Shown: piece by piece, positions 1-49,083 of the stretch
Layout of the letters: each line of letters opens with the position of its first letter
Position numbering within the stretch: the stretch's first letter is position 1
Assembly: GCA_964014485.1 (NCBI GenBank)
Contig: CAXHAT010000035.1
Location: forward strand, 1-49,083
From: an uncultured Deferribacteres bacterium
Lineage (GTDB): Bacteria; Zhuqueibacterota; Zhuqueibacteria; Zhuqueibacterales; Geothermadaptataceae
DNA: 49,083 nucleotides
Direction: 5' to 3'
Translations under genes and position numbers: made by a program
The notes under the pieces: generated by a model
Told to the model about the DNA's origin: nothing
The model's database searches: none
The model's input: only the letters and a program-made list of their open reading frames with translations

Positions 1-13
1 GCGATGCAATGGA

Positions 14-47
14 GTCTCGTGGGCTCGGAGATGTGTATAAGAGACAG
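14..47 (+). other. Nextera read-2 transposase adapter (sequencing artefact), preceded by a probable 8-nt index
   Basis: Exact GTCTCGTGGGCTCGGAGATGTGTATAAGAGACAG at 14-47, preceded by GAT+GCAATGGA. Confidence 0.98.
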
Positions 48-156
48 AAAAAATCCCATCGGACTCTGATCGCGCGTGTCAAACGATGCGTGCGTAACAT
101 CAGCTGGGTAATTTCAGAACAAGCAAACATTTCACAGGCAAGCAGTCTGTATATCT

Positions 157-2187
157 ATGGAAGAACCAAAAGAAAACAGCGTTTCGCAGTCATCCAGATT
201 CCTACAAGCTTGCGCCGGATGCGAAACTGATCAAACGCCGATCTGGATGATGCGGCAGGCTGGGCGCTACATGCCGGAATACCGTGCGATTCGCGAGCGC
301 CGAACCATGCTCGAGGTGATTAATTCGCCGGAGCTTTCCGCTGAAATCACCTTGCAGCCCATTGAAAAATTCGGCTTCGACGCCGCGATTATTTTCTCGG
401 ACATCCTCCCGCCGTTGGTGGGCATGGGGCTGGATTTGACTTATGAAAAAGGCGAAGGCCCGGTCATTCACAATCGCCTCGACGACGCAAATTCCATCGA
501 TCTTTTGGCAACCCCGCCCGCCGCCGAAACCATGTCCGGCACGCTCGAAGCGATCCGGCTGGTGACCAAAGAACTCACCCTGAGCAACGTACCGCTGATC
601 GGCTTTGCCGGAGCGCCGTTTACGCTGGCGAGCTACGCAATCGAAGGCGGCGGCAGTAAAAATTACGCCCGGACGAAGGCGCTCATGTACCGGGAGCCCG
701 CCGCATGGCAGCGCTTGATGGACAAGCTCGCGACCGTGCAAGCGGATTACTTGATCGCGCAAGCCAAAGCGGGCGCTTCGGCATTGCAATTGTTCGATTC
801 GTGGGCCGGGCTAGCGCTTGGGAAAGACGATTACGTCCGCTTTGTGCAGCCTTACAATCGCAAGATTTTCGAAGCCGTCAAGCGCCGCACAAACGTTCCG
901 CTCATCAATTTCAGCACCGGCACTTTTGCTTATCTCGAAGAAGTGCAAGCAGCGGGCGGGGACGTGATTGGCGTCGATTGGCGTATGCCGCTGGGCGAAG
1001 CTTGGCAAAAAATTGGTTTTGAAACGCCGATCATGGGCAATCTTGATCCAATCGCATTGCTCGCGCCCTGGCCGGAATTGAAAGCGCGCATCGACGACGT
1101 TCTTGAGCAAGCCGCCGGGCGACCGGGGCACATTTTTAACCTGGGTCACGGCATTTTGCCCAGCACGTCGATGGAAAATGTCCGGCGAACAATCGACTAC
1201 GTTCGCGAAAAAACGTCTCGCGCTTCTAGCGGCGTTTCCCCAAAAGTGAAAAAATCTCCAAAACCGCGTCTCGGCGTCTTGATGATGGCCTATGGCGGCC
1301 CGAACTCGCTGGACGAAATCCCCGGTTATCTCGCCGACATCCGCAGCGGCCGTCCGACCACGCCGGAAGTGCTCGAAGAAATCACCAACAACTACACAAA
1401 AATCGGCGGCAAGTCGCCGTTGCTTGATTTTACGCAAGCGCAAGTCGATGCCGTCGCCGCGCATTTTGGCGAGGACGTCAAATTTTATCTCGGCATGCGC
1501 CACTGGTCGCCGTGGATTGAAGATGCGGTCGGAGACATGATCGCCGACGGAATCACGCACGCCGTCAGCATGGTGCTCGCGCCGCATTTCAGCAAATTGA
1601 GCATCGCGAAATACCAGGACAAAATCGCGGCTGGGTTGAAAATGCACCGCGGCGAAATTGCATTTGATCACATTATGAGCTACCACGACGCGCCAAAATA
1701 CATTCGCGCCCTTGCCAAGCGCGTGCGCGCCGGATTCGATCATTGGCCGCCGGAAGAGCGGGGCGACGTTCACGTCGTTTTCAGCGCGCACAGCCTGCCG
1801 GAACGCATTCTGAAAATGGGCGATCCTTACGATAGCCAGTTGCGCGAGACGGCAAAATTGGTCGCCCGGGCGGCGGAGCTTCGTGACGATCAATGGTCGT
1901 GGAGCTATCAATCCGCCGGACGCAGCCCCGAGCCGTGGCTGGGGCCGCAGCTTGAAGATTATCTGCCGGAATTGGCGCAAAAAGGCGTGAAAAAAGTCGT
2001 CTCCATTCCCGTCGGATTTGTGTGCGACCATGTCGAAATTCTTTTCGATATTGACATTGAAGCGCAAAACGCGATCAAGGACACGGGCATGACGCTCGTA
2101 CGCCCGGAAGCGCTCAATACCGATCCGCTTTTTATCGAACAATTGGCGGATTTGATCAAAGAACGAATTGAAAAAATAAAACCTTAA
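157..2187 (+). CDS. hemE-hemH: Fusion of uroporphyrinogen decarboxylase (HemE) and ferrochelatase (HemH/CpfC)
   Basis: N-half has the HemE motifs PIWMMRQAGRYMPEY, DAAIIFSDIL and HIFNLGHGI. After a K/S/P-rich linker, the C-half has the ferrochelatase motifs LMMAYGGP, FSAHSLP, WLGP and GFVCDHVEILFDID. One open frame, no internal stop. Confidence 0.93.
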   Translation: MEEPKENSVSQSSRFLQACAGCETDQTPIWMMRQAGRYMPEYRAIRERRTMLEVINSPELSAEITLQPIEKFGFDAAIIFSDILPPLVGMGLDLTYEKGEGPVIHNRLDDANSIDLLATPPAAETMSGTLEAIRLVTKELTLSNVPLIGFAGAPFTLASYAIEGGGSKNYARTKALMYREPAAWQRLMDKLATVQADYLIAQAKAGASALQLFDSWAGLALGKDDYVRFVQPYNRKIFEAVKRRTNVPLINFSTGTFAYLEEVQAAGGDVIGVDWRMPLGEAWQKIGFETPIMGNLDPIALLAPWPELKARIDDVLEQAAGRPGHIFNLGHGILPSTSMENVRRTIDYVREKTSRASSGVSPKVKKSPKPRLGVLMMAYGGPNSLDEIPGYLADIRSGRPTTPEVLEEITNNYTKIGGKSPLLDFTQAQVDAVAAHFGEDVKFYLGMRHWSPWIEDAVGDMIADGITHAVSMVLAPHFSKLSIAKYQDKIAAGLKMHRGEIAFDHIMSYHDAPKYIRALAKRVRAGFDHWPPEERGDVHVVFSAHSLPERILKMGDPYDSQLRETAKLVARAAELRDDQWSWSYQSAGRSPEPWLGPQLEDYLPELAQKGVKKVVSIPVGFVCDHVEILFDIDIEAQNAIKDTGMTLVRPEALNTDPLFIEQLADLIKERIEKIKP

Positions 2188-2239
2188 CGCAGAGTCGCAA
2201 AGAACGCGGAGAAAGAGTGGAGTGAATGTTTGCTCGATC

Positions 2240-2311
2240 TGGAGTATTGGAATAATGGATTGTTGGCTTTGTTTTTCCATCAATCCAATTATCCAACATT
2301 CCAATACTCCA
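2240..2311. repeat. Palindromic element built from tandem 8-mers (GGAGTATT/GGAATAAT... and their complements)
   Basis: ggagtatt-ggaataat-ggattgtt faces ccatcaat-ccaattat-ccaacatt-ccaatact; 14-bp perfect arms; second copy at 24832-24910. Confidence 0.75.
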
Positions 2312-2358
2312 TGAAAAGCGTTTGCTCTGCGGCAAATCGATGATAAAATTTTTGAGAA

Positions 2359-3741
2359 ATGAAACCCTTTGACTGTGTGATCATTGGCGGGGGAATCACA
2401 GGACTGGCGGCGGCGCACAGGCTGAAAACGCTGCGCCCGGACGCTTCGTTCTTGCTGCTCGAATCGGGTTCGCATTTGGGCGGAAAAATCGTGACGGAAT
2501 CCGTGAACGGTTTTACAATCGAAGCCTCCGCTGATTCGTTTCTTTCGCGCAAGCCCGAAGCCGTCGCGCTGGCGGAAGAACTCGGCCTGCTCGACCGCCT
2601 GCAAAGTCCAAAACCGGAAAATCGGCAAAGCTGGGTACTGCGCTGTGGAAAACTGCACAAAATCCCCGAAGGCTTGACCGGCCTGATTCCCGCCAATCTC
2701 GAAGCGCTGACCAACAATACTCTCCTTTCCGCGGACGCCGTTGCGCGAATTAAAGCCGAAACCGAAGTCCCGCCCGCCGCTCCAAAAGCCGACGAGAGCG
2801 TCGCTGATTTTATCACTCGGCGCATGGGGCGAGAAGCTTTTGAAAATCTGATCGAGCCGCTGATGGGCGGCATTTTCGGCGGGCGTGCTGATCTTCTGAG
2901 CATAAACGCCACTTTTCCGCAACTGAGAAATCTTGAGCAAAAATACGGCAGTCTCTTGCTCGGCTTGAGCGAAAACGGCAACGGTGCCGCGCTGGGCGTC
3001 AACGGCAAACTGCCGCCGTTTCTTAGTTTTAAAGGCGGCATGACCGAATTGATCGCAGCTTTGCAAACGCAAATCGGGGAAGAAAATATCCGTTGCAACG
3101 CACTGGTCGAATCCGTCGAAGCGCTGGGCGGGAAATATAAAATTTCGCTCAAAAACGCCCGGCAAGCGATCAACGCCAAATCGATTTTGCTCACGACGCC
3201 TGCTTTCACCACAGCGGAGCTTTTGCGGTCGCTTGACCTTGAACTCAGCGACGCGCTGAAAGCAATTCCTTACAGTTCGAGCGCCATCGTGACCTTGGCC
3301 TACGATGAAAAACGCCTCCCCCGCAAGCCGGACGGCTACGGCTACATCATTCCAAGAATCGAAGAACGAAACGTTTTAGCTTGCACCTGGACTTCAGCAA
3401 AATGGGAAAATCGTGCGCCGGAAGGCAAGGCGCTGTTTCGCGTTTTTCTTGGCCGCTTTGGGGACAAAATCGATGAAATTGAAGACGCTGCGCTCAAAAA
3501 GTTAGCCCTGGAAGAATTGCGAGAGACGCTCTCCATTGACGCAAACCCGGAAATTGCCAAAATTCAGCGCTGGCCGCACGCCATGCCGCAATACACGCTT
3601 GGACATCTTGATCGAATTCAAAAGATCGAGCGACTTGCAAAACCGCACCCTGGCTTAGCGCTGGCCGGAGCTTATTTTCACGGCGTCGGCGTCCCCGACT
3701 GCATCCGCGAAGGCCGAAAAGCGGCGGAAAGTTTGGTTTAA
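2359..3741 (+). CDS. hemY: HemY-type coproporphyrinogen/protoporphyrinogen oxidase
   Basis: FAD-binding IIGGGITGLAAA, GGKIVT, WPHAMPQY and GVGVPDCIREG; lies in the heme cluster. Confidence 0.93.
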   Translation: MKPFDCVIIGGGITGLAAAHRLKTLRPDASFLLLESGSHLGGKIVTESVNGFTIEASADSFLSRKPEAVALAEELGLLDRLQSPKPENRQSWVLRCGKLHKIPEGLTGLIPANLEALTNNTLLSADAVARIKAETEVPPAAPKADESVADFITRRMGREAFENLIEPLMGGIFGGRADLLSINATFPQLRNLEQKYGSLLLGLSENGNGAALGVNGKLPPFLSFKGGMTELIAALQTQIGEENIRCNALVESVEALGGKYKISLKNARQAINAKSILLTTPAFTTAELLRSLDLELSDALKAIPYSSSAIVTLAYDEKRLPRKPDGYGYIIPRIEERNVLACTWTSAKWENRAPEGKALFRVFLGRFGDKIDEIEDAALKKLALEELRETLSIDANPEIAKIQRWPHAMPQYTLGHLDRIQKIERLAKPHPGLALAGAYFHGVGVPDCIREGRKAAESLV

Positions 3742-3776
3742 TCGAGCCTGTTCTTGACATGATTTCAAACTCAAAT

Positions 3777-3910
3777 GAGGCTGTTGGACCCCATTTGTCA
3801 TTCTGAAAGAATCTTTGTTATCGTCCAGTACGGATCTCGCTCAAAGCCCAAGAGATAGATTTAAAAAGATGCTTTCAGCATGACAAATTGGGGCTTTTTA
3901 TGACGGCTTC
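3777..3910. repeat. REP-like palindromic element GTCATTCTGAAAGAATCT...AGATGCTTTCAGCATGAC (free copy of the element found inside MITE copies B and C)
   Basis: Arms ccccatttgtcattctgaaagaatcttt / aaagatgctttcagcatgacaaattgggg; internal sequence similar to 28840-28928 and 36269-36345. Confidence 0.8.
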
Positions 3911-3955
3911 GTTAGGGTTTAAGGTTAAAAAACTTCAAACCAATCACCTGAAACG

Positions 3956-5239
3956 ATGCATAAAACTTCAAAATCAAAAGCTCTGTTTGAAAAAGCCCGT
4001 CAACTTTTGCCGGGCGGTGTGAATTCGCCGGTGCGCGCATTCGGCGGCGTAGGCGGCGAGCCGATTTTTTTTGATAACGCTGAGGGCGCTTATCTAATCG
4101 ACGTGGACGGCAACCGCTACGTCGACTACGTTTTGTCTTGGGGGCCGCTGATCTTGGGTCACGCCCACCCCGATGTGGTCGAAGCCGTGCAAAAGGCGGC
4201 GGCGCGCGGCACGAGCTACGGCGCGCCCAATCCGTACGAAATCGAGTTGGCGGAATTGATCATGCAATTTATGCCCAACCTCGAAATGTTGCGCTTTGTC
4301 AACTCCGGCACCGAAGCGACGATGAGTGCGCTGCGTTTGGCGCGCGCTTTTACCGGGCGTGAGAAAATCATCAAATTTGAAGGCAACTATCACGGTCACG
4401 CGGATATGCTGCTGGTTTCGGCGGGTTCCGGCATTGCCACGCTTGGCTTACCCAACTCTCCCGGCGTGCCCAAAAGCGCCGTCGCCGACACATTGACGGC
4501 GAATTTCAATGATCTTGATTCGGTGGAAAAAATTTTTGAAGCCTGCAAAAACGAAATCGCCGCGATAATTGTTGAGCCGGTCGCCGGAAACATGGGCCTA
4601 GTTCCGCCGACGGAAGGCTTTTTAGAAGGCCTGCGAGAATTGGCGACGGCGAACGACGCGCTGCTGATTTTTGACGAGGTCATGACCGGATTCCGCGTAC
4701 ATCCCGGCGGCGCGCAAACGCTCTACAACGTGCAGCCGGACTTAACAGCGCTCGGCAAAGTCATCGGCGGCGGACTCCCCGTCGGGGCTTACGGCGGCAA
4801 GCGGGAAATCATGGAAATGGTCGCGCCGCTGGGGGCGATGTACCAAGCGGGAACTTTGTCGGGAAATCCTTTAGCGATGGCGGCGGGCATTGCCACCCTG
4901 CGCGGCCTGACGCGAGACGGCGTTTGGGAAAAAATGGCGGCGCTCGGGGAGCAACTCGACGCCGGATTAAAAGCGGCGGCGGAAGCGCACAACATCCCGG
5001 TTTTTCAGGCGCGCGTTGGCACGATGCAAGGCCTGTTTTTTACCGACCAACCCGTCACCGACTACGCCTCAGCCAAACGTTGCGACACGGATCGCTTCGC
5101 CAAATTCTTCTACGCCATGCTCAAGCGCGGCGTTTACCTCGCCCCGTCGCAGTTTGAAGCGGGGTTTCTTTCCACTGCTCATACCGGCAAAGAAATCGAA
5201 AAAACCGTTCAAGCCGCTGAAAAAAGTTTTGAAGGGTAA
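3956..5239 (+). CDS. hemL: Glutamate-1-semialdehyde 2,1-aminomutase
   Basis: [35 protein letters not shown]-lysine [15 protein letters not shown] and [10 protein letters not shown]. Confidence 0.97.
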
Positions 5240-5308
5240 CTTTCCTTTACTCGAAAATCTTGTATATTGATTATCTGAAAAAGCATACACATCGCGTGAA
5301 GAAGCGGT

Positions 5309-5707
5309 ATGAGTTTTTTTGTCTACTTTCAAATTGATCGGCAGCTTCCAAAGGAACAAGCTGAAATGTTGGCATCTCACATTTCGGAAACTTCCGGTTT
5401 TTTTCTATGGGCGAACCATGGCTGGTTTGCCAAGACCGCCAATAGTTTCGTGACAACTGACAGTGGGGATTTGTTTACGGGCCAAGGTAACTTAAAGCCA
5501 CAACCAAACATCGCATCTCAAATAAAAGCAGTTGTTAAGACTCTTCTAAACACCAGTTCATTTGTCATTTTTCAAGCCGCTTGGGGAGGAGAAGAAAAAG
5601 ACAATCAATGGGCGATTGATGTAAATGAAGCAAGATTCGCTGAACTGTTGGATGGTGATAGATTAAAAGAGAAAACGCCATACAGAATTACCCTTTCAAA
5701 AGGATGA
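5309..5707 (+). CDS. Hypothetical protein (132 aa), AT-richer than the hem genes
   Basis: ATG-started ORF between hemL and the TA pair; no motif recognised. Confidence 0.6.
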   Translation: MSFFVYFQIDRQLPKEQAEMLASHISETSGFFLWANHGWFAKTANSFVTTDSGDLFTGQGNLKPQPNIASQIKAVVKTLLNTSSFVIFQAAWGGEEKDNQWAIDVNEARFAELLDGDRLKEKTPYRITLSKG

Positions 5708-5855
5708 GAATTGAAGGCGAGTCTGAGTTAACGCAAGTTCGTACAAACATGATTTTATCCGACAATGACGCCCAATGTAAACCAATACAAACCGTAATAT
5801 TCCTTTTCATGCCAAGACGGCGTCGAATCAGATGGTGATGATAGAAATAAACTCT

Positions 5856-5890
5856 TGCGATTGTACAAAAAAGCAGCGATTGTTTGTGCA
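5856..5890 (+). promoter_or_regulatory. Probable promoter/operator of the TA module
   Basis: TTGTACAA palindrome at 5861-5868 and a TGTGCA variant at 5885-5890 upstream of the GAGGAG RBS; TGTACA is the known YefM operator core. Confidence 0.5.
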
Positions 5891-5913
5891 TGACAACAAA
5901 GAGGAGAAATTGG

Positions 5914-6186
5914 ATGCTGCAAATTTCAACCAATGCGCTTCGCGCTAATATGGCAGAGACGTTCAAGAAAGTTGACGCTGAATCGGAGACATTACTGGTA
6001 AAGCGAAAAGATGATAAAAATATGATCGTTTTACCTGAGCGAGAATATAACGCTCTCGCCGAGACGGCGTATCTTCTGGCTTCACCGGCAAATGCAAAAG
6101 CGCTGTTAGAAGCGCTAGTAGAAATGGAGCAGGGTGAAGCGGTAGAAATGACAATTGACGAACTGAAGCAAGAAGTCGGACTTTGA
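5914..6186 (+). CDS. yefM: Phd/YefM-family antitoxin
   Basis: LRANMAETFKKV...YNALAETAYLLASPANAKALLEA matches the YefM pattern; RBS GAGGAG at 5901; overlaps the toxin start. Confidence 0.9.
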   Translation: MLQISTNALRANMAETFKKVDAESETLLVKRKDDKNMIVLPEREYNALAETAYLLASPANAKALLEALVEMEQGEAVEMTIDELKQEVGL

Positions 6187-6434
6187 AATTAAAGTTTACA
6201 CCGCATTTTTTAAAACAACTGAAAAGTCTGAAGAAATCTGAAAAGAAAGCTGCGGAGCGAGTAATATTGTTAATCGAAGCAATCCGGGAAAATCCATTTG
6301 AAGGGCTCGGAAAACCGGAAAAGTTGAAGTACAGGAAAAACATATATTCCCGCAGAATCACAAGTAAGCATAGACTCGTTTACTGCATCGAGGGTGATGA
6401 GATCACCTTTTTGCAATGCCGGTATCATTATTGA
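6183..6434 (+). CDS. yoeB: Txe/YoeB-family mRNA interferase toxin
   Basis: NPFEGLGKPEKLKY, YSRRITSKHRLVY and C-terminal CRYHY; TTG start overlaps the antitoxin stop. Confidence 0.93.
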   Translation: MKLKFTPHFLKQLKSLKKSEKKAAERVILLIEAIRENPFEGLGKPEKLKYRKNIYSRRITSKHRLVYCIEGDEITFLQCRYHY

Positions 6435-6520
6435 AAACAAGGTTCGAGTCTTGATGAATGTGAGTCCGGTTTCACAACGTGCATCTGGATCTAACGGCCT
6501 CCAACTGCTCGCCCTCTGCC

Positions 6521-6760
6521 GTTTTTCAGGCGCGCGCAGGCACGATGCAAGGCCTGTTTCTCACCGACCAGCCCGTCACCGACTACGCCTCCGCCAAACT
6601 TTGCGACACGGACCGCTTCGCCAAATTCTTCCACGCCATGCTCAAGCGCGGCGTCTACCCCGCCCCGTCGCAATTTGAAGCGGGGTTTCTTTCCACCGCT
6701 CACACTAGTAAGGAAATCGAAAAAACCGTTCAAGCCGCTGAAGAGAGTTTTGGGCAGTAG
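6521..6760 (+). pseudogene. hemL: 5'-truncated duplicate of the hemL 3' end (copy 2, 79 codons plus stop)
   Basis: Colinear with 5000-5239; 70 of 79 aa identical, many synonymous changes; no start codon or N-terminal part. Confidence 0.93.
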
Positions 6761-6888
6761 GGTTCGTTTTGTTTAACCGTAAGTACAAAACTCTCCCTGT
6801 TTTCTCGCGAAATCAAAAGCGATTTTTTTCGAGCAAGCGATGCTGGTTTACCACGTCGGCTTGTCGTTTTAGCCTGCAACAGTTTCTC

Positions 6889-6917
6889 TTGACATTGCTT
6901 GTCTTGCCTGATAGGTT
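6889..6917 (+). promoter_or_regulatory. Sigma70-like promoter pointing into the cassette block
   Basis: TTGACA-N17-TAGGTT. Confidence 0.55.
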
Positions 6918-7063
6918 GCTTAATTCGGGAACGTATATTTTATATTGAGCTTGAAACTGAAACCCTTGGCGAAATCGTGTAACGAACCGCCGTCCACAAA
7001 AATAGTAGAACGCCTTACACGGAAGGATAAGACAAATGCTTTGAAAACCGGGTTTGCGGGAAT

Positions 7064-7189
7064 ATTAAGCTGGAAAGATGCAGGCCTTGTCCGCTCGCCA
7101 GACTTCCAATATTGGAGATTTTCACGACTTCTTTTCATACTGGAAATACGACGGTCGCCGTCTCGGCAGCTTAATGAGCTGTCCTGGGC
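7064..7189 (+). other. Degenerate attC-like remnant
   Basis: ATTAAGCTG (7064) pairs with CAGCTTAAT (7167), resembling L''/L' boxes; inner stem ttccaatattg/catactggaa; R' reduced to CCTGGGC and R'' not recognisable. Confidence 0.35.
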
Positions 7190-7218
7190 TGCAACGAAAT
7201 TTCTTTCAATAGAAAAAT

Positions 7219-8172
7219 ATGAAACTACAATTAAACTCCGAGAAGCCTACGTTACATACAAATCTATCGTATAGAGATTTCTTTAATAAGTACAACCCGT
7301 TTACAGATGGACAAGCTTTTATTGCTACGTACAGCTTTAGATTTTCCAATTTTGATTTTTGGTCTAAACTTGAGCCTTTGTCTGTTTTGTACGTTTCTGA
7401 AAAATACGAGAGAGAAGCGCAAGCATTTTTACAGCGTTTTCCTCTTTTTGAAGTTTACAGTGTGCCTAAACTGCATACAAAAGCAATATTTTTCAATGAT
7501 TCTGGAAGGTTGTTGTTGGGTAGTGAAAACTTATATGCATCAGAATCGCTGTTTTCAGAATTGATGGTTGAGCTGTCTATTGCACCGGAACAGAAAGAAG
7601 AAGTTGTTCAGATGGCTTTTCGGTCATTGAATGGAAAAATTCTTACATGCGAATATGGGTTATCCGATATCCGATTGAACCCAGACGGTTATCCATATTT
7701 GCCATGCGAGAAGGAGATAACTTATTGGGATTTGGTAGCGAGACGGATGACTCCAGGAGGAAAACGGCCAGACCCCGAGTTTCATAGTCCAAGCTATATT
7801 TATCATTTATTGGAATATGATGTTGGTGGAAAACGGCATATCTTAGCATTTAATAGGGGATATGCTTACATCGGTGATATAAGTGTTGAGTGTGCCAATT
7901 GGCTTTTAGAGAACTGTGAGTTGACCCAATATTCAACACAGGGAAACGGAATTATGGTATCAACAGCTAGTGATTTAATAGATACTTCTCCCCGCAAAGA
8001 TTATTTTCTAAATTATCATCCAGTTGCCAGAGAAAATCGAGCCACTAAAGCTTATTGGTTAGGAAAAGTCAAAAACCAAAGAATGCATGAAGAGTTGATA
8101 GAACCTATTTTGCGCAAGGATATTACGAGAAGAAAAATTATCCATCCAAAAGATCAGGCGACCCAACCCTAA
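7219..8172 (+). CDS. PLD (HKD)-superfamily nuclease-like protein with an unknown C-terminal domain
   Basis: LHTKAIFFNDSGRLLLGSENL...ELMV fits HxK...GSxN...E; AT-rich; its 3' end overlaps an attC R'' box. Confidence 0.6.
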   Translation: MKLQLNSEKPTLHTNLSYRDFFNKYNPFTDGQAFIATYSFRFSNFDFWSKLEPLSVLYVSEKYEREAQAFLQRFPLFEVYSVPKLHTKAIFFNDSGRLLLGSENLYASESLFSELMVELSIAPEQKEEVVQMAFRSLNGKILTCEYGLSDIRLNPDGYPYLPCEKEITYWDLVARRMTPGGKRPDPEFHSPSYIYHLLEYDVGGKRHILAFNRGYAYIGDISVECANWLLENCELTQYSTQGNGIMVSTASDLIDTSPRKDYFLNYHPVARENRATKAYWLGKVKNQRMHEELIEPILRKDITRRKIIHPKDQATQP

Positions 8173-8286
8173 TTGCACCTGACCTGCCTGACGATAGAGC
8201 GGTGCGCGGCACCAAAAGCCAAATCTGGCTGTGCTTCAAAATGTTTTATAGCCAACCCCGGCAGGAAGGTAAATATTTCATTATAT
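8161..8286 (+). other. Integron attC-like site (partly decayed)
   Basis: R'' ACCCAAC, 5-nt spacer, L'' TTGCACCT, cctgcc/ggcagg stem, L' AGGTAAA, 6-nt spacer, R' ATTATAT (one base from GTTATAT). Confidence 0.6.
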
Positions 8287-8321
8287 TTCATGGAATCTTC
8301 GTTTCAACTGGATCTTTTGAA

Positions 8322-9449
8322 ATGAGAAAGACGCGCACGCTTCAACGCTTTTTTCAACTTACAATACTCTTCGTGACGAGCACCGGGTGTTCAGCGGAAT
8401 ATCTCGAGGCTCCCGGCTCCGCAAACCAAACGCCAATCGAAAACGGAGACGGCTGGCAGACAGCCGCGCCGGCGAGCGTCGATCTTGATACGGCAAAACT
8501 CGCCCTCATCTATGATTTTATACAAAGCGATATTCACGAGGATTTCCACAGCCTCGTCGTTGTAAAAGACAAAAAACTGGTCATTGACCGATACTACAAC
8601 GGCTATGATCTCAACTCGACAAATGACATCAGATCCGCAACCAAAAGTATCACCTCTGCTCTGGTAGGCTTGGCGATAGAAGACGGATACATCGAAGGTC
8701 TCGATACAAAGATTCTGACGTTCTTGCAAGACTATGCCCCATTCGCTCATGATAGTCCCCAAAAACAAGCTGTCACGATAGAAAATCTGCTCACGATGGC
8801 TTCCGGATTTGATGCGAACGCCGACGATGCCGCATCGCCGGGCCATGAAGATCGTCTGTTTGAAGCGGACGATTGGATACGTTTTTGTCTGGACGTGCCC
8901 ATGGCAAACGAACCTGGCGAAGTCTGGGCGTATACGTCAATGAACACATTCCTTCTTGGAGCGATCATAGCCAAAGCCTCAAATGAGACATTGCAGGAAT
9001 ATTCGCATCGTCGGCTTTTTCAGCCGCTCGGTATGAAAAACTATCGATGGTCCACAACGCCGCGCGGCGATGTTATTGCTCAGGGTAATTTTTTTATCAC
9101 TGCGCGTGACATGGCGAAAATAGGGTCGCTGTATCTAAATGATGGAAGATGGGGTGAAGCGCAGGTTTTGCCTGCGGATTGGGTCAAAGAGTCGCTCAAA
9201 GGACGGTATCCCGTCTCCTGGGACGGCTATGATCAATACGGATATCAATGGTACACGCACTCACTTTCAATTCGCGGCAAAAGTGTGAAATACTATCTTG
9301 CGTCTGGAAACGGAGGCAATAAAATCTACGTGATCCCCGAACATCGCATGGTCGTTGCTATAGCGAGTTCTGGTTACAACAGAGGGCACAGCCATCCGAG
9401 GTCGCTTGCCATTTTGCGCATGTTGCTGCTCTCAGTGAATGAAACATAA
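8322..9449 (+). CDS. Serine hydrolase, beta-lactamase/AmpC-like family, probable lipoprotein
   Basis: SxxK in IRSATKS, LLTMASG, PGEVWAYTS, ARDMAKIG, YGYQW and ASGNGG; lipobox STGC; start reassigned to ATG 8322. Confidence 0.85.
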   Translation: MRKTRTLQRFFQLTILFVTSTGCSAEYLEAPGSANQTPIENGDGWQTAAPASVDLDTAKLALIYDFIQSDIHEDFHSLVVVKDKKLVIDRYYNGYDLNSTNDIRSATKSITSALVGLAIEDGYIEGLDTKILTFLQDYAPFAHDSPQKQAVTIENLLTMASGFDANADDAASPGHEDRLFEADDWIRFCLDVPMANEPGEVWAYTSMNTFLLGAIIAKASNETLQEYSHRRLFQPLGMKNYRWSTTPRGDVIAQGNFFITARDMAKIGSLYLNDGRWGEAQVLPADWVKESLKGRYPVSWDGYDQYGYQWYTHSLSIRGKSVKYYLASGNGGNKIYVIPEHRMVVAIASSGYNRGHSHPRSLAILRMLLLSVNET

Positions 9450-9544
9450 CCGCAGCATCGTGTTGACCCAGAACAGCTGGCGCTGTTTCGGGTCAAGGCA
9501 CGTTTTGCTGGCTGTTTTGGGCGCCACATGCGCAACCGTTATCG
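9444..9544 (+). other. Integron attC site (near canonical)
   Basis: R'' ACATAAC contains the upstream stop codon; 5-nt spacer; L'' CAT[C]GTGT pairs with L' CCACATG with an extra C at position 4; tg[a]cccagaacagc/gctgttttgggcg gives a second extra base; R' GTTATCG. Confidence 0.8.
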
Positions 9545-9609
9545 CACATTGTATGTCTGGCGAATCGCCTTACCGATGGAACTGAAAAAGATTGGAGTAG
9601 AAGGGAAAC

Positions 9610-11430
9610 ATGAAACGACCAATTCTTTTCCTATTCGCGATACCTTTCGTCTGGCTGCTGCTCGGCTGCAGCGCCAATTCTCCAGAAGTTAACCAACAAT
9701 CGACCAAGCCTCCTCCATTCACCCTCTCCCCCGCCGCATGGCCTGACGGCGAAGTAGCGCATTATCTCGCCATGGACGATCGCAGCTTTCCGGATAACCC
9801 CGTGGCAATGGGCGGCAATGGGGCCGTTACGACCACATACCACGCCGCAGCCTCGCGTGCTGGTCTCGAAGCCCTGCAGCAGGGCGGCAGCTCCGTCGAC
9901 GCCGCGATGACGACGGCGTTGACGCAAATTGCCTTGAATGCCGGGGCAGTGATCAGCTATTTCGGCATCATCAACATGATGCACTACGATGCGGCCTCGG
10001 GGGAAATGGTCAGCATGGACGCGACGTGGAATACGGTGCAGAACGAAACCGATCCTTCGTCGATTCCCAGAATGCAGTTGACCGGAGATATCAAAGACTT
10101 TTTCAAAGATCGTGAACTCAGCGGACGGACGGCGCTTGTCGGAGGGTTTATGAAAGGGGTGGAAGCAGCGCACAAAAGATACGGCAAACTGCCCTTCGCG
10201 CGATTGTTCGATCCAGCGATCTATTTTGCTGAAAACGGCTTCGCTCTGTCAAAAGCCACGTCACGATTTTTTGAGCAGCGCAAGAAAGCGCTGGAGCGGC
10301 TGCCTGAAACGCGAGCGACGATGCTAAAACTGGACGGCAGTCTTTACCAGGCCGGCGACCTATTCAAACAGACGACCTTGGCAAACACCTTAAAACAGAT
10401 TGCCGAAAATGGCGCGGACTACATGTATACAGGCCCCTGGGCTGAAAAAGCCATCGCCGCAATCCAGACGGAAGGCGGTAAAATGACGACGCGGGATCTC
10501 GCGGATTATGAAGTACAGTGGACACAGCCGATTCGCGCCAAGTACGGTGATTACGAAGTCGCTGTTCTCGGTCCTCCCGCGCAGGGATCGATCAACCTGA
10601 TTGAAGCGCTCAATCTGGCCCATGTGGCAAAGATACCGGAATTGGGGCACTGGTCGAAGAAAGCGGAGTCGCTGCGACGAATTTCGGATGTAACAAACAT
10701 GTTTGGCCTGTCTCTTTTGACGCCTTCTATAAAGGCCATGATCTATCCAGATCTCGATTTATCGAATGAATCGCGTTTAAAAATGGAGACCGCTAATGCC
10801 CTCTGGGAGCGTATGGAAAACGGCGCCAAAATCGTTCGGTATGCTGACAAGGCGCCAAAGCACTCGGACACGGTAGTTGCGATTGATCAATGGGGCAACA
10901 TGACTGCGGTCACACACTCGATCAACTGCGTCGTCTGGGGAGCGGAAGCTATTGTCGTGGACGGCGTGACGATCGGTGACCCTGCGTCTTTTCAGCAGGC
11001 GCAAATTGCCCAGGTCGGACCCGGGAAGCGTTTGCCTTCCCCAATCGAAGTCGGCGTCGTCAGCAGAAACGGCGTGCCGGTTCTGCCGTTTGCCTCGATG
11101 GCGACCGGGCTGCACCAGCAAACGGTACAGTCTCTGCTGAATTTTATCGCTTTTGACATGGACGCCAAGCAAGCAGTCGACGCGCCAGCGATCTTCTTAC
11201 CGAGGATCGATATATCTAATCCCCTGGCGCCGAAATATACTGTTCGCGTCATGCAGGGCGCGTTTCCTGAAAAGGTAAGGGAAGACAGCGGATTGCCGAT
11301 TCTTGCCCTGCCGGCGAGCGAGCGTCGCTATACCCAGGGATTATGGATTGCCATCCATCGTGATCCGGTCAGCGGAGAATTGCAAGCCGTCTCGCCGCCG
11401 TATGCCACCGGACGCGCTCTCGCCTACTAA
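9610..11430 (+). CDS. Gamma-glutamyltransferase-family Ntn hydrolase, lipoprotein
   Basis: GLEALQQGGSSVDAA, AHKRYGKLPFARLFDPAIYFAENGF, DLADYE, VAIDQWGNMTAVTHSIN and GPGKRLPS; lipobox LLGC. Confidence 0.88.
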   Translation: MKRPILFLFAIPFVWLLLGCSANSPEVNQQSTKPPPFTLSPAAWPDGEVAHYLAMDDRSFPDNPVAMGGNGAVTTTYHAAASRAGLEALQQGGSSVDAAMTTALTQIALNAGAVISYFGIINMMHYDAASGEMVSMDATWNTVQNETDPSSIPRMQLTGDIKDFFKDRELSGRTALVGGFMKGVEAAHKRYGKLPFARLFDPAIYFAENGFALSKATSRFFEQRKKALERLPETRATMLKLDGSLYQAGDLFKQTTLANTLKQIAENGADYMYTGPWAEKAIAAIQTEGGKMTTRDLADYEVQWTQPIRAKYGDYEVAVLGPPAQGSINLIEALNLAHVAKIPELGHWSKKAESLRRISDVTNMFGLSLLTPSIKAMIYPDLDLSNESRLKMETANALWERMENGAKIVRYADKAPKHSDTVVAIDQWGNMTAVTHSINCVVWGAEAIVVDGVTIGDPASFQQAQIAQVGPGKRLPSPIEVGVVSRNGVPVLPFASMATGLHQQTVQSLLNFIAFDMDAKQAVDAPAIFLPRIDISNPLAPKYTVRVMQGAFPEKVREDSGLPILALPASERRYTQGLWIAIHRDPVSGELQAVSPPYATGRALAY

Positions 11431-11462
11431 TCGGTAGCTACAAAAGTGTATTCGAAAAAAAG

Positions 11463-11582
11463 ATGGTCAAAATTCAGAAATCACTCGAAGCTGCAACTGT
11501 GATTGACGGACACAGCCATGTGCTCATCCCGCTCATCGAAGGCAAGATGAACATCGCCGTTCGTGGTCTGGACTTTTCTTGA
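11463..11582 (+). pseudogene. Possible N-terminal fragment of a membrane dipeptidase (M19)/amidohydrolase
   Basis: Translates MVKIQKSLEAATVIDGHSHVLIPLIEGKMNIAVRGLDFS*; VIDGHS resembles the first metal-binding motif; ends after 39 aa. Confidence 0.4.
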
Positions 11583-11634
11583 TATGCGGTGCGTCTCAGG
11601 ACGTTTTTTTGTTTTCGCTGCTGTTTTTTCACAG

Positions 11635-11897
11635 GCGAGAGCGAAAGCGCCTAACATACCTATTCTTCAAGCGCGTGTAGGCACGATGCAAGGCTTGTTT
11701 TTCACCGACCAACCCGTCACCGACTACGCCTCGGCCAAACTTTGCGACACAGACCGCTTCGCCAAATTCTTTCACGCCATACTCAAACGCGGAGTCTATT
11801 TCGCCCCTTCGCAGTTTGAAACAGGATTTCTTTCGATTGCGCACACCGGCATAGAAATCGAAAAACGATCCAGGCCGCTGAAGAAAATTTTGAATAA
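11635..11897 (+). pseudogene. hemL: 5'-truncated duplicate of the hemL 3' end (copy 3) with a 1-nt frameshift
   Basis: [40 protein letters not shown] aligns to hemL 4973-5239; one A is missing at ...gaaaaacgatccag; the original frame ends in FE-TAA at 11897. Confidence 0.92.
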
Positions 11898-12330
11898 AAA
11901 AATCGCTTCTTGAGTTTCTTACAATACCAAAGCGATTTTTTGCGCGCAAAGTGATATTCCCCAGGCAGTCTTATAATCGTAACCTGCAAAGCTTCCTCGA
12001 CATCTTCGCCTGCCCAATAATTTGAGTGTAAATGAATTTGCCTGATTCAGAACACTTATTTTGCAATGAAGCGCAATCATCAAACATAGAAACCGCTTAC
12101 AATCAAAAGCTGATGCGCTTGACTCCAATTCTCGGATAGCTTCCAAGTAAAAGCTGCGTCTGGCATATTCCCGGGGCGCTTAAATTTGCACGCCGATCTT
12201 TCGTCGCCGGAAACTATCTCCGGTTTTTGACTCGTGAACGTTCATTCCCGTCAATTGTCGAAAGCTCTCGGCATTCTTCGCCAGTGTTTCGTTGTTTGTT
12301 CTGAATCGACGAAGCGTGTTGGAACACAAA

Positions 12331-14574
12331 ATGAAAAATCAAATACAAATGCGGCGCTTTCTAAGCTTCGCGTGTTTTGCGGCTGTGGGGTTAACTTCTC
12401 TCATTAGCGCTCAAACAAAGTACAGCGTTGTGTCTGGCCGGGTGACGGTTGGCGACGGTCAGCCGATGATCGGAGTGAATGTTTTTGTCGTCGGGTCGTT
12501 TCACGGCGGGGTGAGCGATGCGGACGGGCGGTTTTCGTTTAAAACGAATCGTCTTGGCGCGCAGAAAATTCAGGCAAAATTTATCGGCTACGAGACGGCG
12601 GAACGAACAATCCGTTTGGCTGCTGGAGATACGGTTTTTGTTGAATTTTCTTTAAAGAAAACGCTGCTCATGCTGGAAGAAGCCGTCGTTACAGCGAGTG
12701 CATTTACCACCGGCGATCAGAAAGGCGTCACCCTCGGCAGCATGGACGTGGTCACCACGCCGGGGGCGGCGGCGGACGTTTTTCTGGCGATCAAGACGTT
12801 TCCGGGCGTGGCGATGGTGGATGAAGGCTCCGGCTTGTTCGTGCGCGGCGGCGACGTCACGGAAACAGTGACTTTACTCGACCAGGCAACCGTGGCGCAT
12901 CCCTACAAATATGAATCGCCGACCGGCGGGGTTTTTGGTACGATCTCGCCGTTTTTGGTCAAAGGCACGTTCTTCTCCTCCGGCGGATTTTCCGCCAAGT
13001 ACGGCAATGCGCTCTCCGGCGTTCTGGCGATGGAGAGCGAGGATATGCCGGAGCGCACGGAATACACGCTCGGCGTTGGCCTGGCCGCCGGTTCCGCCGG
13101 GCTCAACACCAAATTGGCGAACGACAAATTCGGTCTGCGTTTTTCGGGCAATCGCAGCTCGACGAGCGCGATGTTTCGCCTCAACGGGCGCAGAAACGAT
13201 TTCACCACCACGCCGAAAGGAGTCGATGGTAATCTCAGCCTGATTTACCGCTACTCGCCGAGCGGACAAATCAAATTTTTCAATTTTGGCTCTAACTCGC
13301 ACTTGGGCGTGCGTGTGGCGCAGCCCTCGTTCGACGGAATTTTTGAAAGCGAGGAAAACAACGCGCTGCACAACATTCAATGGCGCGAAATTTTTTCCGG
13401 CTGGTTGGCCAAAACGAGCCTTTCGCTCAACCGCTTTGAATCGCAAACAAAATTCGGCAATCTTGATCTCGATCAACGCGACCGAACCGCCAAACTCCGC
13501 CTGGATTTGGAGAAAGAACTGGCGGAGAAATTGAATCTGGTGACCGGCTTTGAAATCGAGCGCGTCAGCAATCGTTTCACCGGCGAAACGCCGTTTTACA
13601 ATGACGTGTTAGACGAGAACGCACTGGTTTACAGTTTCGACGAAGATTACGCGACAGTGCGCCCAGGAGCGTGGGTTGAATCGGACGTTCAGGTGAATCG
13701 GCGCATTTTTGCGAAGCTGGGCTTGCGCGCGGATTACCATAATTTGGCCGAGCAAACGATTCTCGATCCTCGGTTTTCATTGCGTTATCAAATGACGAAA
13801 TCGCGCAATGTGCGTTTTTCCTGGGGACGGTACCAGCAGTTTCCGGGCGCTTTTCTTTTCAACGCCGAGAGCGGCAATCCTAATTTGCGGGCGCAGCGCG
13901 CCGAACATCGCATCGTGACATTTGAGCAAAATTTCAAGCATGGCCAACTGCGTGTGGAAGCTTACGATAAAAAATATGACGGGCTGGCGCTGCGTCACAG
14001 TGACTTAAATTACGCCAACATCGGCGACGGCTACTCGCGCGGTCTGGATTTTTTCCTGCGTTATGGCGCTTTCCTGCAAACGCCCGTGGACGGCTGGATT
14101 TCGTACAGCTTTTTACGCTCGGAAAGACGGCTTGTGCGAGACGAAGCGGGAGATTTTTTTTATGAAAATGCGCGCTCCAATTTTGACATTACCCACAACT
14201 TGACCGTGGTCGCCAAAACGCGCATCTGGGAAACGCTTTCGTTTGGCGCGACGTGGCGCTACGCGACGGGCCGCCCGGTCACGCCGATTATTGCGGCGGA
14301 ATTGCAGCAGCCGGAAAATTTTTATCTGCCGATTGAAGGGCCGGTGAACAGCGAGCGCTTGCCCGGATTTCAGCGACTCGATCTCAATCTCAGCTATTAC
14401 CAATCGTTCGGTTACGGGAACGCGTTCATTTTCTACGTCGCTTTGTCGAACGCGCTGAATCGAAAAAATATTTTGGCGTACGATTACAGCTTCGATTATT
14501 CAACCCGCACGCCGCGTGAGACCAATTACCAACGGTTTGTTTATTTTGGCTTTACAGTGACGATCTTGAATTGA
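12331..14574 (+). CDS. TonB-dependent receptor with an N-terminal carboxypeptidase-regulatory-like domain
   Basis: Signal peptide; SGRVT...GVNVFV...SDADGRF; plug motifs GLFVRGG and GGFSAKYGNALSGVL; barrel motifs LGLRADY, LDPRFSLRY and RLDLNLSY. Confidence 0.9.
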   Translation: MKNQIQMRRFLSFACFAAVGLTSLISAQTKYSVVSGRVTVGDGQPMIGVNVFVVGSFHGGVSDADGRFSFKTNRLGAQKIQAKFIGYETAERTIRLAAGDTVFVEFSLKKTLLMLEEAVVTASAFTTGDQKGVTLGSMDVVTTPGAAADVFLAIKTFPGVAMVDEGSGLFVRGGDVTETVTLLDQATVAHPYKYESPTGGVFGTISPFLVKGTFFSSGGFSAKYGNALSGVLAMESEDMPERTEYTLGVGLAAGSAGLNTKLANDKFGLRFSGNRSSTSAMFRLNGRRNDFTTTPKGVDGNLSLIYRYSPSGQIKFFNFGSNSHLGVRVAQPSFDGIFESEENNALHNIQWREIFSGWLAKTSLSLNRFESQTKFGNLDLDQRDRTAKLRLDLEKELAEKLNLVTGFEIERVSNRFTGETPFYNDVLDENALVYSFDEDYATVRPGAWVESDVQVNRRIFAKLGLRADYHNLAEQTILDPRFSLRYQMTKSRNVRFSWGRYQQFPGAFLFNAESGNPNLRAQRAEHRIVTFEQNFKHGQLRVEAYDKKYDGLALRHSDLNYANIGDGYSRGLDFFLRYGAFLQTPVDGWISYSFLRSERRLVRDEAGDFFYENARSNFDITHNLTVVAKTRIWETLSFGATWRYATGRPVTPIIAAELQQPENFYLPIEGPVNSERLPGFQRLDLNLSYYQSFGYGNAFIFYVALSNALNRKNILAYDYSFDYSTRTPRETNYQRFVYFGFTVTILN

Positions 14575-14596
14575 AATCTGAAGTATGTTCTATAAG

Positions 14597-14678
14597 GCAG
14601 AGAGCGCAAAGACGCGGAGTAATCGCAGAGAAAATTCTAAAAAACTCTGTGATTGCTCTGCGCTTTTGCGTTCTCTGC
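14597..14678. repeat. Long imperfect hairpin of the CGCAGAG...CTCTGCG repeat type
   Basis: gcagagagcgcaaagacgcggagtaatcgcagag pairs with ctctgtgattgctctgcgcttttgcgttctctgc; half copy at ~2186-2213. Confidence 0.7.
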
Positions 14679-14722
14679 GTTGAGTTTAAACTATTTCAAG
14701 AAAAAAACTTGGGAGATTGGAA

Positions 14723-15481
14723 ATGGTTAAGAAAACGTTTTGTGTGATTTTCATTTTGGCAGCGACTTCGATAGCGCCCGGACAGGAATCTGAAGCTGAA
14801 AAAGCTTTATTTGAAGGCAGGGCTATGTTGCAGGCCGGGTTGAACGAATGGAACGCTGAAAAAATGATCGCGGCACGTGCGCTTTTTGAGCGACTCAGTG
14901 CGGACAAAACGCTCGCGGCGATGGCGCACTACGAAGTCGGCCACGCCGGTTATCGCTTGTCCATTTTTTACCGTCAGGATGATGTTAAAAAGTCAATCTC
15001 GTACCTGGACGACGGCGTCAAGCATCTGGAAAAAGCCACGGAACTTGACAACAAATTTGCCGACGCCTTCGCTTTGTTGAGCAGTTGCTATGGCCAAAAG
15101 ATCGGGCACGATATGTCGCTGGCGATGACTTTGGGCCCAATGTCTTATCAAAAAATGGGGCAGGCAATGCGGCTGGAACCGGAAAATCCGCGCGTTTTGC
15201 TGCTGGACGGCATGAGCAAGTACTACACGCCGGAGCAATTTGGCGGCAGCAAAGAGGCTGGTCTAAAATTGTTTGAACAGGCTGTGGAAAGCTTTTCTAA
15301 TTTCAAAAGAGCGTCGAAATTCCATCCGGATTGGGGTGAGGATGAAGCGCACGCCTGGATTGGTCTTTCGTATTTGGAAAAAGGCGAAAATACGACCGCA
15401 AAGCAGCACCTTGAGCGAGCCTTGAAAATTAACCCCGAAAACAACTGGGTAAAAACGCAGCTTTTGCCGCGCCTCAATTAG
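14723..15481 (+). CDS. Secreted tetratricopeptide-repeat protein
   Basis: Signal peptide; TPR-like helices (AMRLEPENPRV, ALKINPENNW); YYTPEQFGGSK and PDWG motifs. Confidence 0.85.
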   Translation: MVKKTFCVIFILAATSIAPGQESEAEKALFEGRAMLQAGLNEWNAEKMIAARALFERLSADKTLAAMAHYEVGHAGYRLSIFYRQDDVKKSISYLDDGVKHLEKATELDNKFADAFALLSSCYGQKIGHDMSLAMTLGPMSYQKMGQAMRLEPENPRVLLLDGMSKYYTPEQFGGSKEAGLKLFEQAVESFSNFKRASKFHPDWGEDEAHAWIGLSYLEKGENTTAKQHLERALKINPENNWVKTQLLPRLN

Positions 15482-15537
15482 TCATTGGCGTTAGAGCGTT
15501 TTTTGACTGGACTCACACGATCAACAAGATTGATTTT

Positions 15538-16551
15538 CTATTTGTTCTCTCCAAAAACTTTCAAAAGCCGTTTCGCCGCCGCTGACGGCGATGTTTTTCC
15601 GGCGGTCACTTTCGTTTCCAACTTTTCCAACTCTCGCCGGACTTGTTCATTTGTCCAAAAAAGACGCGACAATGCGCTGTTGATCGACTCGTGCATCCAT
15701 GCCCTCGCCTGCGCGCCTCTCCTTTTTTCAAAAGCGTCGTTCTTGGCGCCCGCCTCGTGAAATTTTTCGATCAAGCGCCAAATTTCCGGGACGCCTTCGC
15801 CGGTCAGCGCAGAGGCTGTCAGCGCCTTTGTTTTCCACCGTGCCGTCGCCGGCGTCAAATATCTCAAGGCTGTCGCAAGCTCCTGTCGGGCGGCTTGGGC
15901 GCGCGTTTTGTTGTCGCCGTCAGCTTTATTCACGACGATGGCGTCAGCCATTTCGATCACGCCGCGCTTAATGCCCTGCAATTCGTCGCCGCTTCCGGCG
16001 ATTTGCAAAAGCAGGAAAAAATCAACCATGCCGCGCACCAGAAATTCGCTCTGCCCGACGCCGACGGTTTCGACAATAATAACGTCGAATCCAGCGGCTT
16101 CGCAAAGCAGAATCGTCTCGCGCGTTTTTTCGGCAACGCCGCCAAGTTCCCCCCGCGAGGGCGACGGCCGGATAAAGCTGTTTGAGCTGCGGGAAAGTTT
16201 TTCCATGCGCGTTTTGTCGCCAAGAATGCTGCCGCCGGAAACCTGACTGCTTGGATCTACCGCCAGCACCGCCACTCGGCTCCCTTGTTCAATGACATGC
16301 ATTCCCAACGCTTCGATGAATGTACTCTTACCCGCCCCGGGCGCGCCGGTCATACCAATTCGAATCGATTTTCCGGCATGCGGCATGATCCGTTCGATCA
16401 ACTTCTGCGCCTGCTCCCGGTGCGCTTCCGAACCGCTTTCGATTAATGTGATCGCCCGTGCGAGCATGGTCGTTTTACGTTCGAGAACGCCTTCCGCCAA
16501 AGCTTCAATCGTTAAGGTTTTTCGTACAGAACGCGTTTTTTGCTCTTTCAT
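15538..16551 (-). CDS. meaB: Methylmalonyl-CoA mutase-associated GTPase MeaB/ArgK
   Basis: GMTGAPGAGKST, VLAVDPSS, GGSILGDKTRM, ETVGVGQSE, GDELQGIKRG and NKAD. Confidence 0.95.
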   Translation of the reverse strand: MKEQKTRSVRKTLTIEALAEGVLERKTTMLARAITLIESGSEAHREQAQKLIERIMPHAGKSIRIGMTGAPGAGKSTFIEALGMHVIEQGSRVAVLAVDPSSQVSGGSILGDKTRMEKLSRSSNSFIRPSPSRGELGGVAEKTRETILLCEAAGFDVIIVETVGVGQSEFLVRGMVDFFLLLQIAGSGDELQGIKRGVIEMADAIVVNKADGDNKTRAQAARQELATALRYLTPATARWKTKALTASALTGEGVPEIWRLIEKFHEAGAKNDAFEKRRGAQARAWMHESINSALSRLFWTNEQVRRELEKLETKVTAGKTSPSAAAKRLLKVFGENK

Positions 16552-16572
16552 GTTTTTCAATTTATCGGGGTA

Positions 16573-16787
16573 TTTACTACCTGATACTTTTTATATCACT
16601 CCTTCGGAGTTTGGTAAAGATGATTTGGTTCGGATTTTTCTATAATCATTCCACCCCTGTCGGGGTTTTTGCCGCCTGAAAACCCCGACAGGGGTGGAAT
16701 GATTATAGAAAATGCGCCAAAATTCTTCCCTGAAACCCCGAATGGGGTGATATGAAATCACAGCATCAAAAAGTGTCAGGTAGTGAA
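16573..16787. mobile_element. MITE copy A (TIR TTTACTACCTGATACTTTTT / AAAAAGTGTCAGGTAGTGAA) carrying a long palindrome
   Basis: 8-bp direct repeat TCGGGGTA on both sides (16565-72, 16788-95); internal >30-bp perfect stem tttctataatcattccacccctgtcggggtttt. Confidence 0.85.
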
Positions 16788-16876
16788 TCGGGGTAAAATC
16801 CATTTTGTATGCTTCAATTATTCGTGTTCAGCTTCCCAACCGCATTGACGGCCTTAGCTTGCAATTAACCGACGTA

Positions 16877-16907
16877 ACTCTGACAGGGTTCAGAACCCTG
16901 GCAGAGT
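16877..16907. repeat. Short REP-like palindrome
   Basis: actctgacagggtt-cag-aaccctggcagagt. Confidence 0.55.
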
Positions 16908-16941
16908 AAAAAGTTATTCAAAATCGAAGCGCCCTACTCAT

Positions 16942-16978
16942 AAAAAAGCCCCGACCTTTGAAAAGATCGAGGCTTTTT
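16942..16978 (-). terminator. Intrinsic terminator downstream of the CBS gene (possibly bidirectional)
   Basis: aaaaaagccccgacct...agatcgaggcttttt stem with A/T tracts on both sides. Confidence 0.65.
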
Positions 16979-17014
16979 CGTCTTAAAGAAATTTACAAAT
17001 TCGAAATCGCGCGA

Positions 17015-17446
17015 CTACCCGGCCGTAATGTAATTTTCAAGCTGTTGGATGCGGTGCTCCCGTTCGGAAAGCAGGCTGCGCACGGCGTCGCCGATTGAGA
17101 TGATCCCAATGACTTTTTCATCTTTCAGCACCGGCAAATGTCTAATCATTTTGTTCGTCATCAGTCTCATGCAGGAATCAATGGTTTGATGCGGTCCGAC
17201 GTAGATCACGCGCTTGGTCATAATGTCTTTTACGGGCGTTGTTTTCGAGGCCTTGTTTTTCAAAATCACTTTGCGGGCGTAATCCCGCTCCGACAAAATG
17301 CCAACAAGTTTTTCTCCTCTCATGACCAACAGCGAGCCGACGTGTTTTTCCGCCATTAACTGGATGGCGCTAAAAACCGAGTCGTCCGGCTTGATCGTCC
17401 ATACCTCAGGGCCTTTCGAATCCAGAAGCTGTCGCACAGTTTGCAT
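17015..17446 (-). CDS. CBS-pair domain protein
   Basis: GILSERDYARKV, IRHLPVL and IGIISIGD; RBS AGGAGG. Confidence 0.92.
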   Translation of the reverse strand: MQTVRQLLDSKGPEVWTIKPDDSVFSAIQLMAEKHVGSLLVMRGEKLVGILSERDYARKVILKNKASKTTPVKDIMTKRVIYVGPHQTIDSCMRLMTNKMIRHLPVLKDEKVIGIISIGDAVRSLLSEREHRIQQLENYITAG

Positions 17447-17534
17447 GACGTGACCTCCTTGCTTTGTGTATCTTTCAGAATGATTTTGTGATATTAAAAA
17501 ATACGATACGCTCTATTAATGCAAGCAAAACAAT

Positions 17535-18407
17535 TCAATTACGGAAAACATTCCGGAATAAAGCGGGCCAACGCCCGGCGACGAGCGGCACAAGGCGAAA
17601 CTCGCCCTTTATTTCATTCAATTCATCGATTGGAATCACATCTTTTGTGAGTCGGCGTTCGGTGCTGTACCCCGAAACCAGCGCATTGTGTGACAGCAAA
17701 ATTCCTTCGCCTAAAATGTCACAGGCAATATTTTCATTTTCACCGACAATACCGACGCCGTTCCCTTTTTGATCTACAATGATTGCCAGATCAACGCCTG
17801 ATTTACTGCCGCTGAAATGGAATTGCGTTGATTGGAAATGGTAGACTCCGCGCTTCAGGGAGCCGGTTTCGCGCATAAATGAAGCTTCCGGCCCCTTGCC
17901 GCGCCAGGAAAAATAGCGCATTTGTTTTGGCAGTAAAAAAGAGAGGCCAAGTTCGAGCACGATTCCAGCCGCGCCTGCGGGCTTCAATCTGTATTCGAAG
18001 TCGATCCAATTTTTTGGAGAAATTTCCAAAGTCAATTCCAGCAGGATTTTCTGCTCAGCACTGTCTGGCCGACTAAATTCATATTCAGAAAAAACAATAG
18101 TTTTGTCGTTTTCTTTCCAAACGTTTCTTTTCAGCAAGAGAAATTCGGTCAGGCGGATTTGCGGCCAATATTCAATTTTGTTGGCGCTATAAGCTCGAAA
18201 TTCAGCAACGGTCGGTTTTCTGCCGACGCGCACAAACGGACCTTTTTCGAGAAATGTCAGGGCGCCGTCGCCGGAAGTTATGCGAAACAAGCCCGAGATC
18301 GGCAACGACTCCACCACAAAATTGGAAGATTCTAGCCCCGGCTGTTGACCGTACGCTTGGGAAATCAGCAACAGGAGAGCGCTTGATTTCACCAGTGTTT
18401 TTATCAT
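17535..18407 (-). CDS. Secreted protein resembling a stand-alone beta-galactosidase small-chain (C-terminal) domain
   Basis: Signal peptide MIKTLVKSSALLLLISQAYG; PFVRVGRKPT, ELGLSFLLP and WRGKGPEASF resemble GH2 C-terminal domain motifs. Confidence 0.5.
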   Translation of the reverse strand: MIKTLVKSSALLLLISQAYGQQPGLESSNFVVESLPISGLFRITSGDGALTFLEKGPFVRVGRKPTVAEFRAYSANKIEYWPQIRLTEFLLLKRNVWKENDKTIVFSEYEFSRPDSAEQKILLELTLEISPKNWIDFEYRLKPAGAAGIVLELGLSFLLPKQMRYFSWRGKGPEASFMRETGSLKRGVYHFQSTQFHFSGSKSGVDLAIIVDQKGNGVGIVGENENIACDILGEGILLSHNALVSGYSTERRLTKDVIPIDELNEIKGEFRLVPLVAGRWPALFRNVFRN

Positions 18408-18521
18408 TTCGCCACCTTTTTTCCATCGTCTTGACATTGACGCCAAATAGGTTACCTTTAACGCCTTTTGCAAATGATTTTAGATTCGAAATAAATGCGC
18501 AATAATTTTGACAGGGTAAGA

Positions 18522-19928
18522 ATGAACAGTCTTTCGCTGCTTAAAAAGTATTTTGGCTACTCTCAATTTCGCGGCCAACAACAAGAAATCATCGAGCATG
18601 TTATCAACAAAAAGCATGCGTTGGTCATTATGCCGACCGGGATGGGCAAATCCCTGTGCTACCAGATCCCGGCCCTCGCTTCCGATGAACTGACCGTTGT
18701 GATTTCTCCGCTTATCGCTTTGATGAAAGATCAGGTCGACGGGCTGAGAAGGCGGGATATCGACGCGATTTTTATCAACTCGTCGCTTGGACGGAAAGAG
18801 CGCGAAACGCGCTACGCCGGACTCGCGAAGGGAAAATATAAAATGCTCTACGTCACGCCGGAGCGTTTTCGCAAGCCGGAATTTGTCGAGATCATGTCGA
18901 AGCGTCCGGTTTCATTGCTTGCCGTGGACGAAGCGCATTGTATTAGCGAGTGGGGGCACGATTTCCGCCCGGATTACACACGGCTGCAAGAATTTCGTGA
19001 GATTATTCACAATCCGCCGACCATCGCGCTGACGGCGACTGCAACGCCGCCGGTGCAAAAGGACGTCATCCGCCAGCTTGGTCTTGATGAAGCCGAAGTT
19101 TCGCTTTTTCACGAAGGCATCGACCGTCCGAATTTGCATCTCGAAGTCGTCGATCTTTGGGGCGAAGATGAAAAATTGCACGAAATGCTGGAGATGCGGA
19201 AGCGCGAAAAAGGCAGCGGGATCATCTATTTTTCACTAATCCGAACGCTCGAAAAATTCAGCGAGTTTTTGCACAAAAAGAAGATTCGGCACTATCGCTA
19301 CCACGGCGATTTTGAAAAGCACGAACGCAAGCGCATCCAAGACGCTTTCATGGAAGGCGAAAATACGCTGGTTCTCGCAACAAACGCGTTCGGCATGGGC
19401 ATCGACAAGGAGAGCATACGTTTTGTGATGCACGCCGAAACGCCCGGTTCGCTGGAATCCTATTACCAGGAAATTGGCCGCGCCGGACGCGACGGAAAGG
19501 ATGCTTGGTGTACGTTGCTTTATGACGAGCAGGATTTGCTGATCCAGATGGAATTCATCAAATGGAACAATCCAAACGCCGAGTTTTATGATCGACTCTA
19601 CAGTTTTCTGGTGGAAGATATTGACGCCGTGAACGCTTTCGGCGTGGATGGTTTGAAGGAAAAACTGCTGTTCAAAAACCGCCGCGACTATCGGCTGGAA
19701 ACGGCGCTCGGCATGTTCGACCGCTACGGCGTCACGGAAGGCGAGGTCGAACTCAAAAACTTGAAATTAGTCGGAGAAATTCCAGAAGCTTTGACGGATC
19801 AATCCTGGCTGGACGACAAATTGAAACGTGAACAGAAAAAACTCTACACGCTCGTGCAATACGCCAAAACGGAAGACGACCGCAAAGCGTTTATTCACGA
19901 ATATTTCGGCTTGCCTTACAACGGATAA
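18522..19928 (+). CDS. recQ: RecQ-family ATP-dependent DNA helicase (short form)
   Basis: MPTGMGKSLCYQ, AVDEAHCISEWGHDFRPDY, ALTATA, ATNAFGMGIDK and YYQEIGRAGRDG. Confidence 0.95.
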   Translation: MNSLSLLKKYFGYSQFRGQQQEIIEHVINKKHALVIMPTGMGKSLCYQIPALASDELTVVISPLIALMKDQVDGLRRRDIDAIFINSSLGRKERETRYAGLAKGKYKMLYVTPERFRKPEFVEIMSKRPVSLLAVDEAHCISEWGHDFRPDYTRLQEFREIIHNPPTIALTATATPPVQKDVIRQLGLDEAEVSLFHEGIDRPNLHLEVVDLWGEDEKLHEMLEMRKREKGSGIIYFSLIRTLEKFSEFLHKKKIRHYRYHGDFEKHERKRIQDAFMEGENTLVLATNAFGMGIDKESIRFVMHAETPGSLESYYQEIGRAGRDGKDAWCTLLYDEQDLLIQMEFIKWNNPNAEFYDRLYSFLVEDIDAVNAFGVDGLKEKLLFKNRRDYRLETALGMFDRYGVTEGEVELKNLKLVGEIPEALTDQSWLDDKLKREQKKLYTLVQYAKTEDDRKAFIHEYFGLPYNG

Positions 19929-19999
19929 AATCACATTCAGATTACCGCCGTGCGGTTGACGCGCCAAGCCCATTCAAAGGCTCAACACGTCACACATTC

Positions 20000-22045
20000 T
20001 CATTTTAGCAAAGTCATTTTCTTCGTTAACGAAATCGATTCGCCGGACTGCGACGCAGCCGTCATGCGATAAATATACACGCCGCTGGTGATCGTGTTTT
20101 GCGAAGCGCTTGCATCGAAATGCACGCGATGCTGTCCGGCCTGCTGAAATTTATTCTCGAGCAAGATCGCAACGCGCCTTCCGAGAAGATCAAATATTTC
20201 CAGGCTCACGCGTGCGTCTTGCGACAGCGCGTACTGAATCTCCGTGCCTGGATTGAAAGGGTTCGGGTAATTCTGCGCTAGAATAAAATCCGTAGGAACC
20301 CTGTGCAATTCAACCTCGTCATTCCCAACGCTTGTCGCCACGTCAACCACGGCGCGAATCAGATAATCTTCAGCACCGAACAGCGTCCAATTGGCGCCGT
20401 CGAAATCCCAACTCCTGCCGGTGAGCGGCGCCGTATTTTCGGAGCCAAATGATGGCTTGTTCGTTCCGTCATACTCAATCATCACATAAAAATCGCCGGA
20501 GACGTTTATGTTCTCTTGGCTTAGATCGTACTCAACCCAACCGGTTTCCGGAGCCGTCACCGCACGCGGCCCCCAAATCGTAACTCCCGGCGCTCCGTTA
20601 TTGTCGGACAGTACCCGCAAGGCGTGCTGTGCGCCTTCGTCGATACTGGTGAAGTGAATCCTGGCTTTGGTTAAACGCGCGGAATTCATTGACGGCGTAA
20701 AACGAACCGCGGAGCCTTGACCAGCGCTCGGCCAACTGTAACCGGTGGTCGGCGTTCCGCTGTCATAACCCAGTTCTGTGCCGCCGCCGGTTGGAGGCCC
20801 GTCTCCGAGAACGCCCCAATCCCATGACACAAAATCTTCAATGATCTGCCATTTTTGAGCGCCGTCCATTGACGATCCGTGCAAGACAACGGGCGCGTTT
20901 TCGTTAGCCTTGTCGGAATAGGTGTAATGCGCAGCATCGGGAGAGAGCACGATTCCCGAGGTAAAAATGCCGCCTTCGAGAATCCTGGTCGCTTCTTTCG
21001 TCGCGAAATCGTAGCGCCAGAGCGCATTGTTGAAAAAGCCGAATTCGTTCAGCGAAAGCACAAATCCCGAAACGTCCGGCAACCAATCAATATTCAAAAC
21101 AAAAGATGATTCTACCACCAACTCATGCGTCGCTGCATCCGTGCCGCGCGCGCCGCGATAGATTCCGTTCGGCTCGCGAAATTGACTGTAGTACAGAAAA
21201 TCATCGTTGACCGGCGACCAGGCAAGCGCCGTCGAAACAAGCTGAGCATTGGCGGAAAAAACAGCCTGCCCGTTTCGTAAAGGCTCTGGATTGATCGGCA
21301 TGGCTTCACGCAACCCCGCTTCCACAATGTAGGCGATCTCGCTGCCGTCGCCCTTCCAGCTCAATTCATTAATTCTGAATTGATAAGGCCCAAACCCGTT
21401 TTGGATGCTGACTTCGCCCGTCGCTGTCACGGTTTCGTTCGGCTCGACAAAAGCATATGACGCAGGGTTAAACCACGTACCCGCCCCGCCTTTGGCAAAA
21501 ACGAATTGCTCCGTCCCCAAATCGGCGACATTATTAATCGTGACTGTTTTTGACGTCCCCCACGGCACTGTGATCTCCGGCAAATGCGTCGCGCCTTGAA
21601 CATAAAAACCGAAAATGCCGGAAGAATCAAAGGTACGATTTTCCACCGTCACGGTCACTGAGCCTTTGGGATATTCGTTCAATTCATCACATCCCGGCGC
21701 GTTCGTAATTCGGCGTAGATCACTGCCGTCGGGCTTGATGAGAAAAATGTCCGAGTCCCAGGCGGAGCACGAAAATTCATGCGGCGAAGAAAAGGCAATT
21801 TCCTGTCCGTTCGGTGAAATGAAAACATTGGGATAAATCACGAATGAACCGCGCGGCGCCAACCAAATAACGCGGTCGTTTGAGCCGTCCGGATCGACCA
21901 AATGAAGCTCGGAAACGCCGGGGTTTTGCTCCGTCGCGCCGACAACGCGCATGTATGCAATCGTCCCGGACAGATTTGAAGGCGCTTGTGCAAACGCCGT
22001 GGTTGAAGCGAGAATGACGAGCAGGCATAGTATTTTTTTGAGCAT
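20000..22045 (-). CDS. Secreted TolB-like beta-propeller protein with a C-terminal QNYPNPFN sorting (T9SS-A/FlgD-Ig-like) domain
   Basis: Signal peptide; SPNGQEIAFSS, IKPDGSDLRRIT and LAWSP repeats; LAQNYPNPFNPGTEI...GVYIYRM...KKMTLLK. Confidence 0.8.
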   Translation of the reverse strand: MLKKILCLLVILASTTAFAQAPSNLSGTIAYMRVVGATEQNPGVSELHLVDPDGSNDRVIWLAPRGSFVIYPNVFISPNGQEIAFSSPHEFSCSAWDSDIFLIKPDGSDLRRITNAPGCDELNEYPKGSVTVTVENRTFDSSGIFGFYVQGATHLPEITVPWGTSKTVTINNVADLGTEQFVFAKGGAGTWFNPASYAFVEPNETVTATGEVSIQNGFGPYQFRINELSWKGDGSEIAYIVEAGLREAMPINPEPLRNGQAVFSANAQLVSTALAWSPVNDDFLYYSQFREPNGIYRGARGTDAATHELVVESSFVLNIDWLPDVSGFVLSLNEFGFFNNALWRYDFATKEATRILEGGIFTSGIVLSPDAAHYTYSDKANENAPVVLHGSSMDGAQKWQIIEDFVSWDWGVLGDGPPTGGGTELGYDSGTPTTGYSWPSAGQGSAVRFTPSMNSARLTKARIHFTSIDEGAQHALRVLSDNNGAPGVTIWGPRAVTAPETGWVEYDLSQENINVSGDFYVMIEYDGTNKPSFGSENTAPLTGRSWDFDGANWTLFGAEDYLIRAVVDVATSVGNDEVELHRVPTDFILAQNYPNPFNPGTEIQYALSQDARVSLEIFDLLGRRVAILLENKFQQAGQHRVHFDASASQNTITSGVYIYRMTAASQSGESISLTKKMTLLK

Positions 22046-22182
22046 TTTAATGTCCTTGAATTTTCATTTATAATACACTTTAAGGGATGACAGGAGTCCA
22101 ACGCTGAAGCGTTGCCTCCGAAGGATTTTCTCCGGGGGCCACTCCAAAAATATGATACTTTCAAAGCGCCAGGCAACATATC

Positions 22183-22209
22183 GTAGGGGTCAAAATTTTG
22201 AACTCGTAC
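22183..22209. repeat. Degenerate GTAG-type REP palindrome
   Basis: gtaggggtcaaaattttgaactcgtac. Confidence 0.4.
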
Positions 22210-23120
22210 AAATTGCAGGGTCTTTTTCAGAAATCATGTTTTGGGTCTGACCCGCTCCAGCCCTGGCGTCTATAATTGAACAGAAAGCGTTCTAGTCAAT
22301 ACCCGCTGGCTTGTCGCCCGCAAGCGCTGCGTTTGCCGTCAAAACAAACAGAAAATGTGCAATACAAAGTGAAGAGCATTGCATGATTCAACCTCCATTG
22401 GAAAATATAAAAGCGAGTCAAACGACAATTTTGATGGTTCGTCGGGGTTATATGCAGGAGGTCGGCGGAAATGGAAAATTTTTTGGAAGAAAAAAAGATG
22501 TTCAAGAGATTGAACTGGCAGGATGCTATTTTGGATTTATGAAAAGGCGAGCCTTTATGCTCATGTCATTCAGAACGAGCGCTTTTCGGAGTGCGACTAT
22601 TCATCGTCGTCACTGACTGCAAACCAGGCTCAATAGCTGAAGTGCTTGACTCCCAATTTACTTTAAAACCGCTTACGCGCCCGTTTGAGATCGTTGCGCT
22701 TAAACCAAAACATTTGGATAAATTGTAATGTTTCCGGGGTATACGACAGCATTAGACAACGAATGGAAGTGTCGTATAATACCAAATTCGCTAGCAAATA
22801 AATCTTGCATAATTTTTGAGAAATTGGTCAGTTATACAAATATGCTCTTAGGTTGACGGGAATGACGTAAAAAGCAATCTTTTGAGTCAGAAGTCATACC
22901 ATTGAGTTACTACAATTTCGCAGGCTGTGATCCTGAGTTGAAAACTTTCGAGTCTAATGCTTCAGCTTCTATTTGCAGAATTCTGTCAAAAAACTCACCC
23001 TTATTAGCTTCCTTTTCTATCGTGAAAACGCAATGGTCTAGTAATCAATTGCGGCAAGAATCGTTGAGTTTATATTGTAGCATTTCAATGACAAAGCGCT
23101 TTTAGATTCGAGGAGAAAAG

Positions 23121-24788
23121 ATGAACTTTGGGTTTGTGATCGACAATCGGAAATGTATTGGCTGCCACGCTTGCACGGTCGCCTGCAAGGCTGAACACGA
23201 TGTCGCGTTAGGCGTGAATCGAACCTGGGTCAAGTACATCGAAAAAGGCTCCTTTCCAAATACGCGCCGCCTTTTTTCCGTCATGCGCTGCAATCATTGC
23301 GAGGACGCGCCCTGCGTTGAAATTTGCCCGACGAACGCTTTGTTCAAGCGCGCCGACGGCATCGTCGATTTTGACAAGCGTCGCTGCATCGGTTGCAAAT
23401 CGTGCATGCAAGCTTGCCCCTACGATGCGCTTTACATCGATCCTGAAAGCATGACCGCCGCAAAATGTAACTACTGCGCACATCGTGTGGATATTGGTCT
23501 CGAACCCGCCTGTGTCAACGTATGCCCCGAACACGCCATCATCTCCGGCGACATGGACGATCCCGGCAGCGAAATTGCGCAACTGATCTCTCGCGAGCAA
23601 GTTCATGCGCGAAAGATCGAAAAAAACACTCAACCCAAACTTTTTTATATCGACGGCGACGCAGCATCGCTTGTGCCGGGAGTGGCCGGGCCGGATCAAT
23701 CATATATTCAAACCGAGCAAGCGGCGGGCGTGGGACACTTTGCCAAGTACGCTGAAAAACGGATGAACGCCGCAGACCCCGAAAAAATGACGCAAACACT
23801 TGCTAACGGCGGCGGCGCGTCACAGCCAAAAACGAACGGTTCGCCGGAAGATCATGGCGTCACCGTACCTGCAAGTAACGGCGACGGCAAAATGCTGGAA
23901 AAAGCCTGGTCGGTGGTGCGTGAACAAGCGCGACGGGTTTACGATGCGCCGGACAAGGGCGTGCTCTGGGGATGGCAGGTTTCAGCTTACGTTTGGACAA
24001 AAGCCATCGCGACAGGCGCTTTCATTTTGCCGTTTCTGGCGTTGCTGCTCAATCTTGCCACAGTTAGCGAAGCGGTGCAGTGGACGGGCTTCGGTTTGGC
24101 GATTACGTTTTTAACCCTCACTGGAATCCTGCTCGTCGCCGATCTCGATCAGCCGAAACGCTTTCTCTACGTGCTTCTGCGCCCGCACTGGAGTTCATGG
24201 CTGGTTCGCGGCGGCTATTTCATTACGATTTACGGCGCGCTGCTCACGCTCTGGGCGGCGGGCAAACTCACCGGCGTCGCCGGATTGACGACATTTGCAA
24301 TGTGGAGCGGAATTGTTCTGGCCGCGTTAGTTGCGGTTTACACCGCGTTCCTTTTCGCTCAGGCCAAAGGACGGGATTTTTGGCAATCGCCCGTTTTGCC
24401 GTTGCATATGTTAATTCACGCGGTCATGGCGGGCGCGGCAGTTTTTGCGCTTCTGGAAAGTTTTGTCGATGGCGAAGTTTTCTGGACAAACTTTGTTTCT
24501 CAGGTTCTGAAGTTCAGCATCATCACAAACCTTGTCGTCACCGTCGCGGAATTGGTTATGCCTCACCCGACAGCAGATGCGAAGCGGACCGTGCGCATTA
24601 TCACCAAGGGCAAATTTCGGACGTTGTTTTTTCTCGGCGTGATTGTTCTCGGCAACCTCCTGCCGCTGACGCTGCTTTCGCTCTCCGTCGACGCCATGCT
24701 GCCGTTTTGCGGCCTCATTGCATTGATCGGCATTTATTTTTCCGAGCACATTTGGGTGCGCGCGCCGCAACACGTGCCGCTGGCGTAA
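23121..24788 (+). CDS. Fused 4Fe-4S dicluster (NrfC/PsrB-like) and NrfD/PsrC membrane anchor
   Basis: CIGCHACTVAC, CNHCEDAPCVEICP, CIGCKSCMQACP and CNYC...PACVNVCP; then WGWQVSAYVWTK, DLDQPKRF, SWLVRG and about 8 TM helices. Confidence 0.9.
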   Translation: MNFGFVIDNRKCIGCHACTVACKAEHDVALGVNRTWVKYIEKGSFPNTRRLFSVMRCNHCEDAPCVEICPTNALFKRADGIVDFDKRRCIGCKSCMQACPYDALYIDPESMTAAKCNYCAHRVDIGLEPACVNVCPEHAIISGDMDDPGSEIAQLISREQVHARKIEKNTQPKLFYIDGDAASLVPGVAGPDQSYIQTEQAAGVGHFAKYAEKRMNAADPEKMTQTLANGGGASQPKTNGSPEDHGVTVPASNGDGKMLEKAWSVVREQARRVYDAPDKGVLWGWQVSAYVWTKAIATGAFILPFLALLLNLATVSEAVQWTGFGLAITFLTLTGILLVADLDQPKRFLYVLLRPHWSSWLVRGGYFITIYGALLTLWAAGKLTGVAGLTTFAMWSGIVLAALVAVYTAFLFAQAKGRDFWQSPVLPLHMLIHAVMAGAAVFALLESFVDGEVFWTNFVSQVLKFSIITNLVVTVAELVMPHPTADAKRTVRIITKGKFRTLFFLGVIVLGNLLPLTLLSLSVDAMLPFCGLIALIGIYFSEHIWVRAPQHVPLA

Positions 24789-24831
24789 GCCCTGCTGATT
24801 TCCCCATGATGTTATATTAGATTTTTAAGAC

Positions 24832-24910
24832 GGAATAATGGAGTATTGGATTATGGGCTCCCTAACCGAGCTCAGGCCGGCAGCCCAACAATCCACCACT
24901 CCATAAATCC
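24832..24910. repeat. Second copy of the 8-mer palindromic element
   Basis: ggaataat-ggagtatt-ggattatg faces ccaacaat-ccaccact-ccataaat. Confidence 0.7.
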
Positions 24911-24924
24911 AGCCCTGACAGCTA

Positions 24925-25248
24925 TTACTTGGGGTCAAGCGACATGACGTAATCATAACTCTCGTTAAGATATTCCGAGAGTTTGTCCAAATCTTCAAAC
25001 ATCCTGTCAGGTATCAACACATATCCTCTCATGACCGCCCCGTGGGATTTTAAAATTGTCGAATCAAATTCCTGAATGTACTTTTCCTGAACTTCCTTTG
25101 AAAACCTGATTCCAAATTCACCGTCCTTGTTTAGCATAGAAAACATATGTCCATTTGCAGAGGTGTACGGCACTGTTTTTCCCTTCCGCTCAAACCTTGG
25201 GCATTTGGCGACCAACTTATCGTAGAGTTCTAATTTCTCCTTCCACAT
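24925..25248 (-). CDS. Conserved hypothetical protein (TfoX N-terminal-like)
   Basis: ERKGKTVPYTSANGHMFS...GAVMRGYVLIP...ESYDYVMSL; translationally coupled to the upstream SRPBCC gene. Confidence 0.65.
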   Translation of the reverse strand: MWKEKLELYDKLVAKCPRFERKGKTVPYTSANGHMFSMLNKDGEFGIRFSKEVQEKYIQEFDSTILKSHGAVMRGYVLIPDRMFEDLDKLSEYLNESYDYVMSLDPK

Positions 25249-25249
25249 A

Positions 25250-25693
25250 TCATTGCTTCTCCACAAATTCTTTAAACTGCTTCATCCATTTTTCACCCTG
25301 TTTTCGATACATGCTCGGAAATAGTATTGCAATGAGCTTTGGCATGACCCAATTTATGCGAGTGTACTCAAATTCGTATTTGTACCTTGTTTGATCGTCA
25401 TTGATAGCAATGAACTCACATTTCATCGTATTGTCCATGTGCTTGTGGTGATAGCTGGCCTCAAATGAATCGGGCAGTCGATTTGCGGTAATTGTCTCGG
25501 TTAATTCCATATCGCGCTTCCCGTATTTATAATACATTTTGGAAACGGCGCCGTCTTCCCCTTCTTTTCCGCTGGCTAACTCTTTTTTTACAAACCCGTC
25601 CTGATATTCCTTAAGATTTTTGGGATCAGCGAAAAGCTCCGCCACAATACTGCGCGGCTTGTCAATATCAAGTGAACCTCTAACATTTCTCAC
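25250..25693 (-). CDS. SRPBCC/polyketide cyclase-family protein
   Basis: IDKPRSIVAELFADPKNLKEYQDGF, ELTETIT and WMKQFKEFVE; exact start uncertain. Confidence 0.75.
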   Translation of the reverse strand: MRNVRGSLDIDKPRSIVAELFADPKNLKEYQDGFVKKELASGKEGEDGAVSKMYYKYGKRDMELTETITANRLPDSFEASYHHKHMDNTMKCEFIAINDDQTRYKYEFEYTRINWVMPKLIAILFPSMYRKQGEKWMKQFKEFVEKQ

Positions 25694-25892
25694 TTCGTCT
25701 GGAACGCCATAAACTACTATTTGTAAAAGTCTTAGACTTAGGAATACGGTGAAAATATTCGAACAACGCTTGAGCGTGGCAGTGAATTGTATTCTTCATT
25801 TTTTGCCTAAAAAGCTCTGATTTGGCCTCAATTTGAAGTGAGAAATGTTAGTGAACCTTTAAATTTCATTTCTTTTCCTCTTTTCCGCGCAC

Positions 25893-26081
25893 TAATATTA
25901 ACCCAAGTTGTGACCTTCGTTTGAAAAGGGAGAAGGAGTGCAAAGCTTGCTTTGCCTTTCACCCACTTTTCAAAAAATTCACAGCAAAATCAGGATGTTT
26001 TAAACAAAAAAAGCGACGGAATCGCAAGGCAAGCCTTGCACTCCATTTTTTAGCTTTAGGTCACAACTTGGGTTAATATTA
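25893..26081. mobile_element. MITE-like element with a 24-bp perfect terminal inverted repeat and an inner palindrome
   Basis: taatattaacccaagttgtgacct / aggtcacaacttgggttaatatta; inner ggagtgcaaagcttgctttgc / gcaaggcaagccttgcactcc. Confidence 0.75.
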
Positions 26082-26247
26082 TGAGAAATGATGTTGTTTC
26101 ATTCGCATGCTTATAATTAGAATTTGTAAAAATTCCTTGTTTTATAGCACGAACTTGGCGTAACAAGGCGATTTTATCAATTTCCTTTCCGCGCAGACCC
26201 TTCAAAAAAAATCGAAAATTCCTAAATGCCAGCGAAGCTCATCTGTT

Positions 26248-27369
26248 TTAATTGCTCTCCTGCCTCTGCATTTCAATAATCCAGGTTTTCTGGAACGTCT
26301 TCCCGCCGTCGAAGCTGGTGTTCGCGAACCATTTATAGCTGTCTTTTTGTGCGTCATGAAAAATATAAAAAGACATTGGGGAGTCGGCGGCGTTAGCTTC
26401 AAATTGCGTCAGCACGATGCGGTCGCCTTCCTTCTTTCCGCCAAAAAAGAGGCAGCCGTTTCCGCGATTCGTCATGTACAAGCTTTCCCACCTTCGCATT
26501 GCGCGATTGTAAATGCGAATAATCGTCGTGGCCGCGTCCGGCAAACGCGGGTCGACGTCGTACCAATTGAACTCCATGATCGCGTGGCCGTTCAAAGCGC
26601 GAACAGCCGTCGTGGTTGAAGGAAACTTGGCGACCTGGCCGTTTGGAAAGGTCAATTCCTGATTCGCACTGAAAACGCCCAGCAAAAAATCAAACTCCCG
26701 CGCTTCTTCCAAAAGCCCCGGCGCAACTTCGCCAAACTTTCCTGAGCCCGCCATGAAATTCTCGTCGTGTCTGCGCCGCTTGTATTTTTTAATCATCGAT
26801 TTTTGCCACGTCTTGCCGTAGTCCGTCGAAACGTTCTCGCTGATCGAGAAAGCATCGGTTGATTCTTTTTCAATGGTACGTTTAAAAAGCGTCATTTGAA
26901 TGCCGCCCCGCCTGCGCACGCCATTTTTGAGCGTCAATACATCGTCTTCAAAATCGCCGTTATAAACTGAAATGCTTTCCGTGAAGCTGTTTGCCTCGCC
27001 GAGGTTCCACTGCTTATTTGCCGTATTCCAGGCCAGGAAAGTAAGCGTATTCAATCCCTTGCCCCCGCTGAAATCTGGAGCGTGCAAGCGTTCCATGATG
27101 GAATGGCCGCGATTCATGTACGTTACCGTCGCCTTAGCCACTCCGCTCGCGCTGACCGTATCTTGCTGAAAAACTTCAAATTCAACGTCCCATTGGCCGA
27201 TATAAAAAGACATTTTGTCCAATTCGGCTGGGGCGGTCTCGGCGCGATTCGCCATCCTCGTTCCCGGGTCGAACAACTTGCCGTCTCGCAGTGTTTGGCT
27301 TTTTAGCATCGTCCCGCCCATGCAGAGAATGCTGATGAGCGTAATCAAACGCTTGGTTTCTCGGTTCAT
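26248..27369 (-). CDS. Secreted protein with two tandem DUF1579-like domains
   Basis: Signal peptide; internal duplication LDKMSFYIGQWDV...STDYGKTW versus AREFDFLLGVFSA...SFDGGKTF; start at ATG 27369 after GAGGTG. Confidence 0.6.
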   Translation of the reverse strand: MNRETKRLITLISILCMGGTMLKSQTLRDGKLFDPGTRMANRAETAPAELDKMSFYIGQWDVEFEVFQQDTVSASGVAKATVTYMNRGHSIMERLHAPDFSGGKGLNTLTFLAWNTANKQWNLGEANSFTESISVYNGDFEDDVLTLKNGVRRRGGIQMTLFKRTIEKESTDAFSISENVSTDYGKTWQKSMIKKYKRRRHDENFMAGSGKFGEVAPGLLEEAREFDFLLGVFSANQELTFPNGQVAKFPSTTTAVRALNGHAIMEFNWYDVDPRLPDAATTIIRIYNRAMRRWESLYMTNRGNGCLFFGGKKEGDRIVLTQFEANAADSPMSFYIFHDAQKDSYKWFANTSFDGGKTFQKTWIIEMQRQESN

Positions 27370-27551
27370 GATCACCTCTTGAGTTGTTGGAAAGGTTTCA
27401 ATCAAATCAGCAAAGTATCCGGCTCCTATTTGCGCGGAACTTTCGCAGCGGAGCGCCACGCTTCATGCTACCTTGTGATTCTTTATTCATAACGTAACGA
27501 AGCGGCGCTTTTGGAATTTGCAACAATAATCAATTTGTGACGGAGAATCGT

Positions 27552-28718
27552 TCAATCCGATAAAGTTTTACCGGAATTTTCCAGGCGGGATTTGCGAAAT
27601 TCGGAAGGCGTAAGACCGGTGTGTTTTTGAAAAGCGGAATTGAAAGTCGTCTTGTTGTTAAAGCCCACTTCGTATGCAATTTGTGTGAGATTTCTTCGGC
27701 GGCCGTTCTCAAGTTCCAAAGCTTTTTGGGCTTCCCGAACGCGATATTTATTCACAAAGTCAAAAAAGTTTTGTTGAAGCTTTTCGTTGATCACTTGCGA
27801 AAGATGGTGGGGCGAAACGGCGATGCGTTTAGCCAGGGTCTGCAATTTCAATGAGCTGTCGAGAAAGGGCTTCTCCGCTTCCATGCAGGCAATAAGCTTT
27901 TCCAAATGTCGCTGCGCTCGCTCTTCAGAAAGACTTGAGTTTTCGTAACGCGGCGCCAGAGTCGCGTTCATTGCATCGGAAAAAATCTCTGGTTGGCGCA
28001 GCGGCATGTAGCCGATCGCGTAAATAAGCAAAGCAATGACGCCGGTCATGAAATAATCCAATTCAAGCAAGAATGGAACGCCAAACGAAACCGCCAAATT
28101 GTAGCCGTACGAAGCCAGCCAAACGCTCCCCAACGCTAAAGTCAGGCGCTGAAGCCACGTCACACGTTGCGCTTGCAATGCGTTTTTCCCGCCGGTCATC
28201 CCTCGCGCCGCTTTTCGAATCGTTGCAAAAGTAAGGAAAGCGTAGAACAACAAATGCCAGGATTGCAGCCCGCCGACGATTTTATAAAACAAACTGATGG
28301 GGATCGCATTGGTGTAAATGTAATTGTCCAAAAAGTAGATCTTCTGCTGGGCGGTCAGCGAATATAGCTGAATAAATGAGCTTGCGTGAATTAAAAACGG
28401 CAGGAAATGCAGTGAGGTTTTAAGATTGAATTTCTTCGCCTTACCAAGAAGGAAGACCGCGTATAGAAAAAGGAGCGGTCCGAAGAGAAAACCGAAACTA
28501 TAGGTCACACCCGTAAAGTGAGGAACGTCGTACAAAGCTCGCGACCAGTAGGCGACATTGCTCAAAACGCGCAGCGAAAATGCAAACACAAGCGCCGCGA
28601 GCAATCGATTCGCGATGCGGTTTCCTTTTTTGTGAATCAACAACGCAACGGAAAGCAAGACGCCTTGTGCGGCGCCGAATAAATAGAAAAAATCAATCAG
28701 TTTGAATTCAGCAGTCAT
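27552..28718 (-). CDS. Membrane-anchored AraC-family transcriptional regulator
   Basis: About 7 TM N-terminus; EKPFLDSSLKLQTLA, HHLSQVIN, NFFDFVNKYRV and IAYEVGFNNKTTFNSAFQKHTGLTPSEFR. Confidence 0.92.
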   Translation of the reverse strand: MTAEFKLIDFFYLFGAAQGVLLSVALLIHKKGNRIANRLLAALVFAFSLRVLSNVAYWSRALYDVPHFTGVTYSFGFLFGPLLFLYAVFLLGKAKKFNLKTSLHFLPFLIHASSFIQLYSLTAQQKIYFLDNYIYTNAIPISLFYKIVGGLQSWHLLFYAFLTFATIRKAARGMTGGKNALQAQRVTWLQRLTLALGSVWLASYGYNLAVSFGVPFLLELDYFMTGVIALLIYAIGYMPLRQPEIFSDAMNATLAPRYENSSLSEERAQRHLEKLIACMEAEKPFLDSSLKLQTLAKRIAVSPHHLSQVINEKLQQNFFDFVNKYRVREAQKALELENGRRRNLTQIAYEVGFNNKTTFNSAFQKHTGLTPSEFRKSRLENSGKTLSD

Positions 28719-28780
28719 CGAGCGAACGACGGAAAATGATGAAAAATCAATTTGTTAAAATGGATGCGCCGGGTTCAGGC

Positions 28781-28985
28781 TTCTCTACCTGACACTTTTT
28801 TGTAAACTTTATTTTCGAGCTGTGGAAAGGCCCCGTTTTGTCATTCTGAAGGAATCTTTGTTATCGCCCAGTACAGATCACGCTCAAAAGTTCAAGGGGC
28901 GGATCAAAAAAGATGCTTCCAGCATGACAATTCCGGCCTTTTTCGCCAGTCTTGGAAGGCTATACAAAAAGTGTCAGGTAGTGAA
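28781..28985. mobile_element. MITE copy B (TIR TTCTCTACCTGACACTTTTT / AAAAAGTGTCAGGTAGTGAA) carrying the GTCATTCTG...CAGCATGAC element
   Basis: 8-bp direct repeat GTTCAGGC at 28773-80 and 28986-93. Confidence 0.88.
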
Positions 28986-29072
28986 GTTCAGGCGTCAAAA
29001 CGTCAAGACTGGACAGGAAAAAATTTGTTCACCAGCAATGCCGGAAGCCTCGCGATTTACCGGCGTACGTGA

Positions 29073-30404
29073 TTAATCAAATTTACCGACATTTTCAAAA
29101 ACGAGATTGCCTTGGCCGTCGTACAGCTTTGCTTCGCGAACCGAACCGCTGCCGAAAAACTGAAAATGCAGCCCAACGACGCGCCCGGCAGGCTTTTCGT
29201 ACGTTGCGGAAAAGATTTCAGCGCCGTTTATCGCCAGAGTCACAAGTTTATTTTTTGACTGGATTCGGACGGTATTCCAAGTCGACAAATCTGCGCCGAA
29301 AGCTGACAAATCGTTTTCAGAGCCTGGAAACACAGCGTCGATCAATCGCAGGTTCAATTGGCTCACACAGCCTGGAATGCTGAGTGGAATCACCATGCGA
29401 CCGGTTTCACACAAAACGATGACGTAGGCGTACTGGCAAATCAAACCGCCGTCTTCGAAAGCATTCTTCAGGGTTGCCTCGTAGGCAAAATCATCCCCGC
29501 TGACATCGCCAAAATCCTGGACGTTAAAATAACTCAACAGGTATTTTCGCTCATCGACTTTGACGCCATGATCACGCAGCGTCCCGGGCGTGATGTACAG
29601 ACGCTCGCCGTTCACAATTTTTTCGCGAGGGAGATATATGGGGATTGTGTCGTCGAAATTGTGGCGCACCAGCCCGAGCCAGCCGTCCGTCGTAATGTGA
29701 ATATTTTGTTGTTTGACCGCCTGCCCGTCAACAATCAACTTTGCGCGATGGTAGCCCGGATAATAGTAGATGCAAGTTTGATGGCTTTTGTCCTTCCGCA
29801 GCAACATGCGCTCTTTCTCGTTCCAGGACTGCTGGATGTAAACGGAATTTGAGGCGACGCTTTGAACGTCGTAATCAAAAATCACCGAGTTTGGGACGCC
29901 GTTGGCGACGACTTTTTTGCTGCGAAAAGTAATTTCACTCTCATCGATTTTCGCGAGAGATCGGTAGCTATAGGCGAAAAGAAGAACTAACGCGAGAGAG
30001 GCGGTTGCCCAAATCGCAGGCCAGTACGCCCGCCTTGTACGTCGTTTTTTTGAATTCCCAGCCGGTGCAGCGTCGCTTTGACCCTGGTTGAGCTGCTGTC
30101 CGGTATCTTCAGGTAGTTTTTCCCTCTGTTTGCTCTTAAAATCCAGCCAATTGACATAGCCCAAAAACGCCGCCAATGCGTTGAGCGTGCTTCCGTGCGG
30201 CGTCCTGTTCTTTCCGTTCTTCCAAACGCGCTTCAATGTGGAAAGGCTCAGCAGCACGTCGCTTTCCGCCAAAATCAGCTCACTCAAGTTCTCGAAATCG
30301 CGCTGCTTCCACGTATCGCTTTTTCCCCAGTTTAACCTTTTCTCGATCAGTAATTTACAATGCTCAATATAGCGATGATCGCCGCTTTTTGGTTGGTCTG
30401 GCAT
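29073..30404 (-). CDS. Bitopic membrane protein with an N-terminal HTH-like domain, one TM helix and a beta-rich extracytoplasmic domain
   Basis: DFENLSELI...LSLSTLKRVW...TLNALAAFLGY; TM YWPAIWATASLALVLLFAY; PKD-like YYYPGYHRAKLIVDG. Confidence 0.65.
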   Translation of the reverse strand: MPDQPKSGDHRYIEHCKLLIEKRLNWGKSDTWKQRDFENLSELILAESDVLLSLSTLKRVWKNGKNRTPHGSTLNALAAFLGYVNWLDFKSKQREKLPEDTGQQLNQGQSDAAPAGNSKKRRTRRAYWPAIWATASLALVLLFAYSYRSLAKIDESEITFRSKKVVANGVPNSVIFDYDVQSVASNSVYIQQSWNEKERMLLRKDKSHQTCIYYYPGYHRAKLIVDGQAVKQQNIHITTDGWLGLVRHNFDDTIPIYLPREKIVNGERLYITPGTLRDHGVKVDERKYLLSYFNVQDFGDVSGDDFAYEATLKNAFEDGGLICQYAYVIVLCETGRMVIPLSIPGCVSQLNLRLIDAVFPGSENDLSAFGADLSTWNTVRIQSKNKLVTLAINGAEIFSATYEKPAGRVVGLHFQFFGSGSVREAKLYDGQGNLVFENVGKFD

Positions 30405-30616
30405 TTTGCTTGGCCGCCTTATTGAAATTTTCAATCGTCTTTTTCGCGCTGGATAAAATCGGAATTATTTTTTGTCATTCATAGCAATGGGGAAGAATTG
30501 AGTAATTGGTTGGGATTTGCTCGTGAAATGAACGGCTTCCGAAAGCCGTTTTTTGCAAACGTCGCTTATATTCAACTTGTTTCTCATCCTATTACCACAA
30601 ATCAAAGGAGCAAGCC

Positions 30617-31723
30617 ATGAAACGCATGATCGCCGCTGCATTTTTATTCATTCTATGCAGCGCCGCATTTTCTCAATCTGATTCTTTTGACCCTGAAAAG
30701 TGGCAAATCGATGCAGTCGAATCCAAAACCGTCGACCATTTGGGGCGCAAGAGTCTGTATCTCAAAGGCGGTTCGGCCGTTTTGAAAGATGTTGAATTGT
30801 TGAACGGCGTCATCGAATTCGATATGGCGTTTTCTGAAGTACGCACTTTTACAGGCTGCGTTTGGCGCATCCAGGACGCCAATAATTATGAAGAATTCTA
30901 CGTGCGGCCGCATTTGAATCGCAAGGCGGACGCGGGGCAATATACGCCGGTGTTTAACGGCATGTCCGCGTGGCAGCTCTACGGCGGCGAGGGTTATTGG
31001 GCGAACATCGAGTTCAAATATGATGCGTGGAACCACGTAAAAATCGTCATTTCCGGAGATCGCGGTGAAGTCTATTTTAACGACATGGAAAAGCCCGTCG
31101 TGGTTTTTCATGAACAAAAACATAAGCCGCTCGCAGGCAAAATCGGGCTTAAGGCTAACAATCGCGCGCCAACGTGGTTCTCCAATTTTCGGTATACCTC
31201 GATTGACGCGCCCAAGCTTATGGGCGAACCTGTGGCTCGGCGAAAGCCGGAGAAAGAAACAATTACCGCTTGGCAAATTTCAAGCAGGTTTGGCGAAAAC
31301 GACTTGGAGAATGTCGTCAAACTGAGTGACGCTGAAAAGAAGTCATTGCAATGGCAATCGTTGAAAGTTGAAGATGCGGGCGTGGCCAATTTTTCTCGTT
31401 TGCACGCTCGAGGGCAAGCCGATCAAAACACCGTTTTTGCACGACTCGTCATTGATTCGGAAAAAGATCAGGTTAAAAAAATTCATTTCGGCTACAGCGA
31501 CCGCGTGAAAGTGTTTGTGAATGATCACGCCGTCTATTCCGGCAGTAACGACTATGTCTCGCGCGACTACCGCTATCTCGGCACCATCGGCTATTTTGAT
31601 TCTGTCTATTTGCCTTTGCGGCAGGGTAAAAACGAAGTTTGGTTTGCAGTTTCGGAGAATTTCGGCGGCTGGGGAATTATGGCCAAGCTCGACAGCCTGG
31701 ACGGCGTTACTTTGAAATACTAA
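30617..31723 (+). CDS. Secreted hypothetical protein with a ConA/DUF1080-like N-terminal domain
   Basis: Signal peptide; NGVIEFD, NYEEFYVRPH, QYTPVFNG and WNHVKIVISG; C-terminal FGYSDRVKVFVN...LRQGKNEV; RBS AAGGAG. Confidence 0.7.
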   Translation: MKRMIAAAFLFILCSAAFSQSDSFDPEKWQIDAVESKTVDHLGRKSLYLKGGSAVLKDVELLNGVIEFDMAFSEVRTFTGCVWRIQDANNYEEFYVRPHLNRKADAGQYTPVFNGMSAWQLYGGEGYWANIEFKYDAWNHVKIVISGDRGEVYFNDMEKPVVVFHEQKHKPLAGKIGLKANNRAPTWFSNFRYTSIDAPKLMGEPVARRKPEKETITAWQISSRFGENDLENVVKLSDAEKKSLQWQSLKVEDAGVANFSRLHARGQADQNTVFARLVIDSEKDQVKKIHFGYSDRVKVFVNDHAVYSGSNDYVSRDYRYLGTIGYFDSVYLPLRQGKNEVWFAVSENFGGWGIMAKLDSLDGVTLKY

Positions 31724-31765
31724 CTGATGTTGCGTCGGCGCGCGGCGCATTTGCTTTGAATGCAA

Positions 31766-31795
31766 TGTAGAGACGCGATGCATCGCGTCTCTACA
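31766..31795. repeat. GTAG-type REP palindrome
   Basis: Perfect 30-bp palindrome tgtagagacgcgatgcatcgcgtctctaca between convergent genes; degenerate copy at 44009-44034. Confidence 0.85.
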
Positions 31796-31859
31796 ATAGG
31801 GGAGCGAGCGACGCAACAATCTTGGCGCTTCCGAAGGGTTTTGCTGCGCGTAACATCAA

Positions 31860-34532
31860 TTACTTCAGATAAACCGCCTTTCTCGCAAAACGTCTGTCGC
31901 CGTCAATAATTAGCTCAATCAAAAATACGCCTGAGCCGGCACTTTTGGTTTCCCATGTTACCGTGTACCGGCCGGCTGATTTTTTTTCGTCCAGCAAAGC
32001 ATCGACGAGACGACCGCGGACATCGTAAATTTTCAATTGAACCTGCGCGTCGTTCCCGAGTTTGAAAGTAATTTTCGTAGCGCCGTTAAATGGGTTCGGA
32101 TAATTTTGCAGGAGTGCGAACTTTTCCGGCAGAATTTCTCCGTCAAAGTCAATCGGCGTTAGATCGACTGAATTCCTTGCGCCCGGAGTGCCGCCCGTTG
32201 CTTGGGAAGCGGCCCAATTTTCCGCAAGAGCGTTGTCTTCGTCGATGTTCAGCAATTCCAGCGTTGGGCCGCCGCCGTCCGGCGCTGCAGGCCAGGGGGT
32301 TTGGTCGCCATACCGGACGGAATCGACCAAGACGCCGAAAGGATCGAGAAGTCGCAGCAACTCCCCGCCGCCGCTGAGCCCGAACTCCAATTCTCCGACA
32401 AAATTCTCCACGTCCGGGAAAAGCGTCGTAAACTTCTCTTCATCCGCGCAAACGACAAAATATCCCCTGGGTAGAATAAGCGTGTTTTCGGGGAAATCAA
32501 AGCTGTGACCGTCGTCTTGATCTTGAAACTTCCAGTCGCCAAAGTCGATTGTTTCATCGCCTGGATTGTATAATTCCACCCAGTCTCCGGCCTCAAAATC
32601 TGAAGCTGAATTGTAATTGATTTCGGTGATAACAATGCGTTTGGCCTGAGGAGTTATATCTTCATAGGCTTCTAATTCCTTTGAGATGATTGGCGAATAG
32701 ACAGGCGATAAAAGCTTCATGGTATCGCCCAAGGCCACATCAAAAAATATTTCACCAAATGCCTGCGCCTCATCGAAAAAGAACTTTGCGAGCGCAAGAT
32801 TACTCGTCAAAAAAATGCTTTCTTCCGGAGCGATGGCTGCGCCTGGCGGCAGGCAAAATCGGTTGATTTTTGATCCGGATTGAAAATAGCACAAGGACAG
32901 TTCCAGCGCCGATTCGCCTATATTTCGCAATTCAACGACGCGTTCGTTGCCGACCCGATAGACTTTGCCAAACTCCAAATTTTGATAATCCGCCAGTCGG
33001 CTCTCGGAAGAATTGAGAGCAAAAACATGCGTCGGCGCATACTCGATGTAAAAGTGTCCGTTTGCCGGAAAGCTAAATTCTCCGCCGTGAAATGTAAACG
33101 GCAACAATCCGGTGTGATTCGGCGGCAGCGTCAATTCATTGCCATAAACCAAGTCTCCCGCTTCCCCGTCCTGATGCAGCCCGTCATCGAAAAGTGGAAT
33201 TTGCGCGCGCGTGAAACGATCGCCGGGAAGGCCAAAATCAAACCCGACCGCATATTCAACAAACACGCCCTGCGGCGCAGCAGACTTGGCGCGAAAAACA
33301 ATTCCGTTTGCAGATCTTTTCGCCGCCGTCGTGGTCGGGAATGGAGTCGAGCAAAAAAGCTCGGTTAGCGGCGTGCGCGCGAAGGGCTCGAAATCATGCA
33401 AGAACCCAGCGCGATTCGCCAAGAAATCCTTCAATCTGCTGATTCCAGTTTCAAAATCTTCGTTTGAGCCGGACTTTTCCGTGTCTTGATAAACGTCTTG
33501 CCGAATGACATTCGCGACCGAGTCGACCATGTTAGCAACAAGGGCAAACCCTTGTTCGGTCACATCCTCGAGATCGTGGTAAAACTGTTCACGCCATTGC
33601 GAGTAATCCATCAAGCGTTGAAAAAGCAGATGATATTTCAGCGCGCCGTCACGCGTTTTTTCAAAAGAAGCCTGGTAATCCCCGCGATAATCATTGCCGA
33701 AAGTTGCGTCATTGTCCCAAGGGAAAATCTCGTAAATCGCAGTTTCCGGGTTCGTGTAGAGAAACTGGTTTTTGGTAAATCCGTCATGGCTGGCGACGGC
33801 GAATTGGATGGCAAAAAATTTCAGGAATTGCTCGACGTCTATGACTGTCAAAATCGAATCTTCGAATTCAGTATGATTCCAATAGCGGAATTGGCTGAGC
33901 AAGCGCTGCAAATTATCGTAGTCTCCTTCCGGCCCAATTTTTCTTTCCCATGAGGAATGATAATTGGAAAACCGCAGCAACGGAGCCGTGCTTGCGCCGT
34001 GAGAAATGGCTTTGTAAAGGTCGCCGTCCGAGTCCTTGCCGCGCCTTTTCAGAAAATCTTCGTCGATGTCTTCAACTTGAACAAACACCCCCATATTTTC
34101 ATCGTTTAACTCCAGCTTAATAAATTCCGTCATCGGGGCCGGAAGCTCGAAATAGTTAAAAAGGCGCATCGCGAGGAAGTTTCGCATCAAAGTTTGGTCG
34201 CGAAATTCCGCGTTGAGATTCAGTTTTTTCACGCCAAAAATATTATCGCGGTTGGGGAAGCGGATGCGCCAGCTTTTCTTTGGCAAGGTGCGGCTGGATG
34301 AACCGCGAAAACGAATTTCACAGTCGTAGGTCAATGAATCAAAAACAAATTGGGCGGGGAAATATTCGTTTGTCCAGGGATTGGCGTAGAGTTTGTCTAA
34401 ATCGGAAGGGTCGGCGGTCAGCTCAAAAACCGGCAGCATGAGTTCAACATCTTGCGAAACAAGATCGTCTATGACCGTTAATGAGAAAAAAACAAACAAG
34501 CAGGCGCTAGAGTATTTTCGAAGATAGAACAT
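31860..34532 (-). CDS. CotH kinase-family protein with a lamin-tail domain and a C-terminal QNYPNPFN sorting domain
   Basis: IRFRGSSSRTLPKKSWRI, GDLYK and IFPWDNDATFG; VITEINYN...DWVELYN; LLQNYPNPFN. Confidence 0.88.
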   Translation of the reverse strand: MFYLRKYSSACLFVFFSLTVIDDLVSQDVELMLPVFELTADPSDLDKLYANPWTNEYFPAQFVFDSLTYDCEIRFRGSSSRTLPKKSWRIRFPNRDNIFGVKKLNLNAEFRDQTLMRNFLAMRLFNYFELPAPMTEFIKLELNDENMGVFVQVEDIDEDFLKRRGKDSDGDLYKAISHGASTAPLLRFSNYHSSWERKIGPEGDYDNLQRLLSQFRYWNHTEFEDSILTVIDVEQFLKFFAIQFAVASHDGFTKNQFLYTNPETAIYEIFPWDNDATFGNDYRGDYQASFEKTRDGALKYHLLFQRLMDYSQWREQFYHDLEDVTEQGFALVANMVDSVANVIRQDVYQDTEKSGSNEDFETGISRLKDFLANRAGFLHDFEPFARTPLTELFCSTPFPTTTAAKRSANGIVFRAKSAAPQGVFVEYAVGFDFGLPGDRFTRAQIPLFDDGLHQDGEAGDLVYGNELTLPPNHTGLLPFTFHGGEFSFPANGHFYIEYAPTHVFALNSSESRLADYQNLEFGKVYRVGNERVVELRNIGESALELSLCYFQSGSKINRFCLPPGAAIAPEESIFLTSNLALAKFFFDEAQAFGEIFFDVALGDTMKLLSPVYSPIISKELEAYEDITPQAKRIVITEINYNSASDFEAGDWVELYNPGDETIDFGDWKFQDQDDGHSFDFPENTLILPRGYFVVCADEEKFTTLFPDVENFVGELEFGLSGGGELLRLLDPFGVLVDSVRYGDQTPWPAAPDGGGPTLELLNIDEDNALAENWAASQATGGTPGARNSVDLTPIDFDGEILPEKFALLQNYPNPFNGATKITFKLGNDAQVQLKIYDVRGRLVDALLDEKKSAGRYTVTWETKSAGSGVFLIELIIDGDRRFARKAVYLK

Positions 34533-34690
34533 TTTTATCGCCCCCGCGTTTTTTCTTTAGACTTCGAAATCTTTCAAACAGTGTAATGAAAATATGATCT
34601 AAAATCTACACAGAAACTTTATCTTGAAGACATTGCTTTTGCGGCAACGGCTCTCTATCTTGCCTCAGGAAAACAAAAACGGAGCACGTC

Positions 34691-35080
34691 ATGGCGTCAG
34701 CGGTTCATTTGCGTGAAATTGTGCAGTCTCTTGAAAACAAGGATCAAACACAGAAGTTTTTTTTGGACAAAGAGACTTGCGAAGTCATCAGCGGTGAAGG
34801 AAGTGACGCTTCGCGAAGGGACGGCGGCTATCTTGCGCTTCCGGATCGCGGTTCGGTTGATGAACAGCAATTTGTCATGAGTTTTTGTCTCTCGCTCAAG
34901 GATTCGGATTTGGGACGGGAATTCCTTGAGCTCAGCCAGCAAGACGGCGGGTATCAAAAATTCAAAGAAGCCATCCGCAGCTACAGCCTGGACGATGCGT
35001 GGTTTGAATTTCGCGAGCAAATGTTTTACGTCAGCGCCGCGGAATGGTGCGATGCGAATAATATCCCGTATGTGGAGTAG
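34691..35080 (+). CDS. UPF0158-family protein
   Basis: FFLDKETCEVI, GGYQKFKEAI and AWFEFRE...AAEWCDANNI. Confidence 0.75.
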   Translation: MASAVHLREIVQSLENKDQTQKFFLDKETCEVISGEGSDASRRDGGYLALPDRGSVDEQQFVMSFCLSLKDSDLGREFLELSQQDGGYQKFKEAIRSYSLDDAWFEFREQMFYVSAAEWCDANNIPYVE

Positions 35081-35129
35081 CCTAAAATCAACAGGGGCGC
35101 CTTCCGAAAAGAAAAATTTCCATTTACTT

Positions 35130-36194
35130 TCACATGACCTTTTCTAAATCCGGCAATCGTTGCAAAATTTTCCGTGCTAATTCAAGCTGCGCTTTGGCTC
35201 GCCTTAAATTCTGTCCGGGGAATTGCGTTTTGTAGTAAACGTCGCCGTCCAGAAAATCCGTGAGAAAGCGGACGCCAATCATGAAAGTCATCATTGCGCC
35301 GGAAAACGCGAGTTTTTGAATTTCAATTTCCGTCAATGTTTCGCCCGCCGCGCTTAAGTACCCGTCGGCGAACGCCTGGAATCGCTCCAAATCGATCTGA
35401 ATATTCGCCAGATCCGCCTCATCCTCCGCCGCACTGCTCACGCTCGTGCGCATGCCGTCGCCAAAATCAAAATGGACATATCCGGGCATGACGGTGTCGA
35501 GATCGATGACGCATTTTGCCTTGTCGCCCTTGTCCATCAACACATTGTCAAACTTTGTGTCGTTGTGGGTAACGCGCAGCGGGATAGCCCCGGCGTCGCC
35601 CAATTTCTGGATTTTGCACATTTCATCGGCGCGCTCCCGAACAAATGCGATCCATTCTTGCGCTTCCTGCATCCTCCCTTTAGTATCTTCCCGAACGCTT
35701 TGTTCAAAATTTTTCAGACGTGTCGGCAAGTGATGAAAGGCGAGGATCGTCTCATGCAGGCTGTCGGCTGGAAAATCACTCAAATTGGCTAAAAATCCGC
35801 CAAAGGCTCGCGCGCCTTCGTAAACCTGTTCCGGCGTTTTTGCTATGTAATGGGACGTGAGTCCTTTCAAAAAAACGTAGACTCGCCAATAGCCGCCGTC
35901 AACGTCTTGAAAATAAGAAGCGCCGCCACTCGTTGGAACCAAGGTCAAGTGCGTCGCATCCGGCGTTTTCCTTTGAAGGTGATCGAGGACGCGCTCAATA
36001 TTCGACATCACCGCAGGAACGTTTTTGAAGACGTCGCTGTTAATTCGCTGTAGAAGATAGTCCGGGGAATCGGAAATTTCGTTAAAGACGCGGAAAGTGT
36101 CGTGAATATGGCCGCTGCCGTGCGGCGTGATTTTCTCCGGCGTCCCGGAAATATGGAATTGCCCGATCACCTCTCGAAGATGACGATTTTCCAT
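35130..36194 (-). CDS. Aminoglycoside phosphotransferase-family sugar kinase (N-acetylhexosamine 1-kinase-like)
   Basis: GSGHIHDTF, YLLQRIN, RVTHNDTKFDNVL, CVIDLDTVMPG and DFGD; start at ATG 36194. Confidence 0.88.
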   Translation of the reverse strand: MENRHLREVIGQFHISGTPEKITPHGSGHIHDTFRVFNEISDSPDYLLQRINSDVFKNVPAVMSNIERVLDHLQRKTPDATHLTLVPTSGGASYFQDVDGGYWRVYVFLKGLTSHYIAKTPEQVYEGARAFGGFLANLSDFPADSLHETILAFHHLPTRLKNFEQSVREDTKGRMQEAQEWIAFVRERADEMCKIQKLGDAGAIPLRVTHNDTKFDNVLMDKGDKAKCVIDLDTVMPGYVHFDFGDGMRTSVSSAAEDEADLANIQIDLERFQAFADGYLSAAGETLTEIEIQKLAFSGAMMTFMIGVRFLTDFLDGDVYYKTQFPGQNLRRAKAQLELARKILQRLPDLEKVM

Positions 36195-36208
36195 CTTGTA
36201 TTTCTCGC

Positions 36209-36668
36209 TCTTTCTACCTGACACTTTTTTGTCAACTGCATTTTCGAGCCGCCGAAAGGCCTCGTCTTGTCATTCTGCAGGAATCTTTGTTATCGCCCAG
36301 TGCAGATCATGCTCAAAAATTCAAGGGATGGATCAAAAAAGATGTTTACAGTTCCTTGCGGTTCTGCTCTTGCAGTTTGCGACCCCGCGCATATTTTTTA
36401 AAAAGGATTTGCAGCGCAAAAACGTCTGCTCATAAAAGCATGTTTTTATGATTGCGCTCCTGGAAAAACAAAAACAACGTAACCCAAAAAATCATTTAAA
36501 ACAAAAAATTTCGCAAGACAACTGGCAGGCTTTTTTCCTAAAATCAGAGCTGAACAGGAAAAGTGCGCCTTAAAACAAAAATAAGGTTGTATCTTAACAT
36601 AAAAGCATGACAAATCTGGCCTCTTTCGCCAGTTTGAGAAGCCTATACAAAAAGCGTCAGGTAGTGAA
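36209..36668. mobile_element. MITE copy C, expanded by an internal AT-rich insert
   Basis: Same TIRs (ctacctgacacttttt / aaaaagcgtcaggtagtgaa); flanks tttctcgc/tgtcgcgc (6/8); the inner element is split, with CATAAAAGCATG repeated at 36431 and 36598. Confidence 0.8.
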
Positions 36669-36724
36669 TGTCGCGCCAACCCGCGTGAGTCACAGAAAAA
36701 TCAACCTTTGAAAAGAGCCCTTTG

Positions 36725-39700
36725 ATGAAACGACTTTTTAAAATCACCTTATGGATTTTCGCATCCCTGCTTCTCATAATCATTGGGACGGCCATTTTTA
36801 GCCAGACGCAGATCTTCCGCGACTGGCTGCGCGACAAGATCGTTGCGACGGCGAATGAGCAGCTCAACGGCGAACTTGCGATCCGCCGCATTGAGGGGAA
36901 TTTGATCCGTCATTTCACCTTGCACGACAATTTGCTGACGCAAGCGCAAGACACTGTTTTGCATTTACCAAAACTCACCGTGCGTTTCGATTGGCGCAAG
37001 CTGCTGGATAACGAAATTCTGCTCAATGTCGTCGCCCTCGACTCACCGTTGGTCAAGCTGACGCAAAACGCGAACAACGAGTGGGCCGTGCAAAATCTGA
37101 CCAAGCCGAGCGAGGAAGATTCGACGGAATTCGACTGGTTGTTTCGTCTGGAAAAAGCCCGTCTTTCGGGCGGGCGCGTGTTTATTCAGACGCCGCCGGA
37201 CTCGGCTTCGCAGATTCCGACAAAACTGGAAGGCTTAGACGCCATCTTGAGCCTGACCTACGCATCGGAAAAGATCGACGTGATGCTGGACTCGTTGAAT
37301 GTGCAAGCCTTCCAGCCGTTCATCGACCTCAAGAAGTTGGCATTCAACGCCGTTTTTCAAGACAGCCTTTTATTGCTCAACGACATCGTCTTGCGCCTCG
37401 CGGAAACGGAGATTTCCGGCAGTGCCAGCGCAAAATTGGCCGCCGCTCCAGCCTATCATCTCGACCTGGAAGCGGCGCGATTGAATTTTCAGGAACTGGG
37501 CGTTTTTTATCCGGACGCCGGTTTGCACGGCTCGCCTTCGCTCAAAATGAGTGCGGTTTTTCAGGGCGATTCTCTGACGGCAACGGCGCGTTTGCAGGAA
37601 AACGAACAGTCGTTTTTTCTCGACGCCCTCGTTCGCGAAATGAGCGGCGCGCCAAATTATGAAGGCGTTTTGCAAGCGCGCGCTTTTGAACTTTCGCACT
37701 GGCTCCCGTCGTCGGAAACGGTGATTTTAAATGGCAACTTGACGTTCGACGGCGCGGGCTTTTCGCCGGACTCGCTCGATTGCCGCGTGTCGGGGACGGT
37801 TTGGCAAAGCAATGTTTTCGAGCGGCAAATCGATTCGCTGCGCATTTCCGGCGGCTTCGAAAAAGGTGACACGGATTTTGAACTTGCTGCGCTTGGCGCC
37901 TTTGGCGGCGTTGAATTGAAAGGGGCGATTCAAGACGTTTTTCAAAAACAAATTTTTGAAATTGACGGCGATTTTCACGATCTCAATTTGGCGGAGTTGC
38001 TGCTCGCCGATAGTCTGCAAACCGATTTGAACACTTCGCTGCACGCAACGGGACGGAGTTTTGACCCGGAAAAAATCAACGCCGACGCAACGATCCGCTT
38101 CTCATCTTCTGAGCTTTTTGGTGCGGAAATCGACACCATTTTTTGCAATCTCACGGCGAATAAAGACGATTTCAGCATCGACACGCTGCATGTCGACAGC
38201 CAAATCGGGGCCCTCAATCTGGCCGGTCTCCTGAGCCTTTCTTCCGAAAACAAATTACGATTTCGCGCGGATTTGAAGGATTTACACTGGGTCAAAAATC
38301 AAATGTCACTGGACACGCTGCGGGCGGGCGGCGTAATTGACGGACGCATTCACGGCCGCTTCGACGCGCTTGGCGGGGAGGTCGATCTCGATTTGCACGA
38401 GGTGACCTACAACACTTTTTCCGTCGGCAAAATGCAAGGGCGCGCCAGTTTTTTCAAATCGCCGGACACGCTCTCCGGAACGTTTTTTTCACAATTACAG
38501 CAAGCCGGGTCCGGCGAAAATTTGCTCGATTCAGTCAGGGTCGATTCGAAATTCCATTTGCCGGAATTGAATATCGGCCTCGAACTTGCCGACAGCGCGC
38601 TCGCGATTTCCGGTAGAACGACCGCCGATATTTTGCTCGACAGCATCGTCGTCGTTAAAATTCCTGAGTTCAATTTTGCCTGGCAAGACTTGGTAATTGA
38701 AAAAGACGGCCGCGAGGCGCACGTTGTCATCGAGCCGGAGCGTTATAAAATCGAAAATCTCACGCTGCGCTCCGGCGACCAGAAGCTCAAGATACGCGGC
38801 GTAGTCGCCCCTGAGGGCGAGCAGAAACTCACGGCGCAAATTTCAAATATTCACGTGGCGGATTTGATGCAGCGCTTCGACGGCCCCGAAGATTTTCTCG
38901 GCGTGCTCGATTTGGACGTGAACCTGAACGGGCGGTTGGACAACCCGGAGATCGACGCGGAGTTTCGTGTGGTTGACGGGCGTTTTTCGGAATTCAAGTA
39001 CGACCAATTGCAGATCGGCGTGCAGTATGAAGACAAAAAATTGGTTTGGGATTACATTCTTTACCAGGATCAATCGCGCAACATCAACGGCGACGGCTGG
39101 CTGCCGTTCGATCCTTTTGCACCGGAAGACGTGAGCATGTTTAACGCAGACTGCACGTTTTATTTTCAAACCGACGCCTATGCGCCCGGTCTCGATCTTT
39201 CGTTCCTGCAAGCTTTTACCAATGAAGTCAAGGAGGTCGGCGGCAAGTTTTTTTGCGACGTCGTTCTGGAAAATACGTTTCGCGATCCCCGCCCTCGCGG
39301 CAACCTCCGCATCGTTAGCGGCGCTTTCAACGTGCCCGCGACCGGCGCAAATTATAAGGACATGCAGGTTACGGTCAATTTCACTCGGGACACGGTCCGC
39401 GTTCTCGATTTTGAGATCGGCACGGAAGTTATGACGCGTTACAAGAAAAGTACGCGCGGGCGTTTTTACATAGACCGCGGCAGTTTCGCCGTGTTCGATT
39501 CGACGAGTTTCTGGAACGGCTTGCAGACCGCACAAGTCAATTTGAAAGCGGACAATTTTCTGGCGATCAATACGAGCAACTACCGCGCGCGCATCGGCGC
39601 GGATATTCGCATGTTCGGCGATTTGGACGCGCCAAAGTTTGACGGGACTTTGACGATTTTGCGCTCCAGCGTCTTCTACCCGGCGCTGGAAGAAAGCGGA

Positions 39701-40561
39701 CTTTACGACGAAACGCCCGAGAGCTCGCTGTTAAGCCAAATCTTGGGAGACACCCTGCGGGTCGAGAGAGACGAAAGTGCAGTGACAGGAGTTGAAGAAA
39801 GCTACATGGAAAAATTGCGCGGTTCGCTGAGAATCGACATTCCGCGCAACACCTGGCTGCGCGGCCCCGATCTGAACATCGAGCTTTCCGGGCGGCTCGA
39901 TCTGGTGAAAAACGGGCCGGAGTTCGAGCAGCCCTTTGGCACGATCAGCGTTTTGCGCGGCACGTACGATTTTCTCACGGCTTACCAATTCACGATCAAG
40001 GAAGGAGAGCTGATTTTTGAGGGCGGGGACGAATTCAATCCGCGCATTAATTTGAAGGCGGAACGCAAAATCCGCGTCGGTTTTGGCGACAGCCGCGAGC
40101 GTAAAGCGTTGGAAATTCACATGACCGGGCGCATGTTTCAACCGGAATTTACTTACGCGCTAAACGGCCAGGACGTTGACGCCACCAACGCCGCGTCGTA
40201 CCTCGTTCTCGGCAGACCAGCGAGTAAATCCGAGGGCGGCGGCAATGTAGACGCGCTTTCGGCGCAGGGTTTGGGGAGTATTCTCGCGTCGCAGTTTTTG
40301 CGCTCAGTCGGTACGCAGCTTTCCCTCGATCAGCTCGATATTTCCGGAAGCACGCTGGACGACGCATCGATCGTTGTCGGCAAATATCTGACGGATCGCT
40401 TGTACGTCGGCTTTCAGCAAAGCATCGGCAGTGAGACGGACGGCTACCGCACGAAAGTCACGCTGGAGTACGAAATGTTGCGACAAATTTTATTGCAGGG
40501 AACTTACAGCGACGGCAAAGGCGCGAGAGGTTTGGATTTGATCTGGAGATTTGTGAAGTGA
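36725..40561 (+). CDS. tamB: Translocation and assembly module subunit TamB
   Basis: N-terminal anchor, long beta-taenia-like body, C-terminal NPRINLKA and VGKYLTDRLYVGFQQ...GLDLIWRF. Confidence 0.85.
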   Translation: MKRLFKITLWIFASLLLIIIGTAIFSQTQIFRDWLRDKIVATANEQLNGELAIRRIEGNLIRHFTLHDNLLTQAQDTVLHLPKLTVRFDWRKLLDNEILLNVVALDSPLVKLTQNANNEWAVQNLTKPSEEDSTEFDWLFRLEKARLSGGRVFIQTPPDSASQIPTKLEGLDAILSLTYASEKIDVMLDSLNVQAFQPFIDLKKLAFNAVFQDSLLLLNDIVLRLAETEISGSASAKLAAAPAYHLDLEAARLNFQELGVFYPDAGLHGSPSLKMSAVFQGDSLTATARLQENEQSFFLDALVREMSGAPNYEGVLQARAFELSHWLPSSETVILNGNLTFDGAGFSPDSLDCRVSGTVWQSNVFERQIDSLRISGGFEKGDTDFELAALGAFGGVELKGAIQDVFQKQIFEIDGDFHDLNLAELLLADSLQTDLNTSLHATGRSFDPEKINADATIRFSSSELFGAEIDTIFCNLTANKDDFSIDTLHVDSQIGALNLAGLLSLSSENKLRFRADLKDLHWVKNQMSLDTLRAGGVIDGRIHGRFDALGGEVDLDLHEVTYNTFSVGKMQGRASFFKSPDTLSGTFFSQLQQAGSGENLLDSVRVDSKFHLPELNIGLELADSALAISGRTTADILLDSIVVVKIPEFNFAWQDLVIEKDGREAHVVIEPERYKIENLTLRSGDQKLKIRGVVAPEGEQKLTAQISNIHVADLMQRFDGPEDFLGVLDLDVNLNGRLDNPEIDAEFRVVDGRFSEFKYDQLQIGVQYEDKKLVWDYILYQDQSRNINGDGWLPFDPFAPEDVSMFNADCTFYFQTDAYAPGLDLSFLQAFTNEVKEVGGKFFCDVVLENTFRDPRPRGNLRIVSGAFNVPATGANYKDMQVTVNFTRDTVRVLDFEIGTEVMTRYKKSTRGRFYIDRGSFAVFDSTSFWNGLQTAQVNLKADNFLAINTSNYRARIGADIRMFGDLDAPKFDGTLTILRSSVFYPALEESGLYDETPESSLLSQILGDTLRVERDESAVTGVEESYMEKLRGSLRIDIPRNTWLRGPDLNIELSGRLDLVKNGPEFEQPFGTISVLRGTYDFLTAYQFTIKEGELIFEGGDEFNPRINLKAERKIRVGFGDSRERKALEIHMTGRMFQPEFTYALNGQDVDATNAASYLVLGRPASKSEGGGNVDALSAQGLGSILASQFLRSVGTQLSLDQLDISGSTLDDASIVVGKYLTDRLYVGFQQSIGSETDGYRTKVTLEYEMLRQILLQGTYSDGKGARGLDLIWRFVK

Positions 40562-40689
40562 TGTGTTGAGCCGAGAATGTGGTTCTTCCAATTCTCAAAA
40601 GCGGCGTCCGGAGAAATTTCTTCATGGCTCATTTTTATACCGACATTCGCCGTTAGCATTTGGCTCCAGAGTTTTTGGACTGGTTGATC

Positions 40690-41070
40690 TTAGCTGAATT
40701 CCTTGAAATCCGCCATAATCTGCAGATGCGCTTTTTCGAGTTCGGAAACGCGCTTTAAAGCCAGAGACCACCCGGACTCACGCCTCGCCAGCGTCTCGAT
40801 TTCACGCGGCATGTCCGCGATTTCCGCCAGCCCGATATTCGCCGTTGATGATTTGTATTTGTGCGCCGCAGCAGCAAGTTTTTGCCAATCGCGTTCTTGA
40901 CAGGCCGCCAAAATTTCATCCATGTGCAATGGTGCATGTTCCAAAAACGTGTCGATGACAATCGTGAAAAAGGCGTCGTCTCCTTGCGCCACCTGCGTCA
41001 AATATGAGACGTCCCAATTTTTGATTTTGCCCGTTCGCCAGATTGACCGCCGCTCCGCCTTTGAGTTCAT
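40690..41070 (-). CDS. Hpt (histidine phosphotransfer) domain protein
   Basis: DWQKLAAAAHKYKSSTANIG. Confidence 0.85.
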   Translation of the reverse strand: MNSKAERRSIWRTGKIKNWDVSYLTQVAQGDDAFFTIVIDTFLEHAPLHMDEILAACQERDWQKLAAAAHKYKSSTANIGLAEIADMPREIETLARRESGWSLALKRVSELEKAHLQIMADFKEFS

Positions 41071-41136
41071 GTTAATTCCGATTCGCTAGTGTATTTCCCA
41101 AGTTGCGCACTTGATTACACTATACAGCAAAACGCC

Positions 41137-41340
41137 CTAATCTGAAGCAAAGTATTTTTCATCGCACTTTTTGCAGTCCAGCTCAATGCCAAGACGGCTT
41201 TTTCTGCCTGCTTCCGTGAGCACCCATTCTCGAACCATCCAGGGCGGGTTGTGACGAACGTGCTGGTTGTGCCCGCAAGCCAATTCAGCGACCCAATCTC
41301 GCAGCTCGTCCTGGTGAAATCCAATGATTTTTTGTTTCAT
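41137..41340 (-). CDS. DUF3565-family protein
   Basis: IIGFHQDELRDWVAELACGHNQHVRHNPPW...LDCKKCD; start at ATG 41340. Confidence 0.8.
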   Translation of the reverse strand: MKQKIIGFHQDELRDWVAELACGHNQHVRHNPPWMVREWVLTEAGRKSRLGIELDCKKCDEKYFASD

Positions 41341-41411
41341 GGAGCCTTGAAATAGAAACGCCTCCGTCCAAATGCTTGGCGGAGGCGTTTCAGAATAAAC
41401 AGCGTTCTGAA

Positions 41412-43241
41412 TTACTTTGCTTTTGGCGTCCAAACCTCCGGGGAGCGGTACAATGTGGAGAGCATAAGCTGCCGCATCGAGAGAAATTCCTTCGGCAATT
41501 TATCAAAGAGCTTTATCAGAAATTCCTCGTGCGAATGCAATTCTTGAAACCACAGTTTACGATCCACAGACATGAGTTCCGCGAATTGTTCGTGCGTAAA
41601 ATCGAGGCCCGCCCATTCGATGTCCTCGTATCGCGGCGTCCAGCCAACGGGGCTTTCAACGGCGTGCACTTTGCCGTGTACGCGGTCGACGATCCATTTT
41701 AAGACGCGCATGTTTTCCCCAAAGCCGGGCCACATAAAATTGCCGTCATCGTCTTTGCGAAACCAATTGACGCTGAAAATTTTCGGCGGGTTTGGCAAGC
41801 TGCGTCCGAAACTAAGCCAATAATTGAAGTAATCCGCCATGTTGTAACCGCAGAACGGCAGCATGGCGAAAGGATCCCGGCGTACATTGCCGACAGCTCC
41901 GGCCGCCGCCGCGGTTGTTTCCGAACCCATGGTTGCGGCGAGGTAAACGCCAAAATTCCAGTTAAAAGATTGGTAGACAAGGGGCACCGTCGTCGCGCGC
42001 CTGCCGCCAAAAATGAAAGCGCTGATCGGCACGCCCTGCGGACTTTCCCAGTCAGGGTCGATTGACGGACACTGGCTGGCTGGGGCGGTAAATCGTGCAT
42101 TGGGGTGCGCGGCGGCTTTCTCGCCGTCCGGAGTCCAGGAGTTGCCGTGCCAGTCGGTGAGATTTTGCGGCGGCGCGTCGGTCATGTCTTCCCACCACAC
42201 GTCATCGTCTTCCGTTTTGGCAACGTTGGTGAAAATCGCGTTTTTGGCTAGAGATGTCATCGCATTTGGATTGGATTTATCCGAAGTTCCCGGAGCCACG
42301 CCGAAATAACCGGCTTCGGGATTGATGGCGTACAAACGACCGTCCGGCCCGGGCTTGATCCAGGCAATGTCGTCGCCGATGGTGGTGACTTTCCAGCCGT
42401 CCAATGTTTTTGGGGGAATCAGCATGGCAAGGTTGGTTTTGCCGCAAGCGCTCGGAAAAGCCGCCGCTATGTAGGTTTTCTCGCCTTCCGGAGATTCTAT
42501 GCCGAGAATCAACATGTGCTCCGCCAACCATCCTTCGTCGCGCGCCATTGTTGAAGCAATGCGCAGCGCGAAACACTTTTTTCCAAGCAAGGCGTTGCCG
42601 CCGTATCCGCTGCCATAAGACCAAATTGTTCTTTCTTCCGGGAAATGAACAATATATTTGTTTTCACTGTCGCAAGGCCAGGAAACGTCTTGCTGGCCGG
42701 GCTCCAGCGGTGCGCCGACGGAGTGCAGACATTGCACGAATTCACCGTCGCCGAGCGCATCCCAAACCGCTTTTCCCATTCTCGTCATAATGCGCATATT
42801 ACACGCGACGTAGGGCGAGTCTGAAACCTGAACGCCGATGTGCGAAATCGGCGAGCCCAACGGGCCCATGCTGAACGGAATGACGTACATCGTCCGGCCT
42901 TTCATGCAGCCGTCAAAAAAACCGCGAAGCTTGGTTTTCATTTCGTCCGGCGCAACCCAATTATTGGTCGGCCCGGCGTCTTCTTCGCGCTTGCTGCATA
43001 TGTATGTACGATCCTCGACCCTGGCGACGTCGCCGGGATCGGAAAGAGCGAGGTAGCTCCCGGGCCTTTTTTCTTCGTTCAATTTTATGAATGTTCCGGC
43101 GTCCGTCAATTGCTGCGCCAGCATATCATATTCTTCCTGTGAGCCGTCGCACCAATAAACGTCGTCCGGTTTGCAAAGTGTAACTGCTTCAGCAACCCAA
43201 TCGACGACTTCTTGATTTTTGACGTATTCCGGAGCGTTCAT
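41412..43241 (-). CDS. pckG: Phosphoenolpyruvate carboxykinase (GTP)
   Basis: [43 protein letters not shown] and [11 protein letters not shown]. Confidence 0.97.
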
Positions 43242-43447
43242 CGGTTCCTCCTCCTGTTTGAATTGTTCCGGTCAGGTTTTCTAGAATTTCGGTCGTGGCG
43301 AGATAGGAAATTCTGGATTTTTGTTCTAAAAAAAAGAAGCGGAATCATCAAACGAAGAATCCGCGAAAAAACAGTCGGCTAAGAAAGCGCGCAATATAGA
43401 AAGAAATTGTTCAGCGCACAATAGTAAATTCCTGGTCAAATATCTCA

Positions 43448-44011
43448 ATGGCTTCCATCATTTCTCACGCCGTCGCCGCCGCTTCGTTGAGTTCCGCCGC
43501 ACCGATTCCGAGACGCTGTTTAAGGAAGGCCGTTGTCGCGGGATGCGTTTGTTCCATCCTGCCGGACGCCGACGTTATCGCCTTCATGTTCGACGTCCCG
43601 TATGGCGACGTTTTCGGGCATCGCGGAATCAGCCACTCGCTGGCTTTTGCGCTTGTTTTGGGATATGCAGTAACAGCATTGTTCTTCAGACAATTCCCTC
43701 CAAATTCAAAAGAGTTCTGGGGTCTAACCGGCTATTTTTTTGTTGCAACCGCTTCGCACGGTTTACTCGATGCAATGACCAACGGCGGTCTTGGCGTAGC
43801 GTTCTTCGCGCCGTTCGAAAACAGCCGCTATTTCTTTCCGTTCCGCCCAATCCAGGTCTCGCCAATTGGGATTTCCCGCTTTTTCAGCGAGTGGGGCGTG
43901 CGCGTGCTAATCAGCGAATTTTTTTGGGTCATTCTTCCGGCGATTGGATTTTCAACGGTTTCCTTAATGAGCAAGTTTATGATACGCCGTCGCTGCTCAA
44001 ACGACTTATAG
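43448..44011 (+). CDS. YbcI/YdjM-like inner-membrane metal-dependent hydrolase
   Basis: ISHA, LPDADV, GHRGISHS, SHGLLDAMTNGGLGV and RPIQVSPIG. Confidence 0.9.
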   Translation: MASIISHAVAAASLSSAAPIPRRCLRKAVVAGCVCSILPDADVIAFMFDVPYGDVFGHRGISHSLAFALVLGYAVTALFFRQFPPNSKEFWGLTGYFFVATASHGLLDAMTNGGLGVAFFAPFENSRYFFPFRPIQVSPIGISRFFSEWGVRVLISEFFWVILPAIGFSTVSLMSKFMIRRRCSNDL

Positions 44012-44034
44012 AGACGCGATGCATCGCATTTCTA
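44009..44034. repeat. Degenerate GTAG-type REP that overlaps the stop codon of the upstream gene
   Basis: tagagacgcgatgcatcgcatttcta; TAG at 44009-44011. Confidence 0.7.
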
Positions 44035-44094
44035 CCATTGGGTTCAAAATCAAAAATCAGTTGTCAATTTCAATATTTCCCCTATTTTAATTTC

Positions 44095-44218
44095 GTGCTG
44101 TTCAGGCAGCCGCCAAGTTCGCGGAAAGGGGCTGAGTCCCGCCTGATTTCTTTCGAAAACCATCGAACTTCTTTCAGCCGTAAATGCGAACGCCGGCAAT
44201 CATCGAAAGGAGTTTCCC
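44095..44218 (+). ncRNA. Candidate structured 5' leader (cis-regulatory RNA) of the ankyrin gene
   Basis: GC-richer segment after an AT-rich TTGTCA-N16-TATTTT promoter candidate; four crossing complementary pairs; ends in AAAGGAG RBS. Confidence 0.4.
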
Positions 44219-45796
44219 ATGTCTGCAAATCTGCCGAAAAAACCTAGCCTCGAATTTCTCAAGCGCCAAGCGAAGCAACTAAAAAAAGGCCACGCCGCAC
44301 AAAATCCCGACGCAATTCACTGGCTCAAACAACTTCACCCCAAGCTGCAAAACGCGACTGAAAATGAAATAGGCGCTGCGAAAATCACGCTCGCCGACGT
44401 CCAACTTGTGGTTGCCCGCGCATATGGTTTTAGCAGTTGGCCGAAGCTGAAGCAGTATGTCGAATCGATTTCGACGGATGAAGAAACCGTAGTTTTTGCC
44501 TTCCTAAACACAGCCTGTCCGGCGGTCAATGTCAATCATCGTTCCGGCGATTTGGAGACGGCGGCGAAAATTCTGCAAGAACACCCCGAAGTCGCGAACG
44601 CCAACATTTACACTGCCGCTGTTCTGGGCAACGCCGAATTAGTGAAAAGTTTTCTGGCGCAATCGCCGGAATTGGCGAATCAAAAGGGCGGCCCGCGAAA
44701 TTGGGAGCCGCTGTTTTATTTGTGCTTTTCGAGATTCTTGCGTTTCAAGCCGGAACGAACCCCGGAATTTGTCCGAACAGCAAAAACGTTGCTCTCAAAC
44801 GGCGCCGATCCCAACGCTTTTTTTATGGCGGGCGAAGAAAAAGAGACGGCGCTTTATGGCGCGGCGGGCGTCGCGAATAACGCCGAACTCGTCAAAGTTT
44901 TGCTCGAATCCGGCGCCGATGTGAACGATCCGGACGCACACTACCACGTCGCTGAATTTGACAATTTTGAATGTTTCAAACTGTTTGTTGACCACGGCGT
45001 CGATGCGGACGGCCAAGCGACGATGCTGCTGCGCAAGCTCGATTTTGACCAAATCGACAGCGTTCGATACTTGCTTGAGATAGGATGCGACCCTAACGCA
45101 ATGAGCATGTGGGGCAAAATGGCGTTGCATCAAGCCCTCATGCGCGGGCGTTCCTTGCCGTTTTTTGAATTGCTGATCGAGCACAAAGCGGACGTCAATG
45201 CGAAGATGGCGGACGGGAGAAGCGTCTATGCTTTAGCGGTTCGTCAAGGCCGCGACGACGTAGTCGATCTGTTGGAAAAACACGGCGTTAAAAAAGAGTT
45301 GAGTGCCACGGATCGGCTTCTCGCCGCCTGCGTCCGCGCCGACGCGAAGACCGCGCACAAAATAGTCGCCAGTCAGCCGGATATTTTGACGAGCCTCAAT
45401 CATGAAGACAAAAGCGTTTTGGCGGAAGTCGCGACGGCGGGAAAAACAAAAGCGATTAAATTGATGCTTGAGCTTGGGTTCGAAGCAGGGCACAAGGGCA
45501 ATTTGGGCGCAACGGCGCTGCATTGGGCGGCTTGGCACGGTTGGGCTGAGGTCGTTCGATTGCTGTTAGATCACAAAGCGCCGACTGATCTCATCGACGA
45601 TACGTATCGCATCACGGCCCTCGGCTGGGCGGCGGACGGTTCCGGCAAATGCGACAACCCGGCAGCAGATTATTTTGACGTTGCAACAGCGCTGCTTGAC
45701 GCCGGAAGCGCCGTTACAAAAGTCATGCTTGAAGATACGCAGGGAAAAATGAAAAAGCTGTTGCAGCAAAGGCTTGAATCGGCGGGTTCTGAATAA
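44219..45796 (+). CDS. Ankyrin-repeat protein with an N-terminal LPxxPSLExLKxQAK domain
   Basis: LPKKPSLEFLKRQAKQL...QLVVARAYGFSSWPKLK; repeats LLSNGADPN, TALYGAA and TALHWAAWHG. Confidence 0.9.
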   Translation: MSANLPKKPSLEFLKRQAKQLKKGHAAQNPDAIHWLKQLHPKLQNATENEIGAAKITLADVQLVVARAYGFSSWPKLKQYVESISTDEETVVFAFLNTACPAVNVNHRSGDLETAAKILQEHPEVANANIYTAAVLGNAELVKSFLAQSPELANQKGGPRNWEPLFYLCFSRFLRFKPERTPEFVRTAKTLLSNGADPNAFFMAGEEKETALYGAAGVANNAELVKVLLESGADVNDPDAHYHVAEFDNFECFKLFVDHGVDADGQATMLLRKLDFDQIDSVRYLLEIGCDPNAMSMWGKMALHQALMRGRSLPFFELLIEHKADVNAKMADGRSVYALAVRQGRDDVVDLLEKHGVKKELSATDRLLAACVRADAKTAHKIVASQPDILTSLNHEDKSVLAEVATAGKTKAIKLMLELGFEAGHKGNLGATALHWAAWHGWAEVVRLLLDHKAPTDLIDDTYRITALGWAADGSGKCDNPAADYFDVATALLDAGSAVTKVMLEDTQGKMKKLLQQRLESAGSE

Positions 45797-45846
45797 TTTT
45801 GTCAGACGCGGATTGCGCCGGTGAATTGCGCGCGCCCGGCTGATGA

Positions 45847-47715
45847 TTACATTTTCCTTTCCGCCCAAAGCCAGGCCATGCTGAAAATGAAGATCAGAAA
45901 AAACCAGATTTTCGGAACTTCGCGCGTTTCTGTTTTCGCGAGCGGCAAGCTTTCGTGCGACTTGTTTCGATTGGCGAATCGATGTGTTGCCGCGCGTTTT
46001 TCAGCGGCGGCAAGCGTTTGCCAGGCGCTTTTGTCGTGAACATAAAACGCAAGCTCGCCGCCGTTCCCGCTTTTCAGGACGTGCCAGCCCGTTTTTCGCG
46101 GCCAAAGCGTTGCTTCCCAACGAACGTCGCCTGTCTTGCTTTGCGCCGTAGCAAGCACAACGTTCTCTTCGTCCATTTTTTCCAGCCAGAGCCTGGGATT
46201 AACGTTCTGCGAAGAAAAAAGCGTAACTTGAACAGGCTCATGAACCAACGCCAAGTCTTGGTTGCTTAAACGAATCACGTCTTCGTTTTTTGTGCGAACC
46301 AATTCGGAAATGAGTTTTGACCAAAAATCGGCGTGACGCTCCGTCTCGCCTTCCAACGCCCAGCGGAACGTTTCCGAAATAAGCGAAACGCCTATTTTGC
46401 CGAAGCCGGCTCTTTTCGCTAAACTGATCGATCGACCATTTTTGTCGGTCATAATTGGCTGCGCTCCCGGCTGGTCAGCCAGAAAAAAAGGCGGAGCGGG
46501 GAGAGGAGAAGTCGTACCGTTTGCACCGCCGAGCCAGCGCGGTTTGATCTGCCGTTCGTCAACTTCCGGGATTTTTTCAAATGTAAACGGCAGGAAGAAA
46601 TCCAGACTTGGATCAACGCCGCGTTTATGGGACAACGTGGTTGCATCAGTCAAAACCAGCATTCCCAAGCCCTGGTTGGAAACGGCGTTTTTCAAAGCGT
46701 TCTTTTCTCTCCGTGAAAGAGCTTTGAGCGAAACGCCGTCAACGATCAGCAAGTCGAATTCGCCAAAATGCTTTGCCGTCAATCGGTCGAGCGTCTTTTC
46801 TTTTAAGCCAAAAAACTCCGTGCGAAAACGCTCTTTGCTGATCGCTGATCTCACCGCCAGATTGTGGCCTTTATCGAGCAGGAACTTCTTCAAAAAGCGC
46901 GTTTCAAATTTCGGCGATGATTCAACGACTAGAAAGTTCAATGACGGCGACATTTCTATCGCAACGCCAAGTCTTTCGTGCTGCAACGTATCCCCGGCTT
47001 CGTTGATCCAGGTCAACGAATACAAGACATTGCCTTTTTCTTTCGGGCGCGCTTCAAGGCCGAAAAAAGACAAACTATCGGGGGAGATTTTAGCGGAATC
47101 GACAACGCCGCCGTAATCTGAAAGCATGAGATAGGATGTGGTTTTTTTTGGATTTACGACACGTCCGCGAACCCTCAATTTTTCGCCTTGCGTCAGCGTT
47201 TTTCTGGAAAACGTTGGGTAGATTCCTTCCGGCGCCGCCGACAAAACCGGAATGATCCGAATTTGATCGAATGCGTCAAGATCGTATGATTTTAAGCCGT
47301 GCCCGGCAATATGGAGCGTTGTGATCTCTGGAAAATCTCTCACGATTGAAGCGGCGTCCGGAGCGCTTTTCAGGTCGGGGAAAATTGTGCGCCAGTTCCT
47401 TGATTCATCGATGGAAAAGGCGAAGTCGCCAAAGTTTAGAGAATCGCGCAAGTCTTTGAGCGTTTTGGCTTCAGCCCCGGGCGTGATTAAGAGCGCACCC
47501 ACAGGTTTGGGTGCAGTTTTATATTTCGGTTCGAGGAAAATGGCCAGCAAGGAAAAAACGGCAAGAAAATGCGCCAGAATTTTCCACCCTCGGCGCTTCA
47601 GGCCTTGACGTTTTGCAGAGAAAAAAGCGAGCGCGCCAAAGGCCGCAAATGCAAGCGTGATTGCGGCGAAAACGGTTTGCTCGGGAAGGTGGGTGGAGAG
47701 CGCGCCAATACTCAT
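45847..47715 (-). CDS. Hypothetical membrane protein coupled to the DUF4175-like gene
   Basis: ATGA overlap at 47712-47715; N-terminal TM helices; PKFETRFLKKFL, WPRKTGWH and C-terminal TM ending WLWAERK. Confidence 0.7.
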   Translation of the reverse strand: MSIGALSTHLPEQTVFAAITLAFAAFGALAFFSAKRQGLKRRGWKILAHFLAVFSLLAIFLEPKYKTAPKPVGALLITPGAEAKTLKDLRDSLNFGDFAFSIDESRNWRTIFPDLKSAPDAASIVRDFPEITTLHIAGHGLKSYDLDAFDQIRIIPVLSAAPEGIYPTFSRKTLTQGEKLRVRGRVVNPKKTTSYLMLSDYGGVVDSAKISPDSLSFFGLEARPKEKGNVLYSLTWINEAGDTLQHERLGVAIEMSPSLNFLVVESSPKFETRFLKKFLLDKGHNLAVRSAISKERFRTEFFGLKEKTLDRLTAKHFGEFDLLIVDGVSLKALSRREKNALKNAVSNQGLGMLVLTDATTLSHKRGVDPSLDFFLPFTFEKIPEVDERQIKPRWLGGANGTTSPLPAPPFFLADQPGAQPIMTDKNGRSISLAKRAGFGKIGVSLISETFRWALEGETERHADFWSKLISELVRTKNEDVIRLSNQDLALVHEPVQVTLFSSQNVNPRLWLEKMDEENVVLATAQSKTGDVRWEATLWPRKTGWHVLKSGNGGELAFYVHDKSAWQTLAAAEKRAATHRFANRNKSHESLPLAKTETREVPKIWFFLIFIFSMAWLWAERKM

Positions 47716-49040
47716 CGAATCGCATCCAGCGCTTGGAAATACTTTTGAGCAAGCGGGCCTTGAGGACGCGTTGCTTGTCCTGGCGACGGCGTTTCCTGCG
47801 GCAAAATTTGCCAAAACGCACTGCGCACAGCGACGAGACAATCAGAACAAAACTCCTGCGGCTCTTCGTCCGCGCTTGCAATAAAACCGCGCAATTTCTG
47901 CAAGGCGTCCAAATAATTTCCCGGCTCTGAAATCGCAGCTTCAGCCAGTTTTTGGCCAGCGCGTTCGAGCGTCAGGATCGCGTCATCAGCAGCTCGTTTA
48001 TCTTTGCTGAAAATGTCCTCAATCACTTTCAATCCCGCACGAATTTCAGGCATGGTTACAGCGCTCTCAGCTTGCCCGCTCACACGCTTTTGCGCAATTT
48101 CGTCTAAATCGCCGCTCAAACGTTTTTCCAATGGTTGCAACGGCGGCGGCTCAAAACCGATCCGCTTGACGTACAGACGCGAACGCTGCTGTACGCTTTT
48201 GAGCAATTTTAGCGCCTGGTACTCGTAAGGCAGAGCTTTCTTCGGCTCAAACAATCGCAATTGCAATTCCGCGTCCCACATTTCCGTGAGCGCGTCTTTT
48301 AATTGCGAACGGACGGATTGCGAGAACAGGGTCGCGTTTTCAGCATTGTCGTGGTCGTGCATAAATTGCTGGACTAATTCGTCGTCGTTGCCGAGCGGAA
48401 CGCCGTCCGCAGCCAGATCGAGCCCGACAAAGCCCTGAGTAGGATCGAAAACCAATTCTTCCGCATGAGCGTGCCCGCCAAAAGCGTCATCTTCACTTTC
48501 CAAGCCAAGTTCTTCCAGATCAAACTCGCTTTCAGAAAGCCCGCTGTCAAATTCTTCGCCGAGAAACTGCCCGTACCGCAAGCGCAGCGATTTCTGATCG
48601 TGCGCAAGCTCGTTTGAACGCGACTTGAAATCGCCCGCGCTGATTTCGTCCTTTTCTTTGATCAGCTCAATCGTATCAATGATGATCTGCCGCTGACTGC
48701 GGAAATAATCCGGCATAATGTTCACGGCAATGCCGTCAGTGGAAAGCGCCATCACCTCGGAAGTGTCGCGAATAACGACAAAATGCGTTTCGGTGCGCGC
48801 CAGATTCGGCTCCGGCTCGCGGTTATCGACGGCCTCGACATAGAAATACAATTCGTCGCCGGGCGCCATGCCAAGATGGTTGAGATCGATAGTTTTTGAG
48901 TAGCGACCAAATCTCTTCTCATTTTTTCGAGCGTCAAATTGCAGCGTGTCTTCGCGGAATTTCACATTTTCGCCGCCGCCCTTTGTGACCGTCGCAATGA
49001 TGAAGGTTTTCGAAATTTGATAATCGTCGCTCATCAAGGC
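47712..49040 (-). CDS. DUF4175-like protein, C-terminal part (5' end truncated by the contig end)
   Basis: MAPGDELYFYVEAVDN, PDYFRSQRQIIIDT, LRLRYGQFLGEE and ALPYEYQALKLLK; the N-terminal MYKRQ in the ORF track is adapter. Confidence 0.7.
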   Translation of the reverse strand, partial: ALMSDDYQISKTFIIATVTKGGGENVKFREDTLQFDARKNEKRFGRYSKTIDLNHLGMAPGDELYFYVEAVDNREPEPNLARTETHFVVIRDTSEVMALSTDGIAVNIMPDYFRSQRQIIIDTIELIKEKDEISAGDFKSRSNELAHDQKSLRLRYGQFLGEEFDSGLSESEFDLEELGLESEDDAFGGHAHAEELVFDPTQGFVGLDLAADGVPLGNDDELVQQFMHDHDNAENATLFSQSVRSQLKDALTEMWDAELQLRLFEPKKALPYEYQALKLLKSVQQRSRLYVKRIGFEPPPLQPLEKRLSGDLDEIAQKRVSGQAESAVTMPEIRAGLKVIEDIFSKDKRAADDAILTLERAGQKLAEAAISEPGNYLDALQKLRGFIASADEEPQEFCSDCLVAVRSAFWQILPQETPSPGQATRPQGPLAQKYFQALDAIR

Positions 49041-49073
49041 CTGTCTCTTATACACATCTGACGCTGCCGACGA
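49041..49073 (-). other. Nextera read-1 adapter (sequencing artefact)
   Basis: Exact CTGTCTCTTATACACATCTGACGCTGCCGACGA, followed by a probable 8-nt index GCTTCTTG. Confidence 0.98.
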
Positions 49074-49083
49074 GCTTCTTGGT

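Follow-up and report, generated by a model that had tools for sequence, protein, structure and literature searches.

The question raised by this locus is how the 3' end of hemL came to be present three times, with each extra copy closing a block of accessory genes. The locus lies in the window (the whole stretch of DNA analysed, 49,083 nucleotides), a 49 kb contig of an 8.4 Mb metagenome-assembled genome in 465 contigs. A first-pass annotation had read the arrangement as accretion of cargo, in which new tails of hemL had pushed the older ones downstream, and had proposed hemL as the target of integrative elements whose integrase had been lost or acted in trans, or else a homology-driven process. 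The features are collected in Table 1.

Table 1. Features of the hemL locus (positions in the window).
Feature	Position	Strand	Basis or remark
Upstream haem cluster as a whole	157-3741	+	Native context of hemL
hemE-hemH fusion	157-2187	+	Pfam URO-D + Ferrochelatase; native context
Protoporphyrinogen-oxidase-like flavoprotein	2359-3741	+	Pfam Amino_oxidase; native context
Intact hemL (glutamate-1-semialdehyde 2,1-aminomutase)	3956-5239	+	NCBIfam TIGR00713, Pfam Aminotran_3
Tail copy 1	4979-5248	+	Working hemL 3' end; homology starts at 5000 (to copy 2), 4979 (to copy 3)
Block A	5249-6520	+	1272 bp, GC 0.42
132-aa hypothetical	5309-5707	+	Block A
YefM antitoxin	5884-6186 (ORF)	+	Likely ATG at 5914; PF02604 (PhdYeFM_antitox), 49.9 bits; block A
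YoeB toxin	6183-6434	+	PF06769 (YoeB_toxin), 90 bits; block A
Tail copy 2	6521-6769	+	Orphan hemL 3' end; open frame to TAG 6758-6760
Non-coding stretch behind copy 2	6787-6918	+	Homologous to 11900-12024
Block B cargo	6919-11640	+	Repeat-enclosed block 4.9 kb
PLD-like 317-aa protein	7219-8172	+	GC 0.35-0.40; block B
Beta-lactamase-fold serine hydrolase	8202-9449	+	Pfam; block B
Dispersed repeat (~98 bp)	9445-9542		Block B
Gamma-glutamyltransferase (GGT)	9610-11430	+	Pfam; block B
39-codon ORF	11463-11582	+	Identity unconfirmed; block B 3' end
Tail copy 3	11641-11897	+	Orphan hemL 3' end; frameshifted; TAA 11895-11897
Stretch behind copy 3	11900-12024	+	Homologous to 6787-6918
TonB-dependent receptor gene	12292-14574		Next after the stretch 11900-12024

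The gene preceding the blocks was intact, as annotated: TIGR00713 matched it with 637.7 bits over residues 6-426 of 427 (NCBIfam profile search), and hem genes also lay 5' of hemL in four relatives. The repeat search and BLAST recovered the three copies of its 3' end (5000-5248, 6521-6769 and 11641-11897; ~240-260 bp), the only ones in the 8.4-Mb assembly. Aligned in register, the copies occupied 5000-5248, 6521-6769 (89% over 249 nt) and 11662-11910 (77% ungapped); by BLAST, copy 1 was 91% identical to copy 2 (5000-5231 vs. 6521-6752) and 84% identical to copy 3 (4979-5233 vs. 11641-11894). In hemL coordinates, the starts of the two orphan copies differ by 21 nt (7 codons), within the ~9 codons first estimated. 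Copy 2 is open to its own stop; in copy 3 a 1-nt deletion at ~11861 destroyed the frame 12 codons ahead of the TAA. The residues that distinguish the orphans from hemL (SAKL, FFH and AEE vs. SAKR, FFY and AEK) were found as annotated, AEE in copy 3 requiring the frameshift to be read through.

Pfam matches bore out YefM-YoeB, the serine hydrolase and the GGT as cargo, and the 132-aa hypothetical of block A had no family match (Pfam, NCBIfam and PADLOC among the searches). The putative PLD nuclease retained an HxK...GSxN (HKD-like) motif, and PLDc_2 clusters were its closest in the ESM-Atlas (a lead only), but it had zero matches in Pfam, NCBIfam and PADLOC. The 39-codon ORF, formerly called a peptidase fragment, had no Pfam match and may be a truncated gene. 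Block B also includes ~130 bp of diverged hemL-downstream sequence: the stretches behind copies 2 and 3 were 71.5% identical over 123 aligned columns (score 28 vs. 10.75 ± 1.4, maximum 16, in 300 shuffles). This sequence and a possibly truncated end ORF would be expected if block B were a chromosomal fragment from a relative.

Pairwise dN/dS between the hemL tails was 0.12-0.18 with dS of 0.32-0.77 (0.18 for copy 1 vs. copy 2; 0.12 for the orphan-orphan pair, copy 2 vs. copy 3), and for this reason they are not local duplicates; each was shaped as the working end of the gene in its own lineage, and they were brought together later, which fits the displacement of older tails by new ones. The same held for 14 tail/orphan pairs of this genome when pooled: pS was 0.311 and pN 0.062, a ratio of 0.198 that departed from neutrality (binomial P 3.5e-44) and from the ~0.55 of free decay of one copy after local duplication (P 5.5e-19), and 10 of the 14 pairs had P<0.05 individually. 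As a positive control, the variable and template repeats (VR/TR) of a DGR on contig C343 (this same genome has two true DGRs) gave a pN/pS of 3.09, and 19 of the 25 mismatches fell on template adenines. Since differences between the tail copies are mostly synonymous (pooled pN/pS 0.20), the opposite of the DGR signature, the copies are alleles whose divergence took place in separate lineages, where each served as a working gene end, and not local duplicates decaying in place. Neither GC3 nor the direction of AT/GC differences marked any copy as donor-derived.

The locus is one case of a genome-wide pattern, in which a cassette stands behind a gene and is followed by a leftover copy of the gene end. 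Whole-genome self-comparison (same-strand repeat pairs of 100-450 bp, at least 80% identity, spaced 200-8000 bp) yielded 72 pairs, 19 of them classed as “gene 3' end plus downstream orphan”. After removal of C135 (a DGR), C79 (a false call), C1 (unexamined) and C54 (an ambiguous paralogous domain), and addition of C60, there were 16 tail-duplication events at 15 genes: hemL (twice) and 14 others, which included nuoF, valS, uvrC, FtsX/MacB permeases, ABC ATPases, an EamA transporter, an acyl-CoA dehydrogenase, a GMC oxidoreductase and an Lhr-like helicase. Toxin or antitoxin families were recognised in half of the inserts (8 of 16: BrnT/BrnA, RelE twice, PIN, PIN_3, YoeB/YefM, HicA and HEPN), and these inserts were single copy in the genome; none of the 16 inserts carried a recombinase. 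GC was 0.40-0.49 in the inserts vs. 0.50 for the genome, and four contained repeat elements (C95, MITE-like; valS; acyl-CoA dehydrogenase; hemL block B).

The tails measured 107-281 bp, and homology ended between -22 and +24 nt of the stop codon in 13 of 14 pairs, a class defined in part by a repeat end no more than 30 nt from the ORF end. The end was sharp (0 to +8) in the youngest pairs (nuoF, 97.6%; PQQ, 94.4%; macB, 93.9%; ftsX, 91%). In eight additional pairs the stop codon lay over 30 nt within the repeat, and block B at hemL reaches ~160 nt beyond the stop. Across 17 pairs, none of the four junction types showed an enriched 6- or 7-mer, and the cassette ends had no general hairpin.

The explanation that we favour, and to which we give an even chance, is recombinase-free insertion anchored on gene homology, with displacement of the old tail downstream. 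The two orphan hemL tails would then be scars of two successive insertions. Recombination anchored on homology inside hemL would have brought in the foreign DNA, either through one homologous crossover and an illegitimate second junction (as in homology-facilitated illegitimate recombination, HFIR, a “C-terminal displacement”) or through a single crossover with a circular piece bearing a hemL tail (insertion-duplication), which would give the same product. The working gene would thereafter end in one tail allele, followed by the cargo and by a second allele from another lineage, the working end perhaps being the incoming one. Block B (4.9 kb) was probably inserted first and block A (YefM-YoeB) second, because of the nesting and because copy 3 is the sole broken copy. 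The process would not be specific to hemL, having acted at at least 15 genes of this genome, and what survives is mostly toxin-antitoxin modules, plausibly because addiction works against their loss when the repeats on either side recombine. It is not obvious how a random illegitimate junction would give the exact abutment on the stop codon in the youngest events, or why every tail is below 300 bp in length; either feature might also be the mark of a defined but unknown mechanism of insertion. Two further points count against this explanation. The collections searched held no close relative (best tail match 68% in amino acids among genome and metagenome contigs, 60% within the family), and the Logan contigs of three runs described below showed neither a deletion nor an empty-site joint, which carries little weight in either direction since such contigs drop rare variants.

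Another explanation, which we consider rather unlikely, is insertion with long target duplication on the spot, in which break repair would copy the preceding 100-280 bp and place the cassette at the stop codon, the differences between copies arising after insertion. The geometry is as published in PMC2853133 (direct repeats of 46-423 bp around addiction-type cargo that lacks a mobility gene), the sharp boundary in the youngest pairs suits an insertion point and not a random junction, and the nuoF pair is still nearly identical. However, identical birth and free decay of the orphan predict a pN/pS of at least ~0.55, against the pooled value and the still lower one of the hemL orphan-orphan pair. 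A later swap of the working tail for alleles of other lineages would be needed, and would be hard right up to the stop codon if the donor had no cassette. The published pairs are, moreover, near-identical (e.g. 417/423), vs. 80-98% here.

Decayed tyrosine- or serine-integrase elements with a replacement hemL 3' end, stacked in tandem and with integrases lost or in trans, are improbable. They would explain direct repeats of the target's 3' end with orphan starts so close together, the tandem stacking and the low-GC cargo, and an integrase could conceivably be supplied in trans by the 8 PF00589 matches on other contigs. The contig itself has no PF00589 match and the window ORFs scanned no recombinase family, as first annotated; block A is just 1.3 kb; and the 14 other genes, with unrelated inserts, would need many site specificities although their junctions share no motif. 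Elsewhere, none of 160 hemL loci from other genomes and metagenomes had an integrase-bearing element bounded by a second tail. A tail repeat, which counts as an independent case for the favoured explanation, was seen in one, an Acidobacteriia MAG (216 bp, 88% identical, pS 0.275, pN 0.075, ending at +2 of the stop), enclosing a single 290-aa gene with a weak Rpn-family match. In Caldilineaceae, integrases adjoin hemL, beside the same large repeat-rich stretch in 5 of 5 loci inspected, which we read as a conserved neighbourhood; the three genomes searched lacked a second tail. The literature found did not name hemL as an attachment site. Of the original interpretation, nested accretion, tails of non-local origin and the lack of an integrase stand, and homology-driven insertion fits best among the options offered, but hemL as a dedicated integrase target is not supported.

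An assembly artefact, with hemL alleles of co-occurring strains stitched into one contig, is very improbable. The copies do differ as alleles of related populations do, the genome is a metagenome bin, and a fourth hemL tail variant occurred at low depth in run X1. Nevertheless, independently built Logan contigs from three runs of one study (X1, X2 and X3), checked at the hemL junctions only, crossed four of the five without difference: hemL to block A (X3, 5140-5290), block A to copy 2 (X1, 5293-6569; X2, 6441-6713), copy 2 to block B (X1, 6556-7091; X3, 6703-6853) and copy 3 to downstream (X1, 11639-12010). Block B to copy 3 (~11590-11639) had no bridging piece among the contigs listed. In addition, a k-mer graph edge from cassette end to mid-gene requires the junction in reads, and the same structure, with a complete cassette every time, is found at 15 genes. 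DGR-like template and variable repeats, of negligible probability, would have the same geometry (gene 3' end, small gene, orphan copy) and the two real DGRs look alike initially, but this reading was refuted by mismatches that lie at third codon positions and are not adenine-specific, the opposite of the C343 control, and neither a reverse transcriptase nor an Avd gene was found near hemL.

Among known systems, e14 in icd, ICESt1/3 and integrase-less remnants at fda, and tRNA-gene island arrays restore the 3' end of their target and stack in tandem, by means of a site-specific integrase and a fixed core site. The hemL locus shares with them a replacement 3' end next to the cargo, an orphan original downstream and tandem accretion with internal repeats, but has no integrase or core motif, and many unrelated genes are targets. 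Insertion-duplication (a Campbell-type single crossover with circular DNA carrying a gene 3' fragment) leaves an intact gene, the insert and a duplicated 3' fragment; in the laboratory it yields exactly the product seen here, while a natural source of circles and their transfer between cells are hypothetical.

Restriction-modification modules were reportedly found by Nobusato et al. in 2000 to insert with long target duplication. As described in a later study (Furuta, Abe and Kobayashi 2010, PMC2853133), they resemble the present inserts in being selfish addiction-type modules without a mobility gene, bounded on both sides by direct repeats of unique target sequence, tens to hundreds of bp long, some overlapping a gene 3' end. 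Here, in contrast, the cargo is toxin-antitoxin and other genes, and the repeats comprise entire gene tails up to the stop codon, 2-20% diverged with a signature of purifying selection instead of near-identical.

C-terminal displacement and orphan arrays are known from rhs, cdiA and T6SS effector-immunity loci, for which HFIR was proposed (Kirchberger et al. 2017, PMC5361080, which cites Jackson 2009, Poole 2011 and Koskiniemi 2014 for them). In those systems the tail that arrives is a new toxin domain together with its immunity gene, and selection favours keeping the old immunity, whereas the tails here are orthologous, functionally equivalent ends of housekeeping genes and the cargo is an unrelated cassette behind the stop codon. 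In both, displaced 3' ends line up behind an intact gene, each retaining part of the conserved upstream sequence, the copies within one genome come from different lineages and not from local duplication, and successive events stack downstream with no recombinase.

Three hemL 3' ends, described in the first-pass annotation, were found in the window, a complete contig of 49,083 bp: one within hemL itself (copy 1) and two orphan tails downstream (copies 2 and 3), separated by two inserts (blocks A and B; see table). The residue differences among the copies listed in that annotation are also real. The working gene is intact (NCBIfam hemL, 637.7 bits, residues 6-426 of 427), and in its coordinates the starts of the two orphans differ by 21 nt. 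Copies 1 and 2 were 89-91% identical and copy 3 was 84% identical to either of them; at the protein level the tails showed 80-91% identity and are orthologous HemL C-termini. There was no fourth tail copy in the whole source assembly, a 97%-complete metagenome bin of 8.4 Mb in 465 contigs. The 317-aa protein of block B carries an HKD-like motif and its nearest ESM Atlas neighbours, a lead only, are PLDc_2-type; a profile search gave no match and the single-sequence AlphaFold model (pLDDT 37) was unusable. PADLOC gave no relevant match for the cargo proteins, Pfam found no methyltransferase in block B, and the Pfam scan of the window ORFs did not establish the identity of the 39-codon ORF.

Four of the five hemL junctions were spanned without mismatch by Logan contigs of three runs, all belonging to one study, and no listed Logan piece bridged the junction between block B and copy 3; this independent check covers hemL only, and by contigs rather than reads. 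The runs holding the window are labelled marine metagenome. Excised or empty joints were absent from the Logan contigs of the three runs, which cannot reveal rare forms.

Features of the hemL locus, the sixteen events and other repeats (C, contigs of the source assembly, C35 being the window; L, fetched loci)
Feature	Contig and position	Tail length, identity	Insert, content or remark
hemL	C35:3956-5239		intact gene
hemL tail copy 1	C35:5000-5248		within hemL
hemL tail copy 2	C35:6521-6769		orphan, open to its own TAG
hemL tail copy 3	C35:11641/11662-11897/11910		orphan, 1-nt deletion
Event: hemL, block A	C35:5249-6520	~249 bp, 89-91%	GC 0.42; hypothetical 132-aa protein of no known family, YefM-YoeB
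Event: hemL, block B	C35, to 11640	~255 bp, 84%	317-aa PLD-like protein, beta-lactamase-fold protein (hydrolase), GGT, 39-codon ORF
Stretch behind copy 2	C35:6787-6918		homologous to the stretch behind copy 3
Stretch behind copy 3	C35:11900-12024		homologous to the stretch behind copy 2
Event: nuoF	C33	126 bp, 97.6%	BrnT/BrnA
Event: PQQ-propeller gene	C95	177 bp, 94.4%	350 bp, mainly MITE-like repeat
Event: uvrC	C125		RelE family
Event: FtsX permease	C191		PIN and partner
Event: EamA transporter	C355		225-aa unknown protein
Event: MacB permease	C5		RelE and HTH/MqsA-like
Event: ABC ATPase	C44		DUF3800
Event: cytosine/purine permease	C60		DUF2283 pair; sole case with homology stopping 105 nt before the stop codon
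Event: BNR/sortilin protein	C66		PIN_3 and partner
Event: valS	C93		HicA and partner
Event: acyl-CoA dehydrogenase	C282		387 bp
Event: GMC oxidoreductase	C56		HEPN
Event: ABC ATPase	C91		DUF433 and partner
Event: Lhr-like helicase	C228		4.7 kb, two large genes
Head repeat, gyrA/parC-like gene	C79:286-1251 (L200)		MazF toxin and 99-aa partner
HicA or DUF433 genes beyond orphan tails	C5:23000-23500; C91:6900-7220; C106; C396
DGR 1	C343:687-3912 (L191)		CHAT and FGE-sulfatase target gene, bAvd, template repeat
DGR 2	C135:6600-10200 (L202)		Lcl_C target gene, bAvd, reverse transcriptase
Fourth hemL-tail variant in the same sample	C35:6622-6697		low-depth contig of one Logan run (X1); 10 differences from copy 2, unlike all three copies
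Intergenic element, ~98 bp	C35:9445-9542		between serine hydrolase and GGT genes; copies of 81-85% identity on C129 (two) and C44 (one)
Direct repeat, 139 bp	C35:28784-28922; C35:36213-36351		88% identity, 7.3 kb apart
hemE-hemH fusion	C35:157-2187		uroporphyrinogen decarboxylase and ferrochelatase in a single 676-aa ORF; separate stretches in four relatives
Inverted repeat, 30 nt	C35:2240-2311		arms 83% complementary around a 12-nt spacer; AT-rich gap between the fusion and the oxidase gene
Dispersed MITE-like repeat, ~230 bp	C95:12000-12230		holds the REP-like palindrome; more than 60 other places
Insert with 193-aa ORF	C1:112614-113213		RAYT/IS200-like by our reading of its sequence

The same architecture recurred throughout the genome. 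Self-comparison of the whole assembly, after curation, gave 16 events in 15 genes, two of them stacked at hemL, in which a long gene, itself intact, is followed by an insert and then by an orphan copy of its final 107-281 bp. Addiction modules were enriched among the inserts: explicit toxin or antitoxin Pfam families were present in 8 of 16, and DUF2283 and DUF433 are toxin-antitoxin-associated as well. The inserts had a GC content of 0.40-0.49 (0.50 for the genome); those bearing toxin-antitoxin genes were single-copy, and repeat elements were found in the PQQ-propeller, valS, acyl-CoA dehydrogenase and hemL block B inserts. One further candidate (C54, an Ig/T9SS sorting domain) was left out of the strict set, its “tail” being a paralogous domain present in multiple copies. 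Further HicA and DUF433 genes lie just beyond several orphan tails, and the tails of DUF433 genes are repeated in their turn, both of which suggest older stacked events. A mirror-image “head” case was seen on C79, where a gyrA/parC-like gene has its first 109 bp repeated upstream, in a repeat starting 5 nt before the start codon.

No site motif accompanied the events. Among 17 pairs no k-mer was enriched at any junction type, and the cassette ends had no general structure, the one strongly structured right end of 16 being a MITE palindrome. A REP-like palindrome (CCCAAACNGGAGTTTGGG) present at two junctions was rejected as a candidate signal: it occurs at 48 places in the genome and is unrelated to the junctions. 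Homology ended -22 to +24 nt from the stop codon in 13 of 14 pairs, sharply in the youngest, for a tail class that was partly selected by homology ending near the stop codon; in 8 other repeat pairs the stop codon lay more than 30 nt inside the repeat, and the hemL block B repeat extends ~160 nt beyond the stop. The main rival to recombination anchored on gene homology, “insertion with long target duplication”, which PMC2853133 describes for restriction-modification systems, is the better account of this stop-codon precision.

The divergence of the tails is less easily accommodated by target duplication, unless a later allele replacement is added, since it has been shaped by selection. For the hemL tails dN/dS was 0.18 between copies 1 and 2 and 0.12 for both 1-3 and 2-3 (dS 0.32, 0.66 and 0.77, respectively). 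Free decay of orphans after a local duplication would be expected to give ~0.55 between gene and orphan and ~1 between orphans; the observed ratios lie below these values, so most of the divergence arose in working genes of separate lineages. Judged by their substitutions, the hemL tails are thus alleles and not local duplicates. Fourteen non-DGR pairs taken together, C54 included although it had left the strict event list, gave pS 0.311 and pN 0.062 (ratio 0.198; P 3.5e-44 against neutrality and 5.5e-19 against 0.55). Individually, P was below 0.05 in 10 of the 14, the exceptions being PQQ, ftsX, C54 and valS, and all 14 showed pN/pS of 0.00-0.45 and third-position bias, with no adenine bias. 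The Lhr (pS 0.403, pN 0.132), GMC (0.284, 0.027) and C91 ABC ATPase (0.254, 0.128) pairs agreed with the pooled set. The control pair, from the diversity-generating retroelement on C343, had a pN/pS of 3.09, and 19 of its 25 mismatches fell on adenines of the template; a second such retroelement is on C135.

The ~130 bp behind copy 2 share homology with the sequence that follows copy 3 (71.5% identity, alignment score 28 vs. 10.75 +/- 1.4 in 300 shuffles), which indicates that block B came with or beside the hemL-downstream sequence of a relative. Tests for the incoming copy by GC3 and by the direction of AT/GC differences were uninformative. Searches of relatives (10 genomes of the family with DNA; 29 of the order with protein, including G020, which contributed one match) turned up no more than one hemL tail per genome, always a distant one (47-60% identity), and scans of genome and metagenome contigs found no close relative, the best tail match being 68% (aa).

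The absence of an integrase from the locus, noted in the first-pass annotation, was confirmed: PF00589 had 8 matches in the genome and none on this contig, and Pfam scans found no recombinase or transposase among the window ORFs and no recombinase family in the other 15 inserts. The idea that hemL is a special integrase target did not hold, given the same architecture genome-wide and the absence of any integrase-bearing element with a second tail from 160 hemL loci of other genomes and metagenomes (at least 1 kb downstream in 127). A search for integrases beside these hemL tails, made with a home-made profile, matched 11 ORFs, none of them in such an element. At seven Caldilineaceae/Chloroflexia loci (L026, L027, L047, L022, L059, L015 and L088) a gene for a tyrosine recombinase follows hemL at a distance of 0.1-2.4 kb; these were rejected as evidence, because the gene is followed by the same very large, highly repetitive stretch at all five loci inspected (L026, L047, L059, L015 and L088) and three of the genomes were searched without finding a second tail. 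We read this arrangement as a conserved neighbourhood. hemL was not found named as an attachment site in the open-access literature searched, and published integrase-target lists might name it.

A second hemL tail was present at only 1 of the 160 loci, in an unrelated Acidobacteriia MAG (L020), an independent example: a 216-bp repeat of 88% identity with homology to +2 of the stop (pS 0.275, pN 0.075), enclosing a single 290-aa gene (10246-11118) with a sub-threshold match to the Rpn family of recombination-promoting nucleases (22.7 bits, cut-off 52.1). This gene contains a glutamine/glycine-rich region of 12-nt tandem repeats. Two hits in hemL among 16 events have a chance of about 2%, by our own estimate for an assumed genome of ~7,000 genes, and, taken with L020, the double hit suggests that a conserved gene may be a better anchor. 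hemL is one instance of a wider process and not a special integrase site, though it was hit twice.

We infer, with moderate confidence, that the cassettes entered by host recombination anchored on gene homology. Either of two routes would yield the observed product: a homologous crossover in the gene combined with an illegitimate second junction landing some hundreds of bases before the stop, or a single crossover with a circular molecule carrying tail plus cassette. The first combination is the mechanism proposed in PMC5361080 for the “C-terminal displacement” of Rhs, CDI and T6SS proteins. Survivorship may explain why the repeats are short and diverged and why the cargo is toxin-antitoxin: an insert flanked by long, identical copies would be lost through them, a loss that addiction would penalise. 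A more speculative extension, which we rate as rather doubtful, is that toxin-antitoxin and other small cassettes carry a 100-280-bp conserved gene 3' end as a portable homology arm, which would let them enter any related genome by host homologous recombination without a recombinase, always behind an intact gene; the toxin would penalise repeat-mediated deletion, and conserved housekeeping genes such as hemL would be preferred docks growing into stacks.

The movement of chromosomal toxin-antitoxin modules and other small accessory genes in the absence of a mobility gene is poorly explained, and the open-access literature searched gave nothing relevant on toxin-antitoxin cassettes with long target duplication. 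A recombinase-free route, if true, would account in general for how such cassettes become scattered and stacked, with a conserved gene end as anchor, the gene left intact, a datable allelic scar and selective retention of addiction modules. Annotators could then look for a simple signature (intact gene, cassette, orphan tail), and studies of horizontal transfer would gain a natural clock as well as a marker of polarity. The practical message for hemL alone is more modest.

Among known systems, diversity-generating retroelements have a reverse transcriptase and adenine-specific mismatches, whereas hemL has no RVT or Avd nearby and its mismatches fall at third positions without A bias. Integron arrays have IntI and folded attC sites at the cassette ends; here there is no integrase and the ends are generally unstructured. 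Elements of the e14/icd and ICE/CIME kind share with the hemL blocks the direct repeats of the target 3' end, but carry a recombinase in or beside the element, which the hemL blocks lack, and have a fixed core and a recurrent target, unlike the present case (starts 21 nt apart, no k-mer, 0/160 loci). Long target duplications of restriction-modification systems have, as here, inserts below 20 kb, repeats of more than 30 bp of unique target and no mobility gene; their cargo is a restriction enzyme and methyltransferase, in place of the YefM-YoeB, hypothetical and PLD-like proteins of hemL. Displaced rhs/cdi/T6SS ends encode variable toxin domains with immunity genes, whereas the hemL tails are orthologous C-termini; in both, an intact gene is followed by displaced 3' ends with conserved upstream sequence, and the copies come from different lineages (at hemL, dN/dS 0.12-0.18; pooled 0.198).
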